IMG/VR virus record: IMGVR_UViG_3300005253_000193
Location: 41,964 to 105,963 of that record
Direction: 5' to 3' (one strand)
Length of the DNA stretch: 64,000 nt
Origin: a virus
Shown here: piece after piece, positions 1 through 64,000 of the stretch
How positions within the stretch are numbered: the first letter of the stretch is position 1
How the letters are laid out: each line of letters opens with the position of its first letter
Position numbers and translations under genes: made by a program
Notes under the pieces: generated by a model
Database searches by the model: none
What the model was told of the DNA's origin: nothing
Seen by the model: only the letters and a program-made list of their open reading frames with translations

Positions 1-52
1 ATCAAGATAGACAGATTTAATGAGAAGGTCATTTCCCTCTTGGAGAACAGAG

Positions 53-685
53 ATGCCACTTAGTGAAAGATCAAAAACCCTTTTCGGTTCTCTTTCCTCG
101 AGAGCAATTAATGGGGATAGGTTGGCTATGGATGCTGTCAAGTATTTGGAAAGACATCATGGATGGGCTGGCAAGAGTAAATTCTTTTTTAAGCCTGCTA
201 TCGATAGAACAAATATCTATGATTTTTTTGTCAGAGATTTTGTGAAGAAGAATCCAAAGGCCAACATTCTGAATATAGGTTGTGGCTTTTGCACTCGCTT
301 TTATAGAGTGGATAATGGTCATATTATATGGACAGAACTTGACGTTCCTGAAGTTATGGATCTCCGAAAAGATTTCTTTGATAAATTAGATAAGGGTCCG
401 AGGCACAGGAACACTAGTTTTGATCTGAAGGGTGGGCTTGATGCCTCCAATTATGACCTTATTATTGCTGAAGGGGTTCTTGTATATCTACCCCTTGAGT
501 GTGCCCAGAAATTGGTTCAGGGTCATATGATATTTGATGCGTTTACGTTAAAAAGAACTGTGAAGCTAGGCGACGACCAGCTTTGGCTGTATAATCCCAA
601 GGATTGGGGATTCCTGAACATTATTCAGGAATGGGATTATGACCGCCCTGGTAGGGAAGCCAAGGTTTTTGAGGTGATCCAATGA
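53..685 (+). CDS. Class I SAM-dependent methyltransferase (leucine-carboxyl methyltransferase/TcmP-like)
   Basis: Motif I ILNIGCGFCTRFYRV, then WTELDVPEV and IIAEGVLVYL. ATG at 53 follows GGAG and overlaps an upstream ORF ending at 63. Confidence 0.75.
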   Translation: MPLSERSKTLFGSLSSRAINGDRLAMDAVKYLERHHGWAGKSKFFFKPAIDRTNIYDFFVRDFVKKNPKANILNIGCGFCTRFYRVDNGHIIWTELDVPEVMDLRKDFFDKLDKGPRHRNTSFDLKGGLDASNYDLIIAEGVLVYLPLECAQKLVQGHMIFDAFTLKRTVKLGDDQLWLYNPKDWGFLNIIQEWDYDRPGREAKVFEVIQ

Positions 686-1017
686 GCTTTGTTCAAAGAA
701 TGCTTAAACAACAAGGAACCTACTGGGCACCCCCAACCGCTATCGATGCCTTTGAGGGTTCAACATATGTTGAACCCATAGCTATTAAGACGCGTTGGGA
801 GGACAAGGCCATTCTTTTTCGGGATGAGGCCGGTGTCGAAGTGACGAGTAGTTCTGTGGTCTACGTTGACAGGGACGTGGTGACACGTGGTTATTTATAC
901 AATGGCACGTCAACCGCTGCTGATCCAACCACGGTGGATGGAGCAAGAGAGATTCGCCGGTTTGAGAAATGTCCTACGGTCAGCGCCAAAGACTTTGAGA
1001 GGAAGGCATTACTGTGA
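682..1017 (+). CDS. Head-tail joining (head closure/stopper-like) protein
   Basis: 111 aa; YWAP..D..G..Y..P..I..RWED pattern; position before the neck and tail-terminator genes. Confidence 0.6.
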   Translation: MSFVQRMLKQQGTYWAPPTAIDAFEGSTYVEPIAIKTRWEDKAILFRDEAGVEVTSSSVVYVDRDVVTRGYLYNGTSTAADPTTVDGAREIRRFEKCPTVSAKDFERKALL

Positions 1018-1574
1018 CGGGCAATCTTCCCACTGCTGATCTTCAAATAAGGGTTTCTGTTGATACCAAGAGGCTGAAACCCGCCATGGGTAAAGTCTCC
1101 AAATTTCTGAGAGAGCTTGATGATTTGTCCAATAAGAGAACCAGGAGAAAGACATTTAGAGTTGTCCGCCATGGAGGCCGAGAAAGTCTCAAGAAGGTCG
1201 AAAAGAAAATAGCCAAGGAATTTGAAGCTATTGAGGATGGGACCAAGAGGGCATTGGAAAGAGTGTTGGCTCGGGTCCTGCATACGTCCAAGGGCCTTGT
1301 GCCGGTTGATACAGGTCTTCTAAAGAGGACTGGATTTTCAATGGCCGTAAGGTTGAAGACCAAGGTCGTAGGCATTGTAGGTTACAACATCATTTCCGGC
1401 AACGTCCCTCCCGGTGTGGATACGGGTGCTTATTACGCTGTATATGTTCATGAGATTAATGCTATACATGATCCACCCACTCAGTGGAAGTTTCTATCAG
1501 CGGCCCTTGACCAACATAAGAGTTCCATCTCAAGTGATATGCAAACGGAGCTTAAGAAGAGGCGCAAAGGATAA
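1014..1574 (+). CDS. HK97 gp10-like neck/tail completion protein
   Basis: VPVDTG.L and YAVYVHE...KFL motifs; synteny. Confidence 0.7.
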   Translation: MTGNLPTADLQIRVSVDTKRLKPAMGKVSKFLRELDDLSNKRTRRKTFRVVRHGGRESLKKVEKKIAKEFEAIEDGTKRALERVLARVLHTSKGLVPVDTGLLKRTGFSMAVRLKTKVVGIVGYNIISGNVPPGVDTGAYYAVYVHEINAIHDPPTQWKFLSAALDQHKSSISSDMQTELKKRRKG

Positions 1575-1586
1575 AGGAACATTCGA

Positions 1587-2015
1587 ATGGCAAATGCTCC
1601 CAGCAAGGACGTGGTTGACGAATTGGTCTCCGCTGGTGTTGCTACTTACAAGAATACGAGTGGTTGGGGGCTTTGGCTTGCCAGAGAACCAGTAACACCC
1701 GATACTGCTATTAGCGTATTTGATGCCGGAGGAGATTCTCCCAATCCAAAGTATCGCTTGAACGAGCCGACCGTTCAGGTTCGCATTCGTGGAGCGAAGT
1801 GGGGTTATAAGGCTGCTTATACCAAAGCCCAAGCCGTTGTTGATGCCCTGCTTGGGATTGGTAAGAAAACGATTAATTCAACCGTATATGTTGGTATTTG
1901 GCAGCTTGGGGATATTATTTTTATTGGCTTTGATGACAACAACCGCCCAGTCTTTACCACGAATTGGCGTGTTGTTCGGGAGGTTTCGACGAGCACCTAT
2001 AGGGCTCAAGCGTAG
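1587..2015 (+). CDS. Tail terminator (Minor_capsid_3-like)
   Basis: P..PD.AI...D.GG, PTVQVRIRG and D.NNRP.F..N motifs; synteny. Confidence 0.7.
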   Translation: MANAPSKDVVDELVSAGVATYKNTSGWGLWLAREPVTPDTAISVFDAGGDSPNPKYRLNEPTVQVRIRGAKWGYKAAYTKAQAVVDALLGIGKKTINSTVYVGIWQLGDIIFIGFDDNNRPVFTTNWRVVREVSTSTYRAQA

Positions 2016-2033
2016 GGCTGGAGGCCTTTTGAA

Positions 2034-2192
2034 ATGGATATTATCGAGAAGTGGGTAATGGGTCTTCTAAAGGATTTGCGACTCAAACGCTTCTACGGTA
2101 AAATTGTTTTCGAAATGAAGTTTGGGAAGATTGTTTTGGTGAGAAAGGAAGAAACCCTCAAGCCTCCAACTTCCGACGCAAATACTGGGTAA
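2034..2192 (+). CDS. Small basic 52-aa protein (DUF2292/YezD-like), absent from the ORF track
   Basis: MDIIEKWVMGLLKDLRLKRFYGKIVFEMKFGKIVLVRKEETLKPPTSDANTG; GGAGG RBS; fills the intergenic gap. Confidence 0.6.
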   Translation: MDIIEKWVMGLLKDLRLKRFYGKIVFEMKFGKIVLVRKEETLKPPTSDANTG

Positions 2193-2204
2193 CGGAAGAA
2201 CCGG

Positions 2205-2243
2205 CCCCGGCCTGCTGAACTAGCAAGCCGGGGTGTCTTTTCT
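2205..2243 (+). terminator. Intrinsic terminator/attenuator-like hairpin upstream of the tail tube genes
   Basis: CCCCGGC-CTGCT/AGCAA-GCCGGGG stem followed by TGTCTTTTCT. Confidence 0.5.
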
Positions 2244-2264
2244 AACAGATGAAGGGTTCGAATA

Positions 2265-2663
2265 ATGTCACAGGCATCGTATGTGAAGGTCGTCAACATC
2301 AAGACCACGGGGTCCACCGTCTGGACCGAACTCAAGGGCATCAGCGGTTCTTTCGGATTGTCTGGCGAGATGTTGGATGACACTGAGTTCTCGAGCACCG
2401 GCTACCGCAGCCGTATTCGAGGGCTCAAGGACTACAACGTCAGCCTTTCGGGAAACTACACGTCCACAGCTTCATGGTACTCCACGGTCTTCTCGGCTTG
2501 GAATGCAGGCACCAAACTGGACTTCCAATACTTGCCGAATGGCACCAAGGGCTTCCAAGGTCGAGGTATTGTGGATAACTTCTCCCACTCTGGTGATGTT
2601 GGAAGTCTCGAGACTGTCGAGGTGTCCTTGCAGTCCGAAGGGACGGCGCTCACCACGGTCTAA
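2265..2663 (+). CDS. Tail tube (major tail) protein 1
   Basis: LDDTEFSSTGYRSRIRGLKD..VSLSG is a typical siphovirus tube motif; synteny. Confidence 0.7.
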   Translation: MSQASYVKVVNIKTTGSTVWTELKGISGSFGLSGEMLDDTEFSSTGYRSRIRGLKDYNVSLSGNYTSTASWYSTVFSAWNAGTKLDFQYLPNGTKGFQGRGIVDNFSHSGDVGSLETVEVSLQSEGTALTTV

Positions 2664-2692
2664 CAACCCAAAGAGTGGAGGGAGAATAGACT

Positions 2693-3322
2693 ATGAGCGC
2701 ACCAGGATATCTCACTACCATCAAGAAGTCCGGAACCGCCACTTCGATGACATCGGAAGCGATGTCGACGAACAGTACGGTGTCAAATACGTTTCAGCTC
2801 GACGCGGCTGCCAAGCGAATCCTGAATCGGGACGGTACTTTCGTGGTCAGGGAAGCGGGAACTACTGCTCCGGTATCGGCTGCTTCCGTCGTCATTGATT
2901 ATCTTTTTGGGAAAGTTACTCTCTCGTCTGCAACGACTTCGGCGATCACCTTGTCTGGTTCGTACATGCCAATGACAGAAATCGCCGGGGCAAATAGCTT
3001 CACTCTTGAACAGATTAGGGATTCTTTGGACGACACCGACTTTACGAGCGTCGGCTGGCGCAGTCGGATTGTTGGCATCAAGGATGTTTCTCTGACCCTC
3101 GGACGATGGCAGACCCTTGGTGATGATTTCTTTTCCCTCATCGACAGTGGAGAATCAGTCGTGGCCGAAATTCAGCCGGGTGGAGCTGGTGATGTGGGCC
3201 GTGGTTGGTTCAAGATTGAGACGGAGGGATTCTCCGGGGACATTGGCTCCCTCGAATCGGCGGACGTAACCCTTCAGGTCGACGCCTCAACTTTAACCGA
3301 TTTCAGTTGGGGGTCTGCTTGA
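2693..3322 (+). CDS. Tail tube-like protein 2 (paralog with an inserted domain)
   Basis: LDDTDFTSVGWRSRIVGIKD and SGDIGSLESADVTLQ match the preceding gene. Confidence 0.65.
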   Translation: MSAPGYLTTIKKSGTATSMTSEAMSTNSTVSNTFQLDAAAKRILNRDGTFVVREAGTTAPVSAASVVIDYLFGKVTLSSATTSAITLSGSYMPMTEIAGANSFTLEQIRDSLDDTDFTSVGWRSRIVGIKDVSLTLGRWQTLGDDFFSLIDSGESVVAEIQPGGAGDVGRGWFKIETEGFSGDIGSLESADVTLQVDASTLTDFSWGSA

Positions 3323-3354
3323 TACTACAACACACTTGAAAGGGAAAACCTGCT

Positions 3355-3729
3355 ATGACTAATTCCAAAAGAGATGAGATCCGCGCCGCCCTTTTCTCCT
3401 CCAAACAGTTCAAACGGAAAAAGGTCAAGATCCTCGAACAGGATGTTGAGATAAAGCAACCTTCCGTCGGGGAGCTCACCGGCATTGGAAAGCTGGATGA
3501 GGATAAAGACAAGAACTCGGTCTGTCTGCTCATGATCGAGTATTGCTATGTCCCCGGCACCAATGAAAAGATTTTCACCAAGGAAGACTATGATGGTATC
3601 ATGGGCTTTCCTTCTGGTGACTGGGTACAAACCTTCAATCGGGCTTGGATGGAACTTGCCGGTATCGATTGGGAGGAAGCGGAAAAAAACTTGCTGGAGA
3701 TAACTTCCGCGTCCTCCTCTTCAGAATAG
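3355..3729 (+). CDS. Tail assembly chaperone (gpG-like)
   Basis: Lies between tube and tape measure; slippery GAA AAA AAC near the 3' end. Confidence 0.75.
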   Translation: MTNSKRDEIRAALFSSKQFKRKKVKILEQDVEIKQPSVGELTGIGKLDEDKDKNSVCLLMIEYCYVPGTNEKIFTKEDYDGIMGFPSGDWVQTFNRAWMELAGIDWEEAEKNLLEITSASSSSE

Positions 3730-3899
3730 CGGAGGTCTTGGGGAAATTTGTATGGGAGGTTGAACAACAAATAACTCCAAAGGAAGTCGCCGAGTGGGCT
3801 GCTTACTTCACGCTCCAGAGGAAGGCCGAGGAGGAAGCTTACAGAAAAATGGAGCGGAAGAATAGACCAAGAAAGCCTAGACATCTAAGGGGCAAATAA
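3684..3899 (+). CDS. -1 programmed frameshift extension (gpGT-like); slip heptamer A AAA AAC at 3684-3690
   Basis: The overlapping ORF 3645..3899 is in the -1 frame and encodes IAEVLGK..EV...T.KE..EW.AYF, typical of gpT. Confidence 0.7.
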   Translation, partial: KKLAGDNFRVLLFRIAEVLGKFVWEVEQQITPKEVAEWAAYFTLQRKAEEEAYRKMERKNRPRKPRHLRGK

Positions 3900-3902
3900 T
3901 AG

Positions 3903-6900
3903 ATGGTAACCACACTCGACGAACTGCAACTGGTACTTGGCGCAAATACGAAGAGCCTCGATAAAGCGGCTCAGACAATCAGATCTGTCGGTACGTCCAT
4001 GGATAGGGCGGCTGATAGGATTGATAAAGCCGTCAAGAAGATCGAGCAAGGCTTCCGCTCCGTGGAAAAGGCAACCAAGGGCGCGGCTGTTGCTCAATCC
4101 TCATCTACCAGCAAAATACGTGCTCAACTCCTGAGGCAAGAAAAGGCCGTTGCATCTGCCAGGGAACAATTCCTGAACATGACAGCGTCCATCAAGCGTG
4201 CTGGACAAACAGATCCATCCGCTTTGGGAAGGATTTCCAGATCTTTCAAAGCTCTTGAGGCCAGGATGCGTTCCGGGGCTATGTCTAGTAGACAATTTGC
4301 CGAGGCTCAGATGAAATTCAGGGCAACCCTTGGAAGGTCAAGAAGGTCCTTGGCTGATTTTAGGGCTACTCAGATGGGGGCAACGGCGGCGACAGTTAAA
4401 GGAAGGGGCGCATTGGGAGCCTTTTCTTCCCGTTTTGATGAGTTTGGTAGAGCTGTCCGAGTCATTGAAGGACCGCTGGGTGGGATAGCCGCTCGTTTCC
4501 AAACTTTCGGTGCTGCTATTAAGACTGTCAATCTCAAGATGTTGGCATTTATTGGTATCATTGCTGGTATGATTCTTGGATTTGTGAAATTATTTCCTGC
4601 TATTATAAGGGCACATTTGGAATTAGATAAAATAAGAAGGACGTTGAAATTCGCCACAGGGTCGGCGGCATTAGCGGGGGAGACATTTGAGTTTTTGCGG
4701 GAGGTGACAGGTAGGCTTGGATTGAATTTTGTTGCTGCTGCTGAACAATTTTCAAAATTTGCGGCGGCTGCAAGAGGGACCAGTCTGGAGGGAGAAAAGG
4801 TAAAGGAAGTCTTTGAAAGTGTCTCGATGGCGGCGACAGTTCTCAGCCTTACCGCTGACGAGACTGCTGGCGTTTTCAGGGCTCTCCAGCAAATGGTTTC
4901 CAAGGGTACAGTGCAGGCTGAGGAATTGAGGGGGCAGTTGGGTGAAAGACTTCCTGGTGCTTTTATACTTGCTGCAAAGGCTATGGGGGTCACCACCCGA
5001 CAGCTTGGGAAGATGCTTGAGCAGGGCGAGGTTTTGGCTGAGGAGCTTCTTCCCAAGCTGTCCAAGCTCTTGAAGGAAGTTTTTGGACCAGACGTTATTG
5101 GTGCATCTAACAGTTTACGTGCTGCTATAGAAAAACTGAAAAATGAATGGATATTTTTGCTTGACGCCACCAATGCGTGGACTGGTGCCAGTGGTCTTGT
5201 CAAGAGCGTTATGAATGGTATTTCGTCGACGATGAAGGATATGTCCGACACGATTAATATGTCCCTGTTGGAGAATAAAAAGTTCATGGAGCTTTTGCCT
5301 TATGAACTCTCTAAGATGCTTGCTTCAATGCAGAGGCGGCTTGTCCAATTAAAAGCTGCGGATAATCCCATTAAAGATTGGATTGTTGAGCTTTTTGGCG
5401 GAGGGACAATGAAGGAAGCTGTTGCCAAATTTGAAGCAGAGATACTTAAATTACAGAAACGTATTGGTGAGTTGAAGAAGCAGGGATTTGTTTTTGAGGA
5501 CATGATAGATTTTGAAGTTGATAAACTCATGAGATCATTTTTCGACATTCGAGATGAACTATTGGAGAATGAAAAGGCGATTCGAGATTACAATATTGGG
5601 ATGAAGAAGCTTCTTGACATACTTGCAAGAGCACCAGAGGTAGCCCATGCCGCTGGAATGAGTCTAGAGGAACTCCGGGAAGGAGCTGAGAGAATAAGGG
5701 ATGCATGGATAGCTTCCCTACCTCCGGCAATAAGGTATGTAGAAGCTTTGGAAGCAATGGCCAAAGCGGAGGCAAAACTTTCTAAAATCAAAAGAAAGGA
5801 GTTGAAGGTTGCTGATCCAAGGGCGGCTTTTATTGCGTCAGGGATGGCAGAGTTAAATGATATATTGAAGGATATTCAATTTACCGCGAAGGAACTCCCG
5901 GCCGTCCTGAATATGGTCAGTGCTTGGGGCGTTGCTCTTGCGGATGCTTTCGATGCAAAAGCCCTTGCCAAGTATAATGAGGAATTGGCGAAGACCGAGA
6001 AAAGAATTGCAAAGATGATGTCTGCGTTTGAAGGACGTCTGGCTGCCGCAAGTGGTCAAGCAACGGGAACTGAGAAGGAGCAGTTTATTGATAAGGAAAT
6101 AAGGAGATTCATGAAGGGTCTTGATGCAGCTACATTTACTATTAGAGAACTGGAAGAGGCATGGGACAGGGCTGGGATTGCTGCCCTAAGATCATGGAAT
6201 AAGAAGGAACTCCTAAGCTATACTGAGGCCTTGGAAAAGGCCAGGGCAAAAATAGAGGAGTTTGCGGGGAAGGAACTGGCTACCACTGACCCCCGACAGA
6301 AGGCGTGGAATGATGCTGCAAGGCAAGTCGCTTCTTATTTTGCCAAGCTGGAACTGCTTCCAGAACAGCTTGCTTTGGTTGGGGATCTTATCAGACAAGC
6401 TGGGAATGCAAATGCTAAAGCCTGGGATGTGAAGAATCTTGCCGCTTTTATTGAAGAGTTGGAGAAGGGAAGGGACAGGCTGGCAAAGATGATGTCTGCG
6501 TTTGAAGGACGTCTGGCTGCCGCAAGTGGTCAAGCAACGGGAACTGAGAAGGAGCAGTTTATTGATAAGGAAATAAGGAAACTCCTAAAAGGTCTGGATA
6601 CAACAAAGTTTTCCATTAGGGAGATGGAAGAGGCGTGGGATAGGGCCTCCGTCTCAGCCAATAGGTCTTGGAGCAGAAAGGAGCTTGACAAGTACAACAC
6701 GTCTTTGGACAAGGCTGTAGTATCCGTTGATAAATTAATAGCTGGTTTCCAGGCACAGATTGATACTGCCGGAATGACCGAAAGAGAAAAGGCTGTTCAT
6801 GCTGCTGGCTTGGCGGCTAAAGCGGCGGCGAAGGACTATGTGGAGCTCGGTACTGAAGTGGAGAGGGCTGCGAGACTTTCTGGGGATGCTTGGGATGCTG

Positions 6901-7706
6901 TGCGATTGGACAAGATTTTTGATGAGACCAGAACCCCACTTGAGGCTTTTAACATAGAAATGAAAGAGCTGAGTAGGCTTTCCGATGAATATAGTGATAC
7001 CTATGGGCCAGCTCTTGAACGCGCCATGAAAAAATTGCGAGTGGATCTTGGCAAGACCGATCCTGTTTTAAAGTCCATTTCGAAGGGATTTGGTGATTTG
7101 GCGGATGGCATTGTAGATGCTATGAATACGAGTGGCAGTGCGATGGAGAAGTTTGCCAATGTTGTTGATTCAATTTTCATAGATATTCAGAAAGCATTTT
7201 TAAGAATGGCTATAATTAAGCCTCTTCAAGAAGCCATATTTGACTTTGGATCCTCTTTTTGGGATTCAGGAAGTGGTGGTGTTCAGACAGAACTTGGGCC
7301 GGGTGCCCAGATGAACAGTGCTCTTGGCAATGTTTTTAATAGGGGAAGGGTTGCCGCGTTTGCTGCCGGGGGTGTAATAAACACTCCGACTGTGTTCCCT
7401 ATGGCGAAAGGTGCCGGACTCATGGGCGAGGCTGGCCCCGAGGCGGTTATGCCCCTGAGGCGCACTTCGAGCGGCCGACTCGGCGTTGAAATGGCTGGAG
7501 GGGGTGGTTCACAGGTAGTAACGGTAAACATAATCGACAATGCTGGCAATGACATCAATGCTGAAAGCAGTCCAGACGGCCGTGGGGGTGTCAGATTAGA
7601 CGTTGTCATTGATAAAGCTGTGGCTAACAAAATCCGTAGTGGGGGTTCAACCTTCCGAGCTATCAAGGACACGTTCAACACCACCGTAAGGACGTCCAGG
7701 AGATAA
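3903..7706 (+). CDS. Tape measure protein
   Basis: 1267 aa, helical; ALQQMVSKGTVQAEELRGQLGERLPGA tape-measure domain; C-terminal FAAGG...GLMGEAGPEAVMPL. Confidence 0.92.
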   Translation: MVTTLDELQLVLGANTKSLDKAAQTIRSVGTSMDRAADRIDKAVKKIEQGFRSVEKATKGAAVAQSSSTSKIRAQLLRQEKAVASAREQFLNMTASIKRAGQTDPSALGRISRSFKALEARMRSGAMSSRQFAEAQMKFRATLGRSRRSLADFRATQMGATAATVKGRGALGAFSSRFDEFGRAVRVIEGPLGGIAARFQTFGAAIKTVNLKMLAFIGIIAGMILGFVKLFPAIIRAHLELDKIRRTLKFATGSAALAGETFEFLREVTGRLGLNFVAAAEQFSKFAAAARGTSLEGEKVKEVFESVSMAATVLSLTADETAGVFRALQQMVSKGTVQAEELRGQLGERLPGAFILAAKAMGVTTRQLGKMLEQGEVLAEELLPKLSKLLKEVFGPDVIGASNSLRAAIEKLKNEWIFLLDATNAWTGASGLVKSVMNGISSTMKDMSDTINMSLLENKKFMELLPYELSKMLASMQRRLVQLKAADNPIKDWIVELFGGGTMKEAVAKFEAEILKLQKRIGELKKQGFVFEDMIDFEVDKLMRSFFDIRDELLENEKAIRDYNIGMKKLLDILARAPEVAHAAGMSLEELREGAERIRDAWIASLPPAIRYVEALEAMAKAEAKLSKIKRKELKVADPRAAFIASGMAELNDILKDIQFTAKELPAVLNMVSAWGVALADAFDAKALAKYNEELAKTEKRIAKMMSAFEGRLAAASGQATGTEKEQFIDKEIRRFMKGLDAATFTIRELEEAWDRAGIAALRSWNKKELLSYTEALEKARAKIEEFAGKELATTDPRQKAWNDAARQVASYFAKLELLPEQLALVGDLIRQAGNANAKAWDVKNLAAFIEELEKGRDRLAKMMSAFEGRLAAASGQATGTEKEQFIDKEIRKLLKGLDTTKFSIREMEEAWDRASVSANRSWSRKELDKYNTSLDKAVVSVDKLIAGFQAQIDTAGMTEREKAVHAAGLAAKAAAKDYVELGTEVERAARLSGDAWDAVRLDKIFDETRTPLEAFNIEMKELSRLSDEYSDTYGPALERAMKKLRVDLGKTDPVLKSISKGFGDLADGIVDAMNTSGSAMEKFANVVDSIFIDIQKAFLRMAIIKPLQEAIFDFGSSFWDSGSGGVQTELGPGAQMNSALGNVFNRGRVAAFAAGGVINTPTVFPMAKGAGLMGEAGPEAVMPLRRTSSGRLGVEMAGGGGSQVVTVNIIDNAGNDINAESSPDGRGGVRLDVVIDKAVANKIRSGGSTFRAIKDTFNTTVRTSRR
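6009..6579 (+). repeat. 97-bp identical direct repeat in the tape measure gene (6009-6105 and 6483-6579; 474-nt period)
   Basis: AKMMSAFEGRLAAASGQATGTEKEQFIDKEIR occurs twice with identical DNA. Confidence 0.9.
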
Positions 7707-7709
7707 CCA

Positions 7710-8060
7710 ATGCCAGCTTGGCCCGCAAATCTTCCACAGAATCCTCTGCTCGAGGGATATCAGGAGCAGGCACCGAATCTATCAATTCGGACCCAAATGG
7801 ATTCTGGTCCGGCGAAAGTCAGGAAACGATTTACTTCCGGAGTGCGAAGTCTTGTATGGAACTTTATTCTTGGTTCAACGGAAGTGGACAATTTGGATGC
7901 TTTTTATCTGACCACTATAGAAGGGGGTTCATTGTCCTTTACACATACCGACCCAAGAACCGGGACTACTGGAGTATCCTATCGCATTGTAGAGGCTCCA
8001 ACGTATGTTACGTTCAGTAATAGATTCAAAACCTCCCTAAAATTGGAGATGCTGCCGTGA
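7710..8060 (+). CDS. Distal tail/minor tail protein (gpM-like)
   Basis: WP..LP, RTQMDSGPAKVRKRFT, F..TDP motifs; follows the tape measure gene. Confidence 0.7.
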   Translation: MPAWPANLPQNPLLEGYQEQAPNLSIRTQMDSGPAKVRKRFTSGVRSLVWNFILGSTEVDNLDAFYLTTIEGGSLSFTHTDPRTGTTGVSYRIVEAPTYVTFSNRFKTSLKLEMLP

Positions 8061-8521
8061 CCACTCAAGCTCTAAAGGAACTCCTCTACGATCAGGAGAC
8101 GGAAGAGGTCTTGGTGGTACTCATAACCATCAGTCATGATGATTTGGCCTCTCCAGTTCGGGTTTGCAGTGATTCCGAAAACATTACGAGCAGATCCGAT
8201 CTTTTTGTGGCTTATCCTTTTGAAATAACTTTGCCCACTGATGATCCTGAAGATCTTCCCAGTATTAACCTGCGGATTGATAATGTAGACAGAACAATTG
8301 TTCAGAATGTGAGGTCCATTACCTCTGCCCCATCGGTGCTTGTGGAAGTCATTAGAGCTTCAGCTCCAGATACGGTTGAGGTTTCATTGCCGGACTTCAA
8401 GATTGAAAGAATCAATTTTGATGCTTTAACAGTTTCCGGGAGTCTGACTCTTGAGAGTTTTTTGCAGGAGCCTTATCCGACAGCCACATTTGACCCTGCT
8501 AGATTTCCAGGGGGATTTTGA
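8057..8521 (+). CDS. Minor tail protein (DUF1833/gpL-like)
   Basis: LITISH, FVAYPFEITLP, LRIDNV and F.P.RFPG motifs. Confidence 0.75.
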   Translation: MTTQALKELLYDQETEEVLVVLITISHDDLASPVRVCSDSENITSRSDLFVAYPFEITLPTDDPEDLPSINLRIDNVDRTIVQNVRSITSAPSVLVEVIRASAPDTVEVSLPDFKIERINFDALTVSGSLTLESFLQEPYPTATFDPARFPGGF

Positions 8522-8970
8522 TGGTAGCATTCCCCTCCTGGACTGAAAAGTATGTTGGGATACCTTTTGTCCTCCGTGGTAGGAGTATCGAGGGGGCGGA
8601 TTGCTGGGGTTTGTTTGCCCTTATTTTGAAGGAGCAATTTGGGATTGAAATTCCCGCACACGACACTGATCATTACGAGGAGTTGGCTGCAAAGGAAAGA
8701 TGGAAACGTCTTGCCGCTCTCATTGTGGAGCAAAGGGAACGGGAGAAACAAATTTGGATACCTATAGATATCTGTGACGCTACGATTGGAGATGGTCTCA
8801 TACTCAGAATGCTCAATCTTCCTTTACATGTGAGTTTTGTTGTTGCTCCTGGATGGATGATTCATACTGAGCTTGGGATAGATTCTGTTCTTGAGAACTT
8901 TGAAAGGTCCAATTGGAAAAATAGAATTCTTGGTGCATATAGACATGAGCAAATTGCTTCCCATTCTTAA
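8518..8970 (+). CDS. NlpC/P60 tail tip protein (gpK-like)
   Basis: YVGIPF..RGR...GADCWGL plus downstream His residues. Confidence 0.8.
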   Translation: MMVAFPSWTEKYVGIPFVLRGRSIEGADCWGLFALILKEQFGIEIPAHDTDHYEELAAKERWKRLAALIVEQREREKQIWIPIDICDATIGDGLILRMLNLPLHVSFVVAPGWMIHTELGIDSVLENFERSNWKNRILGAYRHEQIASHS

Positions 8971-11900
8971 CATACCAGAGTCGGAAATCATACTTCCTTC
9001 TGACAAAGGGGTCATGATCTCGGCGGCTCCCCATCCCTTTAGAGCGAGCAATGAAATTTTCTTTGTTCAAGAAGGTGATACTATCGGTGAAATCTTTGAG
9101 AGGGTTCAACCAGATAGCGTTCTAAGAAAATACGCCCACATTTTTGTGGGTGATGTGTACATTCCAAAAGCATATTGGGGAAAGGTAAGGCCCAAAAACG
9201 GAGCGACGGTTTCTATACGAGTAGTTCCGATGGGAGGTGGTGGTGGGGGGAAAAAGAATCCGCTTAGAACGATTCTTACCATTGCTGTTATTGCCGCTTC
9301 ATGGTGGGCGTCTGCTGCTTGGGGTCCAGCTATGGCCCAGTCTATGTTTGGCCCCGGTTTTGCTGGAATGTCGTTTGGAGGAATTTCTGCTGCTAGAATA
9401 GGTGGTGCGATTGTTGGTGGCATGGTCTCCATGGCTGGCAATCTGTTGATAAATGCCATCGCACCCCCTCCAATGCCAAAGATGAGGAGCATGACCACTG
9501 GGCGTATATCATCGGAAAGGGATAGCCCAACCCTGTTTATTCAAGGAGCAAGAAATCAATTTCACCCATTTGGGGTTATTCCGAGAGTGCTTGGAAAGCA
9601 TCTGATGGTTCCCCCCTATGGTGCCAGGCCCTTCACTGAAACAGTTGGGGATGATCAGTATGTTCGGATGATTTTTTGTTATGGATATGGCCCTATCACT
9701 ATTGAGGATAGAAGAATTGGTGAGACTACTATCTCAGCTTTTGAGGAGGTGGAACGTGAGTTCCGCCGTGGGTTTAAAACGTCTCAAATAACGGACCAGG
9801 GCAATTGGGCTGCTGGGGTTCAGAAAACATTTTCTACTGGTGATGTGAATACTGCAACTGATGTTATCACTGTGACCAGCCACGGTTACAACGATGATGA
9901 TGAGGTGTTCTTTCTCTCATCGGAGGTGCCAGAGGATCTTCCGGCGCCTCTAGTCGAGGGAAAGCCTTATTATGCTTCCAGTACCACAACTCATACCCTC
10001 AAATTGGTTACGGCCGTGGAAGACCCGGTGCTGACCGAAATTGATCTATCGGATGTAGGAACAGGAACACATACCATTACAAAGTCCGATTCTGTTTCAT
10101 ATCCAAGCTCCCCCGACTTCGGAGACAAATATACTGTTACAACTCCGGGAAGAGTTGATGGTGTAGATTACATAACGGGGGATGTTATTATCTTCAATGA
10201 TACCGCTGCTGATAGTTCAAGCGATTCTTGGGACAAGAATGGGGATCAACCGTTAAAACTCTACACGGATGATGTTTACGAGGAATCCTTATCAATCCTT
10301 CTTACTCAGGCATCAGGTTGGTCCTTGAGGACTACCCAAGCCTCCACGGATGATATTTCGATTGACATTACGTTTTACAGAGGTCTTGTTCAATTCAGTG
10401 GTGCTGGAAGCAAAGGGGATCAGACAGTAGAACTCGAGATTGAGTCGAGCCTTACTGGTGTGGGCGATTGGAAGAAGCACGAGGTCACCTACGACGATGA
10501 TGGAGAAGAGATTTCTTATTCTGTTACTGCTCGCCAAACAAACGCTGTTCGTAGGAGTATTCATTGGCGGGTAGATACTCAGGGACAATATGATGTTCGT
10601 ATTAGACGAACAACCGCTGATACGGAAGATACAAAAATCTTTGACGAGATGACCTGGTCGGCTTTGAGGTCCATCACTGACCAGGATCCTATTAATATGT
10701 CCGGGATTGCTCTTGAAGCGGTTCGCATTAAAGCTACGGACCAATTGAGAGGTGTTGTTGATCAGTGGAATGCAATAGTTCAGAGTATCATTCTTGATTG
10801 GACCGGCTCTGCATGGGTTTTGGCTCCGACGAGTAATCCCGCTAGTTGTTATAGGGAAGTTCTTCAAGGGTCGGCCAATGGCAAACCTGTTGCTGATTCC
10901 AGGATGGACCTTTCTAATCTTCAGGACTGGCATGATTATTGTGCCACCAATGGTTTTGAATTTAATATGGTCAGGGACTTTGTTTCCACTGTGCATGAAA
11001 CCCTGATGGATATTGCAGCCGTTGGAAGATCAGCCAAGTCGGTTATTGATGGAAAGTGGGGGGTGATTACAGATCAGGTTCAGTCTACTTCCGTCCAACA
11101 TTTTACTCCACGAAACTCCTGGGGATACGAAGGCACAAGAAATTATTATGATCTTCCTCATGCGTTCAGAGTGCGTTTTATAAACAGAGACAAGAGATGG
11201 AGGGAGGATTCTAGAATCGTCTATGATGATGGTTATGACTCCGACAGCGCAACAGAGTTCGAGGAGCTGGAGCTTTCAGGTATCACCGATTCGGACCATG
11301 TTTGGAAGGACGGACGTTATCATATTGCTTCCATTAGGCTCCGCCCGGACGAACACAAGTTTAGCACCGACTTTGAATATATCATTGCAACTCGTGGACA
11401 GAAGATTCTTTTCACTCATGATGTTATCAATATTGGTATTGCGGCGGGGAGAATTAAATCTGTTGCTGTTGATGGGGGAGACGCTACTGATATTACAGTG
11501 GATGAAGCCTTGGATATGGAGCTTGGAAAGAATTATGGAGTATCTATCCGGACAGATGATGACAATGAGTTGACTGAGCAAATTATTACCAATGCCGGAT
11601 CTCAGACTACCGTCACTTTTACTACTCCTATTCCTGCTGCCAATATACCAACGGCTGGAGACCTCTTTGGTTTTGGTGAATTGGGATCAGAAACGATTGA
11701 TTTGGTGATTAAGAGCATCAATCCTTTAGGTGATTTTGCTGCTCAGCTTACTTGTGTTGATTATAACAGTGCCCTTTACACCGCTGATTCTGGGACTATC
11801 CCCCCATGGACAAGTAACGTCACTATCCCGGTGGAGATTTCCTATCCGGCCGTGACGGATATTGTTTCTGATGAATCGGCGATGGCTTTGTTCCCAGGCG

Positions 11901-13174
11901 GCCTCCTTATTTTGAGGGTCCAGGTTATTTTTGGATTCTTCGAAAGACGTCCCACCGAGGTTACATCGATAGAAGCGCGTTTCCGCCCGTCTGGTTCTGA
12001 GGGGGCGTGGCTTAATACGATCGCAAACGGTCAAGCCCCGGAGATTTTTCTCGAGCCAGTTGAGGAAGGAGAAGTGCTTGAGTTTCAAGTACGCGCAAGG
12101 ACTGGTACAGGTGATGGTCCTTGGGGTCCCCTTCTGATCCATACTGTGATTGGAGGATCTACGCCGCCGGATGAGGTTGACTCTGTTTATATTGAGAGTG
12201 GATCCCTTCATTGGGTGTTTGCCGATCCTCCACGAGATTTTGATGGTTATATTCTCAAAACTCGTGGCGGCTTCTCCGTAAACTGGTCAGACGCGATGCA
12301 AGTTCATGATGATATATACAGAGAGCAGTCATTTGAAATAAATAAGCTTCCCTCTGGTCCAAGAACTTTCATGGTAGCTACCATCGACAAGTTTGGAAAT
12401 GAGAGTACGTCAAAGCCATTTGTGTTTCTTACCGTTCCGGATGCTTCAACAAACAATATTCTTGAGACGTTCGACTTTAAGGCGTTGGGTTTCCCAGGCA
12501 CCTTAACAGACTGTACCATTGTGTCTGGAGATCTGAAGGCTGATAGTCATGGTGATTTATATCTTCCTATAGATTCGGCCCTTTATTTGAGCGATGGAGC
12601 TGCTTTGTATCTTCCCATAACCTACAAAGATATGACCTATCAGTCGTCCTTAGTTCCAAATTATTGGCCTTCAGAAATTTCATTTGAAATCACCATAGCC
12701 GGTAATTCCTGGACGATGGAATATCGTACACAGGGGGATTCGATTTATCTTCCAGCAGGAGCCAACATATATCTTCCTATAGGAACTGATCCTTTTTTGG
12801 AAAGTCCTTCTTCTTGGCGAGTAATGCCAGTGAAATTCAGTGCAGCGAGACAAAAATACGACATTCGAATTTCCATTTCTGGTGGTTCAACGAGAGGAGT
12901 TATTTCCGAGGATATTGCGACGATGGATGTTGAGGATATTGTTGAAAGATTTACAGATGTAGTTCTATCTTCTGGAGGAAGTAGATTGCCTATTACGAAA
13001 ACATACCGTAGTATCGTTTATGTCGAGGATATAGTTCTTCAGAGTGCGGCCAATGTGGCTTCAATTCAGGTTGTGGATATGAATGCGACACTTGGACCTT
13101 TGGTTAAACTTTTGGACTTCTCCGGTTCTGACATTGGGGGAACCCTTAACAATGCAGCCGTAAGAGGTTACTAA
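8945..13174 (+). CDS. Tail tip / host specificity protein (gpI+gpJ-like)
   Basis: About 1409 aa; IPRVLG, YDVRIRR, SNPA, L..WHDYC and FnIII-like C-terminal region; ATG at 8945. Confidence 0.85.
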   Translation: MSKLLPILNIPESEIILPSDKGVMISAAPHPFRASNEIFFVQEGDTIGEIFERVQPDSVLRKYAHIFVGDVYIPKAYWGKVRPKNGATVSIRVVPMGGGGGGKKNPLRTILTIAVIAASWWASAAWGPAMAQSMFGPGFAGMSFGGISAARIGGAIVGGMVSMAGNLLINAIAPPPMPKMRSMTTGRISSERDSPTLFIQGARNQFHPFGVIPRVLGKHLMVPPYGARPFTETVGDDQYVRMIFCYGYGPITIEDRRIGETTISAFEEVEREFRRGFKTSQITDQGNWAAGVQKTFSTGDVNTATDVITVTSHGYNDDDEVFFLSSEVPEDLPAPLVEGKPYYASSTTTHTLKLVTAVEDPVLTEIDLSDVGTGTHTITKSDSVSYPSSPDFGDKYTVTTPGRVDGVDYITGDVIIFNDTAADSSSDSWDKNGDQPLKLYTDDVYEESLSILLTQASGWSLRTTQASTDDISIDITFYRGLVQFSGAGSKGDQTVELEIESSLTGVGDWKKHEVTYDDDGEEISYSVTARQTNAVRRSIHWRVDTQGQYDVRIRRTTADTEDTKIFDEMTWSALRSITDQDPINMSGIALEAVRIKATDQLRGVVDQWNAIVQSIILDWTGSAWVLAPTSNPASCYREVLQGSANGKPVADSRMDLSNLQDWHDYCATNGFEFNMVRDFVSTVHETLMDIAAVGRSAKSVIDGKWGVITDQVQSTSVQHFTPRNSWGYEGTRNYYDLPHAFRVRFINRDKRWREDSRIVYDDGYDSDSATEFEELELSGITDSDHVWKDGRYHIASIRLRPDEHKFSTDFEYIIATRGQKILFTHDVINIGIAAGRIKSVAVDGGDATDITVDEALDMELGKNYGVSIRTDDDNELTEQIITNAGSQTTVTFTTPIPAANIPTAGDLFGFGELGSETIDLVIKSINPLGDFAAQLTCVDYNSALYTADSGTIPPWTSNVTIPVEISYPAVTDIVSDESAMALFPGGLLILRVQVIFGFFERRPTEVTSIEARFRPSGSEGAWLNTIANGQAPEIFLEPVEEGEVLEFQVRARTGTGDGPWGPLLIHTVIGGSTPPDEVDSVYIESGSLHWVFADPPRDFDGYILKTRGGFSVNWSDAMQVHDDIYREQSFEINKLPSGPRTFMVATIDKFGNESTSKPFVFLTVPDASTNNILETFDFKALGFPGTLTDCTIVSGDLKADSHGDLYLPIDSALYLSDGAALYLPITYKDMTYQSSLVPNYWPSEISFEITIAGNSWTMEYRTQGDSIYLPAGANIYLPIGTDPFLESPSSWRVMPVKFSAARQKYDIRISISGGSTRGVISEDIATMDVEDIVERFTDVVLSSGGSRLPITKTYRSIVYVEDIVLQSAANVASIQVVDMNATLGPLVKLLDFSGSDIGGTLNNAAVRGY

Positions 13175-14322
13175 TGACCAGCATTCCGGCAGAGGGCTAC
13201 TTCACTGTTGAAGCTCGAACGAATGCAGAGGCAAAGACAGCCCATGACGATGGGCTTGAAATTCACCGAGAGCATTTGGGTGGCAATGCCATAGCTGAAC
13301 TCACTATTTCATCTGGCTCTGTGACAGCAACCCAGGGCTTCCATTCGATTGATACGGAGATTGATGCGGGCAGTGACTTTCTGGACAACATTGTTCAGAC
13401 CAATCTGGATGCAGGCCATCTCCTTCTTATTCGTGCTCAGGATTCCGGCAGGACTGTCAACGTAAGGGATATACAGGGAGGTGCTGGTGAGATTCTCACC
13501 GCCGACGGTGCCACTTTTGCTCTTGACAATATTGATAAGTGGCTTCTTCTTGTTCGAGAGGGTGCTCAGTGGTTGGAGGTTTTACGATCCTATGGAACGG
13601 ATTCTGCCAGCGCGGCAGCCTTTTTGGGTGCGGCCGTTCTAGGAGCAAATATTTTTACGGGGGTCCAAAAATGGGATAAGGGTGGTGATGTAGCAAGCAC
13701 CGCTTCGATGTCCTTGGGTACAGATGGGAATTCCTTCGACATCACTGGTACGGATGCCATAACCTCGATCGCCACCCTCGGTCTTGGAACGTGGGTACTG
13801 CTCCGATTTACTGGAATATTGACATTTACACATCACTCTACAGATCTGATTTGTCCTGGGGGACAGAACATAACGACAGCGGTGGATACTCGCATACTGC
13901 TGTGGGAATATGCTGTCGGAGATTGGATGGTGATGGGCCATGAGCAGGCTGGAGCGAGAAATTATGAAGACCGCACACTGCAAAGGGTCAACTTCAAGGA
14001 CACTGGCGAGATCACCGTCGCCAAGGGGAACCTCGGGGCCACTCCGGATTTCGATATGGAGGACGGTAACAGTTTCCTCGGGACCCTCGACCAGGCCGCG
14101 AGCCCGACGTTCAGCAACCCGACGGCGAGCGACGAGCTGTGCGGGTTCGCCCTGGGCCTGACGAACGGCGAGGCGTTCACCATCACCTGGCCCGCCAGCG
14201 TAGACTGGGAGGGTGGGTCGCCACCGACGCTCACCGCCTCGGGCTACGATGAATTGATCTTCTGGACCCGCGACGGTGGGACCATCTGGCATGGTGCCGT
14301 CGTGACCACGGACAGCAGTTGA
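13174..14322 (+). CDS. Tail fibre protein 1
   Basis: N-terminus shared with 16308..17762; C-terminal TITWPASVDWEGGSPPTLT..G.D fibre motif. Confidence 0.7.
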   Translation: MTSIPAEGYFTVEARTNAEAKTAHDDGLEIHREHLGGNAIAELTISSGSVTATQGFHSIDTEIDAGSDFLDNIVQTNLDAGHLLLIRAQDSGRTVNVRDIQGGAGEILTADGATFALDNIDKWLLLVREGAQWLEVLRSYGTDSASAAAFLGAAVLGANIFTGVQKWDKGGDVASTASMSLGTDGNSFDITGTDAITSIATLGLGTWVLLRFTGILTFTHHSTDLICPGGQNITTAVDTRILLWEYAVGDWMVMGHEQAGARNYEDRTLQRVNFKDTGEITVAKGNLGATPDFDMEDGNSFLGTLDQAASPTFSNPTASDELCGFALGLTNGEAFTITWPASVDWEGGSPPTLTASGYDELIFWTRDGGTIWHGAVVTTDSS

Positions 14323-15020
14323 TGACGATCCTTCGTAGGATGATGATGGCGGCGGCGGGTGGGGTAACTCCTGACTTACCCGTGACCTCTGATCTGGTGA
14401 TGCACTTCCGGGCCGATCTGGGAATAACCAAAGATGGGAGCGATTACGTTTCCCAATGGGACGATCAGAGCGTCAACAATCGCCATCTGACTGAGGCGAC
14501 GAACAAGCCTTTGTGGGTCGATGGCTTGGTCAATGGTCGCCCAGCCGTCCGGTTCGACGGGGCGAACGACCAACTCTCGGAGGCTGGAGGGACCGTAGCC
14601 CAGCCGGTACACGTTTTCACTGTCGCCAACTACCTGACTTGGACCAATGGCGAGACTTCCTTCGGGTACAGGACCGTTCCGGGGGCCATGATACAACAAC
14701 GAACATCCACCCCCCGCGTGTATCAATTGATCGACAATATTTCGGGTGGTTACGTGTCCCCGACACTTGGCACGTTTTTTCTTATCCATCACGTCATCAG
14801 CAATGCCTCGTCATCGCTCGCACTCAACGATGGGGGGGACGTTGGTGGGGCCACTGGGACACGCACAATGAATGGTGGTTTCACTATGGGGGCGGAATTT
14901 CCGGGCGCCGGCTGGTGCAACGTGGAGGTCGCCGAGGCCATTGTCTACGACGCGATCAAGTCCGGCGGTGATCTGACCTCAATCAAGAATTATCTCAACG
15001 ATCTATACGCCCTTTGGTAG
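14319..15020 (+). CDS. LamG/concanavalin-like jelly-roll protein (putative receptor binding)
   Basis: LVMHFRAD, VSQWDDQS.N, NGRPAVRFDG and EAIVYD motifs. Confidence 0.65.
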   Translation: MMTILRRMMMAAAGGVTPDLPVTSDLVMHFRADLGITKDGSDYVSQWDDQSVNNRHLTEATNKPLWVDGLVNGRPAVRFDGANDQLSEAGGTVAQPVHVFTVANYLTWTNGETSFGYRTVPGAMIQQRTSTPRVYQLIDNISGGYVSPTLGTFFLIHHVISNASSSLALNDGGDVGGATGTRTMNGGFTMGAEFPGAGWCNVEVAEAIVYDAIKSGGDLTSIKNYLNDLYALW

Positions 15021-15031
15021 GAGGTTGAAAC

Positions 15032-15496
15032 ATGACTGATTATTGCCACATCGATGACGGCGCCATCGACGATGGGCCGCGAGCTTTGCCAAGAGCCTGG
15101 CGCAACGTTAGTGGCTTGCGTCGGGGGACACCTGAGTTTTTGAAAGACAAGGGCTGGTTGCCCGTGCGCTACGTCGATGAGTCCTTCGACCCCGCAACGC
15201 AAGTGCGGACGGGGCCTGTTGGGTGCAACGTCGGTGACCCGGTGCCACCTGATGCCGACGAGGTTGTCGGGATCTACACCGTCAAGGACAAGACGCAATT
15301 GGAGCTGGATGACGACCAGCAGGCCGTCGACATCGCCAAACTTTCAACATCGGTGGACAAGATCGCGTTCATTCTGACCGAGCTGACTCAGAAGTTGTTC
15401 GAGAAGAACGTTATCATCCCTGATGATTTTACCCAACCTGTGCGGCAGATTTATCGGGAAATCGAAGAAATCGTGGGTAGAGCCAAACCAAAGTAG
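15032..15496 (+). CDS. Fibre-associated/assembly protein
   Basis: LP..W.NVSG...L...GWLPV; GGAGG RBS; position. Confidence 0.45.
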   Translation: MTDYCHIDDGAIDDGPRALPRAWRNVSGLRRGTPEFLKDKGWLPVRYVDESFDPATQVRTGPVGCNVGDPVPPDADEVVGIYTVKDKTQLELDDDQQAVDIAKLSTSVDKIAFILTELTQKLFEKNVIIPDDFTQPVRQIYREIEEIVGRAKPK

Positions 15497-15504
15497 GAAC
15501 AAAC

Positions 15505-15807
15505 ATGGTCGAAGAAGTACTTACCGACTGGCGCTTTTGGATCGTTGCCGTTGGAGTCATCCTCGCCATCGCCGAGACCCGGTGGACGGTGAAGCGACAT
15601 AACAATATCCTGAACGGTGGCAAGCCTGGCGAGAACTTGGCGACCATAGTCATACTCACCGCAAAAGCTGTTGAAAGGCTTGAGAAAGACATCCGTGACT
15701 TACGTAAGGAGTTCACGGAGGAGCGCGGTGTCCGTAGCTTATGTGCAAGACGCGTACACGATAGAATCGACAATTTAGGGGTGGAAAACCGATCCGATAG
15801 CGGGTAA
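15505..15807 (+). CDS. Membrane protein with coiled coil (holin-like?)
   Basis: N-terminal TM segment FWIVAVGVILAIA; lies upstream of lysis genes. Confidence 0.4.
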   Translation: MVEEVLTDWRFWIVAVGVILAIAETRWTVKRHNNILNGGKPGENLATIVILTAKAVERLEKDIRDLRKEFTEERGVRSLCARRVHDRIDNLGVENRSDSG

Positions 15808-15836
15808 TTAGAATTATAACAATTGGGGAATGAGTC

Positions 15837-16190
15837 ATGCGTGCGCGAGACAAGGCAAAAGAGTGGGCAACGTCGGTTAAGTTCTGGATCACATGCGCGG
15901 TCCTCGTTGTAGGAACATTGGGGGGCCTTGGATATGCGTTTGATCGCCCGGTGTGGCTTAGTGAATTAAGAGCGCATGAGGTGGCGGCTGGAGAGGTAAT
16001 GGATAACCTCCAGCAGCAGACTACCATCAACGTGGAAAATATTCTTGAGATCAAAATTGATCAGATGCAACTTCGTATTTGGGATCAGGAAGATCGCCTC
16101 GAGGATTACAATACTAAGGATGGTTGGAGCCGACTTCGCGATCTGAACCAACAATTGAAGAGGTTAATTCGTGAACGGAAAGATAAATAG
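15837..16190 (+). CDS. Membrane protein with coiled coil
   Basis: TM segment FWITCAVLVVGTLGGLGYAF. Confidence 0.45.
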   Translation: MRARDKAKEWATSVKFWITCAVLVVGTLGGLGYAFDRPVWLSELRAHEVAAGEVMDNLQQQTTINVENILEIKIDQMQLRIWDQEDRLEDYNTKDGWSRLRDLNQQLKRLIRERKDK

Positions 16191-16191
16191 T

Positions 16192-16311
16192 GTGCTTGTT
16201 GCTGTATTTGCTTTTATGGCAATGTCACTCGCCACACAGACTGTATGTGGCTCCTACAATGACGTGGTGGTCAACTTGGCGAATGACAAATTTAGGAAAA
16301 AAGTAAAATGA
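16192..16311 (+). pseudogene. Truncated paralog of 17769..18065
   Basis: MLVAVFAFMAMSLATQTVCGSYNDVVVNL resembles LAFFMFLATLPATAQMLCGPRADVLTNL; stops at the ATGA overlap with fibre 2. Confidence 0.5.
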
Positions 16312-17762
16312 CCAGTATTCCGACAGCAGGCTATTTTATAGACGGGGCAAGGACAAATCTTGAGGCAAAGACAGCTCAAGATGAAATGCTTGAGGTCCTC
16401 CGGGAAGAATTGGGTGGCAATGCCATAGCTGAACTCACTATTTCATCTGGCTCTGTGACAGCAACCCAGGGTCTTCACTCAATTGATACAGAGAGTGATG
16501 CAGGCGACGATTATCTGGACAATATTATTCAAACTAATCTGGATGCAGGTCATCTCCTTCTCATCCGTGCCGAAGATGCTGGTAGGACCATCAATGTAAG
16601 ACATTCTCAAGGTGGTGCTGGAGAGATCATCACTGCCGAAGCTTCAACTATTGTCCTTGATGATACAAACAAGTGGATTCTCTTGGTCCGTAAGGGAACC
16701 CAATGGTTGGAAGTGTTTAAATCTTATAGGGCTGTCAAGGGCGCGGATATCACTTCGGCCTCGCCGCTGGTGATCGGGCCGGTCGGCAATTATTTCGACG
16801 TGGTGGGTGCCGTGGACTTCGCCGTGATGACAGTCGCGGCCGACCGTTGGTTCATGCTCCACTTCGACTCCGCGCTGACGATCACACATGGCGGCTCCCT
16901 AGCCCTCCCGAACGGTAGGGATATCGAGACCGCCGCAGGTACTGAGCTCACGTGCATGTCGATCGGCGTTAACTCCGTCCGTGTGTTGTCCGTGTCCCCC
17001 CCGGTCACCCAGCCCGTCTTCTTCGAGGAGAGCTCCGACATCACCCTCGTGGAGACGGACCACGGGCGGACCCTCCATATCACCGATACTGCGACCGTCA
17101 CCCTGCCCGACGCGGCCGCCGCCGGTCCGGGGTGGACGATCCGCGTGATGAAGTACAGCGCCGGTGTTGAGCGCCCGGCGACTATCGTTCCTGCCGGTGC
17201 CGACACCATTGAGCTTTGGGCGGACCCCGGCCTGACATCGATCCTGCTGTTCACCTCGGGCGACTACCTCGACCTGATATCCACCGGGTCGGGCTGGGTC
17301 GCGTCGGGTGAGGTGATTGTCAAGATGAGCGTGATTCTCAACGCGGAGACCCAGGTGGTCGCCAACACCACCAACACCGTGGTGGAGTTCGATGCCGTCG
17401 GTGCCGACACGCACTCGGGCTGGGAGGGGGTGCAGCCTTACCATTACGAGATACCTTTCTCGGGCTACTACCTACTGAATACCGTGGTGATCGTGGACGA
17501 GGGCTCTTCGCCCCACGGGTGGGATGTGTCCATCAGGAGGGTCGTATCCGGGCCGTCTACAGAGTGGATCGCGCTGACCCGTAACCTCATGCCTGGGACC
17601 GGTGATGAGGATAATCTGTCATTGCTCAGTATGTGGAACTGGTTGGCCAAGGGAGAAGAGGTGCTTGTCATGGTGCGGCAGGACAGCGGCGGCAACCTGA
17701 ACATACAGGGATCGACTGTTAGGCAGGAACAGACTCAGTTCGAAATCGTCCGGCTGGGATGA
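16308..17762 (+). CDS. Tail fibre protein 2
   Basis: First ~138 aa homologous to fibre 1; TVTLPDAA..G.GW module; C1q-like C-terminus (PFSGYYL). Confidence 0.7.
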   Translation: MTSIPTAGYFIDGARTNLEAKTAQDEMLEVLREELGGNAIAELTISSGSVTATQGLHSIDTESDAGDDYLDNIIQTNLDAGHLLLIRAEDAGRTINVRHSQGGAGEIITAEASTIVLDDTNKWILLVRKGTQWLEVFKSYRAVKGADITSASPLVIGPVGNYFDVVGAVDFAVMTVAADRWFMLHFDSALTITHGGSLALPNGRDIETAAGTELTCMSIGVNSVRVLSVSPPVTQPVFFEESSDITLVETDHGRTLHITDTATVTLPDAAAAGPGWTIRVMKYSAGVERPATIVPAGADTIELWADPGLTSILLFTSGDYLDLISTGSGWVASGEVIVKMSVILNAETQVVANTTNTVVEFDAVGADTHSGWEGVQPYHYEIPFSGYYLLNTVVIVDEGSSPHGWDVSIRRVVSGPSTEWIALTRNLMPGTGDEDNLSLLSMWNWLAKGEEVLVMVRQDSGGNLNIQGSTVRQEQTQFEIVRLG

Positions 17763-17768
17763 TTCTAT

Positions 17769-18065
17769 ATGGTACGAGCATTAGCCTTTTTCATGTTCCT
17801 TGCCACCCTGCCAGCGACCGCACAGATGCTGTGCGGTCCCCGCGCCGACGTGCTGACCAACCTGACGGAGGGCCATGGTGAGTATTCAGCGTCGATGGGC
17901 CTGGCCAGCAACGGCGCGGTGATTGAGGTATTCGTATCCGCGATCGATAGGGATGTCGGTGGGCGATCCTTTACCATCGTCATGACCCGGCCCGACGGTT
18001 TGAGCTGTTTGATGGCGGCGGGCAACAACTGGGAAGACCTACTGATAAGGATGAACGGGACATGA
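17769..18065 (+). CDS. Secreted small protein in the lysis cassette
   Basis: Signal peptide, then CGPR..VL..L...GE...SC...AG..W. Confidence 0.5.
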   Translation: MVRALAFFMFLATLPATAQMLCGPRADVLTNLTEGHGEYSASMGLASNGAVIEVFVSAIDRDVGGRSFTIVMTRPDGLSCLMAAGNNWEDLLIRMNGT

Positions 18066-18547
18066 TCCCCCCAATTCAATTTCTCCAGGACGTTATTGGC
18101 CCAACGCTCACGCATCTGGCCGCCATGGAGCCCCGGCTGGACACACCAGCGGCTCGAGCACTTCTTCTTGGCACGGCGATCCAGGAATCCCATCTGTCGG
18201 CTTATAAACAACTCGGCGGCGGACCCGCAATGTCGTTTTTCCAGATCGAGCCGGCGACATTTGAGGACATCTTCGACCGCTACCTCAGCCGCCCTGATAA
18301 GTCCGCTCTACGTGGTGCTGTTCGCGCCCTACTGATTCCAGCATTCGAGCCCGGCGAGCAGTTGGACACGAATCAACACTTGGCCTGTGCGATTGCCAGG
18401 ATCCGGTATTGGATGGTTCCCGAGAGGATGCCCCGCCCGGATGACATCGATGGCTTGGCGGTCTACTGGAAGCTCCACTACAATACGACCGGCGGCGGCG
18501 GCTCTGCGTCGGAATGGGCACTTAATTTTCGAAAGTACGCCAGTTAG
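18062..18547 (+). CDS. Putative endolysin (lysozyme-like)
   Basis: LLLGTAIQES..QLGGGPA..FQIEPAT and YWK.HYNT motifs; position. Confidence 0.65.
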   Translation: MIPPIQFLQDVIGPTLTHLAAMEPRLDTPAARALLLGTAIQESHLSAYKQLGGGPAMSFFQIEPATFEDIFDRYLSRPDKSALRGAVRALLIPAFEPGEQLDTNQHLACAIARIRYWMVPERMPRPDDIDGLAVYWKLHYNTTGGGGSASEWALNFRKYAS

Positions 18548-18556
18548 GAAAAAATC

Positions 18557-18814
18557 ATGAAACGCCTTCTTATCCTCGCCTCCCTCCTCCTCATCGCTGG
18601 CTGCGGGCTGACACCTGTTGGTGATCAGTACAGGGAAGCCGCTCGCATGGCCGCTAAGACCGTCGCCGATCAAACCCTGGCCAACGTCGAATGGGCATTG
18701 TGCAATGCCATGACGATTGGTGCTATCACCCGTCGCTACGGCCGCATCCCGACAAAGGCTACGGCCTATCGGAATCTGTGCCGCGAGGCCCCGACTTTAT
18801 TGTTGACGCCATGA
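18557..18814 (+). CDS. Lipoprotein (spanin-like?)
   Basis: MKR + hydrophobic segment + LIAGC lipobox, directly after the endolysin. Confidence 0.6.
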   Translation: MKRLLILASLLLIAGCGLTPVGDQYREAARMAAKTVADQTLANVEWALCNAMTIGAITRRYGRIPTKATAYRNLCREAPTLLLTP

Positions 18815-19452
18815 TGGATCCGCTGGCCCAGGTCTGCGCGTCGCTGTCGCGGCGGGCTTACGATGACAATCCGGATTTTGCTGGCCTTGGGTTTGATCTG
18901 CTTGCCACGTTCGATCGCTTTGGCACCCAGGCGTTCCTGATTACAGATGGTATCAAGGTGATCCTCGTCTTTCGAGGCACCGAACCCGACGAGCCAACGG
19001 ACCTGATTTCCGATGTATGCTACGTCAAGACCGACTTCCCCGGTGGTGGGCGGGTTCACTTGGGGTTTGAGCGGGCGTTCGAGCGCGTCTCAGAGGCCAT
19101 CGGGGCAAGCCTGCCGTCTATCCCCCTGATTATCGTTGGACACTCCCTGGGGGCCGCTTTGGCGCTTGAGGGGGCCGCTACGTGGAAGACCGAGGCGGTC
19201 TATCTGTACGGCTGCCCGAGAGTCGGCAACCGGGCCTTCGTCAAGCGCATCACCTGTCCGGTATTCCGCTTCGAGAATCACGCCGACCTCGTTACCCACA
19301 TCCCGCCGCCGACATCGTTTTTGCAGGTCGCATGGTCGCTGGCCCACTGGCGTCGACCAACCCTCTACCGCCATGCCGGGAAACGGATTCGCCTGTCCGG
19401 CCTGGGCCACCGCTCGGCCGCCTACGAGGCGGCGGCGATGGGAGCGGGCTGA
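18811..19452 (+). CDS. Lipase class 3 (alpha/beta hydrolase)
   Basis: VFRGTE, VHLGF, GHSLG nucleophile elbow, YGCPRVGN, DLVTHIPP. Confidence 0.88.
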   Translation: MMDPLAQVCASLSRRAYDDNPDFAGLGFDLLATFDRFGTQAFLITDGIKVILVFRGTEPDEPTDLISDVCYVKTDFPGGGRVHLGFERAFERVSEAIGASLPSIPLIIVGHSLGAALALEGAATWKTEAVYLYGCPRVGNRAFVKRITCPVFRFENHADLVTHIPPPTSFLQVAWSLAHWRRPTLYRHAGKRIRLSGLGHRSAAYEAAAMGAG

Positions 19453-19482
19453 CGCTCCTCAATCAAACACATCCACCCTTGA

Positions 19483-22293
19483 TCAGTAATCTTCCAGGAT
19501 TTCTATTGACGAGCCTTCCACGGTTTTAGTGACACGTATCACTTGCTGGAATCCTCCATAATCCAGGCTGTGATGCTCAACAACCCAAACTTGTCGCTTC
19601 AGTTCCTCGGCCCGTGATTGGAGAAGCTCAAGTAAGTCTTCTACCCCCTCCGGGTTGAGATGTTGAGTTGGTTCATCAAAGACCTCAATGTTGGACTTGA
19701 TTCCACTCTTTCCTAGAATGAGATTTGCAAGGCCCATGGTTCCCGCCAACCTCAATCTTTGTGACTCGCCGCCCGACCAGGCTTCCCAAGGAACGAGGTC
19801 TTCATTGTAGGGGGACTTGATAAAGACCGTGAAGCCCTTTGTTATGGAACCAGATTTTGTTTCCCGTTCTACATCAAACGCAATCTCCCAATTGTGAAGC
19901 CCAAGCTGCATCAGACTGTTGCTGACCTCGACTTCCAATTGGTTGAGAGCCTCTTCAATCATGAATAACCTGACTTCCTTGAAGCCCTTTATCCAATACT
20001 TGTTACACTCATGTTTGGTCAGGAGATCGTCCAAATGAAGTACGAGCAGTTCGAGTTCCTTTTCAAAACCAATGAGCTGTTCTTCTGCAGTCGCTATTAA
20101 ATCCTTGTGGGGGTTTTTTTCTTCCAAGACCTGGTCTAGATCCTCCTGCGCATCATCCACTTTTTCGGAGAGGTTGTTTAATTCATTTTCATATGTCCTT
20201 TTTTCAAGGATGAGTTCTCTTATTTTGTTATCGACCTTCATCCTGTCATTTTGAAGGTCCTTCTTTTCCTCCTTGAGTTCCTTCAGTTGTTTTTGGATGT
20301 GTTCCAAATCCTCGTTTTCATCAGATAGTTTATCCTTTAATTTATTACCTTCACTTTCAATCCTTTTCTTTTCGTCACGTAAATGCTTGGCGGAGACCTT
20401 CTGCCCACAATGGGGACAAGTGTTGCCGACTCCATCCAGTTTTTTCCATTCCTTTCTGCTTGCATCGATTTTGGTCTCTAGCCGGGTGATTTTTTGTTCC
20501 ACAAAACCCCTGCTTGTGTTTTCTTCATCAAGATTGTCCTGCACTTCTTTCACTGCGAGATCAAACTCGGCCAGATCATCCTCAACTGTTTTCATTTCCT
20601 TGTTATGGGAGCATCCTTTCCCTTTCTTTTCCTCGAGCTTGTTCTTGTGGTCCTTTAGAACGTTCTTCAATACTTTGACACGTTCCCTCTCAGTTTTTAA
20701 ATACCCTTCATTGCTATCATAATAATTTTCCAGATTGGTCTCGGTGAGGGTTATGTTTCCCTCCAAGGTTGCTATATCAGATTCGCAGGAACTTATCTTG
20801 CCAGCGATCTCGGTTGTCCACTGGGTTGCTTCCTGACTTTTGTCCAACCAAAAGTCAAGTTCAAACATGTCGGAAAACAAGGACAGTTTTTGAGCCGGTT
20901 TAAGATCAAAGAACATGGGGGAGAATTGTCCGGTAATGATAGAGTGTTGAAAGGATTCTGAATTGAGGCCAATCAAATCTTCCACAACTTGTTGGTCCAC
21001 GGTCTCACCGTCAAGCTCCAGATTATTTGGGTTCCATGTACGGATCAGTACGTGCTCCTCCCCTGACCTCTCAAAGAAGAGATGACCTGCACATCGTCCT
21101 TTAACACCCCAGGTGCAAACGTCCCCTGCCTTGAGATTGCGAAGGGTCTTTCCGTAGATGATCCAAAACAATCCATCCCAAATGGTACTTTTGCCGCTAT
21201 TATGAACAACGATTCCATTTGCCACAAAATTATGACAATCTTCAACTTCCATATCGTATACATCTTCATACCCATAAAACTCGACGCTGATAACTTTATG
21301 GTTTGTCTTTCTTATGACTACTCCAAAATCAGACAATCTATTGTAGACGGTCTGTGTGCTGCATTCACAAATTTTGGCTATTTCTTTTCCGGTTGCACCG
21401 GATTTGTAAATATTTTCAAGCCATGCTTTATTATTTATTTTTTTCCCCGATTTATTTCTTTTTGCGATCCCAGCATTTTTAATAGCAAGAACCCTTCTTT
21501 GCCTATCTTCTTTCCATTGATATTTTATTGTGCTACTGATTTTAGCTTTTGTGGTAGAGCTGTGTTTCTTTCCCTTCATCCCTTTTGGATGTATGTTCCA
21601 CATGAAATTTTCTTTTTCATGATTCTTATAAGCATGAAGGCTTTGATGCTCCACAGAGGATAAACCCTCCAAATTTTCTATTGAATTGTCCCATTTTTTA
21701 TGATTTTTGTGGTGATGAACATCGTATTGACCACAAACCAGTTCACCAATGAATTTATGTTCATATTTTGATTTACACTTAGAATCGTTCAGAACTAAAT
21801 GGACATATCCATCATATGTTTTTCTATACAAAGATCGTAAGCTATCACCTCTCTTTAATTCCCCCAATTTACAGTATGATCCGTCGGTCTTTAGAATTGG
21901 ATGGTCATAAGTTCCTATAATGTAATCATATGAATGAAAATGCTTATAATCTTTGCCCTCATATGACAGTTTGTAAACTGGCTTTCTTATTCCTGTCTTG
22001 CGAACGTCCTTTGCCCTTTTCAAAGTAAAACAATTATTTATTTTGTCATAACAGAAAACGTGAAATGTTTTCCCAATAAGCTCGCGGATTGGGATTCCTC
22101 TAGTTGAACCAGACAAATCTCTTGGAACATCTACTTCGGTTGATCCAATTAGACATCCATTGGCTCCGAGAGAGGGTTCGGCTTTGTTATCCCCGATGAG
22201 GAAATACAGCCCTGGTGCCTGGTCAGGAAACTCGAGTGTATGCTTACCCCTAAAGGACTTGAAGTTCTCAAGAACTAGTTTTTGCATCTTCAT
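19483..22293 (-). CDS. SbcC/Rad50/gp46-like ATPase with intein
   Basis: LENFKSF; split Walker A (GANG|SGKST); coiled coil with CPHC hook; SGGE signature; FDEP; EHH. Confidence 0.92.
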   Translation of the reverse strand: MKMQKLVLENFKSFRGKHTLEFPDQAPGLYFLIGDNKAEPSLGANGCLIGSTEVDVPRDLSGSTRGIPIRELIGKTFHVFCYDKINNCFTLKRAKDVRKTGIRKPVYKLSYEGKDYKHFHSYDYIIGTYDHPILKTDGSYCKLGELKRGDSLRSLYRKTYDGYVHLVLNDSKCKSKYEHKFIGELVCGQYDVHHHKNHKKWDNSIENLEGLSSVEHQSLHAYKNHEKENFMWNIHPKGMKGKKHSSTTKAKISSTIKYQWKEDRQRRVLAIKNAGIAKRNKSGKKINNKAWLENIYKSGATGKEIAKICECSTQTVYNRLSDFGVVIRKTNHKVISVEFYGYEDVYDMEVEDCHNFVANGIVVHNSGKSTIWDGLFWIIYGKTLRNLKAGDVCTWGVKGRCAGHLFFERSGEEHVLIRTWNPNNLELDGETVDQQVVEDLIGLNSESFQHSIITGQFSPMFFDLKPAQKLSLFSDMFELDFWLDKSQEATQWTTEIAGKISSCESDIATLEGNITLTETNLENYYDSNEGYLKTERERVKVLKNVLKDHKNKLEEKKGKGCSHNKEMKTVEDDLAEFDLAVKEVQDNLDEENTSRGFVEQKITRLETKIDASRKEWKKLDGVGNTCPHCGQKVSAKHLRDEKKRIESEGNKLKDKLSDENEDLEHIQKQLKELKEEKKDLQNDRMKVDNKIRELILEKRTYENELNNLSEKVDDAQEDLDQVLEEKNPHKDLIATAEEQLIGFEKELELLVLHLDDLLTKHECNKYWIKGFKEVRLFMIEEALNQLEVEVSNSLMQLGLHNWEIAFDVERETKSGSITKGFTVFIKSPYNEDLVPWEAWSGGESQRLRLAGTMGLANLILGKSGIKSNIEVFDEPTQHLNPEGVEDLLELLQSRAEELKRQVWVVEHHSLDYGGFQQVIRVTKTVEGSSIEILEDY
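21199..22155 (-). mobile_element. Intein (319 aa) with HNH homing endonuclease, NUMOD3-like and HTH segments
   Basis: Starts CLIGST; block B T.DHP; ends VYDMEVEDCHNFVANGIVVHN/S; VHHHKNHKKWDNSIENL HNH; AT-rich. Confidence 0.92.
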
Positions 22294-22444
22294 TTGCTAA
22301 TTCCTCGAAGTTGGTCCACTTGTAATACTCATGATCACATTCAGGACATCTTGTATCTGGACCCCGTGGTTTCTCACGCCATTCGTGTCCACAGCCCAAG
22401 CATTTATAAGCCACGATGGTTAGTTCGGTTATTTTAGGGGCCAT
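22268..22444 (-). CDS. Small zinc-ribbon protein
   Basis: CLGC...CPEC. Confidence 0.55.
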   Translation of the reverse strand: MAPKITELTIVAYKCLGCGHEWREKPRGPDTRCPECDHEYYKWTNFEELANEDAKTSS

Positions 22445-22487
22445 GGTACTAGGGTTAATGGGTGAGTCGCGCGTGTCGGGGCTGATA

Positions 22488-23510
22488 TCAGCCCCCAGGA
22501 CCACCCCCCAACAACCTCAATCCAGCCTTGAGCACATCTGACCCCACCTCCTCGCGTTCACAGTAGGCTTTTAGGATATCGACTGGGTCCGAAATAACCA
22601 TATCCCTGTCGGACTTTTTGGGTTCACCTTTGGCTTTTAATTTGTTGCGGACCATCTCTTCAAGTTCCACTGTGTAGAGATCCAATCCCATTTCGGAGCA
22701 GATCTCCTCCACTCTACGTTTTAGGGATCTCCATTCAACAAAGGAGGACCTTGGGAGCAGCATCCGAACTTTGACCTGGTCTCCCTCAACAAGTTGCTTC
22801 ATGTCCCACAACTTTTCTGGATCTTTGATGCTGACCGTATGCTTCTTGATTGTGGGGAAATGGATATCATGGGTTTCGCCGTATTCATCAATGTGGATGA
22901 CCCTTGGTTCAAAATTATCCCCGAAGCGGATTTGATAGGGTGAGCCAACATATTCTATCTTTCCAATTTTTTGTGGTACGTGAATATCACCGCTGTATAT
23001 TTTGGACTTAACGCCTTTGAATATATCCTCTGATGTTCCCTCTAACTGCTTGCCATTGGAAGCAATTGCCCCAGAAATGGTTTGGTGGAGGAAAACATAT
23101 TCAACATTCTCAAAGTCCAAGTCTTTCCAGTCCTCCTCCGGACAAGATGTGTGGGGGAGAAACCATCCCAACTCTTCATATTCAAGGTCGTGAAATTCTG
23201 GCTTGTTGATGAATCGAACTCTTGGCACACTACTCACAAAACGGAAAAAGGGATTGTCCTGGTCGACATAGTCGTGATTGCCTTTGAGTAAAAAGAGATT
23301 GATCTCCTTATCGGTTAGGCTACAAATCTCCCGCATGATACGATTAACCAGATAACTCGAGTGCTTGTCTTTTTCGTCTGTGAGATCCCCAAGAAGAATG
23401 ATTGTGGATGCGTTGAGTTTATCACATTGTTTTAGCAGCCAGGGAAAAAGCTCAAAGCGATAGTCATCTCGTGCCCTGCTGGATAAGTGAAGGTCACCTG
23501 TGATCAACAT
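22488..23510 (-). CDS. SbcD/Mre11/gp47-like metallophosphoesterase nuclease
   Basis: GDLH, LGDL, GNHD, HQ, SGDIH..Q, YVGSPYQ. Confidence 0.9.
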   Translation of the reverse strand: MLITGDLHLSSRARDDYRFELFPWLLKQCDKLNASTIILLGDLTDEKDKHSSYLVNRIMREICSLTDKEINLFLLKGNHDYVDQDNPFFRFVSSVPRVRFINKPEFHDLEYEELGWFLPHTSCPEEDWKDLDFENVEYVFLHQTISGAIASNGKQLEGTSEDIFKGVKSKIYSGDIHVPQKIGKIEYVGSPYQIRFGDNFEPRVIHIDEYGETHDIHFPTIKKHTVSIKDPEKLWDMKQLVEGDQVKVRMLLPRSSFVEWRSLKRRVEEICSEMGLDLYTVELEEMVRNKLKAKGEPKKSDRDMVISDPVDILKAYCEREEVGSDVLKAGLRLLGGGPGG

Positions 23511-23693
23511 ACTTTTTCCAATCACCAGATTTGAGTAATATGTAAAAGAAGTAAGGATACAATAGTACGAACACCAACACTGTGACATAAGAAACGATCT
23601 TGCCACGTTTTTTAAGAAGCTTGATACTCATACGGGGAACACCAAACCAAGCAAGAACGATTCCGATGGTTAGATATATAAGAATGCCGGTTC

Positions 23694-24272
23694 TCACTTC
23701 AATAACTTCCTTCTAGTCCTTTTTGTAGTATAGTCAGAACAGTCGACGTGCCTTGCTTTCTCCAGGAACTCATCCCAAATGTAGATAAACAAATCCCACT
23801 CTGGGAAATAGGCCATCAGAATATCGTCAATATGTGAGTCGTGGTTATCGTTCTCATAAATTTCGGAACCTCTGGTATCAAGACAGAGTATGGTTGGCAT
23901 GAAGTTTTGCTTGGCAACCATGAAGGGGACCTTTCCATGAGCTTTGGCTTCTTTTTTGGCCTTCCACCAGAAAGATACAATCCCGGTTTTGCCCCCAAAG
24001 AATAGTTTGTGAAGTTCCAGATCCTTGTAGAACTTGCATTCCACAACAAAGGTTCCAATAAACAGATGACCAAGGACATCGATAGCACTAACATCACCCG
24101 CCTGGGAGGATGCCAGCTTATCCTTTTTGAGGGATAACGTGGCCCTGCCTCCTGACATGGCAGAGCGCCAAAACAGATCATCTCTTTCACCATCACTGAT
24201 CCAAAGGGAGAGTTCTTTGCAGGTCTTTCTTTCAAATTCTCCACCTTTTGGATTACCCCCTCCTTTTCTCAT
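23694..24272 (-). CDS. Holliday junction resolvase-like PD-(D/E)XK nuclease
   Basis: KGGEFER, SGG, GD, VECK. Confidence 0.75.
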   Translation of the reverse strand: MRKGGGNPKGGEFERKTCKELSLWISDGERDDLFWRSAMSGGRATLSLKKDKLASSQAGDVSAIDVLGHLFIGTFVVECKFYKDLELHKLFFGGKTGIVSFWWKAKKEAKAHGKVPFMVAKQNFMPTILCLDTRGSEIYENDNHDSHIDDILMAYFPEWDLFIYIWDEFLEKARHVDCSDYTTKRTRRKLLK

Positions 24273-24574
24273 TTAAGTGTCCCCCGTTTTTGTCTAAGCC
24301 TGGGCCTTACTTTCTTTCTCTTAAACTTCTTGAGCTCGGCTTTTTCCAGGAGTATCCAGTCCCCAATGTTGGACGAAAGTCTGCTTCTAACCCATCTATA
24401 TTTGGGGGTAAATCTCTTTCCCCCATAGTATTTCATGATGATGTAGTGTTTCCTTGAGTAGCCCCTATTTTCTTGCATTGCTTGGTGAGCAAAGCTGAAA
24501 GGACCTTTTACGATTTTAAACTCGTCGTCTTCCCACAGCCCTATATAGAACTGTTTTTTGTCGGCGTCGTTCAT
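24269..24574 (-). CDS. Hypothetical protein with a basic C-terminal tail
   Basis: ATGA-coupled to its neighbours. Confidence 0.5.
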   Translation of the reverse strand: MNDADKKQFYIGLWEDDEFKIVKGPFSFAHQAMQENRGYSRKHYIIMKYYGGKRFTPKYRWVRSRLSSNIGDWILLEKAELKKFKRKKVRPRLRQKRGTLK

Positions 24575-24692
24575 ATCAGAGAGAATCCAATCGAATCCAA
24601 TCGGATTGCTAAAATCAAGAACATCACTGCTGCAATTGCTATAACAATGACGAGAGGATTTCTTGCCACCCACATACGAAAATATGGTTCCT

Positions 24693-25280
24693 TCATGATA
24701 GAGAAAGCTCCTTGGCTCGGGCCTTGAATTTTCTTTTGGCCTGATGTGGGGTCAGAAGCTGGAGGCCTTTTGCAATTGGCTTCTCCACGAAGCTCGGATG
24801 CATCACAGACGATCCCCATTCATCTCGGGGGTCTTGCATGGGTTTCATTAATTGGTTTTTTTCCACATGCAGCATATAGGTGTCAAGTTCTTTTACCCTT
24901 CCGGGAATTGTGGGGGGAAGATAAAAGTGCTTCGCTATCCGTAGAAGCAGTTCCTTTTCCAACTTCACAAACCATTCAAACTCGGGCAGCCTTTTGAGTG
25001 GTGTTTGTAAATCAGGAAGATATGCTTCGGATGCGTCATGAAGTAGACCCCATTCCCTACAATTATTGGGGCAAAGATCGCTAATGTGTATGGAATGTTC
25101 AGCTATCGAATAAAAACTTTGGCAATGGCCATTGAAACGACATTTCATTGACAGGACGTGAGCAATTTCTTCGATTGTGATTATGAGGCTGTCCAAATCC
25201 AAGAGGTCTAGTTTTCTTCCCTCGTAGGTTTGGATCCATTCTTTAGTATTTCCTTTTGGTTGGCAGGAATCCAATTTCAA
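24693..25280 (-). CDS. HD-domain 5'-deoxynucleotidase (YfdR/YfbR-like)
   Basis: IAHVLS..CRFNGH..FYSIAEHS, LLHDASEAY. Confidence 0.85.
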   Translation of the reverse strand: MKLDSCQPKGNTKEWIQTYEGRKLDLLDLDSLIITIEEIAHVLSMKCRFNGHCQSFYSIAEHSIHISDLCPNNCREWGLLHDASEAYLPDLQTPLKRLPEFEWFVKLEKELLLRIAKHFYLPPTIPGRVKELDTYMLHVEKNQLMKPMQDPRDEWGSSVMHPSFVEKPIAKGLQLLTPHQAKRKFKARAKELSLS

Positions 25281-26259
25281 TCTCCTTCCATGCGTCTTGC
25301 ACTAAGGATGCAATATCAGATAGAAGCTCCTTGTATTCCTCATCGGGAAGGTCCCAAGCATCCGTGCAAATTTTCACAATATCCTTGTCGTCCAAACCGA
25401 TCTCATCCAATTTCTTGACTGTCTTCAGCCACTCTAGATTTGCTTTGAGATCGTCTATTCCATAACCAAACAGGATGGGGAACTCACATTCCCTAAAAGG
25501 CAATCCGATCTTGCACTTGTCACACTTGGCCTTGATATTAATGCCTATGGGCCGCTCTACGCCCTTACGTGTACGCTTGAGCGTTTTGATGTGGGAGAGG
25601 TACACGACTTGGCTGGCGTAGAAGTCAAGGGCCTTGCCGCCGCTGCGTGCCGTTTTCCGCCCAAAGGACACTCCTATCCTGTCCCTCACCTGGGAAATAA
25701 TCATAACGTGTAATTTTTTGCTTTCAATGTTCTTGATCTGACGTCGGAATAACTCTGACAACTTCTTGGCCTTAGCAGCGCCATAAGATCCTTCTCTTAC
25801 ATCACGATCAAGTTCGGCCTGGTCCGACAATGCGTCGAGAGAATCAAGAATGTAAAAGGCCGGGGCATCAGTGTTGAGTTTTTGAAAGATCTCTTCCAGG
25901 TGGTCACATAAATCCTCGACGGTGTAACAGTCACTTACGAATGTTACTTTGTCAATGGGCATACCCAAGGCGGCAGCATAATCTTCATCAAATGCAGCCT
26001 CCGCTTCGTTGAACCAAATACCTCCGTTGTCCGGGAACTGATGAGCAAAATTGGAGACGGCTTCGATTCCGAGCAGGGTTTTTCCGGTCGACTTGTCACC
26101 GACGACATTTGAGATCCTGCCAAGAGGCCAGCCGCCCCCAATTATGCAGTTTAGAAGTGTACTTCCGCTGTGGACAAACTCAACATTGGGAGAGGGATTT
26201 GAGAAATAGAGTCCGCTCTTACCGGCGCCTCTTTTCAGTTTTCCTCTTTTTGCCATCAT
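25243..26259 (-). CDS. recA: RecA/UvsX-like recombinase
   Basis: GGGWP.GRI, Walker A GDKSTGKT, LDSL, ISQVR, GGKALDFYAS; start at MMAK after GGGAGAGG. Confidence 0.9.
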   Translation of the reverse strand: MMAKRGKLKRGAGKSGLYFSNPSPNVEFVHSGSTLLNCIIGGGWPLGRISNVVGDKSTGKTLLGIEAVSNFAHQFPDNGGIWFNEAEAAFDEDYAAALGMPIDKVTFVSDCYTVEDLCDHLEEIFQKLNTDAPAFYILDSLDALSDQAELDRDVREGSYGAAKAKKLSELFRRQIKNIESKKLHVMIISQVRDRIGVSFGRKTARSGGKALDFYASQVVYLSHIKTLKRTRKGVERPIGINIKAKCDKCKIGLPFRECEFPILFGYGIDDLKANLEWLKTVKKLDEIGLDDKDIVKICTDAWDLPDEEYKELLSDIASLVQDAWKEIEIGFLPTKRKY

Positions 26260-26338
26260 CCCTCTCCCATTTGTCGTAAGGGATATTATCCCCGTTGAGT
26301 GTTTCGTCCAGGGATTCAGCGTCCTGACGCTGTGGCCT

Positions 26339-27673
26339 TCATTTGCGTGACCGGCGACCCTTGAGTCCTTGAAGTTTCTTGTTGACCCGGCTTCTGCGGT
26401 TCTCGTCCGGATCCTCCTCGGGCTCCTCCTCATCCCGACGACTCCGACCTCGACGAGGTTTCTCAACATCGTCCTCGTCGTCATCCTTCAGACGACTGCG
26501 GCGACGAGGTTTCTCATCCTCGTCCTCATCCCTCCCACGGCGGCTGGAGCGCCGCCTGGGCTTTTCCTCAGGCTCGGGCTCCTCCTCTGGCTCGGGTTCA
26601 TCTTCCTGAAGACCAAGGTCCTCGATGATTTTCTCGCACAGCTTCTCCATGCCACGTCTGGTGTCAGGAAACTTGGAAAGGTCGAGGTCGATACCTTCCC
26701 TGTTCACGGTGTCCTCGAGGGCGTCATAGTCCATTTCCCCAATCTCTTTCGCCGTATAGGGATCGTCCTTGGGCTCAGGCTCAGGCTTGGGCCAGGGACC
26801 GGGCTCAGGCTCTTCCTCGGGCTCCTCATCCCGACGACTCCGTCCCCGGCGACGAGGTTTCTCATCCTCATCCTCAGCCTCGTCCCGGCGACCCCGACCA
26901 GGCTTTTCATCCTCGTCCTCTGATTCCTCCTCGGAAGACGAATCGCTGGTGCCCATGTGAACCGACGAAATGTGTTCGTAGTCAAAGTAGTTCAGACAGT
27001 CGGGGATGGGATGATCGACGACGAAGTCAACCCACTCGTCGAGCAGATCTTCGTCATCGCAAAGATCCGACGGCTCGCGGGCGATGTCGACCTGAGAGTA
27101 TTTTGTCTTGAGACCGGACCCCGCCTTGTGAAACTCAACGTCGTATCCTTCGTAGGGGTTGTCGATCTGGAGGATTTTGCCGGTTCTCTTGTGGGTCATG
27201 CGACCGGCGATTTCCTTGTTGATGGTCCAAGGCATGGCCCAAAGCAGGGGACCTTTATCTTCCGCCTTGCGGTCGATGACCCACATGACGCACTTCTTGG
27301 TTGGTGAGTACTTCTTGGCCAGTTTGCCCTCACCCTCCTCCTCGGCGCGGCGGCGATCTTCGGCGATGGGATCCTTCTCACCCAGCATCTTGTCCAGGGA
27401 CAGATATGCTTGCTTGTCAGCGCCGATGCCATAGTGGATGAAAATGTTGAAGCCAAAGTGATCGGCGTCGTCCCAGGTGGGAGGAAGGATGCGGATGTCA
27501 TTATCCCCCTCGTGGGGGACAAACGTGTCGACACCATCCACGAAGATGCTGTCAAAGACGCCGCCCTTTTGGGTAGCCTGCTTCCGAACCTCCTCCTTGG
27601 TACGAGGCCGGTACTTGAATTTGGGCCGGTCGCCGGAATCCCGGCTTCGGCCTCTACTCGGTTTTCTCGCCAT
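26339..27673 (-). CDS. Single-stranded DNA-binding protein (gp32-like) with a long mixed-charge tail
   Basis: IRILPP, HY.IG, EGYD...K.G.G..TKY; about 200-aa D/E/R/P tail. Confidence 0.75.
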   Translation of the reverse strand: MARKPSRGRSRDSGDRPKFKYRPRTKEEVRKQATQKGGVFDSIFVDGVDTFVPHEGDNDIRILPPTWDDADHFGFNIFIHYGIGADKQAYLSLDKMLGEKDPIAEDRRRAEEEGEGKLAKKYSPTKKCVMWVIDRKAEDKGPLLWAMPWTINKEIAGRMTHKRTGKILQIDNPYEGYDVEFHKAGSGLKTKYSQVDIAREPSDLCDDEDLLDEWVDFVVDHPIPDCLNYFDYEHISSVHMGTSDSSSEEESEDEDEKPGRGRRDEAEDEDEKPRRRGRSRRDEEPEEEPEPGPWPKPEPEPKDDPYTAKEIGEMDYDALEDTVNREGIDLDLSKFPDTRRGMEKLCEKIIEDLGLQEDEPEPEEEPEPEEKPRRRSSRRGRDEDEDEKPRRRSRLKDDDEDDVEKPRRGRSRRDEEEPEEDPDENRRSRVNKKLQGLKGRRSRK

Positions 27674-27814
27674 TTTCGTGTCCTTTCCTGTACTGGTTTA
27701 GAAACTCCGTTTTAGCTTTGAAGTAGGCTGTGGAAACAGCCCTTGCCACAAGGTAAGCAACGGGAATGCAGATTACAATCAAGATAATTGCGGTCACCCA
27801 ATTTGTGATATTAC

Positions 27815-28318
27815 TCATTTATTCCTCCTCCTTTTCAGAGGAGGTCTTTTCTTCCTTTCCTCAGTTGCTACACGTATGTTGCGTTGGGCTACTCGTTCTC
27901 CGGCTTCACCTCTTGATACAGACTCGGTTGCAAAGTAATTGGCCATAAATAGATTGACCATTTCCCGAAGCATGTAGGCCCTTTGGGAAAACGCATCCCT
28001 CAGAGCCCCCAACTCATCGGCTTTGCGTTTTGTTTCAAGGTAAGCCTGCATATCGGCCCCGTGATCTTTGTGAGCTTGTACTTCGGCGGCAACCAAGTCC
28101 ATAGTAGCTTTCGTGCCCTCTTTTTCCAACGCATTACGAACCTCGAAGTTAAGGCTTGCGTCCGTGACAGCCAAATCCTCCTTGGCTCCATCCCTTTCGG
28201 ATATAGCCAAAGCGTGAGCTTGCCCGACCCTAAAGAAAAGCTCAGGCTGTCTGATTAGTTCCGTGTCCAGGTCGTTCGGATTAATCTGGAGCATGTCTCC
28301 AAATTCCTTAATGTCCAT
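27815..28318 (-). CDS. UvsY-like recombination mediator
   Basis: L.IN...LD.EL..QP helical bundle, AF.QR..ML; adjacent to SSB and RecA. Confidence 0.6.
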   Translation of the reverse strand: MDIKEFGDMLQINPNDLDTELIRQPELFFRVGQAHALAISERDGAKEDLAVTDASLNFEVRNALEKEGTKATMDLVAAEVQAHKDHGADMQAYLETKRKADELGALRDAFSQRAYMLREMVNLFMANYFATESVSRGEAGERVAQRNIRVATEERKKRPPLKRRRNK

Positions 28319-28331
28319 TTTTATCGCTCCT

Positions 28332-29273
28332 TCAATCGTAGATTGCCCGGCCGATGGCAATCATGATGGGCGCTAACTTCTCGGACGAATTACAAGGCAG
28401 GCTAAAACAATCCAAGATCTCGAGGACCCTCCCCGCCGCATCATCATTGTCCGTCCTCAAAAGAACGGGTTGGAAGTAATTGATAACTGTCAGACGTATA
28501 CTTTCCGGGTCCATATCCTTCAAACCCTTCAAATGTTTGCACGCCCCTTCCCAATTTAGATTTTTACCCTTGAGAAGCCATCGGCAAAGTTCCAGTACAT
28601 CCTCCGACCCGGTAGCCGTGCGAAGTATTTGAGCAGCTTCCTTCTTGTTCTTGCAGCCGGAGCATTTTTCCAAATAGACCAAAGCCCTTCTTGGACTGCC
28701 AAAAGATTCCTTGCTGATGAGGTCGATTACATCATTCCCAATGTCCATTCCCTCTCCATCACACACGTCCTCCAAGAGAAGGACAATGTCCTTTCTGCTG
28801 ACGGGGTCAAGCACATAGGCGAAGGATCTCGTTTTTATTGTTTCCGGGACTTTGGCAACCACGGTGGTGCAAAGAATGAAATAGACATGGGAGGGAGGCT
28901 CCTCCAATGCCTTCAACAGTGATTGCCACGCTTGTTTTGACAAGGCGTGAACCTCATCAATAATAATGGCTCTGTTGGGATGTTTCCCCATTGCCCTGTA
29001 TTTAAGAAGATCAGTGACACTCCTCATAGCGTCAATGCCGGTGTAGGTTGCCGCATCAATTTCGATTAAATTTTGTGAGTCGCATCCGATGGTATTGGCA
29101 ATGATCCTGGCAATGGTTGTTTTGCCCACACCGCTTGGGCCTGTTAAAAGAAAAACATGACCTTTGTCATCAGCCAACACCTTCTTTATTGATTGGATAG
29201 CCGTCCACTGCCCCAAGACATCATCAAAGTTGTCTGGCCGATATTTGACGTGCAGGTCGTCGTTCGTTCGCAT
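28332..29273 (-). CDS. dnaX: DNA polymerase III gamma/tau-like clamp loader
   Basis: KYRP..F..V.GQ, GPSGVGKTT, EIDAA, IIDEVH.L, LLKALEEPP. Confidence 0.9.
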   Translation of the reverse strand: MRTNDDLHVKYRPDNFDDVLGQWTAIQSIKKVLADDKGHVFLLTGPSGVGKTTIARIIANTIGCDSQNLIEIDAATYTGIDAMRSVTDLLKYRAMGKHPNRAIIIDEVHALSKQAWQSLLKALEEPPSHVYFILCTTVVAKVPETIKTRSFAYVLDPVSRKDIVLLLEDVCDGEGMDIGNDVIDLISKESFGSPRRALVYLEKCSGCKNKKEAAQILRTATGSEDVLELCRWLLKGKNLNWEGACKHLKGLKDMDPESIRLTVINYFQPVLLRTDNDDAAGRVLEILDCFSLPCNSSEKLAPIMIAIGRAIYD

Positions 29274-29730
29274 TTCAATCTCCCGTCTCTTTGGGTTTAA
29301 TTCCTTGGCCTGTAGATTCCCTAATAGAAAAGCCTTCGAATAAGATGTGCCGTGTGTAAATAGGTAGTTGGATAGTGACTTTGCGTTTGTATGCTTCTGC
29401 CATCACATCAGTTGGGGTAGCAAACGGTTCGCTAATCTGCTGTCCTTCTTTGAACAAGGCGTACATCAGAAGATATCTCTCATGGTAGTGGTCCTCCATA
29501 GTCGCAGATGAATCTGACACCCCTGGGCATCCGATCGCAAACTTCCTTGGCCTCGTCGAAGGTGTAGGGACCCGAGACCTGAGGCCTGCCATCCTGGATG
29601 TTTTCCGCTACCATGAATCTTTCGTGCCCTTTCAACTCGGCACGTTCTATTTCATGGGCTTGTGCGTCCAAGGCTTTTGCCTGTTCCCTCAATTCTGCGG
29701 GTGTGGGTACATCAACCATGGCTTCACTCC

Positions 29731-32259
29731 TTAATTTGATTTGAAGGTGCCAACCTTTTTCATGGCGAACCAGTTGTGTCCGACCTCAACTTCAATTGAG
29801 ATGGGAACATTTATGAAGTCAAAAGGCACGTCCAACATTTGATCAATTATATCCTCTAAGTCATCATCCAAGGAATCTACGGGAATATTAAAGGTTAAGT
29901 CATCATGGACATTCATGATAGCCTGCAACTGAGGCATGTTTTCCTCCTCAGCAAATTCTGATAATCTATCCATTGCATTGATAACGATGTCGGAAGCCGT
30001 GCCTTGAATTGGATGATTGAGAAGTTGATTGACCGACATGGGAGCACGGCGGCGTCTATTTGTTAGGGTCTCGGTATATCCATGTTCATTATAGAAATCC
30101 AATAGATCATTCTGCCATTGTTTCACTTCGGGGAAGGTATCCCAGAATTCTTTGAGCAGCCCATTACGTCCGCAGAATATACTTTCAGGTACACCAAGAT
30201 ATTCAGCTATCGACTCACCGGCTGCCCCAAAGAAGGCTGGGAATACAAACTTGTTTTTGACCTTTTGTCGGAGTTCTTTCATGACGTCATTATCACTAAT
30301 AAATTTCTTTCCTCCAACAATCTTGGGATATTTATTGGCGATACGTTTTGCCCAATCTGCGTGAATGTCATAATCCTCCCAAAGGGCTTTACATAGGAAT
30401 TTATCTTCGGAGGCCATGCCAAAGACCTTGGCTTCAATCTGTCCATAATCGGCACTTACCAAGACACAATTATCGGCCGCTACAATTTCTTCTCTGACCC
30501 ACTTATTTTTGTGCTTGACAAAATTCTGCTGATTGAATGCCTCACTGGAAGTACGACCGGTTGCCGTGAACATTGTGTTTAATTGGCTATGTGCCAGACC
30601 ATCCGGATAGACATCGGAGCCTACCCCCTGTTCAAAATTATCAACATATGTGGATTTCAGTTTGGTCAACTCTCTATGCAAGAGAACAAATTTTGCTAAT
30701 GGGTGTTTTATTTTAGATAGAATTGACTCGCCGACGGAACTCTTGCCAGTTTTCTCATCGATGACCTCCCCACATTTCAACATATTTTTGAAGACGTAGA
30801 GTACTTGTTGATTTGATCCTGGATTAAATTTCTTTTGCTTTCTTTGTTCATATTCCTTAACAGCTTCAAGCTCAGCTATTTTCTCTTCAAGGGGCTCAAT
30901 CCTTTTCCGAAGTTTATCCTGAAAACGCTTAACGGTCTTTTGGTCGATGTTAATTCCTTTTTGCTGGGTGAGAACGATCGTGGATGCCCTTCGTATCTGT
31001 ACATCATATACCTTTCTCAATCCCTCCGCTTCCACTAAATCCATTTGCACCAAAGACAGATGGTGGGTGTACTTTGTGTCCAAGGCATTGTATCTTAGAA
31101 CGTCAGGCAACGGCGCATTGTCAAGATTCTTTCTATCGAGATTCGATAGTGCTTTGAGATTAAATCCAAAATGCTGTAGACATAGAAAGTCAAGGCTTGA
31201 GGAGTTTTTTCTTTCATCAAGCACATAAGCCTGTGCCATTGTGTCTCCCCAAGGAGAATTTCGAAGACACTCATTCCCATAGAAAAAGGAAATCCACTCC
31301 ATCTCAAATGGAAGATTGTGTGCAAACTTGATACACTTGGAATCCCTGAGGAACTTTCCAAAAATAGCCTCAAGTTTTTTGAGTTCTTTCCCCGGCCACT
31401 TATTTCTTTTGTGCCGGAGAGCGAAGGCTATAACCTCATCTTTTGTTCCTACGGATGCTGTGATTATTTTTGCCCCTTTGGAATAGGGTCTCAAACAATT
31501 TGTTTCGAGATCAACTCCAACACTTTCTTCTTTCCTCATTTTATTGAGGAAGGTAGATATTATTTCGAGATCAAAACTTCCTGACCCATCAAAAATTCTA
31601 ATGTTCTCATAGTGTTTGTTTATGATGACTGGATCGGGGAGTGTTTTTAACTCATCAAAGGCGCGTTCCATGTCCTTTATGAAGACTTTGCCAAGGTCAG
31701 AATTTTCAGGTCTTCTCCGAGAGCCCCTTATAATAAAGGCGGGATGAAGCATGGGATAGTACCAACAAACATGCTCCCCTATTTTGACGGGAGTTCTACG
31801 GCCTCTCCAGGTGAGTATTTTTGATTCATTCAGAGTCCATCTTAGAGGTATACCACCTAACCCAAAAACTGCCAGGGGTTTTGTTTCCTCAATATCCTTG
31901 ATTATAGAAGGGCGGCAACTCTCTAATTCATTCCATTCCGGGTTGCGGTTTTTAGGTGGACGACATCGAACACAGTTACTTAGCCTGACCTGGTCCCTAT
32001 ACTTCCTGGGTATACGCGCACGTAGGAATTGACCGGAGTCCCCAACGAAGGGTTTGTCCTGATCGTCCTCGACTCGGCCAGGAGCCTCGCCCAGCATGTA
32101 TACAAGGGGTTTATTTGCCCCCGTGGGGGGCATTTCAGGCGATCCTATGCGTTCTTTGCCGAGTGAGCACCCCCTACACCCTAATTTGTGGAGAGTGCCC
32201 GTGGACACCTTGTGTTTGGGTGCCGTGACAGTCGTGACTCCCTTGAAGTAAAAGCTCAT
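29731..32259 (-). CDS. polA: Family A DNA polymerase fused to an N-terminal family-4 uracil-DNA glycosylase domain
   Basis: UDG: GEAPG..ED...PFVG.SG, CRPP.NR.P, HPA. Exonuclease: DLET, HN..FE, YNALD. Polymerase: TGR.SS, ADYGQIE, NHPIQGTA, VHDD. Confidence 0.92.
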   Translation of the reverse strand: MSFYFKGVTTVTAPKHKVSTGTLHKLGCRGCSLGKERIGSPEMPPTGANKPLVYMLGEAPGRVEDDQDKPFVGDSGQFLRARIPRKYRDQVRLSNCVRCRPPKNRNPEWNELESCRPSIIKDIEETKPLAVFGLGGIPLRWTLNESKILTWRGRRTPVKIGEHVCWYYPMLHPAFIIRGSRRRPENSDLGKVFIKDMERAFDELKTLPDPVIINKHYENIRIFDGSGSFDLEIISTFLNKMRKEESVGVDLETNCLRPYSKGAKIITASVGTKDEVIAFALRHKRNKWPGKELKKLEAIFGKFLRDSKCIKFAHNLPFEMEWISFFYGNECLRNSPWGDTMAQAYVLDERKNSSSLDFLCLQHFGFNLKALSNLDRKNLDNAPLPDVLRYNALDTKYTHHLSLVQMDLVEAEGLRKVYDVQIRRASTIVLTQQKGINIDQKTVKRFQDKLRKRIEPLEEKIAELEAVKEYEQRKQKKFNPGSNQQVLYVFKNMLKCGEVIDEKTGKSSVGESILSKIKHPLAKFVLLHRELTKLKSTYVDNFEQGVGSDVYPDGLAHSQLNTMFTATGRTSSEAFNQQNFVKHKNKWVREEIVAADNCVLVSADYGQIEAKVFGMASEDKFLCKALWEDYDIHADWAKRIANKYPKIVGGKKFISDNDVMKELRQKVKNKFVFPAFFGAAGESIAEYLGVPESIFCGRNGLLKEFWDTFPEVKQWQNDLLDFYNEHGYTETLTNRRRRAPMSVNQLLNHPIQGTASDIVINAMDRLSEFAEEENMPQLQAIMNVHDDLTFNIPVDSLDDDLEDIIDQMLDVPFDFINVPISIEVEVGHNWFAMKKVGTFKSN

Positions 32260-33323
32260 TCGGTTGGCGTTGCGTCTGATCCGTTGGAAATCAGATGAAG
32301 GTATGCATCACTTTCACCAGAGAGTAGAATGGTGTCCTCAGTGACGTAGAACATGTCACATACTGCCAAAGCCTTTTCAAGCATAGTAGTATCGATTGAG
32401 GCTACCACATCAGGATGATCGGCTTTGAGAGGAATGACGGCGTGTGTGTCTCCCTTATGAGTTTCCGTGTCCATGTGGAGCTTGTTTTTGACGATCTCAA
32501 GTCTTACTTCCCAACCATATACCCCAGAAGTGAGAACCTGAGAAGCCTTGATGGCTTGTCCGATGCTGGTGGGTAAGGGTACAAGGTCACGGGGGTCGAC
32601 GTCACCCCACTGCTCGTCGATGACTTCCTCGAAGTTGACGGAGGAGTCGTCCTCCAACAATTTTGAGAAGAGGGTAACGCTGTCGATTATCGCTATAACG
32701 TGGTCCTCGCCAATGAACAGCTCACCATCTTTTTTGAGGGATTTCACCGTGCGTACCAGGGTTTTACAGAAATCGGGGGGCAAGATAACCGCCCGCTCCT
32801 TCTTGGATTGGATATCGAGTTCAAACCTGGAAACGGAGACTGTGTCCGAGGAATACAAAACACAATCCTTCTTGCCCAAGGAAAGGGTGATGCCAAGTAA
32901 TGATGGCCGTGTGCTGTCTATCCCCATTGTGCTGAGGCACAACTCAATTCCCTTGATGAGAGCATTGTCAATGTTGACCATCAAAGAGCTCTTGATGTCC
33001 GGGAGTTCAAAAATGAAATCCTCCGGAGGCAGGGTGGGGAGTTTGGAATTGCTGCGCCCATATTTCATATGAACCTCACCATCCTTCTGCTTGAACTCTA
33101 CTTCCTTGGCAGAGGAGGCTTCCAGAAGTCCGATGATCCGGGCTCCATCAATGGCGTCGTTCATGTCACACTCATGATCGACCAACACCGCCATCACGTC
33201 ATTATAGGAAGTGATGGTCACGCCATCGAAACAGAAGTGTGTGTAGACCGGAAGTATTGATCCCTTGGAAGCAAGTGCGGGCTTGGCAAGGTTCAATTTT
33301 TCCAAAAGCAGTTTTCGTTCCAT
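32256..33323 (-). CDS. dnaN: Sliding clamp (DNA Pol III beta-like)
   Basis: About 355 aa, three repeated domains, RPSLLGI..SSD; adjacent to polA and dnaX. Confidence 0.7.
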   Translation of the reverse strand: MERKLLLEKLNLAKPALASKGSILPVYTHFCFDGVTITSYNDVMAVLVDHECDMNDAIDGARIIGLLEASSAKEVEFKQKDGEVHMKYGRSNSKLPTLPPEDFIFELPDIKSSLMVNIDNALIKGIELCLSTMGIDSTRPSLLGITLSLGKKDCVLYSSDTVSVSRFELDIQSKKERAVILPPDFCKTLVRTVKSLKKDGELFIGEDHVIAIIDSVTLFSKLLEDDSSVNFEEVIDEQWGDVDPRDLVPLPTSIGQAIKASQVLTSGVYGWEVRLEIVKNKLHMDTETHKGDTHAVIPLKADHPDVVASIDTTMLEKALAVCDMFYVTEDTILLSGESDAYLHLISNGSDATPTE

Positions 33324-33552
33324 GGTCGGACTCCCTATCGTCCTCACTAAGATTTGAGGTCCATGTGCCAATCATCGCTGAACAGTCCAGTTTTGTTCAA
33401 GGACTGTACAATGAGTCTTGCCGTGGTCTCATTCTTTGTCTCACAGACGTAGCGGCCAGATCCTCTTGGCGTCGTCCCACTGTAGCGGGCAATGATGAAT
33501 CTGGTGCTAGACATCTCAATATAGGAAAACTCTTCTCTTGTCGACATTACGG

Positions 33553-34401
33553 TCACTCCCTATTTCTAAAAACCAGCAAATGCTCATGACGCGGGACAAG
33601 TTTCATTCCTTTCCAGGAGTTGGCTGCTCTTACGGCGGCGGACCCCGCGCTTCTCGAAAGGATGATATCCTGCCAGAGAATAAATCCAGCAAGATGAAAA
33701 TTGATGACCGTATCCCCACGAAAGTCAACCAAGGCTTTCGATTTATCCCGGAAGTTACCAACATTGACACAGGTGAAGGCATCAGGCTTCAGCTTTTCTT
33801 TGATGGCCACTGCCGCCTGCCCCATAGCTTCATCGAAGTCCAGGTAGTCTTCCAGGTTGGAGATGTCGTCGTCCTGGTCGCTGTAGACTTCCAGGTTATG
33901 ATAGGGTGGACAAGCAAAACATAAATCAAAAAGCTCGGAGTCAAGACAGTCCAGTACAGTGCCGTCCCCAAGATGGTAATGAGCGTCCAAACCGAGCTCT
34001 TCAATAATCTTTTCGTTCTCAGTAATAGCTTCCTGCCGCACGTCAATTCCATGATATTCATACCCCATGATGGAAGCAACAACTCCACGAACCGGACCGC
34101 CAGCAAATGGGTCGAGGATCCTGTTTCCTTCTTTGCCACCGTACCTCAACAAAACCCATTCCACTAATGGTGCAGGATAGACAGAATATGTCCCTGAATA
34201 GGCAGTCTCCTCCTTACGCATAGCCCCGGCACGGGAACCGGATCGTCCATCCTCCCCGGTAAGTTCCTTCCAATGCTTGGTCCGCTGACTGATGAGTTCA
34301 TCAGCAGGCCAGATGGTCGTGCTTGTGTGAAAGTTGAGGGCGGGGCGAATATAGGTTTTCCGAAGATCACTGATGCTACCCCTGAGTTTGGACCTCTTCA
34401 T
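33553..34401 (-). CDS. SAM-dependent amino-methyltransferase (DNA methylase-like)
   Basis: ILDPFAGG..RG (motif I) and CPPY (motif IV). Confidence 0.8.
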   Translation of the reverse strand: MKRSKLRGSISDLRKTYIRPALNFHTSTTIWPADELISQRTKHWKELTGEDGRSGSRAGAMRKEETAYSGTYSVYPAPLVEWVLLRYGGKEGNRILDPFAGGPVRGVVASIMGYEYHGIDVRQEAITENEKIIEELGLDAHYHLGDGTVLDCLDSELFDLCFACPPYHNLEVYSDQDDDISNLEDYLDFDEAMGQAAVAIKEKLKPDAFTCVNVGNFRDKSKALVDFRGDTVINFHLAGFILWQDIILSRSAGSAAVRAANSWKGMKLVPRHEHLLVFRNRE

Positions 34402-34599
34402 TTTTCCCCACCTTCTTGACTTTTATTTCGATGTCCCATCCTCGATTCCTGGCCTTGACTTTGATCTTGTCGGCCCAGCCAATAGCCTGACCGATGACCT
34501 GGATCTCTCTTGGGAAAGGTTCATCTCTGAGGCAATCGGCACACAGGAGCTCGAAAGCTCCATTCCCATCTACCTGAACAGGATGAACCCCTGTTTCGT

Positions 34600-35265
34600 T
34601 TATTTGTTGAGCTTCGGACGCCGTCTCTTCAGCTTCGGACGTTGAGCCTTTAGTTTCATATTCGGGATCGTCCGCGATCTGCACGATGCTTCTCCCTTGA
34701 GTAACAGTTCCCTTCCCATAAGACGAACATATATTGTCTTGTCCATCTCAGCAATTATATCTCCCCCTCCCCCATCTAAGTGCCGGACTATTTTAGAAGC
34801 CTCTTCCTCACCAAAGATGAGATCTAAACTTGGTCTGAAAATCTCATAGGCTGGCCTTCCTTCATTATCGTAGCAAGGAAGCCTTTTGTATCTGTTCCTT
34901 ATTACGAGAGTTCCCCTATTGGTTAACTTGAATGGGCTTGCAATACAGCCAAAGGGTTTATCAGGGGTATCATGAAGTATGCAAAGTCCTTTATCCTTGA
35001 AGGGACAACCTAGTTCTTCTGGTACGGGTTGCAATTCCCCGTTTATGACCCTGACCCCAAGCCTCTTAATTCTTTCCTCTTCAAAGGGAAGGATAGTGAC
35101 TTTCATGCCCCCTGGAAGTGTGGGGGCATCACAGCACTTTCCGGTACAGCCCTTCTTTTTGATGCAGTCTGGCCCGCAACTGATGAACAGAAGGCGGGCC
35201 ATTTTTGAAGATATTCTGACTGGGACTTTGTCACTAAAGATGTTTCCTTTTACCCTAATTGTCAT
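34600..35265 (-). CDS. Cys-cluster (YkgJ-like, putative Fe-S/Zn) protein
   Basis: C..C...C.GKCC, CPF...C.LH...KP..C...PF. Confidence 0.6.
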   Translation of the reverse strand: MTIRVKGNIFSDKVPVRISSKMARLLFISCGPDCIKKKGCTGKCCDAPTLPGGMKVTILPFEEERIKRLGVRVINGELQPVPEELGCPFKDKGLCILHDTPDKPFGCIASPFKLTNRGTLVIRNRYKRLPCYDNEGRPAYEIFRPSLDLIFGEEEASKIVRHLDGGGGDIIAEMDKTIYVRLMGRELLLKGEASCRSRTIPNMKLKAQRPKLKRRRPKLNK

Positions 35266-35287
35266 TTTGTTCTCCCCAGGAAAGATA

Positions 35288-35315
35288 AGGGCGGGACATA
35301 ATCAAGTCCCGCCCT
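35288..35315 (-). terminator. Intrinsic terminator
   Basis: Perfect 10-bp stem AGGGCGGGAC/GTCCCGCCCT followed by TATCTTT on the - strand. Confidence 0.65.
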
Positions 35316-35340
35316 CATTCACTCGCCGGCTGTCTCCGGC

Positions 35341-35874
35341 TTACTTGACGGTGAGAGTGATGACGCCGTCTTCCTTCGTGACCTTGTGACCCTTCTTTTC
35401 GAGGTTGGTCAGGAGATTGTAGTGGGTGGTGCCGGTGGTTTCCTTCACGTCCTTCATCTTGGCACCTTTGGCAAACAACGCTGCCGCCTCGGAAGCCTTG
35501 GTGCCAACCTTCAGGCCGAAGTCGTCGCGTTCCACTTTGGTCTTGCCGCTGCCTTTGGCTTTGTCCTTGGGGGCTGAGCGCTTGGCGGCGGATTTCTTGG
35601 CTGGCGACCGGCTACGTGGCTTTCCTTCCTCGGTTCCCCCCTCGGATTCCTCGTCGGGAAATTCCTCCGGGTCCTTGTTGTCGTTCATGTCGTCGATAGC
35701 TTGGATGACCCACTTCTGGGCACCGTCGGTGAGGCCGAGGCTTTCCCAGTCGTCTTCGCTCAGGTCAGCACAGTGACGAACAAGGCGGGCACGGTAGGCG
35801 ATGTCCTTCTCGCCACGCTTGCGTTTGATCTTTGTCACGCTTTCGAGTTCTTCTCTCAAGCTCTTTTTAGCCAT
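35341..35874 (-). CDS. Putative DNA-binding protein (basic linker, winged-helix-like C-terminus)
   Basis: K/A-rich linker; GAGAGG RBS; own terminator. Confidence 0.5.
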   Translation of the reverse strand: MAKKSLREELESVTKIKRKRGEKDIAYRARLVRHCADLSEDDWESLGLTDGAQKWVIQAIDDMNDNKDPEEFPDEESEGGTEEGKPRSRSPAKKSAAKRSAPKDKAKGSGKTKVERDDFGLKVGTKASEAAALFAKGAKMKDVKETTGTTHYNLLTNLEKKGHKVTKEDGVITLTVK

Positions 35875-36081
35875 AGTTTGAACCTCTCGCTTCAAGTTGG
35901 TGGTTGAAAACTGTCGGATGGATATACGTCGTGTCAATCCATCCTATCTGCCAAGTTTAGTGCCTTCACAATCTTCTCCGCACAATCTCGACTAAAAGTC
36001 TCGGCAATTTTCCCATCAAGACCTCTTTTATGATCCAATATTTCGTAGATACCACGATCGCGATGGTCTATGTACTGGTAA

Positions 36082-36687
36082 TCATAACGCAGTGACTTTT
36101 TCTTCGGAGCTTGTGAAGTAATCATGGCACAACCTCAATATATTGATATTTTCTGGATCCAATCCCAGAATACGACAAAACTTTTCATTTGTAGTTTCCC
36201 TGTTGAAGCGTCTGTTCCCCTTCCTGTATCTCAGGTACGGCTTTCTAAATTCCTTTAGCTTGGCTTCATCAAGAAGGGAAAAAAGTAATAGTTTTATCTC
36301 CGCTGGGGCCTTTAGAAGTAAAATGCTTAATGAGCCCTCATGATAGCTTATCGTATTTGCCCTTTCAAGCAATTCCTCAAAGTCCAACTTGGGGAGGGAG
36401 ATCTCAGCACTTTCGGTTCGTTGATTGGCTAAGTTATGAATATGATTTTCGAAGGATCTCTTAAACAGGGACATGAAATGTTTTGGGTTTGTAACCTGAG
36501 GATATTTCTCCTTGCATTGAAGAAATTTTAGATAAGCGTCTTGATGGAGATCTTCGAATTCGTGGTAAGCTCCTACCCTCCAATAATTTCTTGTTATGTG
36601 ATTGATTGCCCAACCTTCGATGGCTCCCTTAAATACAGGAGTGAAGTGAAGACTTCTCCTCTTCAAGCGCAGCTTATTTCGCTTCAT
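36082..36687 (-). CDS. Sigma-factor-like protein
   Basis: EFEDLHQDAYLKF...F...F...F.N resembles sigma region 2. Confidence 0.55.
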   Translation of the reverse strand: MKRNKLRLKRRSLHFTPVFKGAIEGWAINHITRNYWRVGAYHEFEDLHQDAYLKFLQCKEKYPQVTNPKHFMSLFKRSFENHIHNLANQRTESAEISLPKLDFEELLERANTISYHEGSLSILLLKAPAEIKLLLFSLLDEAKLKEFRKPYLRYRKGNRRFNRETTNEKFCRILGLDPENINILRLCHDYFTSSEEKVTAL

Positions 36688-36752
36688 GAAGATGCTCCCC
36701 GTAAACCTCACCGCCCATGATAGGGGCTTAAAAAGAGAGGAGCAAATGATTT

Positions 36753-37757
36753 TTATGGCAGTTGCAGGACTTGTTTCTTCGACAAATCCCCAGGGTCAGT
36801 GACGCCTTTTGGAAGAGAAGATATCTTAACTCCAAGATGTGACAGGTCGCTGGCAGCTACAAAGGAGTTCACAAGCTGGCCCGCATCCAGAAGAAGTCTG
36901 GTCTGTCCAAACTTGGGAACAAGCTCCGATAGAAGCCAGAGTTGTTCGTCAGTAATGTCCGTGCTAAAAATGCAGGTAGCCCGAACTCCCAGTTCCCTAG
37001 CATAGAAATCAATTTTGGTTGCATCAAAGAATCCCTCGGTGATGTAGAGCGTTCGTCCTCCTCCTTTTTTGAGGTTTGTGAAATTGTACAGGATGTCCTT
37101 CACACTCATTAGGGCTACTGGGTCCCCACGAAGGTTGGCTTTTTCTGGCTCGTGTGACAATGATTGGTATCTGAGCTCCTCGTCCTTTCTGATGGTTCTG
37201 CCCGTCCAACCAACCAGTTCTCCTTCCATGTAAAAAGGAATAATGATTCGCCATTCCCATCTATCCTCCATGCAGTAATGAAGTTTGTACTGGCGGGAGA
37301 AACGTAGAGCCTCGGGAAGTGAGAATCCTCTCTCCCTCCTGAGATATGAAATGAAACGCTTCCCAAATCCCTTATTGATTATTCTTTTGAAGTTGCTGGG
37401 CATCTCGAGCCTTGCTGTCTTTTCCACTTTCTTGTCCGCTCCTTTCAATTTGGCCAGTGTCATTTCGAAGTCAGTAAGATCCGGTTTTGGCCCCTCGCCT
37501 ACAATATGATTGGCCTGGTCATGGGAACAACTCAGAATTTTCATTATGAGTCGTTGGGGTCTCCTCCCACGATGAGACTTCACGCGCCAGCAACCCCACA
37601 TGATCCCTTTCCTTAACAGGCCCATATGTTCTGAAGGATCACTATCTCCGCAGAAGGGGCATTGGATGGCTATGTGTCCCCTGGACACGTTGGATCCGCT
37701 TTCCACGTAGCGGATTTTATTTGTATCACAAAATTTTTGCCAGTTGAATTGCATCAA
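36753..37757 (-). CDS. DNA primase (Zn finger + TOPRIM)
   Basis: CPFC...H...CW, RIIIPF...GWTGR, ITEG.FD, LD, DPGD. Confidence 0.85.
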   Translation of the reverse strand: MMQFNWQKFCDTNKIRYVESGSNVSRGHIAIQCPFCGDSDPSEHMGLLRKGIMWGCWRVKSHRGRRPQRLIMKILSCSHDQANHIVGEGPKPDLTDFEMTLAKLKGADKKVEKTARLEMPSNFKRIINKGFGKRFISYLRRERGFSLPEALRFSRQYKLHYCMEDRWEWRIIIPFYMEGELVGWTGRTIRKDEELRYQSLSHEPEKANLRGDPVALMSVKDILYNFTNLKKGGGRTLYITEGFFDATKIDFYARELGVRATCIFSTDITDEQLWLLSELVPKFGQTRLLLDAGQLVNSFVAASDLSHLGVKISSLPKGVTDPGDLSKKQVLQLP

Positions 37758-38768
37758 AACTTTCCAATGTTTTGTTCAATTTTTAGTGCTTGTTTAAAAG
37801 TAAGAGCTATTAAAACCCTCATCAAACTGACAAGTAAGATGAAGAACGCGGAAATGGACGCGACAATTTTATACTTCAGATCGATTTCATTGGTGGCTGT
37901 AACCGTTCCAACTGTAATTGCGAGTAAGTTTGTAAAACCCATTAATACTTGAAATTTGGACATGGTCCACCCATTCCAAAAGTCTTTTCTCTTATGCGTA
38001 GCGTAGACAAACAAAATCCATCTACTCCTGAGACTCTTCATTAATCGTCCTCTCTTGTGAAGGTGTCTTTTGGAAGCCCTATCAGTTCCGCTACCTCTTC
38101 CCAGGCAAAATGATACCCATCACCAAAACTGGTTCCGTCACCGCGATCATACGCGGTTTTCTCCTCACGGAGATGTATCCGCGTGGCCTCAATAACGGAG
38201 CGGGCTTGCTTACGATGGTCTTCCCATGCTGGATAGCTATGACTAGAACGGCCATATTCTTGGATTCGGCGTTCGGGTTGGTCACCGGCAGCGACACACA
38301 AAGCTCGCGCCAGCCTTTCTTCCAAGGACATTTCCATGGTCATTTTTTGTCCTCCCTCACAATCGTCAGCTCAACGCCAACGATTTCCATATCCTCGACA
38401 TTGCGCTCAGGGCAAGATGTGGTCTCCCACCTTTCATCATCATCACCATCAAACGAATCATAGATATGAACCACCTTTACTTTACCCTTCAACCACCAAC
38501 CCAAAGCACAATAAGCAGCATGTGATGTGCTAAACAATCGAGGCTTGCGATTGTCTGTTGGTTCGCAATGGGTGAAGCCACGATTTCCACGGCCAGGACC
38601 TTCCGGCATCAGTTTATCAGTTGGCCTGTGCAAGATGGCATACATCATCATGTTAACTCTCCCGCTGAGATAGATACGTGAATGTCTTCCAACCAGCCCA
38701 AAGGGCAATCAGGATAACTCCCGTCAAATAAGCTGGCCACCAGAGATTAATCCAGAAGTCGATCATGA

Positions 38769-39155
38769 TCATCCTTCCTCATCAAGATTGATGACGGCCA
38801 GCTTTTTGGCCCCAGCTCTTTCAAGCATATCCCTAGTACCCCTGTCCCCAGGGAAAGCTATCAAGGCGTCAGCACAGTCAGCCATGGCCTTATTGCGGAT
38901 GGGACCTGCTCCCCTACCAAAGCGACCCCAATTTGCCATGAACATTTTGACAGGTATGCTATTTTCTTCGGCCCATACCTTCCCAAAACTGTCGGCCCCT
39001 TTTGCACCCCCACAGACAACCTCAGTTATTTTCATGTGTTTGTGAAGTAAGTCCAGAACTTTGTGGGCGTCACGATGCCCCGTACTCCAAGAAAAAACTC
39101 TATATTCACTTGGTTGGAAGTCCCTGCCCCCGGCTATGATGACTTTCATATTCAC
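38769..39155 (-). CDS. SLOG-superfamily (YspA/DUF2493-like) protein
   Basis: IIAGGRDF, VVCGGAKGAD, AGPIRN..MA, AFPG..GT. Confidence 0.85.
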   Translation of the reverse strand: MNMKVIIAGGRDFQPSEYRVFSWSTGHRDAHKVLDLLHKHMKITEVVCGGAKGADSFGKVWAEENSIPVKMFMANWGRFGRGAGPIRNKAMADCADALIAFPGDRGTRDMLERAGAKKLAVINLDEEG

Positions 39156-39448
39156 AATTTCCTATTTTTTAAGAGTACTCCTTTCAAAAACTTTACGTCC
39201 ATTAATTACTTTGCTTTTGTAGAGCCCCCTTCTCCTCATCACTCTTAAATTGTGATGGTATTCACTGTATAATCCTTGGATAGCTTGTCGGACACTTGGT
39301 TTGTGTTCATCATCGTAGTGAGGTAATTTACCAAGATCTTCACCACCATTTATTGGAGCCACATATGCCGGTGGACATTTGGTCACTCCTTGTACTTCAA
39401 CATATTGTTCTATCAGGTCGAGCTCCTCCTTCCGTTCTTCCTTATCTG

Positions 39449-40243
39449 TCATTTTCTACCCCTTCCTGCTCCGTGCTCAAGAAACATCACGTTACCATCG
39501 TCTGTCCAACATTTTGTGCAGTTACCACAGAATGAGGAGTCACGCTTTTGGGCCGAGCATAGAAAACTTCCCGGTCTCCACTTCAATGCATCAAATAATC
39601 CGCCCTGGATTGTGATTGCTTCCCGCTTCCCCTCTGATGGTTTTTCCAAACTCGTTCGGATTGCAAATTTATCCCAATTCCGATCCGACCAAGAACGTAT
39701 TTCCTTGCCGATCTCACCCTCCACGCTATGGGCCGTACTTCCATAGGCACGGAGTTGTGGGATTGTTCCGATCCAACACTCCCAGGCAAGGGCGTATTCT
39801 ATGCTGTAGAAATCGCCCAATACGTGGAGACGAACGACGAAGCCCTCCGCGTGCTTAATTGCAAGTTCCGTCAATTCGACTTGTAGTTGGGGGATAAGGT
39901 GGTGGTCGTTTGCCGTTCGGATCGCCCACGGCATTCCGTGTCCATAGCATGTCCTCCAATGATGGCATGTCCGAGGGCACGTTGCTCGCTCTTCCAACGT
40001 CAATGTGTAGATTGGCATTTCAGCCCAGCGCCCCTTCAGAACCTTACGTCCAATCTTTCGATTGCTGTAGCCCGAGCGGAGTATATTCGTTTGATCGTGG
40101 GCGCTTATTACTTTCTTTGGAAAAATGGTCCGTCCATCGATGACGGCAAGTAGGTCACCCCTCAATATCATAAGTCCTCTTGGTCGATAACCTTTCGGGA
40201 AGCGCCTATGTGCGTGTGATTCTTTCCTTTTCACCAATCTCAA
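39449..40243 (-). CDS. Phage gp88-like Cys-rich (radical-SAM-like) protein
   Basis: TCP..C....CY, RLHVLGDFYS, C..C..CW. Confidence 0.65.
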   Translation of the reverse strand: MRLVKRKESHAHRRFPKGYRPRGLMILRGDLLAVIDGRTIFPKKVISAHDQTNILRSGYSNRKIGRKVLKGRWAEMPIYTLTLEERATCPRTCHHWRTCYGHGMPWAIRTANDHHLIPQLQVELTELAIKHAEGFVVRLHVLGDFYSIEYALAWECWIGTIPQLRAYGSTAHSVEGEIGKEIRSWSDRNWDKFAIRTSLEKPSEGKREAITIQGGLFDALKWRPGSFLCSAQKRDSSFCGNCTKCWTDDGNVMFLEHGAGRGRK

Positions 40244-41814
40244 AATACGTCCTTCCCTGATACGATTGCTTTGTACAAATCCCTTCCCTCCTTCAGGTAG
40301 GCTTTGATACGAAAATCAATGGTCCCTATACCAAGTATGTCGAAAAAGAACACTTTCTTTGTTTGGCCGGTTCTGTGACACCGTTTCTCTGCCTGTTTCC
40401 TTATTCTGGGAGACACTGGAGATTCAAAGAACACAACGTAATTAGCCACCTGTATGTTAAGGGATTTTGATCCGGTTTGACTGTTAAGAACGAGGATAGT
40501 AATCTTTGGGTCCGTCTTGAATTGCTTAAGCGTACCCCCTTTGTCCTTTGTGCCGCCCCAAAGTCTTACAGAGCCTACTCCAAGTTTGTCAAGAGATTTT
40601 TTAATCAATTCTCCTGTGTGTGTAAAATCATGAAATACCACCATCTTTGAAGTGGTGGGCAATTCCTTAACAAGCTGTATGAGTGCTTCAATTTTTGGGT
40701 TCTGTTTGAAGTCAACGTATACCTTTTTTCTTTTCCTGCCCACAGGCTCATCTGTCTCCTCCCGAAGTCCCAGAAAACCAGAGGTTATAGTCCTCATGTT
40801 TGTGTAGGCATTGTCAAGCATGGTGAAGTTTCCACGGACCATTTCTAGGTCACCTTTTATGTTGTCGTGGAACTTTTGGGCTTCAGTCGAGAGTCTGACT
40901 TTTATTATCTGAAATGACTTTTTGGGCAGGTCCGAACATTCACTCTCGTCATAAAATATTGACCTGTTTTTTATAAATTTATGAAGCTTGTTCTTTTTAC
41001 GCTCGTCAAATACCCACTCCCCATAAGGATTCCAGAAACTTTCCTCTTCAATAAAGAATGCCGATCGATACATCCCAAGAGTTTTTCCAAGGGTGTCACC
41101 GTGGTCAATACAATAGAATTGAGCCCAAAAATCTATGGGGTCCCGACCCATGGGAGTCCCAGTAAGGGCAAAACGGATTTTGCAGGACCGAGATAGAATC
41201 CGACATATCTGATGTGTTAGACTGAGATGGTTTTTTACTTCATCCGACTCATCCCACACGACAGCATCAAATTGACGGCAGAAGTCGCTAACCAATTTCC
41301 AATCAAATTGTCGCTCTCTTCTTTTGCCCTTTTTCTTTTTGATAGGAACTCTTAATTCAGTTACCATGGCAACCAAGCCACCGTAATTTAGAACACAAAT
41401 GTCAAAGTCCTGTTTGAGAAGCTCCCAACGCTTCTTGCTTTTTCCGTGGAATAGAACGTATTTCAGATGGGGGGCGTGAATTTGAATTTGCTCTTCCCAA
41501 CCATCTATAGTTACGATGTTTGGAACAAGAACCAAAGCCCTACCTGTTTTCCCGGCCCGTTGAAAATAGGAGATCAAATCGAGAACAATCTTTGTCTTTC
41601 CTGTTCCAAGATCGAGCAAGAATAGGAAACTTGGGAAATGCACCCCAATTAAGAAACAAGCCTTTTGATGGAGGAAGGGTTTTGTGTGAAAATTGGGGGC
41701 TAGGGGGAGCTCAGCCAGAGCCTTGTCAAGCTCCTTGCTTGATTCCTTTTTTATCCAGTCGAAGTCATCCAGCTCCCTATCAAGAAAGTCCTTTATGGCA
41801 AATTCAGAAATCAT
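40240..41814 (-). CDS. SNF2-family helicase
   Basis: DLGTGKT, WDES, LTGTP, QAEKRCHRTGQ. Confidence 0.9.
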   Translation of the reverse strand: MISEFAIKDFLDRELDDFDWIKKESSKELDKALAELPLAPNFHTKPFLHQKACFLIGVHFPSFLFLLDLGTGKTKIVLDLISYFQRAGKTGRALVLVPNIVTIDGWEEQIQIHAPHLKYVLFHGKSKKRWELLKQDFDICVLNYGGLVAMVTELRVPIKKKKGKRRERQFDWKLVSDFCRQFDAVVWDESDEVKNHLSLTHQICRILSRSCKIRFALTGTPMGRDPIDFWAQFYCIDHGDTLGKTLGMYRSAFFIEEESFWNPYGEWVFDERKKNKLHKFIKNRSIFYDESECSDLPKKSFQIIKVRLSTEAQKFHDNIKGDLEMVRGNFTMLDNAYTNMRTITSGFLGLREETDEPVGRKRKKVYVDFKQNPKIEALIQLVKELPTTSKMVVFHDFTHTGELIKKSLDKLGVGSVRLWGGTKDKGGTLKQFKTDPKITILVLNSQTGSKSLNIQVANYVVFFESPVSPRIRKQAEKRCHRTGQTKKVFFFDILGIGTIDFRIKAYLKEGRDLYKAIVSGKDVF

Positions 41815-42067
41815 TTGCTAGTTCCAGAAGGACGTCTCCGTGGCAGGCTAATGGAGCACACCAACAGACAAGGTCTTTGCCACGTAGCTCATGAAGGGCT
41901 GCCATTAGCTTTGGACTCTGAAGCAAGTAAGCACGATATTTCCTGATGACCTCTTCTCTGGTTCCATCAGGACCGATCCTGTAAGGATTGCCCCACTTGC
42001 TCCCCCGTCCAATATAAACGGCGTTCTTTGGTATATCGCCGTGGCGTCTGTTAAGAACCTCAATTAC
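41804..42067 (-). CDS. DUF4326-family protein lacking a canonical in-frame start (absent from the ORF track)
   Basis: AVYIGRGSKWGNPY...LRGKDLVCWCAPLACHGDVLLELAN. The ATG after GAGGAG is out of frame, and there is an in-frame TAG at 42071-42073. Confidence 0.75.
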   Translation of the reverse strand, partial: VIEVLNRRHGDIPKNAVYIGRGSKWGNPYRIGPDGTREEVIRKYRAYLLQSPKLMAALHELRGKDLVCWCAPLACHGDVLLELANDF

Positions 42068-42118
42068 ATTCTACTCCTCAGAGTAAAAATTCCTTATGGC
42101 AAATTCAGAAATCACTGC

Positions 42119-42568
42119 TCAACCAGATACCACCTTCAACTGTGGTTGAGACATTGCTTCATCAATCCATTCTCTAATCTGATTTGGTGTAGTAAATCCT
42201 TCAGCGATGCGGTTGGCAATGTTTACCTTTTCATCATCCAGTAGAGGGAGTGATTCCAAAGCTGCCAATACCCTACCAAAGTTTCCGCCTCCATCCTCCC
42301 CTGTTTGGGCATTGTAGGCACCCCACATCACACCATCAAGATCAAGTTTCAAAACCTTCTCCAAGACTTGCATCCCCTCTTCAAACGAGGGTGTTTTGTC
42401 CAGAGCTGCCGTAAGAGTGCAAAAACGAGAGTGCATACCCGGCACCACACATGATTTGCAGTGCATACGATCAACCTCACCTAGTTCCGTTGCTGGCCTG
42501 TGATCATACATTGCATCACTGAGGGCCTTATGTTGTTCCTCTGTCATCGTATGTGTCCAATGTGGCAT
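42119..42568 (-). CDS. Hypothetical protein
   Basis: GGGAGAG RBS; fills the gap. Confidence 0.55.
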   Translation of the reverse strand: MPHWTHTMTEEQHKALSDAMYDHRPATELGEVDRMHCKSCVVPGMHSRFCTLTAALDKTPSFEEGMQVLEKVLKLDLDGVMWGAYNAQTGEDGGGNFGRVLAALESLPLLDDEKVNIANRIAEGFTTPNQIREWIDEAMSQPQLKVVSG

Positions 42569-42645
42569 GATTGCTCTCCCTTAATTGAGGCACCAACAAA
42601 TAAGGCCCTTCCCCGTGGACCCAAACTGTCCATCCAGGACAATGT

Positions 42646-42921
42646 TTAACTTGCCCCTCCTGATGAACAAGTATTAGAACTTCGGATCTCGTTGGGGGCC
42701 GCCGGATTTTTTGGGCTTAGGGGGGCATTGGCCGATTTGACAAGTGTGAGTCTCTTCTCGTCGAGCCACTCCTCCTCCAGAACCTTGCCCTCCTTCGTGA
42801 GCTTCTTCGACTGGACCGCGAAACGTGTGCATCCATTGTGTCAGTCCGTTCTGGCAACGACGACCCCGGTGAACCCGGTGACTGTATCCTTCACCATATC
42901 GTTGAGGCGAATGTCGGTCAT
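42646..42921 (-). pseudogene. Small phage protein gene with an in-frame TGA (codon 27) and an apparent frameshift at a C6 run
   Basis: GAAGGAG RBS; MTDIRLNDMVKDTVTGFTGVVVARTD*HNGCTRFAVQ...EWLDEKRL; a GGP-containing tail appears in another frame. Confidence 0.6.
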
Positions 42922-42974
42922 GTCTTAATCTCCTTCAGCCCTGTTGTCTCTATCAAGTTTCCTAATCGCCGGAC

Positions 42975-43976
42975 TCACATCTTGAAGGACGGAGCCTGCA
43001 TCCACACCCCATCCTTGAACCAAGTATGGGTGGTGACTAGGCTGATGTAATGAACCCGCGCCCCGTCGACGACGATCTGTCCAACGAACTGATCGTTCTT
43101 GATCGTGATGAGCACAACGTCGGGGAAGGTGGTAGATGCTTCCTCCCGCTTCTCCGTGAATTCATCGTCCAGGAGGCCGATGATGATGTTTTTCGTGTCC
43201 TCCCGTTCCGCTTTGGAGACGGATTCAAGCGCATCCCCCAAGCCCCCCAGATTGTCGACTTTGGGGAGAGGACGACGCTGCGGCTCCTTGCCGATGCCCA
43301 GCTTGATTTGACGGACTGCTTCACTTCCATAGCACTCCCTGATGAGAGCTTCCCAAATCTCACGGAAGTACCGTCGGGAGGGGGAACGCTCAATGCCAAC
43401 CAGCCGCCCACCGATGATGATAAGAGCCCCAACCTGTTTGGGCACACGCTCGAACTCGGCCACAAACAAGTCCAGTTCCTTTTGGAACTTGTCCATGAAG
43501 TCGATCAGGTCTCCAGGGCCGCTTAGTCCAGCCTCGGTCTTGAAGTTCCTGATGTTACCCCAGATGGCGGAGAAGTCGGGGTTGGCATTGGTGAGAGCTG
43601 CTTCCCTGAGGGACCAAGGGAGCAAGGAAAACTTGTGCTCACCACGCGGGATAGTTCCGCCTTGGGTTTCCTGGACACACAACGCATTGTCGAAGACTCG
43701 CCTGCCCTTGACGAAGCCACCCTTGCGGAGAGCATGATCTTGAGCTCTCTCGCGGACGAGGTAGGCGGTTTGTGGCGGGACCAGGATCTCCTCGTCCGGG
43801 GACCTTGCGTCGATGTTCAGGTTTCCATAGGTGCTGTTATGAACCGTGGCCCCCTCAGGGCTGACAAATCTGTCATCCTCCAGGTCACTCAGCAGGGGAA
43901 TGACCTGCATGATGCCGACGGTCTGCATCCGCCCAGGGGTGCATCCCCTGAGCATTTCGGAAATGTTGCGGGTCAT
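42975..43976 (-). CDS. ARPP/DUF6569-like protein
   Basis: MQVIPL, AQDH, CVQ..QG, IW..I and FE.VP.QVGA.I.IGG..GIE parallel ARPP-type domains (from memory); GAGGAGG RBS. Confidence 0.5.
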   Translation of the reverse strand: MTRNISEMLRGCTPGRMQTVGIMQVIPLLSDLEDDRFVSPEGATVHNSTYGNLNIDARSPDEEILVPPQTAYLVRERAQDHALRKGGFVKGRRVFDNALCVQETQGGTIPRGEHKFSLLPWSLREAALTNANPDFSAIWGNIRNFKTEAGLSGPGDLIDFMDKFQKELDLFVAEFERVPKQVGALIIIGGRLVGIERSPSRRYFREIWEALIRECYGSEAVRQIKLGIGKEPQRRPLPKVDNLGGLGDALESVSKAEREDTKNIIIGLLDDEFTEKREEASTTFPDVVLITIKNDQFVGQIVVDGARVHYISLVTTHTWFKDGVWMQAPSFKM

Positions 43977-43997
43977 GATGTTACCTCCTCTTATCGG

Positions 43998-44165
43998 TTA
44001 ATTCGCATCTGGCGCATCATCGTCGTCGCCGGTCAACCAATTGAGCATGGCGACCAAACCATCTTCGTAACTCTTACCTTCGTAATGAGTTCCTTGGTCC
44101 TGGCCTTCATTTGCCCAATTCGCTACCCTATCGATCTCATCATCAGAGCGTTTGATGACACGCAT
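43998..44165 (-). CDS. 55-aa acidic protein (absent from the ORF track)
   Basis: MRVIKRSDDEIDRVANWANEGQDQGTHYEGKSYEDGLVAMLNWLTGDDDDAPDAN; GGGGAG RBS. Confidence 0.7.
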   Translation of the reverse strand: MRVIKRSDDEIDRVANWANEGQDQGTHYEGKSYEDGLVAMLNWLTGDDDDAPDAN

Positions 44166-44177
44166 TTAACGTCTCCC

Positions 44178-45815
44178 CTATTCAAACCACCCAAGATCAC
44201 CAAGCCGATGCTCCTTGATGGTGCTGGTGAGGATCATGGTGATAGCTTTCTTGATGTCCGTATTGATGAACAACTTCAGGGCGGAACTCACCAAAGCTTC
44301 GGGGCTGACTACGGGTATGGCTGCGCTGACCCCACCAAGGACCCGGATACCCTCGGACTCGGCCCCTGTAACCGGCGAGACTTGGATCACAGGCGTATCT
44401 ATGCCCATGTCCCTAACTCGCTCCAGGGTGTCGCCGAAGCGGCCAGCCGGGGCATTTTCGTAGCCGTCGGTAATGACGAAGACTGCATCGGGTTCGTGCT
44501 CCAGGAGACCAACCAAGGAAAGTGCCAGATTGGTATCACCCTTGGGCTGAATAAGGGCACCCTGACCATTCCCTCCGACGTAGTGGACAGTGGACAGATT
44601 CGACGCTGCACGCAATACATCCTCGACTGCCAGAGCGACGGCAATGGGATGAAGCTTTTGGGTCTTATGTCCATACATGGACGCCGATGCATCGACTATG
44701 ATACCGACGTTCTCATAATGGAAGGGAAGCGTTTTGGCAACGTCCTCAGCCTTCTTGTCTAGGGCTTTCCTGATCTCAGCCGTCATGCCCATCTCGTAGG
44801 CGTAGATGTACAGCTTGACGGCATCATGCTTGAGAGGATCGAAGGCAACCTCGACACCTTCCCGTTTGGCTTGGGCCTGTACGTTGATACGTTGCTTGGA
44901 AGACATCTGGTCCTTAGCCAGCTCAAGGACTTCCCCACTTTTCACTTCCTTGTGGAACTGTCCACGGATTCCCTCCAGGACCTCTGGGGGAAGCCTTTCA
45001 CCCTTGCTCAGATCATTACGCGCCTTGCGTACAGCCGCAATGATTGGAGCATCAGGATTTTCCGTTACATAGGGAACGGAAGATCCCAAGGCGTAGGCGA
45101 TGGCCAAACGAGACTCGATGCCGGGGGAAGGAAAACCAGGAATATATCTGTAAACATTTTCCCTGATCAGTTTGGTCTCATCCGGCTCCCACTCCTGATA
45201 AGGGCGTTGAAGAATGGAGCGAATGACACCGGACAACTTCTGGCCCCACACATGTCGGAGGATTGCCCCGTACTTGCGTCGATACCTGACTGCCCTCATT
45301 TCGAGGGAACCCACCGCCCCGGTATGGAGAAGGTGGCGGAGGATCAGCTTCCTCGTCCGCATGTTGTTGATCCTGGCCTGCCCAGCCATGACAAACGTCC
45401 TGAGCTGGCGCGGGACGGTGATCCCGTCGCACAGATATTCCAGGAGATTCCGCTCCATCTCGGCGTGATGCTTTTTGGTGGTCTGAAGCATCCCTCCGCT
45501 GTGCTTATCCGAAAGCAGGCGAAGGATGCCTTGCTGCCTCGACCTGTCCATGACACCCGGCAGGGCCAAGACCGCACCATATAGGAGGCGGTCGTACAGG
45601 AACATCTTTTTGTGCGCCTCCAACTCGGCGGCTTCCTGTTCCTCCTTGGAGTTGTAGAAGGTCGCTCGGCCCTTGGCGGTGATCACGAAGTCCAGAAAGG
45701 ACTCCAGGTCCTTTGAAAGACTGACGAACTGGCTGTTGGGAAGATGGATGGGAACCATAAGCTGGCTCCTGACGGCGGGCAGAGACGCGGACACTGCGGG
45801 GATGTTCTGGTTCAT
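44178..45815 (-). CDS. Helical N-domain + C-terminal vWA protein (Ro60/TROVE-like architecture)
   Basis: MIDAS residues IIVDASASM, GDT, VITDGYEN; 545 aa; basic helical N-terminal ~360 aa with an early TFY motif. Confidence 0.65.
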   Translation of the reverse strand: MNQNIPAVSASLPAVRSQLMVPIHLPNSQFVSLSKDLESFLDFVITAKGRATFYNSKEEQEAAELEAHKKMFLYDRLLYGAVLALPGVMDRSRQQGILRLLSDKHSGGMLQTTKKHHAEMERNLLEYLCDGITVPRQLRTFVMAGQARINNMRTRKLILRHLLHTGAVGSLEMRAVRYRRKYGAILRHVWGQKLSGVIRSILQRPYQEWEPDETKLIRENVYRYIPGFPSPGIESRLAIAYALGSSVPYVTENPDAPIIAAVRKARNDLSKGERLPPEVLEGIRGQFHKEVKSGEVLELAKDQMSSKQRINVQAQAKREGVEVAFDPLKHDAVKLYIYAYEMGMTAEIRKALDKKAEDVAKTLPFHYENVGIIVDASASMYGHKTQKLHPIAVALAVEDVLRAASNLSTVHYVGGNGQGALIQPKGDTNLALSLVGLLEHEPDAVFVITDGYENAPAGRFGDTLERVRDMGIDTPVIQVSPVTGAESEGIRVLGGVSAAIPVVSPEALVSSALKLFINTDIKKAITMILTSTIKEHRLGDLGWFE

Positions 45816-45841
45816 GGTCAGTTCCCTTTATCCAAACAAGA

Positions 45842-45918
45842 GGCCCGGTAAGGTCGTTCGTCAGTTTTGCGTAGACACTCCTGAAGTGTATGCTGTACTG
45901 ACAGACTAGTTCCGGGCC
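45842..45918 (-). ncRNA. Structured RNA unit 1 (77 nt) of a three-unit array
   Basis: GGCCCGG-AACTA-GTC-T-GTCAGT-ACA-GCAT-ACAC-TTCAGGA-GTGT-CT-ACGC-AAA-ACTGAC-GAAC-GAC-CTTA-CCGGGCC; nested stems. Confidence 0.75.
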
Positions 45919-45941
45919 ACTTGGTCGTTCATTTTATTACA

Positions 45942-46022
45942 GTCCGGTAAGGTTGTTCGTCGTGGTGCGTCATTGATCGACTTCAACGTCGAGGATGCTG
46001 TAACGGCGATCTAGTTCCGGAC
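45942..46022 (-). ncRNA. Structured RNA unit 2 (81 nt)
   Basis: GTCCGG-AACTA-GAT-CGCCGT-TACA-GCATC-C-TCGAC-GTTGAA-GTCGA-TCAAT-GACGC-ACC-ACGACG-AACAAC-CTTA-CCGGAC. Confidence 0.75.
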
Positions 46023-46047
46023 CTTTTTTAACAATTGGTTTAGGCGA

Positions 46048-46169
46048 GCCGGTAAGGATGTACGTTGTATTTGGTGGATGTGATTGGAATCGAACCAATT
46101 ACACACTGATTGAAGTCAGTTGCTCTACCGAATGAGCTACATATCCTGTAACAACGTTCTAGTTCCGGC
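46048..46169 (-). ncRNA. Structured RNA unit 3 (122 nt) containing a full tRNA fold
   Basis: GCCGG-AACTAGA-ACGTTGT-TACA-[tRNA]-AAT-ACAACGT-ACATC-CTTA-CCGGC. Confidence 0.8.
46072..46146 (-). tRNA. tRNA-like cloverleaf, apparent anticodon UCA in an abnormal 6-nt loop, encoded CCA
   Basis: GGATATG TA GCTC ATTCGGTA GAGC A ACTGA CTTCAA TCAGT GTGTA ATTGG TTCGATT CCAAT CACATCC A CCA. Confidence 0.8.
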
Positions 46170-46247
46170 CCTCCCAGCAACAAAGGAGTTGAAAATGGCG
46201 GGAGCCACTTCCATTGGGATGGTCTGCCAAAACCACCACCAAAAATG

Positions 46248-46277
46248 ATACTACTACGCCCCCAAATGCTTTGGCAA
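46248..46277 (-). promoter_or_regulatory. Sigma70-type promoter for the RNA array/vWA operon
   Basis: TTGCCA-N18-TAGTAT with an AT-rich UP-like tract upstream. Confidence 0.55.
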
Positions 46278-46314
46278 CAGATTTTTTTAACTTAATTTAT
46301 ATACACTATAGTTC

Positions 46315-47751
46315 CTAATCCACATCTGACTTGGGGCATACTTCTTCAAGTAGATCCCAGTAATCGCTCATCATCATATGGGAACTAAGAACAAACTGAC
46401 CAAGTGTATAGTTCTGGGAAATCAGAATTGTAAAGTTATCCATGTCGGTTCTTGCATTGGACACGAACAGGCGGGCCAAACCCATCCTTTTCTCTTGTGG
46501 TGACTGACTATATGTTATGACACAATCAACAGTTGCTACCTTGGAAATGTCTTCCGCCGCATGTATGTCACGCACCTTGGATGATTTTACTCCTTCCTTG
46601 CTAGACTGAGAAGCCACCACGGCAGCAACATTTAATTCTACGGCCAGTCCCCTTATATCGACATAGATGTTCCCAAGGTCCCTCCGATAGTTTCGTGGGT
46701 CAATCTTCATGAGATCCGGATAATCAATGAGCAGCAGGTCTGGCCTCCACCCTTCTATTACACTAAGGAGGTCTAGGAATCCTCTCAACTCATTGACAGT
46801 TAGTTGTCCCGTTGGGAATTGCTTAACCAATAATTTCCTTTTTAAACGGTCTTCCCAGAAGTCCATTTCGTCCCTTATGTGCTTCTCAATTTCAGGGTCT
46901 TGAAGGGCTATATCTGGATTTATTTTCACACGTTCAAAGTCCAAGAACTCCCCGGTTCTGCTATCTTCCTTGAGAATTGTATTTACTATGGGTTCCCTTG
47001 AGCTTCCATATCTTTTGGGAATAGAGAATAGACTCTGAAAATACCTTCCCATAATTTTCTTTTCAGACATTTCCATGGTAACATGACAGACGCGCTTGCC
47101 TTGCAGCATGGCCATCTTTGCCAAATGCATCAGCCACCAAGTTTTTCCTCTTTTCATGAAGGCTATAAGCAGAAGGATTTCCCCCGGCGACGGACCAAGC
47201 TCGTGGAAGTCAAGTTCCTTAATACCAGTAGCGATAGCTTGGCTGGAAGCATCCAGGAAGCTCAGACTCTTGTTCAGATCTGTGAACCAAGTACCGGGGG
47301 TAAACAAATCAGCTCTCGGCTTTGCTACCTTGGTGAGTATTTCCTCCACTTCGGTTAAGTTTTTGTCGTCTTCCTCCTGTAGCATTTCGCCAGCTTCAAT
47401 AATACTGGCCTTGAGCCGCTGTCTTCTGATGAAGTCGTTGACACGATTGAGGGTATAGTCTGCCTGAACCGAGTCCTGGGATTCGTAAAGATTTTGTAGG
47501 ATGAGATCGTAGGCTGCCGCCTTGCGTTCATTTTTTCCCTCAAGGATAGTATCAAATACAGTGGCAAGCTCTCCTTCAGGAGCTTTACCCTCGGTATCAA
47601 GGAAATCATATATCCCCGCCGCAACCTGTCTATATTCCCCCTCGAAGAGGGATAGTTCAACCGTATTGCGAATGATCTTCCCACTCTCATAGTCAAATGC
47701 GAGCAGGATGAGAAGGTTCTGCTGTAGTAGATTGCCTAGCCCGTCAGGCAT
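46315..47751 (-). CDS. dnaB: Replicative DnaB-like helicase
   Basis: IATGI..LD, KRGKT, TMEM, IDYPDLM, VASQ, AEDISK...D. Confidence 0.88.
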   Translation of the reverse strand: MPDGLGNLLQQNLLILLAFDYESGKIIRNTVELSLFEGEYRQVAAGIYDFLDTEGKAPEGELATVFDTILEGKNERKAAAYDLILQNLYESQDSVQADYTLNRVNDFIRRQRLKASIIEAGEMLQEEDDKNLTEVEEILTKVAKPRADLFTPGTWFTDLNKSLSFLDASSQAIATGIKELDFHELGPSPGEILLLIAFMKRGKTWWLMHLAKMAMLQGKRVCHVTMEMSEKKIMGRYFQSLFSIPKRYGSSREPIVNTILKEDSRTGEFLDFERVKINPDIALQDPEIEKHIRDEMDFWEDRLKRKLLVKQFPTGQLTVNELRGFLDLLSVIEGWRPDLLLIDYPDLMKIDPRNYRRDLGNIYVDIRGLAVELNVAAVVASQSSKEGVKSSKVRDIHAAEDISKVATVDCVITYSQSPQEKRMGLARLFVSNARTDMDNFTILISQNYTLGQFVLSSHMMMSDYWDLLEEVCPKSDVD

Positions 47752-48726
47752 TTACTCCCCCGAGTCGTCATAGAGTTGATCTATAAAGTCCTGAATTTTG
47801 TCTTTGCCGTGGTCTTCATCCGCTACCGCCTCGTTCCACAGAGTATTATCTCTTATTTTCAGAATAGCATCCTTAATGAGGGCATTGATGACACCTGGGT
47901 CCAGAGCATCAAGCTCCCAAGAATCTGTTCCAAAATGATCAACGTAGTTCTTGACTCTCTTATCGGCAAACTTCACATAATTGGGCGGCGGGTTATATCG
48001 GCTTATCTGACTAAAGTTGAGTCCAAGGCGACGAATAATTGGAGCGTCATGAAGGAGTCCATCACCATCAAATTCAATTATAGTATAGGCAGTCTCCGAT
48101 TTATAAAATTCTTTTATCTGATCGTAATCGTACCCGGTAAAGACCGCGAGCCTCTTCCAAAGATCCCAGGTCATGTCCAACCCCGAAGGATCGTGATCCC
48201 CAAGATGCAAAACAACGACCTTTTGCCCATCCTTTATATACTGGTTAAATCTCTGTCCGGCTTTCCACACTTCGGAAGCTGAGGGATACCCTCGACATGA
48301 AAAATAAGGGACATCCAACTGTACACAGATGCCTTCGATAACACCCACCAACGCATCCTTCTCAATCCAAACTTCAATTCTGGTGGTCTGATTGGCCCAT
48401 TTGTCGATAGCGTAACCACGGCGAGCAGACTCAAGAATTTCCATTGGGTTGTCCCAGTGTTGGTTCTCCCTGACAAATCTGGTCCTATCCTCGAGGGAGG
48501 TCCAATTTATGAACCCAGCCATCCGAGCATTCTTGATGATGTCTCCCAACTTGTTGTAGGATTCCTGGTCGTTTGGAAGAAGGTCCCTGGACACAAACTG
48601 ATAGAAAAGCTGCCGCAGGGTCAGGATATATCCCTTTGCTTCATACTCATCAATGATATCTATAGCCTTCGCCACAACGCCAGCGGTTTTGGCTTGCGGC
48701 TTCCATTCCTTATAGGATATTTTCAT
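47752..48726 (-). CDS. Topoisomerase VI-A-like TOPRIM protein
   Basis: TLRQLFYQ, EVWIEKDAL, RGY.S, GDHDPSG, WELDAL. Confidence 0.75.
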   Translation of the reverse strand: MKISYKEWKPQAKTAGVVAKAIDIIDEYEAKGYILTLRQLFYQFVSRDLLPNDQESYNKLGDIIKNARMAGFINWTSLEDRTRFVRENQHWDNPMEILESARRGYAIDKWANQTTRIEVWIEKDALVGVIEGICVQLDVPYFSCRGYPSASEVWKAGQRFNQYIKDGQKVVVLHLGDHDPSGLDMTWDLWKRLAVFTGYDYDQIKEFYKSETAYTIIEFDGDGLLHDAPIIRRLGLNFSQISRYNPPPNYVKFADKRVKNYVDHFGTDSWELDALDPGVINALIKDAILKIRDNTLWNEAVADEDHGKDKIQDFIDQLYDDSGE

Positions 48727-49247
48727 GGCTTCCTCCTCGCAAGATCATAGTCCATGCTTCCCCCCATGGAGTCGAGCAGTACGTGAAAAAGCCCCGCTCT
48801 TATATATCCAGGGAACGCTTTACCAAACAAGGAAGGGATCTTGCTTGCGTTTGCCGACACAGTTTTGATGGTGACTATAACACCAAGCATGTCCAAATGA
48901 TCAACAACCAATTGAGTTGTTATGACGTAGAGGGAATACCTCTGTACCTTTTTTATACCTGGGAAATTATCTTCAACAAATTGCTCCACCACCTCCCAAT
49001 TTTTCTGGAACACGGGGTAGCCCCTCGTCCTTTTGAACTGTTGCCAGGGGCCGGGCCGGATATTGCTGGCCTGGGAAACTGCCTGAGCCAAGGCTTTGTA
49101 GAAGAGTTCTACATCCTCCTGGTCAGAGGATTCCTTCTCAACCAAGCCCTGATGTTTGAGCAAGTGCTCAACGGTAGCCTTGACTTGAAGGAGATCTTGT
49201 TTGCCAAGAGTGCTCAAAACATCCAACAATTCCGATGCTTTGGTCAT
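48723..49247 (-). CDS. Hypothetical protein
   Basis: 174 aa; ATGA-coupled. Confidence 0.55.
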   Translation of the reverse strand: MTKASELLDVLSTLGKQDLLQVKATVEHLLKHQGLVEKESSDQEDVELFYKALAQAVSQASNIRPGPWQQFKRTRGYPVFQKNWEVVEQFVEDNFPGIKKVQRYSLYVITTQLVVDHLDMLGVIVTIKTVSANASKIPSLFGKAFPGYIRAGLFHVLLDSMGGSMDYDLARRKP

Positions 49248-49621
49248 TTTAACAGGCGTGCAGTTATAGATTTACTTATATCACGTATTGGCTTGAATCC
49301 AAATAGCCGCCATAACCAACCAACACGCTTCAGTGGCGCGGTAATTTCAATAACATCTGGCGATGTGGAAACCACCCTCGTTCCCTCCTACCACTTGATA
49401 TTTGTGGGCCACTTGATTGTTTTATTCATTTCGGCCTCCTTAATGCAATGCCCAAAGGATGTTTCCTTCGAAATCCTCAACCCGGATCGTGCCAGGGTTT
49501 AGTTCCGCGTTATCCCGTGCGACCTCCTCGGGGGTTCTGCCAATCAGGACTTCATCGGGGACCTCAATTGGGTAAAAACGTTCCTTACCCTCGAACAATC
49601 GAAAAAAGATGTAAATTTGCA

Positions 49622-49975
49622 TCACTTCTGCCCCCAAGCCTTGATGCAGGCTATGCTGAGGGCGAGGGCGGGGGTGGGGGCATAAGTGGGTATGTATATT
49701 TCATCTGGCTCACCCCAATCCCTTAAAACCGCGTGATTCTTGGGTATCCCCGTATCAGGTGCGTCGCTCTCGCCGACCCTCCAATCCCACCCCTCCGGCA
49801 CCAGCGTTCGGGCGGCGTCGAGGAAGGCACCAGCAACAACAAACAGTACAGCCTTTTGATGTACGGTCTTAGTTATCCACCCTCGGGTGTAGGCGTACTC
49901 CACGGCGTCCATGAGTGTAGTACTCTGATCTGCTTCCGTCGCCGCTTCCAGCTGTGTGATGATGTCACTTGTCAT
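49622..49975 (-). CDS. Phage ABA-sandwich-like protein (paralog of 63320..63661)
   Basis: FLDAA.TLVPEGW.W...TPALAL..A..KAW. Confidence 0.6.
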   Translation of the reverse strand: MTSDIITQLEAATEADQSTTLMDAVEYAYTRGWITKTVHQKAVLFVVAGAFLDAARTLVPEGWDWRVGESDAPDTGIPKNHAVLRDWGEPDEIYIPTYAPTPALALSIACIKAWGQK

Positions 49976-51738
49976 AGCTCTATTTCCCTTAACACCTTAA
50001 TCAATCGCTCCAAATTACACAGGTCGCCCCGATTTACTTGCAGGTCGAACACCCCGTCCGCTTCGATGCAGAGCCTCTTGATATTGAACCCTCCATCGTG
50101 TTCTACCGGCTCTGGTAGAATACCGCCGCACGCCTCCCTCTTCTTCCAGCTTTCCTGGGTGTTCAACACGAAATGACAATCCGGATGTGGACACCATCCG
50201 GGGCGTTCATGACTGCGAAAGGTAGAGTCACTTGTCATGGCCTCTATCCCTCTCTATCGAAACAAGTCGCGAAAGAAGAATAGTATGCCGCTCACAAGGA
50301 ACAGATAGATCAGAATGTCCCCAGTGGGGCCTAAGATAAAGTCCATCGTCTTTCCCTCCCTATCGATCAGCCTGAAAGTATCCGTCTGGGTTGACTATCC
50401 GTACCCGAACCCAAGTCCATTTTGCGCCTCGACACTCCTTGATTCGTATCCACCGCCCCCGGCTCGAACTTCTCATTTTTGCGGACACGGACGACGGCGG
50501 GCACGGTGCCGATCTTGCACGGGTGGTCAAATTGTTCAGGGCCTTGGGTTCGCATCTTCGGCTCCTTTACGTTACATCCATTTCGGCGAGATATGCGTCA
50601 ATCTTTGGACTTCGTTCAATACTCTTAGGACCGTCGAAGGCAACCGATTCGACCCAGTCGAGATAATCGAGGTATCTGCAAACCTGACACTCGCCACAGC
50701 CGTCACCTTTGCAGTCAAATTTTCTCGTCATGACGGCCTCTTCAGTGAGACGCCACGGCGGCGAGGCCAGCGTCGGTAACGTCGTATCGGTATTGCTGGC
50801 GACCATCCCACCAACCAACATCGTTGATTACGATCAGCCCCTTCCTCTCCAACGCCCTCGCTGTGCGTTCCTCTCGGGTCCATCTTGAGAAAAATGGGCG
50901 ACCATGATCTTCGAGGAACAAAAGTTGGGTGTTACTCAGCTTCATGGTGGCTCCTTCTGCGTGGGCCGCCCCAAAGGCGAAGCCCTATTGCTGTATTCAG
51001 GCTTCCGCCCTCCGTAGAGGGACGGTATCTGACCCCAGGGCGACCCAACCTCATTCGCCGTCTCCTGTCCGCTTGGGGCACACGGCTGGGATTGCCTCAG
51101 TAGAGGCTAGGCTGGCAACGGTGCGTTTGTATAAGGCGCTATCGCTGTATTCGGCCCCATTGTCGATTTCTACCCATCCACCACTGCCATCGGGCAAGCC
51201 GATAGTTCCCTTCCGCATATGGTGTAGGTGGTGTTCTGTCAGCAGCAGCATCAACTGGGCGATCTTGACGTCCTTTTCGGTCACCATTTCATCGTGGATT
51301 TCCTCGGTGACATAACCTTCCGGGCAGATGTTCCCTTCGTCGCCGAATGTGTCCATCATTTTCCGTCTCCATCTGTACGCTTGGGGGACGCCTTCGCCTT
51401 GCGCTTTCTTTTAAGCGCAGCGACTAGTGCTCTCGGGGCAACGTGTTCCAACGTATCCCGAAGGTCTTGAGCCAGAAGTGCGAGCGACCAGAACCGCTGC
51501 TCGTCGTAATCAGCCTGGATGTCTTTGTCGAATTTACCCATTGGATTCTGTCCGCTTGGGGGACCGGGGGTGATCGCGCCCGCAGGCAATTAACGGCCCG
51601 ACCATGTCGTGAAACGTCAAGCCATTGCAATGCCATACAGGGTTGCCGAATCTTTCTCCTGCAACCAAATGACCATCACAATGCGGATCAGGACACCGGC
51701 TGGGAAGGAAAAGTCCGGTTTCTCCATCCTTCTTTGGT

Positions 51739-52152
51739 TCACGATACATCACTCTCTCCTGTTCGCAAGAGGGACCAAGCCGCATACCGCAGCCGCTTGT
51801 TCTCCTTCGCCAGCGTATCACATCTGTCATAAAGTCCTTCATTCTCTTCCAGGAGGTCTGCGTTAATCTTTGCCATCTCTATGAAGCACTCGGACTTGGC
51901 CGCTAGTTCCCGCGCCAGCGCGGAGTGGTCGGCCTCGATGGCGGTAAGAGCAACTCGTCTTAAATCACCAGGCGATACGTTGTAGCAACTAAGAACGAGA
52001 TAAAGCCTATCTATCATCCGCTCCACGCGCTCGTCAATGGTGGAGGATGCTTCTGGCTTTGGTTTGCCGCATTTAAGACAGGTCTGCCCTCCATCGTTAT
52101 CGCTCACAACAGGAAGCCAATCTTTGCATTGGCATTCATCCATGGTGGTCAT
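51739..52152 (-). CDS. Hypothetical protein (paralog of 63651..63998 with an inserted Cys motif)
   Basis: Shared MTTMDE, DERVER and IE.D.SALA segments. Confidence 0.55.
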   Translation of the reverse strand: MTTMDECQCKDWLPVVSDNDGGQTCLKCGKPKPEASSTIDERVERMIDRLYLVLSCYNVSPGDLRRVALTAIEADHSALARELAAKSECFIEMAKINADLLEENEGLYDRCDTLAKENKRLRYAAWSLLRTGESDVS

Positions 52153-52343
52153 CGCTCGGTTCCTCCAAAACCAACAACTTGATCTCCATACGATCTACTC
52201 AGAAGGCAACGCCGGGACCCCGATTACGGCCAGCACCACACGGGACGGGCTCGGAGCGTTTCTGGTGTGGTTCCATGTCGCCGAGAAGATTGGTCATACT
52301 CTTCTCCATCGCAATCCACCACACCCCCACCACTCATCAAAGG

Positions 52344-52751
52344 TCATACTGGTTCTCCTTCCTCTGGAATCTGAGGGGTCCGTTTTATATTCCAACTATC
52401 GACGGCTTCTCTTTCCCCCTGCGCACGAGGACCAACCGCTCTGCATTCTGTACACGCGACCCAGGTCAAATTACCTTCCGTCGAGATATGCAGAGTTCTA
52501 GAACCACAAATGCAGGGTAGCAATTCAACTGCGGGCTCGCTATCTCCCAAGCGCCGTGTCGGCTGCATCGAGGATATTCCAGGTCGATCCAGAAGCTCCC
52601 GCGCTTCCTGCTCGGCTTGATAATCACCCCCACATTCATCACCTCGCATCCAGGTCCAAATCAGATCAACCTTGTGTCGCCAGTGAGCCAATTCTGTTCG
52701 TAGTAGTTTGTTTTCTTCTTTTAGGTCGTCCGGCATTTCAAATATCTCCAA
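52344..52751 (-). CDS. Protein with a C-terminal Lar (restriction-alleviation)-like Zn domain
   Basis: LLPC.CGS...V.C.EC.A.GP.....EA...WN. Confidence 0.6.
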   Translation of the reverse strand: MEIFEMPDDLKEENKLLRTELAHWRHKVDLIWTWMRGDECGGDYQAEQEARELLDRPGISSMQPTRRLGDSEPAVELLPCICGSRTLHISTEGNLTWVACTECRAVGPRAQGEREAVDSWNIKRTPQIPEEGEPV

Positions 52752-53418
52752 ACAGTATTGGCAACTCCTTCTTTAGTACCTTGAGGAGTGGTAGCATTAG
52801 GTCCCGCATCTGCGGATGGGCTGCCTTGGACGTACGCTGTGTCAGGATGTGCATCCACTCGCGGATGTTAGCCATCACGTCCAACTCGGTTTTCAATGAC
52901 TGTGGAAGTTGCTCACGGGCTTCTTGCGGGGGGGCTCCAAGGGCAATGTCGACGAAGTATCGTTTTTCACAATCAATCATGCCCTTCAGCCAATTATCTT
53001 CGCGCTCACTAAAAGATGCCTCAGGGATTTTCCACCGCTGGATAAGGCCAGGGAACCAGCAGGGCTCGATGAATGTAATTTGAGAGCCGTGCTTCCCTTT
53101 TGAATAATTACAGTAACGGGTGCTCTCCATCGCAAAAGAACCGCACTCCCAACTTCCGCACATATGACAAGGGCGATGTCTTACCAACTCGTGGGAAACG
53201 CCCCGATTGGTGATGAAGCGAATCTTTATAACTCCCCCAAGTTCTATCATGGGGTAATGACCGCGTTCAGTAAGGGAGGTGACCAACTTATCGGCCGAGC
53301 CAGGACCGATCTTGTCCTCGGATTTATAACAAAGGCGAGCCGAGCGTTCAATCTCACGCATAATGACATCACCATCGAGGGGTGAAAGAATCTCGAAACT
53401 CTGTCGGATTAATTTCAT
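52738..53418 (-). CDS. thyX: FAD-dependent thymidylate synthase
   Basis: R.CYKSE, RGVSHELVRHR, ESTRYCNY, AR..LP, AHPQMR. Confidence 0.92.
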   Translation of the reverse strand: MKLIRQSFEILSPLDGDVIMREIERSARLCYKSEDKIGPGSADKLVTSLTERGHYPMIELGGVIKIRFITNRGVSHELVRHRPCHMCGSWECGSFAMESTRYCNYSKGKHGSQITFIEPCWFPGLIQRWKIPEASFSEREDNWLKGMIDCEKRYFVDIALGAPPQEAREQLPQSLKTELDVMANIREWMHILTQRTSKAAHPQMRDLMLPLLKVLKKELPILFGDI

Positions 53419-54193
53419 TGATTCGTCTCCCTTACCTGCCGCCGGGACTCCCTGCGGGCTTCCCTATCAGCCTTCCGAGAAGCTATATCACGTTGAAAGG
53501 CTTCATGTCCTTGCCGCTCTTCGTGGGTCCAGTATTTGTGCCCACGATGAGATACTTGTTTGCCGTCGCCTTTGAAATTCTTGGAGGAGTTCTTTCCTTT
53601 GCTCATTCGTAATCTCCATTGATCTGAGACATCACATCTATCAAATATTCAGTTGCCTGAACCTGCGTCTCCTGACGCAGCACCAACAAATCCATGTGTC
53701 TGCGTATTTTTTCCTCGCTGTAAAGATTGGCCTCACTCATTATACATGCGGGTGACGCTCCTCGTCCTATAATGTACCCAAGGACAAAACCAAGAATCAA
53801 CACACCCATCGACAGCTGAAGGATTCTACTCATGAGTTTTTACCCTCTTCTGTTCGAGCCAAATCCGTCTATACTTCTGAACAGTACTCAGATTAAATCC
53901 AGTCTTCACTGCGACCTTCCGCTGCGACAATCCTGCTTCAAGCCTTCGGATTATTTTGCCGATGTCCATTACTGTAAGCCCTGGCGGGCCGGGGCGGCTG
54001 CCAGGGCTCTTCCCTTTACTGCTTACCTTCTTGACAGGCTTTTTCTTGGTAGTTTTCTTGATGTCTCTTGGTAGTTTGGCTGGTTTGGCCTTGGCAACGC
54101 AATCTGCACACACATCAAATTTGTTCAGCACCCGCCCCTTAGCCCCACATGCCCCACACTGTCTAGTGGCCAACAACTGATTTATGGGGTCAT

Positions 54194-55012
54194 TCATGAC
54201 TCCTCCTTGAACAGCTCACAACCTTCCCAATGATAGGACCTTTCTGCTTCGGCCATGTCGGTTAGGAACCAGCCACGTTCCGTTTCCAACATATCCACAG
54301 ACCACGCACCACCCACTACTTCACCAGCTCGACTAGCAATGCCAAGCACGACTTGTTCGTCAGGTCCTTGGCAAAGTTGATCGTAGATGCCCTGCATTTC
54401 CTTTTCATCAACACCACCACGCTCCAACGCCTCCATGGGCCAGTATGGATGAAAACACTTCACCGTACCATCCTCGACAAAGACCCTAAACTCACGACAG
54501 ACCGGCATGTTTTCATATATTGGACACGTGGCAAGCGGTTTCGTTGGTAAAAATTCTCTCACTGCCCATATATTACAGGCCAAGCCAGACAAAGCCACCA
54601 TCTCGGAGAACTCGACGAGCGCAATGACATGATGTGCGATATCAACTTCCGCCGATTCGATAAAACAAGTTCTATCCCAATCGTGCTTGCCAGATGTTTG
54701 ACCCGTCCGCAGAAAGCAGGGATACCCAATCTTATCAGCAGCAGCCTTGATCTCATCAAAGAATGGTTGTGCCTTTCCAGTCATAGGCTTACCATCAAAG
54801 ACATGAAAGGCATCGCAAAATGCTTCAACTGGCATAGGTACAATTATTGTCTTTGGTACTGGCAGTCCGGCAGCCTGTATCTTTGGGAACCAATAGGACA
54901 AGCACGTCTTGTCCATTGCATACCTGGTCCACTCCCGTTCCATAGTGGTCTCAAAAGGCTCTTCGGTTAGTACAGCAGGAGGAATGATTTTCTTTTTCAT
55001 TCTGGAGTCCAT
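54194..55012 (-). CDS. ATP-grasp-like protein
   Basis: GYPCFLRTG..SGKH.W, VREFL, EFRVFV, WSVD. Confidence 0.6.
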   Translation of the reverse strand: MDSRMKKKIIPPAVLTEEPFETTMEREWTRYAMDKTCLSYWFPKIQAAGLPVPKTIIVPMPVEAFCDAFHVFDGKPMTGKAQPFFDEIKAAADKIGYPCFLRTGQTSGKHDWDRTCFIESAEVDIAHHVIALVEFSEMVALSGLACNIWAVREFLPTKPLATCPIYENMPVCREFRVFVEDGTVKCFHPYWPMEALERGGVDEKEMQGIYDQLCQGPDEQVVLGIASRAGEVVGGAWSVDMLETERGWFLTDMAEAERSYHWEGCELFKEES

Positions 55013-55259
55013 TCCTCTCCCATCACTTCACCAATGACGGGGTAATTCCCCCAGCAGCGTTTGTAGTATTCTGGTTCAAGAATTTTGACTCCCGAAGCCA
55101 CATGCTTCAATGCCGTCTCCAACTCGGTGATGTAATCACCGGCGGCTTGCATCGTGTTTCCCTCATCACCGTCATTGTTCTCCTGCCCCGCGAAACCATG
55201 GAGCACGGCGCTGATTGGAAGTTCCTTTCCGTGGTAGTGTTGGGTAGCAATTTTCCTCG

Positions 55260-55511
55260 TCATGACGCTTCCTTCCTCTTTCTGTCGCGTAACATAAGGA
55301 CTAATTCCCTTTGGGTAACTTCAATAGCCCCATACTGGACCGCCAGCGCCTTCTTCCCCAAACTCACATCGTAGTGGCCCTTCTGGTAATGCCGTCGGGC
55401 CACCCCGATCCGGCCAGCCATCGCATGAAGTTCGTCCTCGGTATCCGCTATCATGTGGCACATGATCATCCGACCAAGCGGCGCACGCATGTTATCCACG
55501 TATATTGTCAT
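55260..55511 (-). CDS. DUF4031-family protein
   Basis: YVD, MCHMIADT..ELH.MA..IG, HYD. Confidence 0.8.
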   Translation of the reverse strand: MTIYVDNMRAPLGRMIMCHMIADTEDELHAMAGRIGVARRHYQKGHYDVSLGKKALAVQYGAIEVTQRELVLMLRDRKRKEAS

Positions 55512-56455
55512 ACGTAGACCAGAACTCCAGCATCGATATCGCTCTTGAATTTGTGGACATCCCACCGGAGTTTCTCGATGATTTCGTCTTTCTGGCGGAG
55601 CTTTCTCAGGAGTTCTCTGCGTCGGAAGCTGTATTTTATGTATCCCGCAATCCCAAATAGAATTGAGAGCAGCAACGCACCAGCAAGATAGAATAAGTAA
55701 TCGATTGCTTTCATTAAGATTAGAATGTCAACCACGGGACTTTCTCCCTTCCTTGATAGCTTGACCCTCTCGCCCGGCAGCGAGTAGCGCTTCAAAAATA
55801 TCATAGGACTCTTTTCTACTATCGACAAGCGCCTTGACCATGTTAACGGGAAGGCTCATCATCTCCCAGGACTCCTCATCGCTTAGAAGCCTTTTCTCAA
55901 AATCATCCCGGAAGCATATATTGTCAAAACCCAAGTGCATGAGATAGCTATTTCTCAGAAATTTGGGATCCGATGTGATTCCCAAGAAAGACTCCTTGCC
56001 CCCCTCCCGGAGGATGATCAGTTGATATCTTTCAGACCTGCGCTTCCCATTGCTCATGGTTTTCCTTGGCCCTGTAATTTTCTGTGGCATTTAATCTATC
56101 CTTTCCTTATATGTCTTAATGCCAGCAAGTTAATGATTATTAGTAGACAGATGATGACCACCGCTGCGGCTATCACTCCACCAATGAAGTATGTAAGGGC
56201 TGTCCAGTCAGCTTCCCACAACTCGGAATACAATTTATTCATCTAAATCCTCTCTTTCCATCCTTTTCAGATGCATCCTTGTGGCTGTGAAAGCAAGAAA
56301 CAGGAAAAGTGAAACCATCAGAATCACGTTTCCTACTATCCATCCTAAGAACATAATCATGAAAATTGTGAAAATCCTCATCATTTCAATCCATCTATCC
56401 CTAAATCCTGAATACTATCATTCAAATAGACAATATCATTCAATGTGGCTTTGGT

Positions 56456-56847
56456 GGGATCGGTGGCATAGTCCGGCCTACCCTGGGGATGTAAGGATTG
56501 ATTACATCGAAAGGGTAGAGTCCTATGCCTCCCGGTTTGTGGCTTATGGAGCCGACCGTTTGGCCCTTGGGTGGTGTCCATCCCCCGTCGGTTGACAGCT
56601 ACTTTGGCGATTGATGGTATCGCCGCCGACCCGCTTCTGTCTTTCGTCCTACGGTGAGGCTGTGTCGGACCCCCTGGTGGCCTCATGACGTTTATCGGGG
56701 CCAGTGTCATAATCCGTCCCCCGAATGTCAAAACAAATAACTTGCGCTGAACAAGATTAAACTGTATATTCTGAGCACCGATGTTCATACGTCGGTTCCC
56801 AGATATCCAAAACTCGCGCATCCTCTTAACAGGGGGTGCGCCTTTTT
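56456..56847 (+). ncRNA. Candidate ~390-nt structured RNA, antisense to flanking genes
   Basis: Dense nested stems, two H-type pseudoknots, G-U pairs favouring the + strand, and a 3' terminator. Confidence 0.55.
56816..56847 (+). terminator. Intrinsic terminator (possibly bidirectional)
   Basis: GCGCATCCTCT-TAAC-AGGGGGTGCGC followed by CTTTTT. Confidence 0.7.
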
Positions 56848-56869
56848 ACTTATACGCTTATTTACTATT

Positions 56870-57145
56870 TCAAACAAGCTTCTGCCTCCGGAGCTTGGTT
56901 TTGCTTGCCTTTTTACTTGTTCGTTCTTTGGGGGACTTGAGATTGTAAACTATCTTCTTGCCCTTTTCTTTGGCCCACTTGACAAGTTGTTGTTTTTCGA
57001 AGCGAACTGAGTGTCTAGCATCACCGGGGATTATAATGGTGGGCATGTCCAGCTTTTTCCTCCATTTCCATATAGTCATGTGCCCCTTACCAAACAGGGT
57101 GCAGACATCTTTGATGGTTAGGAGGTCTTCCGGATCATACTTCAT
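56870..57145 (-). CDS. MerR/AlpA/excisionase-like HTH protein
   Basis: LLTIKDVC..FG....TIWKWR...MP...VRF.....W. Confidence 0.75.
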   Translation of the reverse strand: MKYDPEDLLTIKDVCTLFGKGHMTIWKWRKKLDMPTIIIPGDARHSVRFEKQQLVKWAKEKGKKIVYNLKSPKERTSKKASKTKLRRQKLV

Positions 57146-57501
57146 TTCAGTTTCCCCTGATGACCAAGGCGAAGGCCCATAGGATTGACCAACCCCATGC
57201 TGTGAAAAGAAAGAAAATCAAGACGCGAATTAATGATTTGGGATCGGGCGGTGTTTCCAAGGGGGGAAGAACAACCATATCCAAAGGCTGGGTTGGACCA
57301 CGCGCCTTTCTTGTTCTTGATCTCTCCATACTTGCTGCATTTGTAGGTCTTGATTCTACCACGGCTTTGATCTTCCTCCAAATAAATACATTGCCCTCTG
57401 ACACTATCCCATTGTCCAAACATGCACGGCGTCTGTTTGCAGCAGTAACCACATCTAACGCAGGGTGTGGGATTTTCAGTCTGTGATGGGGTCGCTGCCA
57501 T
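57142..57501 (-). CDS. Cys-cluster protein
   Basis: CVRCGYCC...C, C.YL, C..Y, GC. Confidence 0.55.
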   Translation of the reverse strand: MAATPSQTENPTPCVRCGYCCKQTPCMFGQWDSVRGQCIYLEEDQSRGRIKTYKCSKYGEIKNKKGAWSNPAFGYGCSSPLGNTARSQIINSRLDFLSFHSMGLVNPMGLRLGHQGKLK

Positions 57502-57871
57502 ACATCATAGCTCCGAGCTTGCCCATGATCCTAGTTTGTGTTGGATCACTGGCGGCCATTGCTGCAAGCATCAGCTCTGCCTCTTCTTTTGAGAAGTGAG
57601 CAGCGTTGCCTTTCTTGGGTTGTTCCAGTGACTTGATGTCACACTTCTCATTATGGAGTCGGCCCATGATAGCCCACCGATTGACTTCGGGCACCAGACC
57701 AGCCCTACGATAATTGCTGAGGTTTGAATCTGATACACCGATTGCCAAAAGAGCAAAGCCGTGACTGCAATCCAACTTGTTGGCCAGCAAATTCAACAAT
57801 GGCTCGAAGGTGCCCCAAGCAACTGACTTGCGTCTGCTGGTTTTGGGCTTCTGATTGGTATCAGTAGTCAT
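57476..57871 (-). CDS. Putative HTH protein
   Basis: AIGVSDSNLSNYRR.G.VP. Confidence 0.45.
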   Translation of the reverse strand: MTTDTNQKPKTSRRKSVAWGTFEPLLNLLANKLDCSHGFALLAIGVSDSNLSNYRRAGLVPEVNRWAIMGRLHNEKCDIKSLEQPKKGNAAHFSKEEAELMLAAMAASDPTQTRIMGKLGAMMYGSDPITD

Positions 57872-58258
57872 CCTTCATTTTTCCCTCAGCTTTTGCTCAT
57901 AGTTTTTGCGCTGCATTTGATGGCAAGGCTGTTGATATGCCTGGAGTGTTTCCTGAACCAATTGTCACCCATTTTCTCTCTCACTCTGTCGGCGTCCAGC
58001 AACAGGCGGTCCATTGTGTAGAGAGTTACCTTGAACAGATCACCCATGAACTCTCTTTTTGGTCGCCGTCTCTTGATTTCGTTTTTGATTTTCTCCTCTA
58101 CCTTTTCAGCGTCGGCGATGACGGACTTTGTTTCCCCGAGGAAGTCCGCCAGTTCTCCCAGGCAGGCCCGCCGAATGTCTCTGCGGACCATTTCTTTTAG
58201 GGTGACCCTGATGTGCTCCACGAATTTATCCTCGCGGTGAAAGGGGCAGAGTGTATAT

Positions 58259-58287
58259 ATACTAAATTAAAGCAAAACATGATACAA
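58259..58287 (-). promoter_or_regulatory. Sigma70-type promoter for the leftward early region
   Basis: TTGTAT-N17-TAGTAT. Confidence 0.5.
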
Positions 58288-58384
58288 GTGATTTTAAACA
58301 CCAGCCACTGGCAGTGGCTACCACTTTCCATGACAAGGAAAGGTTGCCTGGCTAGTGTGGTTGGTTGATGTAATTGCTTGGACC

Positions 58385-58413
58385 TTGCCAACACTTCAGA
58401 AGGTAGTTATAAT
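58385..58413 (+). promoter_or_regulatory. Sigma70 promoter, leaderless to terS
   Basis: TTGCCA-N17-TATAAT; ATG 7 nt downstream with no Shine-Dalgarno. Confidence 0.7.
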
Positions 58414-58420
58414 ACACCCC

Positions 58421-59089
58421 ATGAAAAGGAACCAGCTCATAAGAAGAACCAGGCGTAGCCTGAGTCCCCAAGCCCGTAAAGCTCTTGATGAGTGCAATGC
58501 GAAGCGCAAGGGCAATCCGGTTGCCAACTCAAGATTTCGTTCCTTGATTGATTCAGATAGGGTCCCAAACCGGGAGGACGTCCCCGACGCAAAGTTTCGG
58601 ACACAAGCCCCCATCTTTATTACCCGCCCCAACGACAGAAAGAAGTTCATTGAGCATATCAAGGCTGGTTTACCCGTTGCCCCGTCTTGCCGTGCGGCTG
58701 GCATTAGTTATCAAGCCCTCATGGGCTGGCTGAAATTGGGGGAAGCGGGAAAGAACAAAGACTACTACGATTTCTTCATGGAGGTCAGACAGGCTGAGGC
58801 CGAGGCTGAAATCACTATTGCTGAAGAGATACGTGCGGCTGGAAAGAAGCAATGGCAGGCCAACGCCTGGTTCATGGAGCGCCGTTGGGCCGACAGGTGG
58901 GGACGTCGTGAGGCCATCCGCCAGGAGATTTCTATAAAGAGTGAAACGACAATAACGGTGCGTGATGAACTATCAGCGAGAGTCGTCAATGACCCAAGAA
59001 GCAGAGAACTCGCAAGGGCTATCCTTGAGGGAAAGATCCTCGATGGGGAGTTCGAGAGGATCGATTCCGATGGCGAAGGTAACGCTTGA
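58421..59089 (+). CDS. terS: Terminase small subunit
   Basis: HTH C.AAGIS......WL..G and W.A.AW..ERR...W; directly upstream of terL. Confidence 0.75.
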   Translation: MKRNQLIRRTRRSLSPQARKALDECNAKRKGNPVANSRFRSLIDSDRVPNREDVPDAKFRTQAPIFITRPNDRKKFIEHIKAGLPVAPSCRAAGISYQALMGWLKLGEAGKNKDYYDFFMEVRQAEAEAEITIAEEIRAAGKKQWQANAWFMERRWADRWGRREAIRQEISIKSETTITVRDELSARVVNDPRSRELARAILEGKILDGEFERIDSDGEGNA

Positions 59090-60431
59090 GGACTTGGCGT
59101 ATGCTTTGCCGGGAGGATTCGCCAAGCTGGCAACGAACAATAAGTGGAAGTATGCTCCCCACCTCAAATTAATTGAGGACAAAATCCTTCAAATACTTGA
59201 GGGAAAGCCCATTCGTTTGCTTGTGAGCCTTCCGCCCAGGCACGGCAAATCTCACCTTCTTAGCACCTTTGTTCCGCCCTGGTACTTGGGCCGCTTTCCT
59301 GACAACCGAGTTCTGCTCGTTTGTTATCAAGCGGAGTTTGCCAAGAGCTGGGGCCGCAAATCCAGGAACGTTTTTACTGAATATAGCGAACAGGTCTTCG
59401 GTGTGAAGGTCTCCGATGAAACGGCGGCGGCCGATCATTGGGAGGTTCTCAAGCATCTTGGAGGGATGGAAACTGCTGGCATGGGGGGAGCTATTACCGG
59501 CAAGGGTGCAGACCTGTTCATTATTGATGACCCGATCAAGGGTCGGATGGAAGCCCTCAACGCGAAGGTAATGGAGGAGCAATGGGATTGGTTTGGTTCC
59601 GATGTTTATAGTCGTTTGGAACCTCAAGGTTCAATGATCATTATAGCGACGCGTTGGTCGCATGAGGATCTAATCGGACGGCTTGTCAAAGAAATGGAAA
59701 GTGGGGGGGAGCAATGGGATATTATCTCCCTGCCCTCCTATGCTGAGAAGGGGGATCTTCTTGGTCGTAAGGAGGGTGAGGTTTTGTGGCCGGAAAGATG
59801 GCCCAAACATCTCCTCGAAAAGAAACGCCACATGACAACCGAGCATTGGTGGAATGCCAATCATCAACAGCGTCCCTCCCCGGTTGGTGGTTACATGATT
59901 AAAGAGGCGTGGTTCAGGCGCTACCAATCCATTCCTCTGAATCCTGAGCAGACTGTATTGTCATTTGATACTGCTCAGAAGGAAAAGGATATAAATGACT
60001 ATACTGTTATTGGCACGTGGTATTTATTTAAGGATAGTTATTATCTTATTGATGTTGTTCGGGAAAGGTACAACCATCCCAGCCTTATTATCGCTGCGAA
60101 CATCGCGTTGCAGAAATGGAAACCCCATGCGGTTTTGATTGAGGATAAGGGAAGTGGTACGTCACTCATTCAACATTTGGACAGGACAACCACCGCCCCG
60201 GTGATTCCAATTATTCCAGTTGGTGATAAGGTCATTCGTATGGATGCGGTCACCCCTATTATTTCTGCTGGTAATGTTTTCCTTCCGGAAAAGAATTTGA
60301 CTGGGTGGTTGCGTGACTACGAGGAGGAATTGATGGCGTTTCCAAATTCGGCCCGCAAGGACCAGGTGGATATGACGTCCCAGTTCTTGCAGTGGACGCT
60401 TGAACGTCTGAACAGAATTGAAATGTTTTAA
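59070..60431 (+). CDS. terL: Terminase large subunit
   Basis: PPRHGKS, IIDDPIK, TRW...D..G, QQRP, FDTA, IEDK, DQVD. Confidence 0.95.
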   Translation: MAKVTLEDLAYALPGGFAKLATNNKWKYAPHLKLIEDKILQILEGKPIRLLVSLPPRHGKSHLLSTFVPPWYLGRFPDNRVLLVCYQAEFAKSWGRKSRNVFTEYSEQVFGVKVSDETAAADHWEVLKHLGGMETAGMGGAITGKGADLFIIDDPIKGRMEALNAKVMEEQWDWFGSDVYSRLEPQGSMIIIATRWSHEDLIGRLVKEMESGGEQWDIISLPSYAEKGDLLGRKEGEVLWPERWPKHLLEKKRHMTTEHWWNANHQQRPSPVGGYMIKEAWFRRYQSIPLNPEQTVLSFDTAQKEKDINDYTVIGTWYLFKDSYYLIDVVRERYNHPSLIIAANIALQKWKPHAVLIEDKGSGTSLIQHLDRTTTAPVIPIIPVGDKVIRMDAVTPIISAGNVFLPEKNLTGWLRDYEEELMAFPNSARKDQVDMTSQFLQWTLERLNRIEMF

Positions 60432-60435
60432 GAAG

Positions 60436-60461
60436 GAGGCCCCGAATTTCTCCGGGGCCTC
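60436..60461 (+). terminator. Hairpin after terL
   Basis: GAGGCCCCG/CGGGGCCTC 9-bp stem; weak U-tract. Confidence 0.45.
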
Positions 60462-60536
60462 TGAGGTTTAACAGGGAGGAGAAAATGGCAAGTTAGCCAA
60501 GTTCTTGTCACGAGGAGTACCCGATAATCGTTAATC

Positions 60537-60565
60537 TTGCAACTCAATAAAGAAGAGTGTATTCT
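60537..60565 (+). promoter_or_regulatory. Sigma70 promoter, leaderless to the portal gene
   Basis: TTGCAA-N17-TATTCT; ATG 6 nt downstream. Confidence 0.55.
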
Positions 60566-60571
60566 TGCGCT

Positions 60572-61990
60572 ATGTTTGATCAAGCCCGAAAGAGCATGGG
60601 GAATGTGCTAAGGCAGATGACCCAAGGAGTGTCTTCCCATCTGGTGAAGTCACGTGGTTGGACCCCAATCCGCACTGGAAGCCGGGAGCTTATGGAGCTT
60701 TATTCATCGTCTCCCTGGCTTCGTGCTATTGTGAATAAGATTGGAAAGGCTGTAGCCGAGACGGATTGGCGGTTATATGTGGCCAAGAATTCCAACGGAC
60801 AAGCTATCTACGATAGTCAGATCCAAAGGGCTTCGTTCAAGACCAGACAGGAAATCATCAAGGAGAAGGTTGACCTCAATCAAGTGGTGGAAATAATTGA
60901 CCATCCTTTGCTTGATCTTATTCACGACGGGAACGATATACTCTCCGGCAATAATGTTTTCCAAGTCACACAACATCATATGGACTTGGTCGGGGAGGGT
61001 TATTGGCTTATTGAAAGAGATGGCATGGGCGTTCCTATATCTTTGTGGCCTCTGCCCCCTGATTGGGTCAAACGACTTCCAACGAAAAAGAATCCATTCT
61101 ACACTATTAATTTTGTCGACAGCTCCCACGTTGAAATCCCTATCACGGAGATGATAACGTTCAGGGATCCCGATCCGGCCAATCCCTATGGACGGGGCAC
61201 CGGCATTGCTCGCTCCCTTGGGGACGAACTTGAGATTGATGAATATGCTTCGAAGCACGCAAAAGCTTTCTTTTACAATAGGGCTCGGCCCGACATTATT
61301 ATTTATGGGGACAACATCAATTCCGATGATGCTAAACGCCTTGAGGAAAAATGGTTGGAGAAGCACCAAGGATTCTGGAACTCCTTCAAACCCCTATTCT
61401 TTAGTCGCAAGATAGAGGTCAAGGAGTTGACCCAATCGATGGAAGATCTCCAGATGGTCCCGATGAGAAAATTTGAACGGGATACCTTCATTAACGTATT
61501 TGGTATTCCACCAGAAAAACTTGGAGTTGTGTCTGACAGCAAACGTTCCACAATTACTGCGGCGGATTTCTTTTGGGCAAAAGATATTATCAGGCCCCGT
61601 GTGGAGCTGATGAGGGAGGGAATACAGCGCGGACTCGTGCCTCAATTCGACACCAGGTTGATTCTGGATTATATCACTCCCGTGATCCAGGATGAAGAGA
61701 TGGAACAAAAGGTGATGAATATTGCGCCCTTTGCATTCAAGATTGACGACTTTAGGGATCGTGCCAATGTGGAACGGCTTGGTGGAGACGTTGGAAACTC
61801 CCTGGTGATTCCACTTAACAGTGAACTGAGACCCGTCAAGGAACAGGATGAGTCCCCTCCCACCCCCGAAGAAGAGTCCTTACAGGAACTACTGCCAAAC
61901 TTGGAAAGGGATGTTCTTGCTGACCTTGAGGAAAGGCTTCCCTTAATTGGGGAGGAAGTCATTAAGAAGATTGAGAGTCAGAAGGACTAG
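60572..61990 (+). CDS. Portal protein (HK97-like)
   Basis: HPLLDL, GEGYW, LWPL.P..V, FF.N.ARP, FGIPP..LG. Confidence 0.9.
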   Translation: MFDQARKSMGNVLRQMTQGVSSHLVKSRGWTPIRTGSRELMELYSSSPWLRAIVNKIGKAVAETDWRLYVAKNSNGQAIYDSQIQRASFKTRQEIIKEKVDLNQVVEIIDHPLLDLIHDGNDILSGNNVFQVTQHHMDLVGEGYWLIERDGMGVPISLWPLPPDWVKRLPTKKNPFYTINFVDSSHVEIPITEMITFRDPDPANPYGRGTGIARSLGDELEIDEYASKHAKAFFYNRARPDIIIYGDNINSDDAKRLEEKWLEKHQGFWNSFKPLFFSRKIEVKELTQSMEDLQMVPMRKFERDTFINVFGIPPEKLGVVSDSKRSTITAADFFWAKDIIRPRVELMREGIQRGLVPQFDTRLILDYITPVIQDEEMEQKVMNIAPFAFKIDDFRDRANVERLGGDVGNSLVIPLNSELRPVKEQDESPPTPEEESLQELLPNLERDVLADLEERLPLIGEEVIKKIESQKD

Positions 61991-62345
61991 TTTGCTCCCG
62001 TGCCTTAATTGCCGCGATGCACCCATAGATGATGACGGCTTGGATGTCGTACCGTGAGTTCCTGGCTGCCTCCTTGCAGGCCCATTCTAGGATGTCCCTC
62101 TGCCTGTCCTTTTCGTACAGCGTCATCATAGCGTCGAGGGAGCACGTTACGTTTGGTCGGCGCTCTTCTTCGCCCTGGGTCACATTGTCCCCACGGTATT
62201 CGCCTTCCGGAGTAAACCACTTTGGCCATGGAAGAAAGCCCCCAGGGTCAGGGATAAGTTTCCAGCCACAAGCCAACAAGACCTCATCACTAAGCCTTCG
62301 GTTCCCCTCTGTTGCCGATTTCAGTTTTGTGGCGATATCAGTCAT
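61962..62345 (-). CDS. ABA-sandwich-like accessory protein
   Basis: KL..ATEG.R.L, T.SLDA, CIAAIKA. Confidence 0.55.
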   Translation of the reverse strand: MTDIATKLKSATEGNRRLSDEVLLACGWKLIPDPGGFLPWPKWFTPEGEYRGDNVTQGEEERRPNVTCSLDAMMTLYEKDRQRDILEWACKEAARNSRYDIQAVIIYGCIAAIKAREQTSPSDSQSS

Positions 62346-62579
62346 GGTATCAACTCCATGATTGCGGCAGCAATGTCTTTTGCCGCGTTGTTCCAAGATG
62401 CAGAGAAGACCCTGTTTTGTTTGTTGACTGCCACCTTCGCTGCATCTTCCACCCCAGCAATATAATATGCTTTAGCGCTCGTTGTTCGAAATATTGGCGT
62501 TCCGTCGTCCTTGCGGAGGATGTCCTTGCTAGGGGTATTGAATGGCAAGTTTCGCCGTTTCATACTGTCATAAATTGGG

Positions 62580-62948
62580 TCATTCATGGCTTTCCTCCCA
62601 TGCCTTGAGGGCCGCACAACGACGGGCGAGGGGTTCTGTGTGGCCGGTTCCTAGAGTGGCGGTCTTGGTAGCTTCGTCCCAATGGGTAGCGTCGCACTTG
62701 ATTTTCCCCTTCATCTCGAAGATAGCGACACGAACGATATTCTCCCACGGCAGCTTGGCGTCGAGGGATGTGGTGACCTCTCCAATAGTGAGGATGCTCT
62801 CTCGGTCAGCCGCAGCAACAGCTTCGATGGCTCGTTGGTCTGATACCTCACCTAACCCGGCGTAACCAATTGCCTTGCCTACGAGGGCATCCAACTCCCG
62901 GCTCCCCTCTGGCACCTTCTCCAGCTTTGCGATGATGTCACTTGTCAT
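62580..62948 (-). CDS. ABA-sandwich-like accessory protein
   Basis: KLEK..EGSRELDA, TTSLDA, TEPLAR..AALKAW. Confidence 0.55.
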   Translation of the reverse strand: MTSDIIAKLEKVPEGSRELDALVGKAIGYAGLGEVSDQRAIEAVAAADRESILTIGEVTTSLDAKLPWENIVRVAIFEMKGKIKCDATHWDEATKTATLGTGHTEPLARRCAALKAWEESHE

Positions 62949-63327
62949 GGGGCTTGTCCTTCATATGTTCCATCACAGTTCCGTTCGTTGTCGCCCGCCA
63001 GTCGGGCCACTCTCGACCCTCGTTCGTGACTTGCTTGGCTACCAAGGCAGACACAACATCCTCGGGGGTATGCCCCACCCTCCGGGCACCGTCGAGGGCT
63101 AATAGGATTACATCTATCCATTCGACGAGATCGGTGGGCGCGGCCTCTATCTCCGCCAGTTCCTTCCTGATATGGTTGGTTATCTCAGTTGTTCTACGGC
63201 CCGGCCCAAACTTGGCTTCGGCAAAGGCCCCATGCCTTTGTAAGAACGCCACTAGGTCGAAACTGGCTACCTCCCACGGCTGTGTGTTCTCCTTCGCCGC
63301 TTCCAGCTTTGTATCGTTGTTAGTCAT
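62938..63327 (-). CDS. DUF550 dATP/dGTP pyrophosphohydrolase (MazG-like)
   Basis: FGPG...HIRKEL.EI...P.DL.EWIDV..LALDG...K...N..R.WPDWR. Confidence 0.85.
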   Translation of the reverse strand: MTNNDTKLEAAKENTQPWEVASFDLVAFLQRHGAFAEAKFGPGRRTTEITNHIRKELAEIEAAPTDLVEWIDVILLALDGARRVGHTPEDVVSALVAKQVTNEGREWPDWRATTNGTVMEHMKDKPHDK

Positions 63328-63661
63328 TGCCTTGCTCCCATGCCCTGAGTGCTGCGGCGCAGAGGGCGAGGGCGGGGGTGGTGGCTTGTCCGTCAAAGAT
63401 TATTGCATACCCCCCATGTTCCTTACTTCGTTTGTAGACGGCCGCGCCATCGTCAGAAATGATTTGCCATTCCCACCCCTCCGGCACCAGCGTCATGGCA
63501 GCGTCGAGAAACGCGCCGACACCAACAAATAGCCGGGCATCTTCTCGAGCCTTGGCGCTTATCCATCCTTGCTTTCGGGCATAGTCTATCGCTTCAAGGA
63601 TTACGTTGCCTTGTTCCGCCTCCGTCGCCGCCTCCAGCTTTGTGATGATGTCACTTGTCAT
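63320..63661 (-). CDS. ABA-sandwich-like accessory protein
   Basis: Close paralog of 49622..49975. Confidence 0.6.
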   Translation of the reverse strand: MTSDIITKLEAATEAEQGNVILEAIDYARKQGWISAKAREDARLFVGVGAFLDAAMTLVPEGWEWQIISDDGAAVYKRSKEHGGYAIIFDGQATTPALALCAAALRAWEQGND

Positions 63662-63998
63662 GGGGCTTGTCCTTCGTGTTCGCCCGCCACCGTTCGACTA
63701 GTTCCGGGTCTTCATTTTCCATGCCGGAGATCATCCGAAGCATCCGCCTGTTCTCCTGCGCCAGCGCATCATTGGATTTCTCAACATCTCGAAGCTCCGC
63801 ATTTGCAACAATGGCTTTTTTCCGCGCAGTCTCGAGTCTCTGCGCCAGCGCGGAGTCGTCGGTCTCGATGGTGGCAAGAGCTAGAAACATTGCGTCTTCT
63901 TTGCCTAGTCTAAAACTTGGAAACAGCACATTCCATTTGCGGATTAAAGCGTCTGCTATACGATTTCTTCGCTCCACGCGCTCATCCATGGTGGTCAT
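63651..63998 (-). CDS. Hypothetical coiled-coil protein
   Basis: Paralog of 51739..52152; ends KDKPHDK like 62938..63327. Confidence 0.55.
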   Translation of the reverse strand: MTTMDERVERRNRIADALIRKWNVLFPSFRLGKEDAMFLALATIETDDSALAQRLETARKKAIVANAELRDVEKSNDALAQENRRMLRMISGMENEDPELVERWRANTKDKPHDK

Positions 63999-64000
63999 GG

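Follow-up and report, generated by a model that had tools for sequence, protein, structure and literature searches.

A probable diverged branch of the Ro60/Y-RNA ribonucleoprotein, with its own RNA family, in a marine phage

What kind of system is formed by an array of three structured RNAs, a vWA-domain protein and an ARPP-family protein encoded together in a phage? Conservation of Ro60/Y-RNA particles extends from bacteria to humans, and human Ro60 is an autoantigen; what bacterial Y RNAs do with their tRNA-like modules is, to our knowledge, still an open question. The window analysed here is a stretch of 64,000 nucleotides (positions 41,964 to 105,963 of IMG/VR record IMGVR_UViG_3300005253_000193), for which we found three sequencing runs, all of DNA, from a marine sediment metagenome in one study, with no RNA run. 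A sequence-only reading of the window had proposed that the vWA protein is Ro60/TROVE-like but diverged, that it has an RNA class of its own and that its partner is ARPP-like, and the fold, the RNA family and the gene linkage described below support this proposal.

The features of the locus are collected in Table 1. The ORFs of 545, 55 and 333 aa are all present as that reading had listed them, the start codon of the first (45815) lies the claimed 26 nt past RNA1, and the unit is indeed flanked by two helicase genes, one DnaB-like and one SNF2. Its proposed promoter gained no support: matches of this type (9/12 consensus positions) are not above the count in shuffled sequence (3 found in the region versus 2.5 expected); a terminator-like hairpin sits between this candidate and RNA3. 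The 55-aa gene, counted earlier as part of the system, is not conserved: no counterpart was found between the Ro-like and ARPP genes in 144 loci, and we therefore rejected it as a core part. It is probably lineage-specific.

Table 1. Features of the locus (window coordinates)
Feature	Position	Strand	Details
Whole unit	42975-46277	-	within a 106-kb marine phage; gene order RNA3, RNA2, RNA1, 545-aa ORF, 55-aa ORF, 333-aa ORF
Promoter candidate, weak, sigma-70-like	46248..46277	-	TTGCCA-18-TAGTAT; 9/12 consensus matches
RNA3, handle enclosing full tRNA cloverleaf	46047..46170	-	124 nt with flanking pairs; covariance model R2 61.1 bits, E 3e-14
tRNA-like head of RNA3	46072..46146	-	Rfam RF00005 58 bits (cut-off 29); ARAGORN 'tRNA-??? 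(tc)'
RNA2, same handle as RNA3, short hairpin head	45942..46022	-	81 nt; R2 59.9 bits, E 7e-14
RNA1, same handle as RNA3, short hairpin head	45842..45918	-	77 nt; R2 57.4 bits
Ro60-like ring protein, 545 aa	44178..45815	-	predicted helical (HEAT-like) N-terminal part and C-terminal vWA domain
55-aa ORF between Ro-like and ARPP genes	43998..44165	-	weak phrog_6680 match, E 1.7e-4
ARPP-1 family protein, 333 aa	42975..43976	-	Pfam PF20208, 76.6 bits (cut-off 27), E 2.8e-21

Read directly, each of the three RNAs opens with CCGGAACUAG and closes with CCUUACCGG, the common ends that had been claimed for them, and carries (G)GNCCGGAACUAG in the 5′ strand of a constant part, the handle. In RNA3 the handle consists of a terminal helix, an AACUA / CCUUA internal loop, a second helix and UACA. 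The second helices vary in sequence while staying paired, as proposed (GUCAGU/ACUGAC; CGCCGU/ACGACG, with one C.A; ACGUUGU/ACAACGU), and the expected UACAG follows in 3/3 RNAs. RNA1 folds with a z-score of -4.25, and the head of RNA2 is closed by a GCAU../..ACGC-ACCA helix. The head of RNA3 has D, anticodon and T arms in normal order and an encoded ACCA; its acceptor stem contains one A.C mismatch, and its anticodon loop, CUUCAA, is 6 nt long instead of the 7 nt of normal decoding, so that ARAGORN gives a two-base anticodon. We considered whether this tRNA is a copy of an ordinary phage tRNA and rejected the idea because it is only ~60% identical to each of the phage's three. In the region 45700-46400 no Rfam family other than tRNA matched, and YrlA gave nothing at E<=10. 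The Rfam Y models matched no better than YrlA did: neither gave a hit.

The family to which these RNAs belong was delineated with a covariance model whose seed was the three RNAs of the window (threshold E<=0.001), a regex/pairing descriptor having proved too rigid, as it passed over these three RNAs themselves and returned false positives. MAFFT alignment of the full RNAs slipped register in AT-rich members and was left out of the models. The covariance model yields 257 RNAs, 1-5 per locus, from the 94 loci left after dereplication, and all 257 lie upstream of a Ro-like gene, on the gene strand, which is what the search for similar RNAs upstream of homologues had been meant to reveal. A model built from the three window RNAs alone places 41/44 and 20/20 of its further matches upstream of homologous genes and on the gene strand, and the pattern therefore goes beyond chance. 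All 15 of the 15 handle pairs vary on both sides, indicating covariation, and 90.0% of paired cells are complementary, versus 59.3% in shuffled and at most 46.5% in slid alignments, percentages that are inflated by the fitting of the alignments to the model. The consensus handle has a terminal helix of 5-7 bp, an asymmetric internal loop (5′ A-C-U, 3′ (A)AC(C/U)U; family consensus of the 5′ strand, R-A-C-U), and a second helix of 8-9 bp with a near-invariant G-C/U-A step, followed by single-stranded U-W-C-A-G. Loop positions are 90-100% conserved. The handle occurs together with the Ro-like family at ~125/144 loci, across phyla, and gave no match when its model was run beside canonical TROVE genes: it is specific to the Ro-like protein family.

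The heads carried by this one handle are diverse, as the proposal of interchangeable tRNA mimics had implied. ARAGORN accepts 62 of the 257 as full tRNAs, with 38 different anticodons among them; at least 26 are permuted, YrlA-like mimics (T arm, closed acceptor, D arm); 114 lack any T-loop, and some are plain hairpins. The loci are frequently found inside large tRNA gene arrays, and the 5′ and 3′ ends of the embedded tRNAs run into the second helix of the handle. These observations, together with the ACCA encoded in RNA3 and the report that M. smegmatis YrlA is cut by RNase P and gains CCA (PMC4201824), are what one would expect if the units were precursor cassettes of real tRNAs, the handle being a leader-trailer duplex that acts as a processing or timing signal, and the Ro-like and ARPP proteins maturing, caging or releasing tRNAs, with the RNAs not serving as stable Y-like cofactors. 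Many units, however, lack a T-loop, the permuted mimics cannot yield a tRNA, two of the three window units carry hairpins only, and the short anticodon loop and acceptor mismatch of RNA3 speak against a conventional product. We therefore think it unlikely that tRNA maturation is the purpose of the system.

The 545-aa protein matched nothing in Pfam, NCBIfam or PDB sequences. Its AF2 model, a confident one (pLDDT 91.1, pTM 0.89), in contrast, retrieved Ro60/TROVE structures at all of Foldseek ranks 1-13 (Ro60 E 1e-8), and VIA superposed it on Ro60 (1yvr) with Z 18.2 and rmsd 4.3 over 406 residues (model 35-520, chain 28-537). Against the Ro60 of Thermus phage phiLo, VIA gave Z 15.1-15.5 over 406 residues. 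The model thus predicts a ring of HEAT repeats with a vWA domain as its C-terminal cap, that is, the Ro60 fold, in line with the TROVE-like toroid that had been anticipated. The vWA domain has a MIDAS (D375-x-S377-x-S379, T428, D450) whose residues D375, S377, S379 and D450 never vary among 48 sequences, T428 being kept in at least 90% of them. At the sequence level the family escapes TROVE profiles and shows no homology to TROVE: Pfam PF05731 matched 0/48 members at E<=0.1 and was absent from all six frames of the phage, while the controls in D. radiodurans and B. thetaiotaomicron were found. A weak hhalign match to two canonical Ro60s aligned the vWA domain alone (E 0.03), with DASASM in register with DVSGSM.

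The missing TROVE signal, and the description of vWA proteins as chaperone-like in ARPP-containing ARG systems (PMC9503650), would fit a different role, in which the Ro60-like fold would do no more than provide a scaffold, the HEAT and vWA protein is a Mg-dependent, peptide-binding co-chaperone of ARPP, and the RNAs are functionally unrelated members of a tRNA array. We regard this as very improbable, since the structural match extends over the whole ring and vWA (Z 18 versus ~11 for isolated vWA domains) and since the handle goes with the Ro-like family in different phyla but not with canonical TROVE genes.

The strand of the RNAs had been left with a caveat, some stem mismatches being A-C on one strand and G-U on the other, and in the window the + strand does fold as well as the - strand by energy. 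Family-wide the strand is settled, because all 257 RNAs run in the direction of the gene and, on that strand, G.U is commoner than A.C (194 versus 70, 2.8-fold). Hence, even though the units have paired ends around a variable 'cargo', fold no worse on the + strand, and stand in an operon 5′ region without a confirmed promoter or terminator of their own, it is hardly credible, and the least probable of the readings considered, that they act as DNA (for instance as attC-like sites, with inverted repeats at the ends of a mobile cassette or recombination site) or as leaders that regulate the operon in cis, and not as trans-acting RNAs, given their single orientation, the mismatch bias, a conservation that peaks at the single-stranded loop bases of the handle, a spread of units up to ~3 kb upstream of the gene with tRNAs and ORFs in between, and no transposase or integrase as a conserved neighbour in the loci surveyed.

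The proposed ARPP-like partner is borne out by the PF20208 match and by its position, directly downstream of the Ro-like gene in 133/144 homologous loci. Residues invariant among 44 sequences include Q18, Y50, Q79, H81, C100, E176, R213, Y216 and Q300, and with its invariant Cys, His, Gln and Glu this obligate partner is enzyme-like. Its AF2 model (pLDDT 94.3) found no PDB structure with Foldseek at E<=0.001, and a wide VIA-align search of the PDB reached at best Z 3.8. Besides ARPP, no universal neighbour was found across the loci surveyed. A DnaB-like helicase, present at 35 loci, was rejected as a system part because it reflects phage synteny, and an RNA ligase was rejected because it occurs at 3 loci only. 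The Ro-like family comprises ~546 protein clusters at 50% identity, from phages, Planctomycetota, Myxococcota, Bacteroidota and archaea, including culturable bacteria, among them Stieleria magnilauensis, Roseiconus nitratireducens, Thalassoglobus neptunius and Minicystis rosea; the system is not phage-specific, many loci being on bacterial chromosomes.

Bacterial Y RNAs consist of a Ro-binding stem plus a tRNA-like module, and are known with Rsr from Salmonella (rsr-yrlBA-rtcBA), M. smegmatis and mycobacteriophages (PMC4201824). The locus resembles these in its ring protein (~540 aa, vWA domain included) and in the one or more small RNAs next to the gene for it, which each combine a tRNA-like module with a stem that would bind the protein, and some family members share the permuted T arm / closed acceptor / D arm order of YrlA. 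Unlike Rsr, the window protein has no TROVE HMM match, and in place of the GNCGAAN0-1G motif that the YrlA Ro-binding module carries in its 5′ strand (PMC4201824), which we did not find in the window RNAs, the handle has ACU..GU..UWCAG / AAC(C/U)U. It likewise lacks the canonical GGUCCGA/UUGACC Ro helix, as reported earlier. The best YrlA (Rfam RF02553) match at a related locus (35.1 bits, L038:3560-3664) stays below the gathering score of 69 bits. No permuted tRNA-like domain was found in the three window RNAs, and in the family many heads, unlike those of Yrl RNAs, are unpermuted full cloverleaves joined via their acceptor ends. The arrays reach 5 RNAs, and the obligate partner is ARPP, not RtcB/RtcA.

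A phage example is Thermus phage phiLo, whose Ro60, described as a homolog of canonical architecture, binds Yrl RNAs (PMC12135203). Both phages encode a Ro60 ring and Y-like RNAs (Yrl1/Yrl2 in phiLo; PDB 9KOP, 9L5Y); by that description the window protein, with no TROVE HMM match and RNAs of a different family, is set apart. In Deinococcus radiodurans Rsr-Yrn1-PNPase (RYPER), a Y RNA stem sits on the ring and a second module tethers an effector, which provides a model for the present locus; here no link to PNPase was seen, and the co-encoded candidate effector is the ARPP protein. ARPP itself was described in ARG-centred ADP-ribose conflict systems (Iyer, Burroughs, Aravind 2022; PMC9503650). 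The present protein belongs to the same Pfam family, and its conserved Cys and Gln suggest catalysis. The published ARPP neighbourhoods, which feature ARG/Macro/NADAR, HIRAN, WYL and deacetylase (PMC9503650), include no constant association with structured RNAs and a Ro60-like ring. A literature search for the trio of Ro-like protein, RNA array and ARPP found no paper describing it.

Taken together, the fold, the ARPP linkage, the covarying RNA family and the placement in tRNA arrays support reading the locus as a diverged branch of the Ro60/Y-RNA ribonucleoprotein, a new variant with its own RNA family, and we consider this likely. Canonical Ro60 carries Y RNA on the outside of its ring and takes single-stranded RNA ends into the central hole. 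By analogy with Ro60 and the conserved stem of Y RNAs, the ring would bind the constant handle, while the variable head would, through its tRNA-shaped surface, either recruit factors that recognise tRNA or compete for them. That the heads are decoys or repair scaffolds against anticodon nucleases, as the sequence-only reading suggested, is a guess. ARPP may work jointly with the ring, for which the vWA metal site would be a conceivable docking point, and have RNA or a ribose-containing group as its substrate; the whole might serve tRNA or RNA surveillance or repair in phage-host conflict. A bolder version, which we put forward as quite a long shot, is that the handle encloses tRNA-shaped cargo in a 'cage' that a protein can address, a leader-trailer duplex held by the ring, and that ARPP is a new RNA-end or ribose/ADP-ribose-processing enzyme acting on the caged acceptor end. 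If so, phages and tRNA-array islands could store, repair or release specific tRNAs on demand or, alternatively, offer decoys to host tRNA-targeting defences.

On the preferred reading as a Ro60/Y-RNA variant, what is new is the strongly covarying handle, the range of heads that one scaffold carries, from full tRNAs to permuted mimics, and the fixed, enzyme-like ARPP partner otherwise found in ADP-ribose conflict systems. Rfam would gain a new family and Pfam a new domain family. Because the system sits in tRNA arrays and occurs in culturable bacteria, it becomes directly testable how Ro-type surveillance, tRNA mimicry and phage-host conflict are linked.

Among the 62 embedded tRNAs, suppressor-type anticodons are represented by UCA (three), UUA (two) and 6-nt 'UC' loops (three). 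General recoding of TGA in the phage was rejected because TGA is its commonest stop codon (54/114). In this phage, a gene ~3 kb downstream of the UCA-like head has a TGA in frame, at a site where an aromatic residue is conserved.

The 545-aa protein (Ro-like), which the sequence-only reading had proposed to be Ro60/TROVE-like with a vWA domain, matched nothing in Pfam, NCBIfam, PHROGs or PDB sequences, alone or as a 48-sequence profile. None of its 48 relatives matched TROVE and 13 gave weak vWA matches; a six-frame search of the phage with the TROVE HMM was likewise empty, while controls were recovered. The AlphaFold model, however, is confident (pLDDT 91.1, pTM 0.89), and its top 13 Foldseek matches in the PDB were all Ro60/TROVE (E down to 1e-8), which bears out the proposal. 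By VIA-align it gave Z 18.2 with Xenopus Ro60 (rmsd 4.3 Å, 406 residues aligned, model 35-520) and Z 15 with Thermus phage phiLo Ro60; isolated vWA domains reached only ~Z 11. The MIDAS residues (D375, S377, S379, T428, D450) vary little or not at all, and a weak hhalign match to canonical Ro60 (E 0.03), confined to the vWA domain, places them in register. Since TROVE was not matched in sequence and hhalign was limited to vWA, the predicted Ro60 architecture is shown at the level of structure and not of sequence.

The ARPP-like partner was confirmed: the 333-aa protein is Pfam ARPP-1 (76.6 bits), a family defined by Iyer, Burroughs and Aravind and described as enzyme-like with conserved Cys and Gln (PMC9503650). 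Its contexts there are ADP-ribose conflict systems and pairs with HIRAN, WYL and deacetylase; unlike at the window locus, a Ro-like partner is not among them (PMC9503650). Q18, Y50, G51, Q79, H81, C100, E176, R213, Y216 and Q300 are invariant in 44 orthologues. The ARPP model is confident (pLDDT 94.3); no solved structural relative was found by Foldseek at E<=0.001, and a wide VIA search gave at best Z 3.8.

The source record, one contig of 105,963 bp obtained from marine sediment, is a tailed phage (tape measure protein, tail fibre J, DNA polymerase, SbcCD) whose genome CheckV rates complete. As proposed, three tandem minus-strand RNAs lie in the window, each starting (G)GNCCGGAACUAG and ending CCUUACCGGNC(C), with a first helix, an internal loop, a second helix that varies in sequence among the units with pairing kept, an invariant UACAG and a variable head. 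The RNA3 head forms a complete cloverleaf (58 bits to Rfam tRNA); ACCA is encoded, the acceptor stem holds one A.C pair, and ARAGORN gives a 6-nt anticodon loop, CUUCAA. tRNA was the sole Rfam family matched in the RNA region at E<=10. The 545-aa ORF starts 26 nt past RNA1, followed by the 55-aa and 333-aa ORFs. The promoter proposed before RNA3 is doubtful, because a terminator-like hairpin, which may end the helicase transcript, intervenes.

Coordinates of features in the window and, with L prefixes, at comparison loci
Feature	Position	Strand	Remark
DnaB-like helicase gene	46315-47751	-	Pfam DnaB_C, PHROG 19; precedes RNA units
Terminator-like hairpin with T-run	46190-46213	-	between promoter-like hexamers (46277-46248) and RNA3
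RNA3	46170-46047	-	tandem unit, read from sequence
RNA2	46022-45942	-	tandem unit, read from sequence
RNA1	45918-45842	-	tandem unit, read from sequence
Ro-like gene	44178-45815	-	545 aa
ARPP gene	42975-43976	-	333 aa
Small gene	42646-42921	-	in-frame TGA, codon 29
Suppressor-type heads	L112:2676-2803, L081:3245-3364, L120:2383-2509, L079:3704-3826, L065:3550-3672		
RNA ligase gene	L110:7161-8156		PF09414 + PHA02142 OB domain
HNH/AP2-like ORFs	L102:5677-6096, L127:5695-6261, L135:5657-6217		homing-endonuclease type
Minicystis rosea canonical TROVE/Rsr gene	L147:1378-3075		Pfam E 1.6e-35
Minicystis rosea Ro-like + ARPP pair	L036:3731-6453		Pfam-negative Ro-like
YrlA-like RNA, Pirellulaceae MAG	L146:1276-1410		35.8 bits, cut-off 69

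Searches with the Ro-like protein gave 546 cluster representatives at E<=0.001, and 144 loci were fetched (64 bacterial/archaeal, 80 IMG/VR), the bacterial ones spanning Pirellulaceae, Myxococcota, Bacteroidota and others. By tblastn the ARPP gene lies directly downstream of the Ro-like gene in 133 of them (median gap 125 nt). The 55-aa gene, previously counted into the unit, has no counterpart at these loci. A DnaB-like helicase lies upstream in 35 loci, which we read as phage synteny, and an RNA ligase follows the ARPP gene in three phage loci, a weak link to RNA repair; no further general neighbours were found across the loci. In several phage loci a homing-endonuclease-type ORF splits Ro-like from ARPP.

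A covariance model seeded on the window RNAs alone (R1) gave non-window matches upstream of the homologous gene on its strand in 41 of 44 cases, and in 20/20 of a second batch. The rebuilt model, R2, gave 372 matches at E<=1, all except ~5 upstream on the gene strand, and recovered in the window the three units and nothing else. Similar RNAs thus do accompany the homologues: after dereplication of loci, 257 matches at E<=0.001 across 94 loci (1-5 per locus). The interchangeable tRNA-mimic heads envisaged earlier recur among them: 62 are cloverleafs accepted by ARAGORN, 26 show a clear permutation of the YrlA kind (T arm, CCA-bearing closed acceptor, D arm), 44 have a T arm only, 11 a D arm then T arm that ARAGORN does not accept, and 114 no T-loop (hairpins of the RNA1/RNA2 type). 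Rfam's YrlA model itself reached at most 35 bits, at one related locus (cut-off 69). The cloverleafs carry 38 different anticodons, with UCA in three, UUA in two and a 6-nt loop in three; suppressor-type heads (UCA, UUA or 6-nt 'UC' loops) make up ~8 of the 62, and such anticodons are absent from the 40 commonest of the arrays' free tRNAs. The loci are frequently within tRNA arrays (352 free tRNAs <=3 kb upstream by ARAGORN), which would suit the leading alternative, that the units are tRNA precursor cassettes; heads lacking a T-loop, the largest class, speak against it, and it is improbable.

With filters off, R2 found nothing beside canonical TROVE genes (best 7.8 bits), so the constant handle belongs to the new Ro-like family. 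A vWA chaperone with unrelated RNAs would suit the lack of a TROVE sequence match and, set against this handle, is very unlikely. In a 125-row alignment 90.0% of cells pair, a share that falls to 59.3% on shuffling and to <=46.5% with the partner slid; the percentages are biased towards structure by fitting to the model. Both sides change in 15/15 pairs, and a 46-row alignment gives a like picture. Despite this bias, the slid controls and the range of pair types argue for real pairing. That the units are DNA-level repeats or leaders is likewise very unlikely. All 257 matches lie on the gene strand; folding energy alone does not decide strand, but the excess of G.U over A.C pairs there (194 vs 70), with the tRNA orientation, settles the minus-strand reading that had carried a caveat. 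The best-conserved bases are unpaired: A-C-U (5' loop), U-W-C-A-G (past helix 2) and (A)AC(C/U)U (3' loop).

The locus is best read as a diverged Ro60/Y-RNA particle. The Ro-like ring would bind the handle, the head would present a tRNA-like surface, and ARPP would be the coupled effector; its other contexts suggest that it could act on ribose or ADP-ribose groups (PMC9503650). We found no description of the trio in the literature, the nearest being work on Ro60/YrlA (PMC4201824), phiLo Ro60 (PMC12135203), TROVE mentioned in jumbo phages (PMC7824862) and the ARPP paper.

In Minicystis rosea (CP016211.1) a canonical TROVE/Rsr gene lies ~3.4 kb from the Ro-like + ARPP pair, both within one giant array with >45 tRNA matches. 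In a Pirellulaceae MAG a sub-threshold YrlA-like RNA lies just upstream of canonical TROVE, so the Rfam model under-detects even canonical partners in that phylum. ORFs of 539-641 aa at L148, L149 and L150 (G001, G003, G004) match only TROVE profile positions 289-351 (E 5e-9 to 2e-5) and may be other diverged TROVE-like families in Planctomycetota. In the window, the small gene that follows the ARPP gene by ~50 nt keeps its similarity to Rhodobacter and Brevundimonas phage proteins across its in-frame TGA, which aligns with a Tyr of RcBaka gp60. TGA is the commonest stop elsewhere in the phage; a nonsense mutation, an assembly error or local readthrough could explain this one. The RNA3 head, near this gene, has a UCA-like 6-nt loop.

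What the first reader, a model, noticed from the sequence alone, without database searches (positions are those of the whole stretch)
46048..46169. Complete tRNA caged by paired leader and trailer, with a 6-nt CUUCAA anticodon loop
Seen: canonical D arm, T loop (UUCGAUU), 5-nt variable loop and ACCA end. The leader and trailer pair (7 bp plus terminal helix), burying the CCA, and the anticodon loop is one base short. Known: in YrlA RNAs the Ro-binding stem replaces the anticodon arm, whereas here it extends from the acceptor end, a different topology. Inference: either a non-decoding mimic, or a protein-gated precursor releasing an opal-suppressor-like tRNA. The 6-nt loop in unit 2 argues against a simple sequencing deletion.
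Basis: partly seen in the sequence, partly recalled or inferred. Interest (0 to 1): 0.75.

Follow-up and report, generated by a model that had tools for sequence, protein, structure and literature searches.

The report
Whole tRNA mounted in phage Y RNA
A marine-sediment phage carries a nearly perfect tRNA (one base short in its anticodon loop) clamped inside the conserved stem of a Y-RNA-like partner of a hidden Ro60-type ring protein, most likely a non-decoding tRNA mimic from an apparently undescribed, widespread branch of the Ro60/Y-RNA machines.

Summary
Window 46146..46072 is a high-scoring tRNA with a 7-bp acceptor stem, A73 and an encoded CCA. Its anticodon loop has 6 nt (CUUCAA). Leader and trailer form two helices (7 + 7 bp) that enclose the CCA in an internal loop; they do not pair with it.

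It is the first of three tandem units sharing one scaffold (G-R-A-C-U ... U-N-CAG ... CCUU), 26 nt upstream of a 545-aa protein. Pfam misses that protein, but its model matches Ro60 structures. An ARPP-1 gene follows in 127 of 140 related loci.

About 70 distinct relatives in phages, Pirellulaceae and Myxococcota carry the same caged tRNA-like unit, and both cage helices covary. D loop, T loop and variable loop are conserved. The anticodon loop is free: U33 is lost in 19%, A34 occurs in 28%, and five loops have 6 nt.

The same CUUCAA loop recurs in two distant loci with different stems, and a relative about 85% identical from another study keeps six bases. So it is selected, not a sequencing error.

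The topology is not YrlA's. It matches D. radiodurans Yrn1, which also has a 6-nt "anticodon" loop. TGA is this phage's commonest stop, so an opal suppressor is unlikely.

Best reading: a non-decoding tRNA-mimic Y RNA. This scan has already met the system on other DNA (at least 31 genomes).

The parts
46046..46171 (-). Unit 1: complete caged tRNA-like Y RNA (P1, internal loop, P2, UACA, tRNA, AAU, P2', internal loop, P1')
   Evidence: Covariance model R1 gives a full-length match of 104.5 bits at 46178..46041. Sequence read. Fold z = -3.1.
46072..46146 (-). tRNA body: 7-bp acceptor, D arm, anticodon arm, 5-nt variable loop, T arm, A73, encoded CCA
   Evidence: Rfam RF00005 58 bits, E 6e-10. 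ARAGORN tRNA-??? (tc).
46110..46115 (-). 6-nt anticodon loop CUUCAA, closed by the 5-bp stem ACUGA/UCAGU (46120..46116 and 46109..46105)
   Evidence: Kept in an independent ~85%-identical contig. The same loop on different stems occurs in L021 and L009 unit b.
46165..46171 (-). P1 5' strand GGGCCGG, pairing with 46052..46046 (CCGGCUC)
   Evidence: Sequence. P1 covaries at all 7 pairs in 38 units, with 87% of cells paired.
46158..46164 (-). Conserved 5' internal-loop motif AACUAGA (family signature G-R-A-C-U/G), the proposed contact for the Ro-like protein
   Evidence: G[AG]AC[TG] occurs in the first 30 nt of 95 of 104 units. The canonical GNCGAAN0-1G occurs in 2 of 104.
46151..46157 (-). P2 5' strand ACGUUGU, pairing with 46068..46062 (ACAACGU). 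It is followed by the conserved U-N-CAG (46150..46146), whose G is tRNA position 1.
   Evidence: P2 covaries at all 8 pairs, with 84% of cells paired. U26, C28, A29 and G30 are invariant or nearly so.
46053..46061 (-). Conserved 3' internal-loop strand ACAUCCUUA (family C-C-U-U motif)
   Evidence: Alignment A4.
45936..46030 (-). Unit 2: same scaffold carrying a small payload with a 5-bp hairpin and 6-nt loop (GUUGAA), no tRNA body
   Evidence: R1 full-length match, 35.5 bits. Sequence.
45837..45925 (-). Unit 3: same scaffold with a short hairpin payload; counterpart of L009 unit c
   Evidence: R1 full-length match, 40.3 bits. Compared with L009 1390-1472.
46248..46277 (-). Sigma-70-like promoter candidate (TTGCCA-18-TAGTAT) upstream of the RNA array
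   Evidence: Consensus scan only, 9 of 12 matches. Weak evidence.
44178..45815 (-). 545-aa divergent Ro60-like protein (helical-repeat ring plus vWA domain with an invariant DxSxS MIDAS motif)
   Evidence: No Pfam, PHROG, NCBIfam or PDB sequence hit. AF2 model pLDDT 90.3, pTM 0.89. The top 12 Foldseek PDB hits are all Ro60: 9nep, 2i91, 1yvp, 2nvo, 9l5y, 9kop, E 5e-8 to 7e-4. ESM Atlas TM 0.74-0.85 to TROVE-named clusters. MIDAS residues D375, S377, S379.
42975..43976 (-). ARPP-1 family protein, the constant partner gene
   Evidence: Pfam PF20208, E 2.8e-21. A homolog lies directly downstream of the Ro-like gene in 127 of 140 loci.
43998..44165 (-). 55-aa ORF between the two genes, not conserved in the relatives
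   Evidence: No tblastn hit in any of the 140 loci.

Best explanation
Unit 1 is a Y-RNA-type partner RNA of the phage's own Ro60-like ring protein. Its effector module is a whole, unpermuted tRNA used as a structural mimic, not as a decoder.

Proposed mechanism:
- The three units are transcribed with or just ahead of the Ro-like and ARPP-1 genes (inferred).
- The terminal scaffold (P1, a conserved asymmetric internal loop G-R-A-C-U / C-C-U-U, P2, then U-N-CAG) is the handle bound by the Ro-like protein (inferred by analogy with Ro60 and Y RNA).
- The L-shaped tRNA body, held by its acceptor end, is presented to a tRNA-recognising partner. It would act as a tether, as Yrn1 tethers PNPase, or as bait or decoy in a conflict over tRNAs, with ARPP-1 as the coupled enzyme (inferred).
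- The anticodon arm is kept as a 5-bp helix but its loop is not read by a ribosome. In this lineage it is a selected 6-nt CUUCAA loop.
- This copy has a 7-bp acceptor stem and a CCA. RNase P may nick it at G1, as it does M. smegmatis YrlA. The 14 bp of P1 and P2 would then hold the two pieces together rather than release a free tRNA (inferred).
For: Shown:
- tRNA at 58 bits with a 6-nt loop.
- All three tandem units share one scaffold and lie 26 nt upstream of the gene on the same strand.
- The gene product has a Ro60 fold.
- In 38 aligned units from different loci, P1 and P2 covary at all 15 pairs. Overall 92% of cells pair, against 66% in shuffles and 35-45% in slid controls.
- 80 of 122 loci with at least 500 nt of upstream sequence carry a caged tRNA-like unit on the gene's strand.
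- Among 67 distinct caged units, the D-loop GG (61), the T-loop UUCRANN (58) and a 5-nt variable loop (64) are kept.
- U33 is present in only 54 of 67 caged units, against 18 of 18 free tRNAs in the same loci. A34 occurs in 17 of 61 against 0 of 16. Five loops have 6 nt.
- 'Ser' and 'Leu' anticodons sit on bodies with 5-nt variable loops. Bacterial tRNA-Ser needs a long variable arm (established knowledge).
- CUUCAA recurs in L021 and L009b on stems that differ at every pair and survives in an independent relative.
- ARPP-1 is co-located in 127 of 140 loci.

Precedents: the Yrn1 topology with a 6-nt loop, and M. smegmatis YrlA cut by RNase P with both halves still bound to Rsr (PMC4201824). 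A phage Ro60 binds upstream Y-like RNAs and host PNPase (PMC12135203).
Against: - No expression, processing or binding data exist for this RNA or protein.
- The canonical bacterial Y RNA motif GNCGAAN0-1G is absent, and no Rfam Y RNA family matches. 'Y RNA' therefore rests on context and architecture.
- This copy keeps every feature RNase P and 3' processing would need: a 7-bp acceptor, A73 and CCA. CCA sits at positions 74-76 in 19 of 67 units. That is unexpected for a pure mimic and could mean the end is used.
- tRNA-like genes with the same 6-nt CUUCAA loop also occur in phage contigs with no Ro-like gene in the stretch held, so the loop may have a role independent of Ro.
- The effector is unknown.
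Confidence: 0.7

Rival explanations
1. Gated pro-tRNA. The cage is a processing block. On a signal, or by action of the Ro-like protein or ARPP-1, RNase P and 3' trimming release a mature tRNA that works in translation, for example reading UGA (anticodon UCA with a shortened loop) or shifting frame.
For: - 7-bp acceptor, A73 and encoded CCA.
- CCA at the canonical place in 19 of 67 family members.
- RNase P cuts M. smegmatis YrlA (PMC4201824).
- The phrog_16275 gene just downstream (42921..42649) has an in-frame TGA aligned with W or Y of its homologs, and the HMM match spans it at E 7e-15. Its family-like C-terminus lies in the -1 frame.
Against: - The loop has 6 nt by selection, and in general knowledge such loops decode poorly.
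- TGA is the commonest stop (74 of 168 genes), and the genome is 91% coding under code 11.
- A genome-wide scan found no second credible in-frame TGA.
- The one gene with a TGA also has a frame break, as a decaying gene would.
- Family anticodon loops lack U33 in 19% and carry A34 in 28%.
- 14 bp of P1 and P2 would keep leader and trailer attached.
- A73 does not fit bacterial Trp identity, which uses G73 (established knowledge).
Confidence: 0.1
2. Free-standing decoy. The tRNA-like RNA acts on its own as bait or inhibitor for a host tRNA-cleaving or tRNA-modifying defence enzyme. The Ro-like protein only stabilises it or is unrelated.
For: - 'Anticodons' turn over quickly among units and loci while the L-shape elements are conserved.
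- Several units with different loops occur per locus.
- 6-nt CUUCAA tRNA-likes occur with no Ro-like gene in the stretch held.
Against: - The scaffold motifs are conserved in tRNA-less units too.
- Linkage to the Ro-like and ARPP-1 genes is near-obligate in 80 of 122 loci and 127 of 140 loci.
- Both points argue that the RNA works as part of an RNP.
Confidence: 0.15
3. Artefact or decay: an ordinary tRNA gene (loop CUUCAAA) that lost one A through an assembly error or recent mutation, lying by chance between inverted repeats.
For: The missing base falls in a short A run. The source is a metagenome assembly.
Against: - Contigs from two samples are identical, and a diverged relative from another study shows no indel in the arm.
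- The identical 6-nt loop sits on different stems in L021 and L009b.
- The flanking helices covary across 38 units.
- Units 2 and 3 share the same scaffold.
Confidence: 0.02

Closest known systems
D. radiodurans Yrn1 (Y RNA bound by Rsr; tethers PNPase in RYPER)
   Same: - Encoded upstream of the Ro60 gene on the same strand, in an array with a second Y RNA and next to tRNA genes.
- The Ro-binding stem is formed by the 5' and 3' ends.
- tRNA-like elements are in natural (D then T) order, with a 5-bp 'anticodon stem' and a 6-nt loop (PMC4201824).
   Different: - Yrn1 is only weakly tRNA-like: poor D arm, no variable loop, no acceptor stem or CCA.
- Its Ro-binding helix resembles the metazoan GGUCCGA helix.
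- Here the body is a full cloverleaf scoring 58 bits, with a 7-bp acceptor and CCA, and the handle motif is G-R-A-C-U / C-C-U-U.
- No sequence homology was shown.
YrlA (Salmonella, M. smegmatis, mycobacteriophages)
   Same: A Y RNA next to Ro60 whose effector module is a close tRNA mimic, with conserved D and T arms and tertiary contacts. M. smegmatis YrlA has a 7-bp acceptor, is cut by RNase P and gains CCA while both halves stay bound to Rsr (PMC4201824; bioRxiv 10.1101/312249).
   Different: - YrlA is circularly permuted (T, acceptor, D).
- Its acceptor is a closed loop.
- It has no anticodon loop.
- The Ro stem replaces the anticodon arm.
- It carries GNCGAAN0-1G near the 5' end.
None of these holds here.
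Thermus phage phiLo Ro60 with Yrl1/Yrl2 (PDB 9KOP, 9L5Y; PMC12135203)
   Same: A phage-encoded Ro60 ring with two Y-like RNAs encoded just upstream. The structure is among the Foldseek hits of the protein here.
   Different: The phiLo protein is recognisable as TROVE by sequence. Its Yrl RNAs were picked by a CGAA motif and, in the passages read, are described as stem-bulge-stem RNAs without any mention of a tRNA body. No ARPP-1 partner is reported.
Classical tRNA mimics with a free acceptor end (tmRNA, plant-virus TLS, MALAT1 mascRNA)
   Same: tRNA-shaped modules embedded in a larger RNA and recognised by RNase P, the CCA-adding enzyme or synthetases.
   Different: Those expose or release the CCA end. 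Here the acceptor end is closed off by two covarying helices that also form a protein handle.

Membership tests
Canonical decoding tRNA | Cloverleaf with 7-bp acceptor, D arm, T arm and conserved tertiary nucleotides | tested here: met
   RF00005 58 bits against a 29-bit gathering score. G18G19, U54U55C56, A58 and a 5-nt variable loop read from the sequence.
Canonical decoding tRNA | 7-nt anticodon loop with U33 and purine 37 | tested here: not met
   The loop is CUUCAA, 6 nt. A one-base shift of the stem gives no alternative 5-bp helix.
Canonical decoding tRNA | Matured to free 5' and 3'-CCA ends and aminoacylated | not testable with these tools
   Needs Northern blotting, RACE and charging assays.
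Opal suppressor / tRNA-Trp(UCA) of a TGA-recoded phage | The genome uses TGA as a sense codon | tested here: not met
   TGA ends 74 of 168 genes, and the genome is 91% coding under code 11. Only one credible in-frame TGA was found, in a gene that also has a frame break.
YrlA-type Y RNA | Encoded next to a Ro60 ortholog on the same strand | tested here: met
   The array ends 26 nt upstream of a Ro60-fold protein.
YrlA-type Y RNA | GNCGAAN0-1G motif near the 5' end | tested here: not met
   Absent from the 5' strands of the three units. Present in 2 of 104 family units.
YrlA-type Y RNA | Permuted T, acceptor-loop, D order, with the Ro stem in place of the anticodon arm | tested here: not met
   The order here is natural (acceptor, D, anticodon arm, variable loop, T, acceptor), and the handle extends from the acceptor end.
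Yrn1-type Y RNA | Terminal 5'/3' stem plus tRNA-like elements in natural order, with a 5-bp anticodon-like stem and 6-nt loop | tested here: met
   compared with the description in PMC4201824.
Yrn1-type Y RNA | Metazoan-like conserved Ro-binding helix, or sequence homology to Yrn1 | not tested
   No Yrn1 sequence was available to compare. No Rfam family other than tRNA matched convincingly.
Y RNA (functional definition) | Bound and stabilised by the Ro60 protein | not testable with these tools
   Needs co-immunoprecipitation or EMSA.
Ro60/TROVE protein (the neighbouring gene) | Matches the TROVE sequence profile | tested here: not met
   No Pfam hit even at E 10. PF05731 was not found in the genome.
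Ro60/TROVE protein (the neighbouring gene) | Helical-repeat ring plus C-terminal vWA domain with a MIDAS motif | tested here: met
   AF2 pLDDT 90.3. The top 12 PDB matches are Ro60 at probability 1.00, though TM is only 0.38-0.47. DxSxS is invariant in 63 sequences.

The most novel reading that the evidence does not exclude
The caged RNA is a switchable pro-tRNA. The Ro-like ring and ARPP-1 control nicking or release of a tRNA whose selected 6-nt CUUCAA loop performs non-standard decoding, either UGA read-through or a frame shift. A candidate target is the adjacent phrog_16275 gene, which needs both a TGA read as W/Y and a -1 shift. This would make the locus a phage-encoded, RNP-gated recoding device.
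Probability: 0.06. Interest if true: 0.9.

Novelty: new variant of a known kind. Interest (0 to 1): 0.68.

Why it matters
Why bacterial Y RNAs imitate tRNA has been open since 2014. The known mimics are either permuted (YrlA) or only faintly tRNA-like (Yrn1).

This locus belongs to a large clade that sequence profiles do not recognise. In it the Y-type handle holds a natural-order tRNA body, here a complete one with CCA, and is always coupled to an uncharacterised enzyme-like protein (ARPP-1). The clade's features show where selection acts:
- on the L-shape and the handle,
- often on the CCA,
- not on the anticodon.

The same module sits in cultured Pirellulaceae (for example Stieleria magnilauensis TBK1r and Novipirellula sp. 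SH528). Binding, processing and knock-out tests are therefore feasible there. If the module acts in tRNA damage or repair conflicts between phages and hosts, it adds a new player to that field.

Tried and rejected
- Rfam at gathering and permissive thresholds found no Y RNA family. Only tRNA matched, plus a reverse-strand tRNA look-alike (Plastid-ycf2, below threshold).
- BLAST of the region against 50,697 phage records gave only three ~55-65-nt matches within the tRNA.
- Pfam, PHROGs, NCBIfam, PADLOC and PDB sequence searches of the 545-aa protein gave nothing.
- The look-up of sequencing runs listed no RNA holder, so expression could not be assessed.
- Read laying cut its table of substitutions at 46105. 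I could not see whether the acceptor and anticodon-stem changes of the X4 relative are compensated on the 5' side. Four unlisted substitutions remain in 46106-46180, which is the number needed plus one.
- I compared leader-trailer duplex energy of stand-alone CUUCAA tRNA-likes with ordinary phage tRNAs. The test was uninformative, because neighbouring tRNAs in arrays pair with each other (mean -16 kcal/mol).
- A regex for the scaffold was too strict and was replaced by a covariance model.
- One literature search (ARPP-1/TROVE) returned only unrelated ARPP-16/19 papers, and one call failed on term length. The Annual Review on bacterial Ro60 (PMC10870794) is not held.
- A crude comparison of ORF sets under codes 11 and 4 was not informative and was replaced by greedy gene calling.

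Full report
**What is there.**

The feature lies on the minus strand. Rfam's tRNA model scores 58 bits (E 6e-10) at 46146..46075, with zero residues at one anticodon-loop position. ARAGORN reports tRNA-??? with a two-base anticodon 'tc' at 46146..46072.

Read from the sequence, the tRNA has:
- acceptor GGAUAUG/CACAUCC, with one A-C mismatch
- a canonical D arm
- anticodon stem ACUGA/UCAGU closing CUUCAA (46115..46110)
- variable loop GUGUA
- T arm with UUCGAUU
- A73 and an encoded CCA

The leader ACGUUGU (46157..46151) pairs with the trailer ACAACGU (46068..46062). Further out, GGGCCGG (46171..46165) pairs with CCGGCUC (46052..46046). The CCA lies in the internal loop between the acceptor stem and the inner helix, enclosed but unpaired.

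The unit folds better than shuffles (z = -3.1). The comparative structure is within 3 kcal/mol of the MFE.

**Context.**

The tRNA unit is the first of three tandem units (46171..46046, about 46030..45936, and about 45925..45837). All share 5' CCGGAACUAG...U(U/A)ACAG and 3' CCUUACCGG.

Twenty-six bases downstream starts a 545-aa ORF (45815..44178). It has no hit in Pfam, PHROGs, NCBIfam, PADLOC or PDB sequences. Three results identify it structurally:
- ESM Atlas places it next to TROVE-named clusters (TM 0.74-0.85).
- An AlphaFold model built on 63 relatives (pLDDT 90.3, pTM 0.89) has Ro60 structures as its 12 best PDB matches: frog, human, D. radiodurans Rsr and Thermus phage phiLo, at E 5e-8 to 7e-4. 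The global TM is only about 0.4, as can happen between ring conformations.
- The vWA MIDAS motif DxSxS is invariant.

Next come a 55-aa ORF and an ARPP-1 gene (PF20208).

The genome is a 106-kb IMG/VR virus record from marine sediment. Its neighbours are a DnaB-like helicase, a topoisomerase and an SNF2 helicase.

**The family.**

Protein-guided scans gave 4 viral, 80 metagenomic and 54 genomic loci at 33-47% identity. The genomic set includes cultured Pirellulaceae (Stieleria, Novipirellula, Rhodopirellula), Embleya/Yinghuangia and Myxococcota. An ARPP-1 homolog follows the Ro-like gene in 127 of 140 loci.

ARAGORN found many same-strand tRNA-like genes just upstream, many with odd anticodons.

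A MAFFT alignment of 38 such units shows one architecture: P1, then G-R-A-C-U, then P2, then U-N-CAG, then the tRNA-like body, then P2', then C-C-U-U, then P1'.

RNAalifold recovers P1, P2 and the D, anticodon and T stems, and 27 of 29 pairs show double changes. Counted against controls:
- 92% of cells pair, against 66% in shuffles (0 of 500 shuffles reach it) and 35-45% when partners are slid.
- P1 is 87% paired and P2 is 84% paired.
- All 15 cage pairs covary.

A covariance model (R1) finds full-length units in most loci. Window unit 1 scores 104.5 bits. Units 2 and 3 score 35-40 bits as cage-only matches. Free tRNAs match only the body. Of 122 loci with at least 500 nt upstream, 80 have a caged tRNA-like unit.

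**What selection acts on.**

Among 67 distinct caged units:
- D-loop GG is kept in 61, T-loop UUCRANN in 58 and a 5-nt variable loop in 64.
- U33 is present in only 54, against 18 of 18 free tRNAs in the same loci.
- A34 occurs in 17 of 61, against 0 of 16.
- Five loops have 6 nt.
- 'Ser' and 'Leu' anticodons sit on short-variable-loop bodies.
- Acceptor stems range from about 3 to 8 bp.
- CCA is at positions 74-76 in 19 of 67, far above chance.

So the L-shape and the handle are selected, and the anticodon is not. The window's copy is at the most tRNA-like end of the range, alongside L080, L038, L016 and L029.

**The 6-nt loop is real and selected.**

- Contigs from two samples are identical.
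- A 343-nt contig from a different 2023 study covers all three units with 41 substitutions and 14 gap letters. All 14 gap letters are listed, and none lies in 46105-46120.
- That contig also shows a U51-A63 to C-G compensation, and it turns the A5-C68 mismatch into A-U.
- The same CUUCAA loop sits on entirely different stems in L021 (UCUGC/GCAGA) and L009 unit b (UCACU/AGUGA).
One is caged in another scaffold, and the stretches held carry no Ro-like gene.

**Comparison with the literature.**

YrlA is permuted, its acceptor is a closed loop and it has no anticodon loop (PMC4201824; bioRxiv 10.1101/312249).

The same 2014 paper describes D. radiodurans Yrn1 as having the opposite D/T orientation, with a 5-bp 'anticodon stem' and a 6-nt loop. 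That is the topology seen here, in a far more complete form.

M. smegmatis YrlA, with a 7-bp acceptor, is cut by RNase P and gains CCA while both halves stay with Rsr. A phage Ro60 with upstream Y-like RNAs that engages host PNPase is known (PMC12135203).

ARPP is an uncharacterised protein with conserved Cys and Gln, predicted to act on ribose-containing substrates. A pairing with Ro60 is not among its published contexts (PMC9503650).

The canonical GNCGAAN0-1G motif is absent (2 of 104 units), whereas G-R-A-C-U/G is present in 95 of 104.

I found no paper describing this branch. Earlier notes of this scan report the same module in at least 31 genomes, and my results agree with them.

**Suppressor idea.**

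The genome is 91% coding under code 11, and TGA is the commonest stop (74 of 168 genes). The other tRNAs are Lys-UUU, Thr-UGU and Pro-UGG.

A scan for split ORFs joined by TGA found one credible case. This is the phrog_16275 gene at 42921..42649. Its TGA (42843..42841) aligns with W or Y of two homologs, and the HMM match spans it.

Its family-like C-terminus is in the -1 frame. The gene therefore looks decayed, or doubly recoded. I keep this as a low-probability lead.

**Verdict.**

This is a real, conserved, structured RNA. It is a Yrn1-like (not YrlA-like) Y-type RNA whose effector module is a complete tRNA with a selected 6-nt loop. It is partnered with a cryptic Ro60 homolog and ARPP-1.

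Binding, processing and the effector are all inferred, and no expression data were available.

Noticed in passing
window 42649-42921 (minus strand): A small phrog_16275 gene just downstream of ARPP-1 has an in-frame TGA (42843..42841) aligned with Trp/Tyr of its homologs. Its family-like C-terminus (KKSGGPQRDP) lies in the -1 frame. It is either a decaying gene or a doubly recoded one.
   Followed up: partly
L017 4124-4361; L021 4132-4295: Free tRNAs just downstream of the ARPP-1 gene in two relatives have 9-nt anticodon loops (CUCUUGGGA, CUCUUACUA, CUCUGCUAA). ARAGORN reads some of them as 4-base anticodons.
   Followed up: no
L143 2293-2431; L164 1175-1248; L244 8074-8146; L246 3821-3892: Four further phage tRNA-like genes have the same 6-nt CUUCAA loop, and the stretches held carry no Ro-like gene. 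L143 is caged in a different scaffold (R1 64.6 bits). L246 lies upstream of a ribonucleotide reductase gene.
   Followed up: partly
L087-L099 (Pirellulaceae genomes), about 300-450 nt upstream of the Ro-like gene: In cultured and uncultured Pirellulaceae the caged unit has only a 3-bp acceptor. Its anticodon loop UUCUUAA (Lys-like CUU) is conserved across several genera.
   Followed up: partly
genome C1 17000-18600 (minus strand; outside the window): A run of small paralogous genes all end in ...(F/Y)(R/K)xxYNAF followed by TGA.
   Followed up: no
window 45837-45925 and L009 1390-1472: The last, tRNA-less unit of the array is conserved between distant loci (AGUACAGCA...GCAAAACUGAC(C)GAACGACCU). 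It carries a GACGAAC element on its 3' strand that resembles the YrlA CGAA motif.
   Followed up: no
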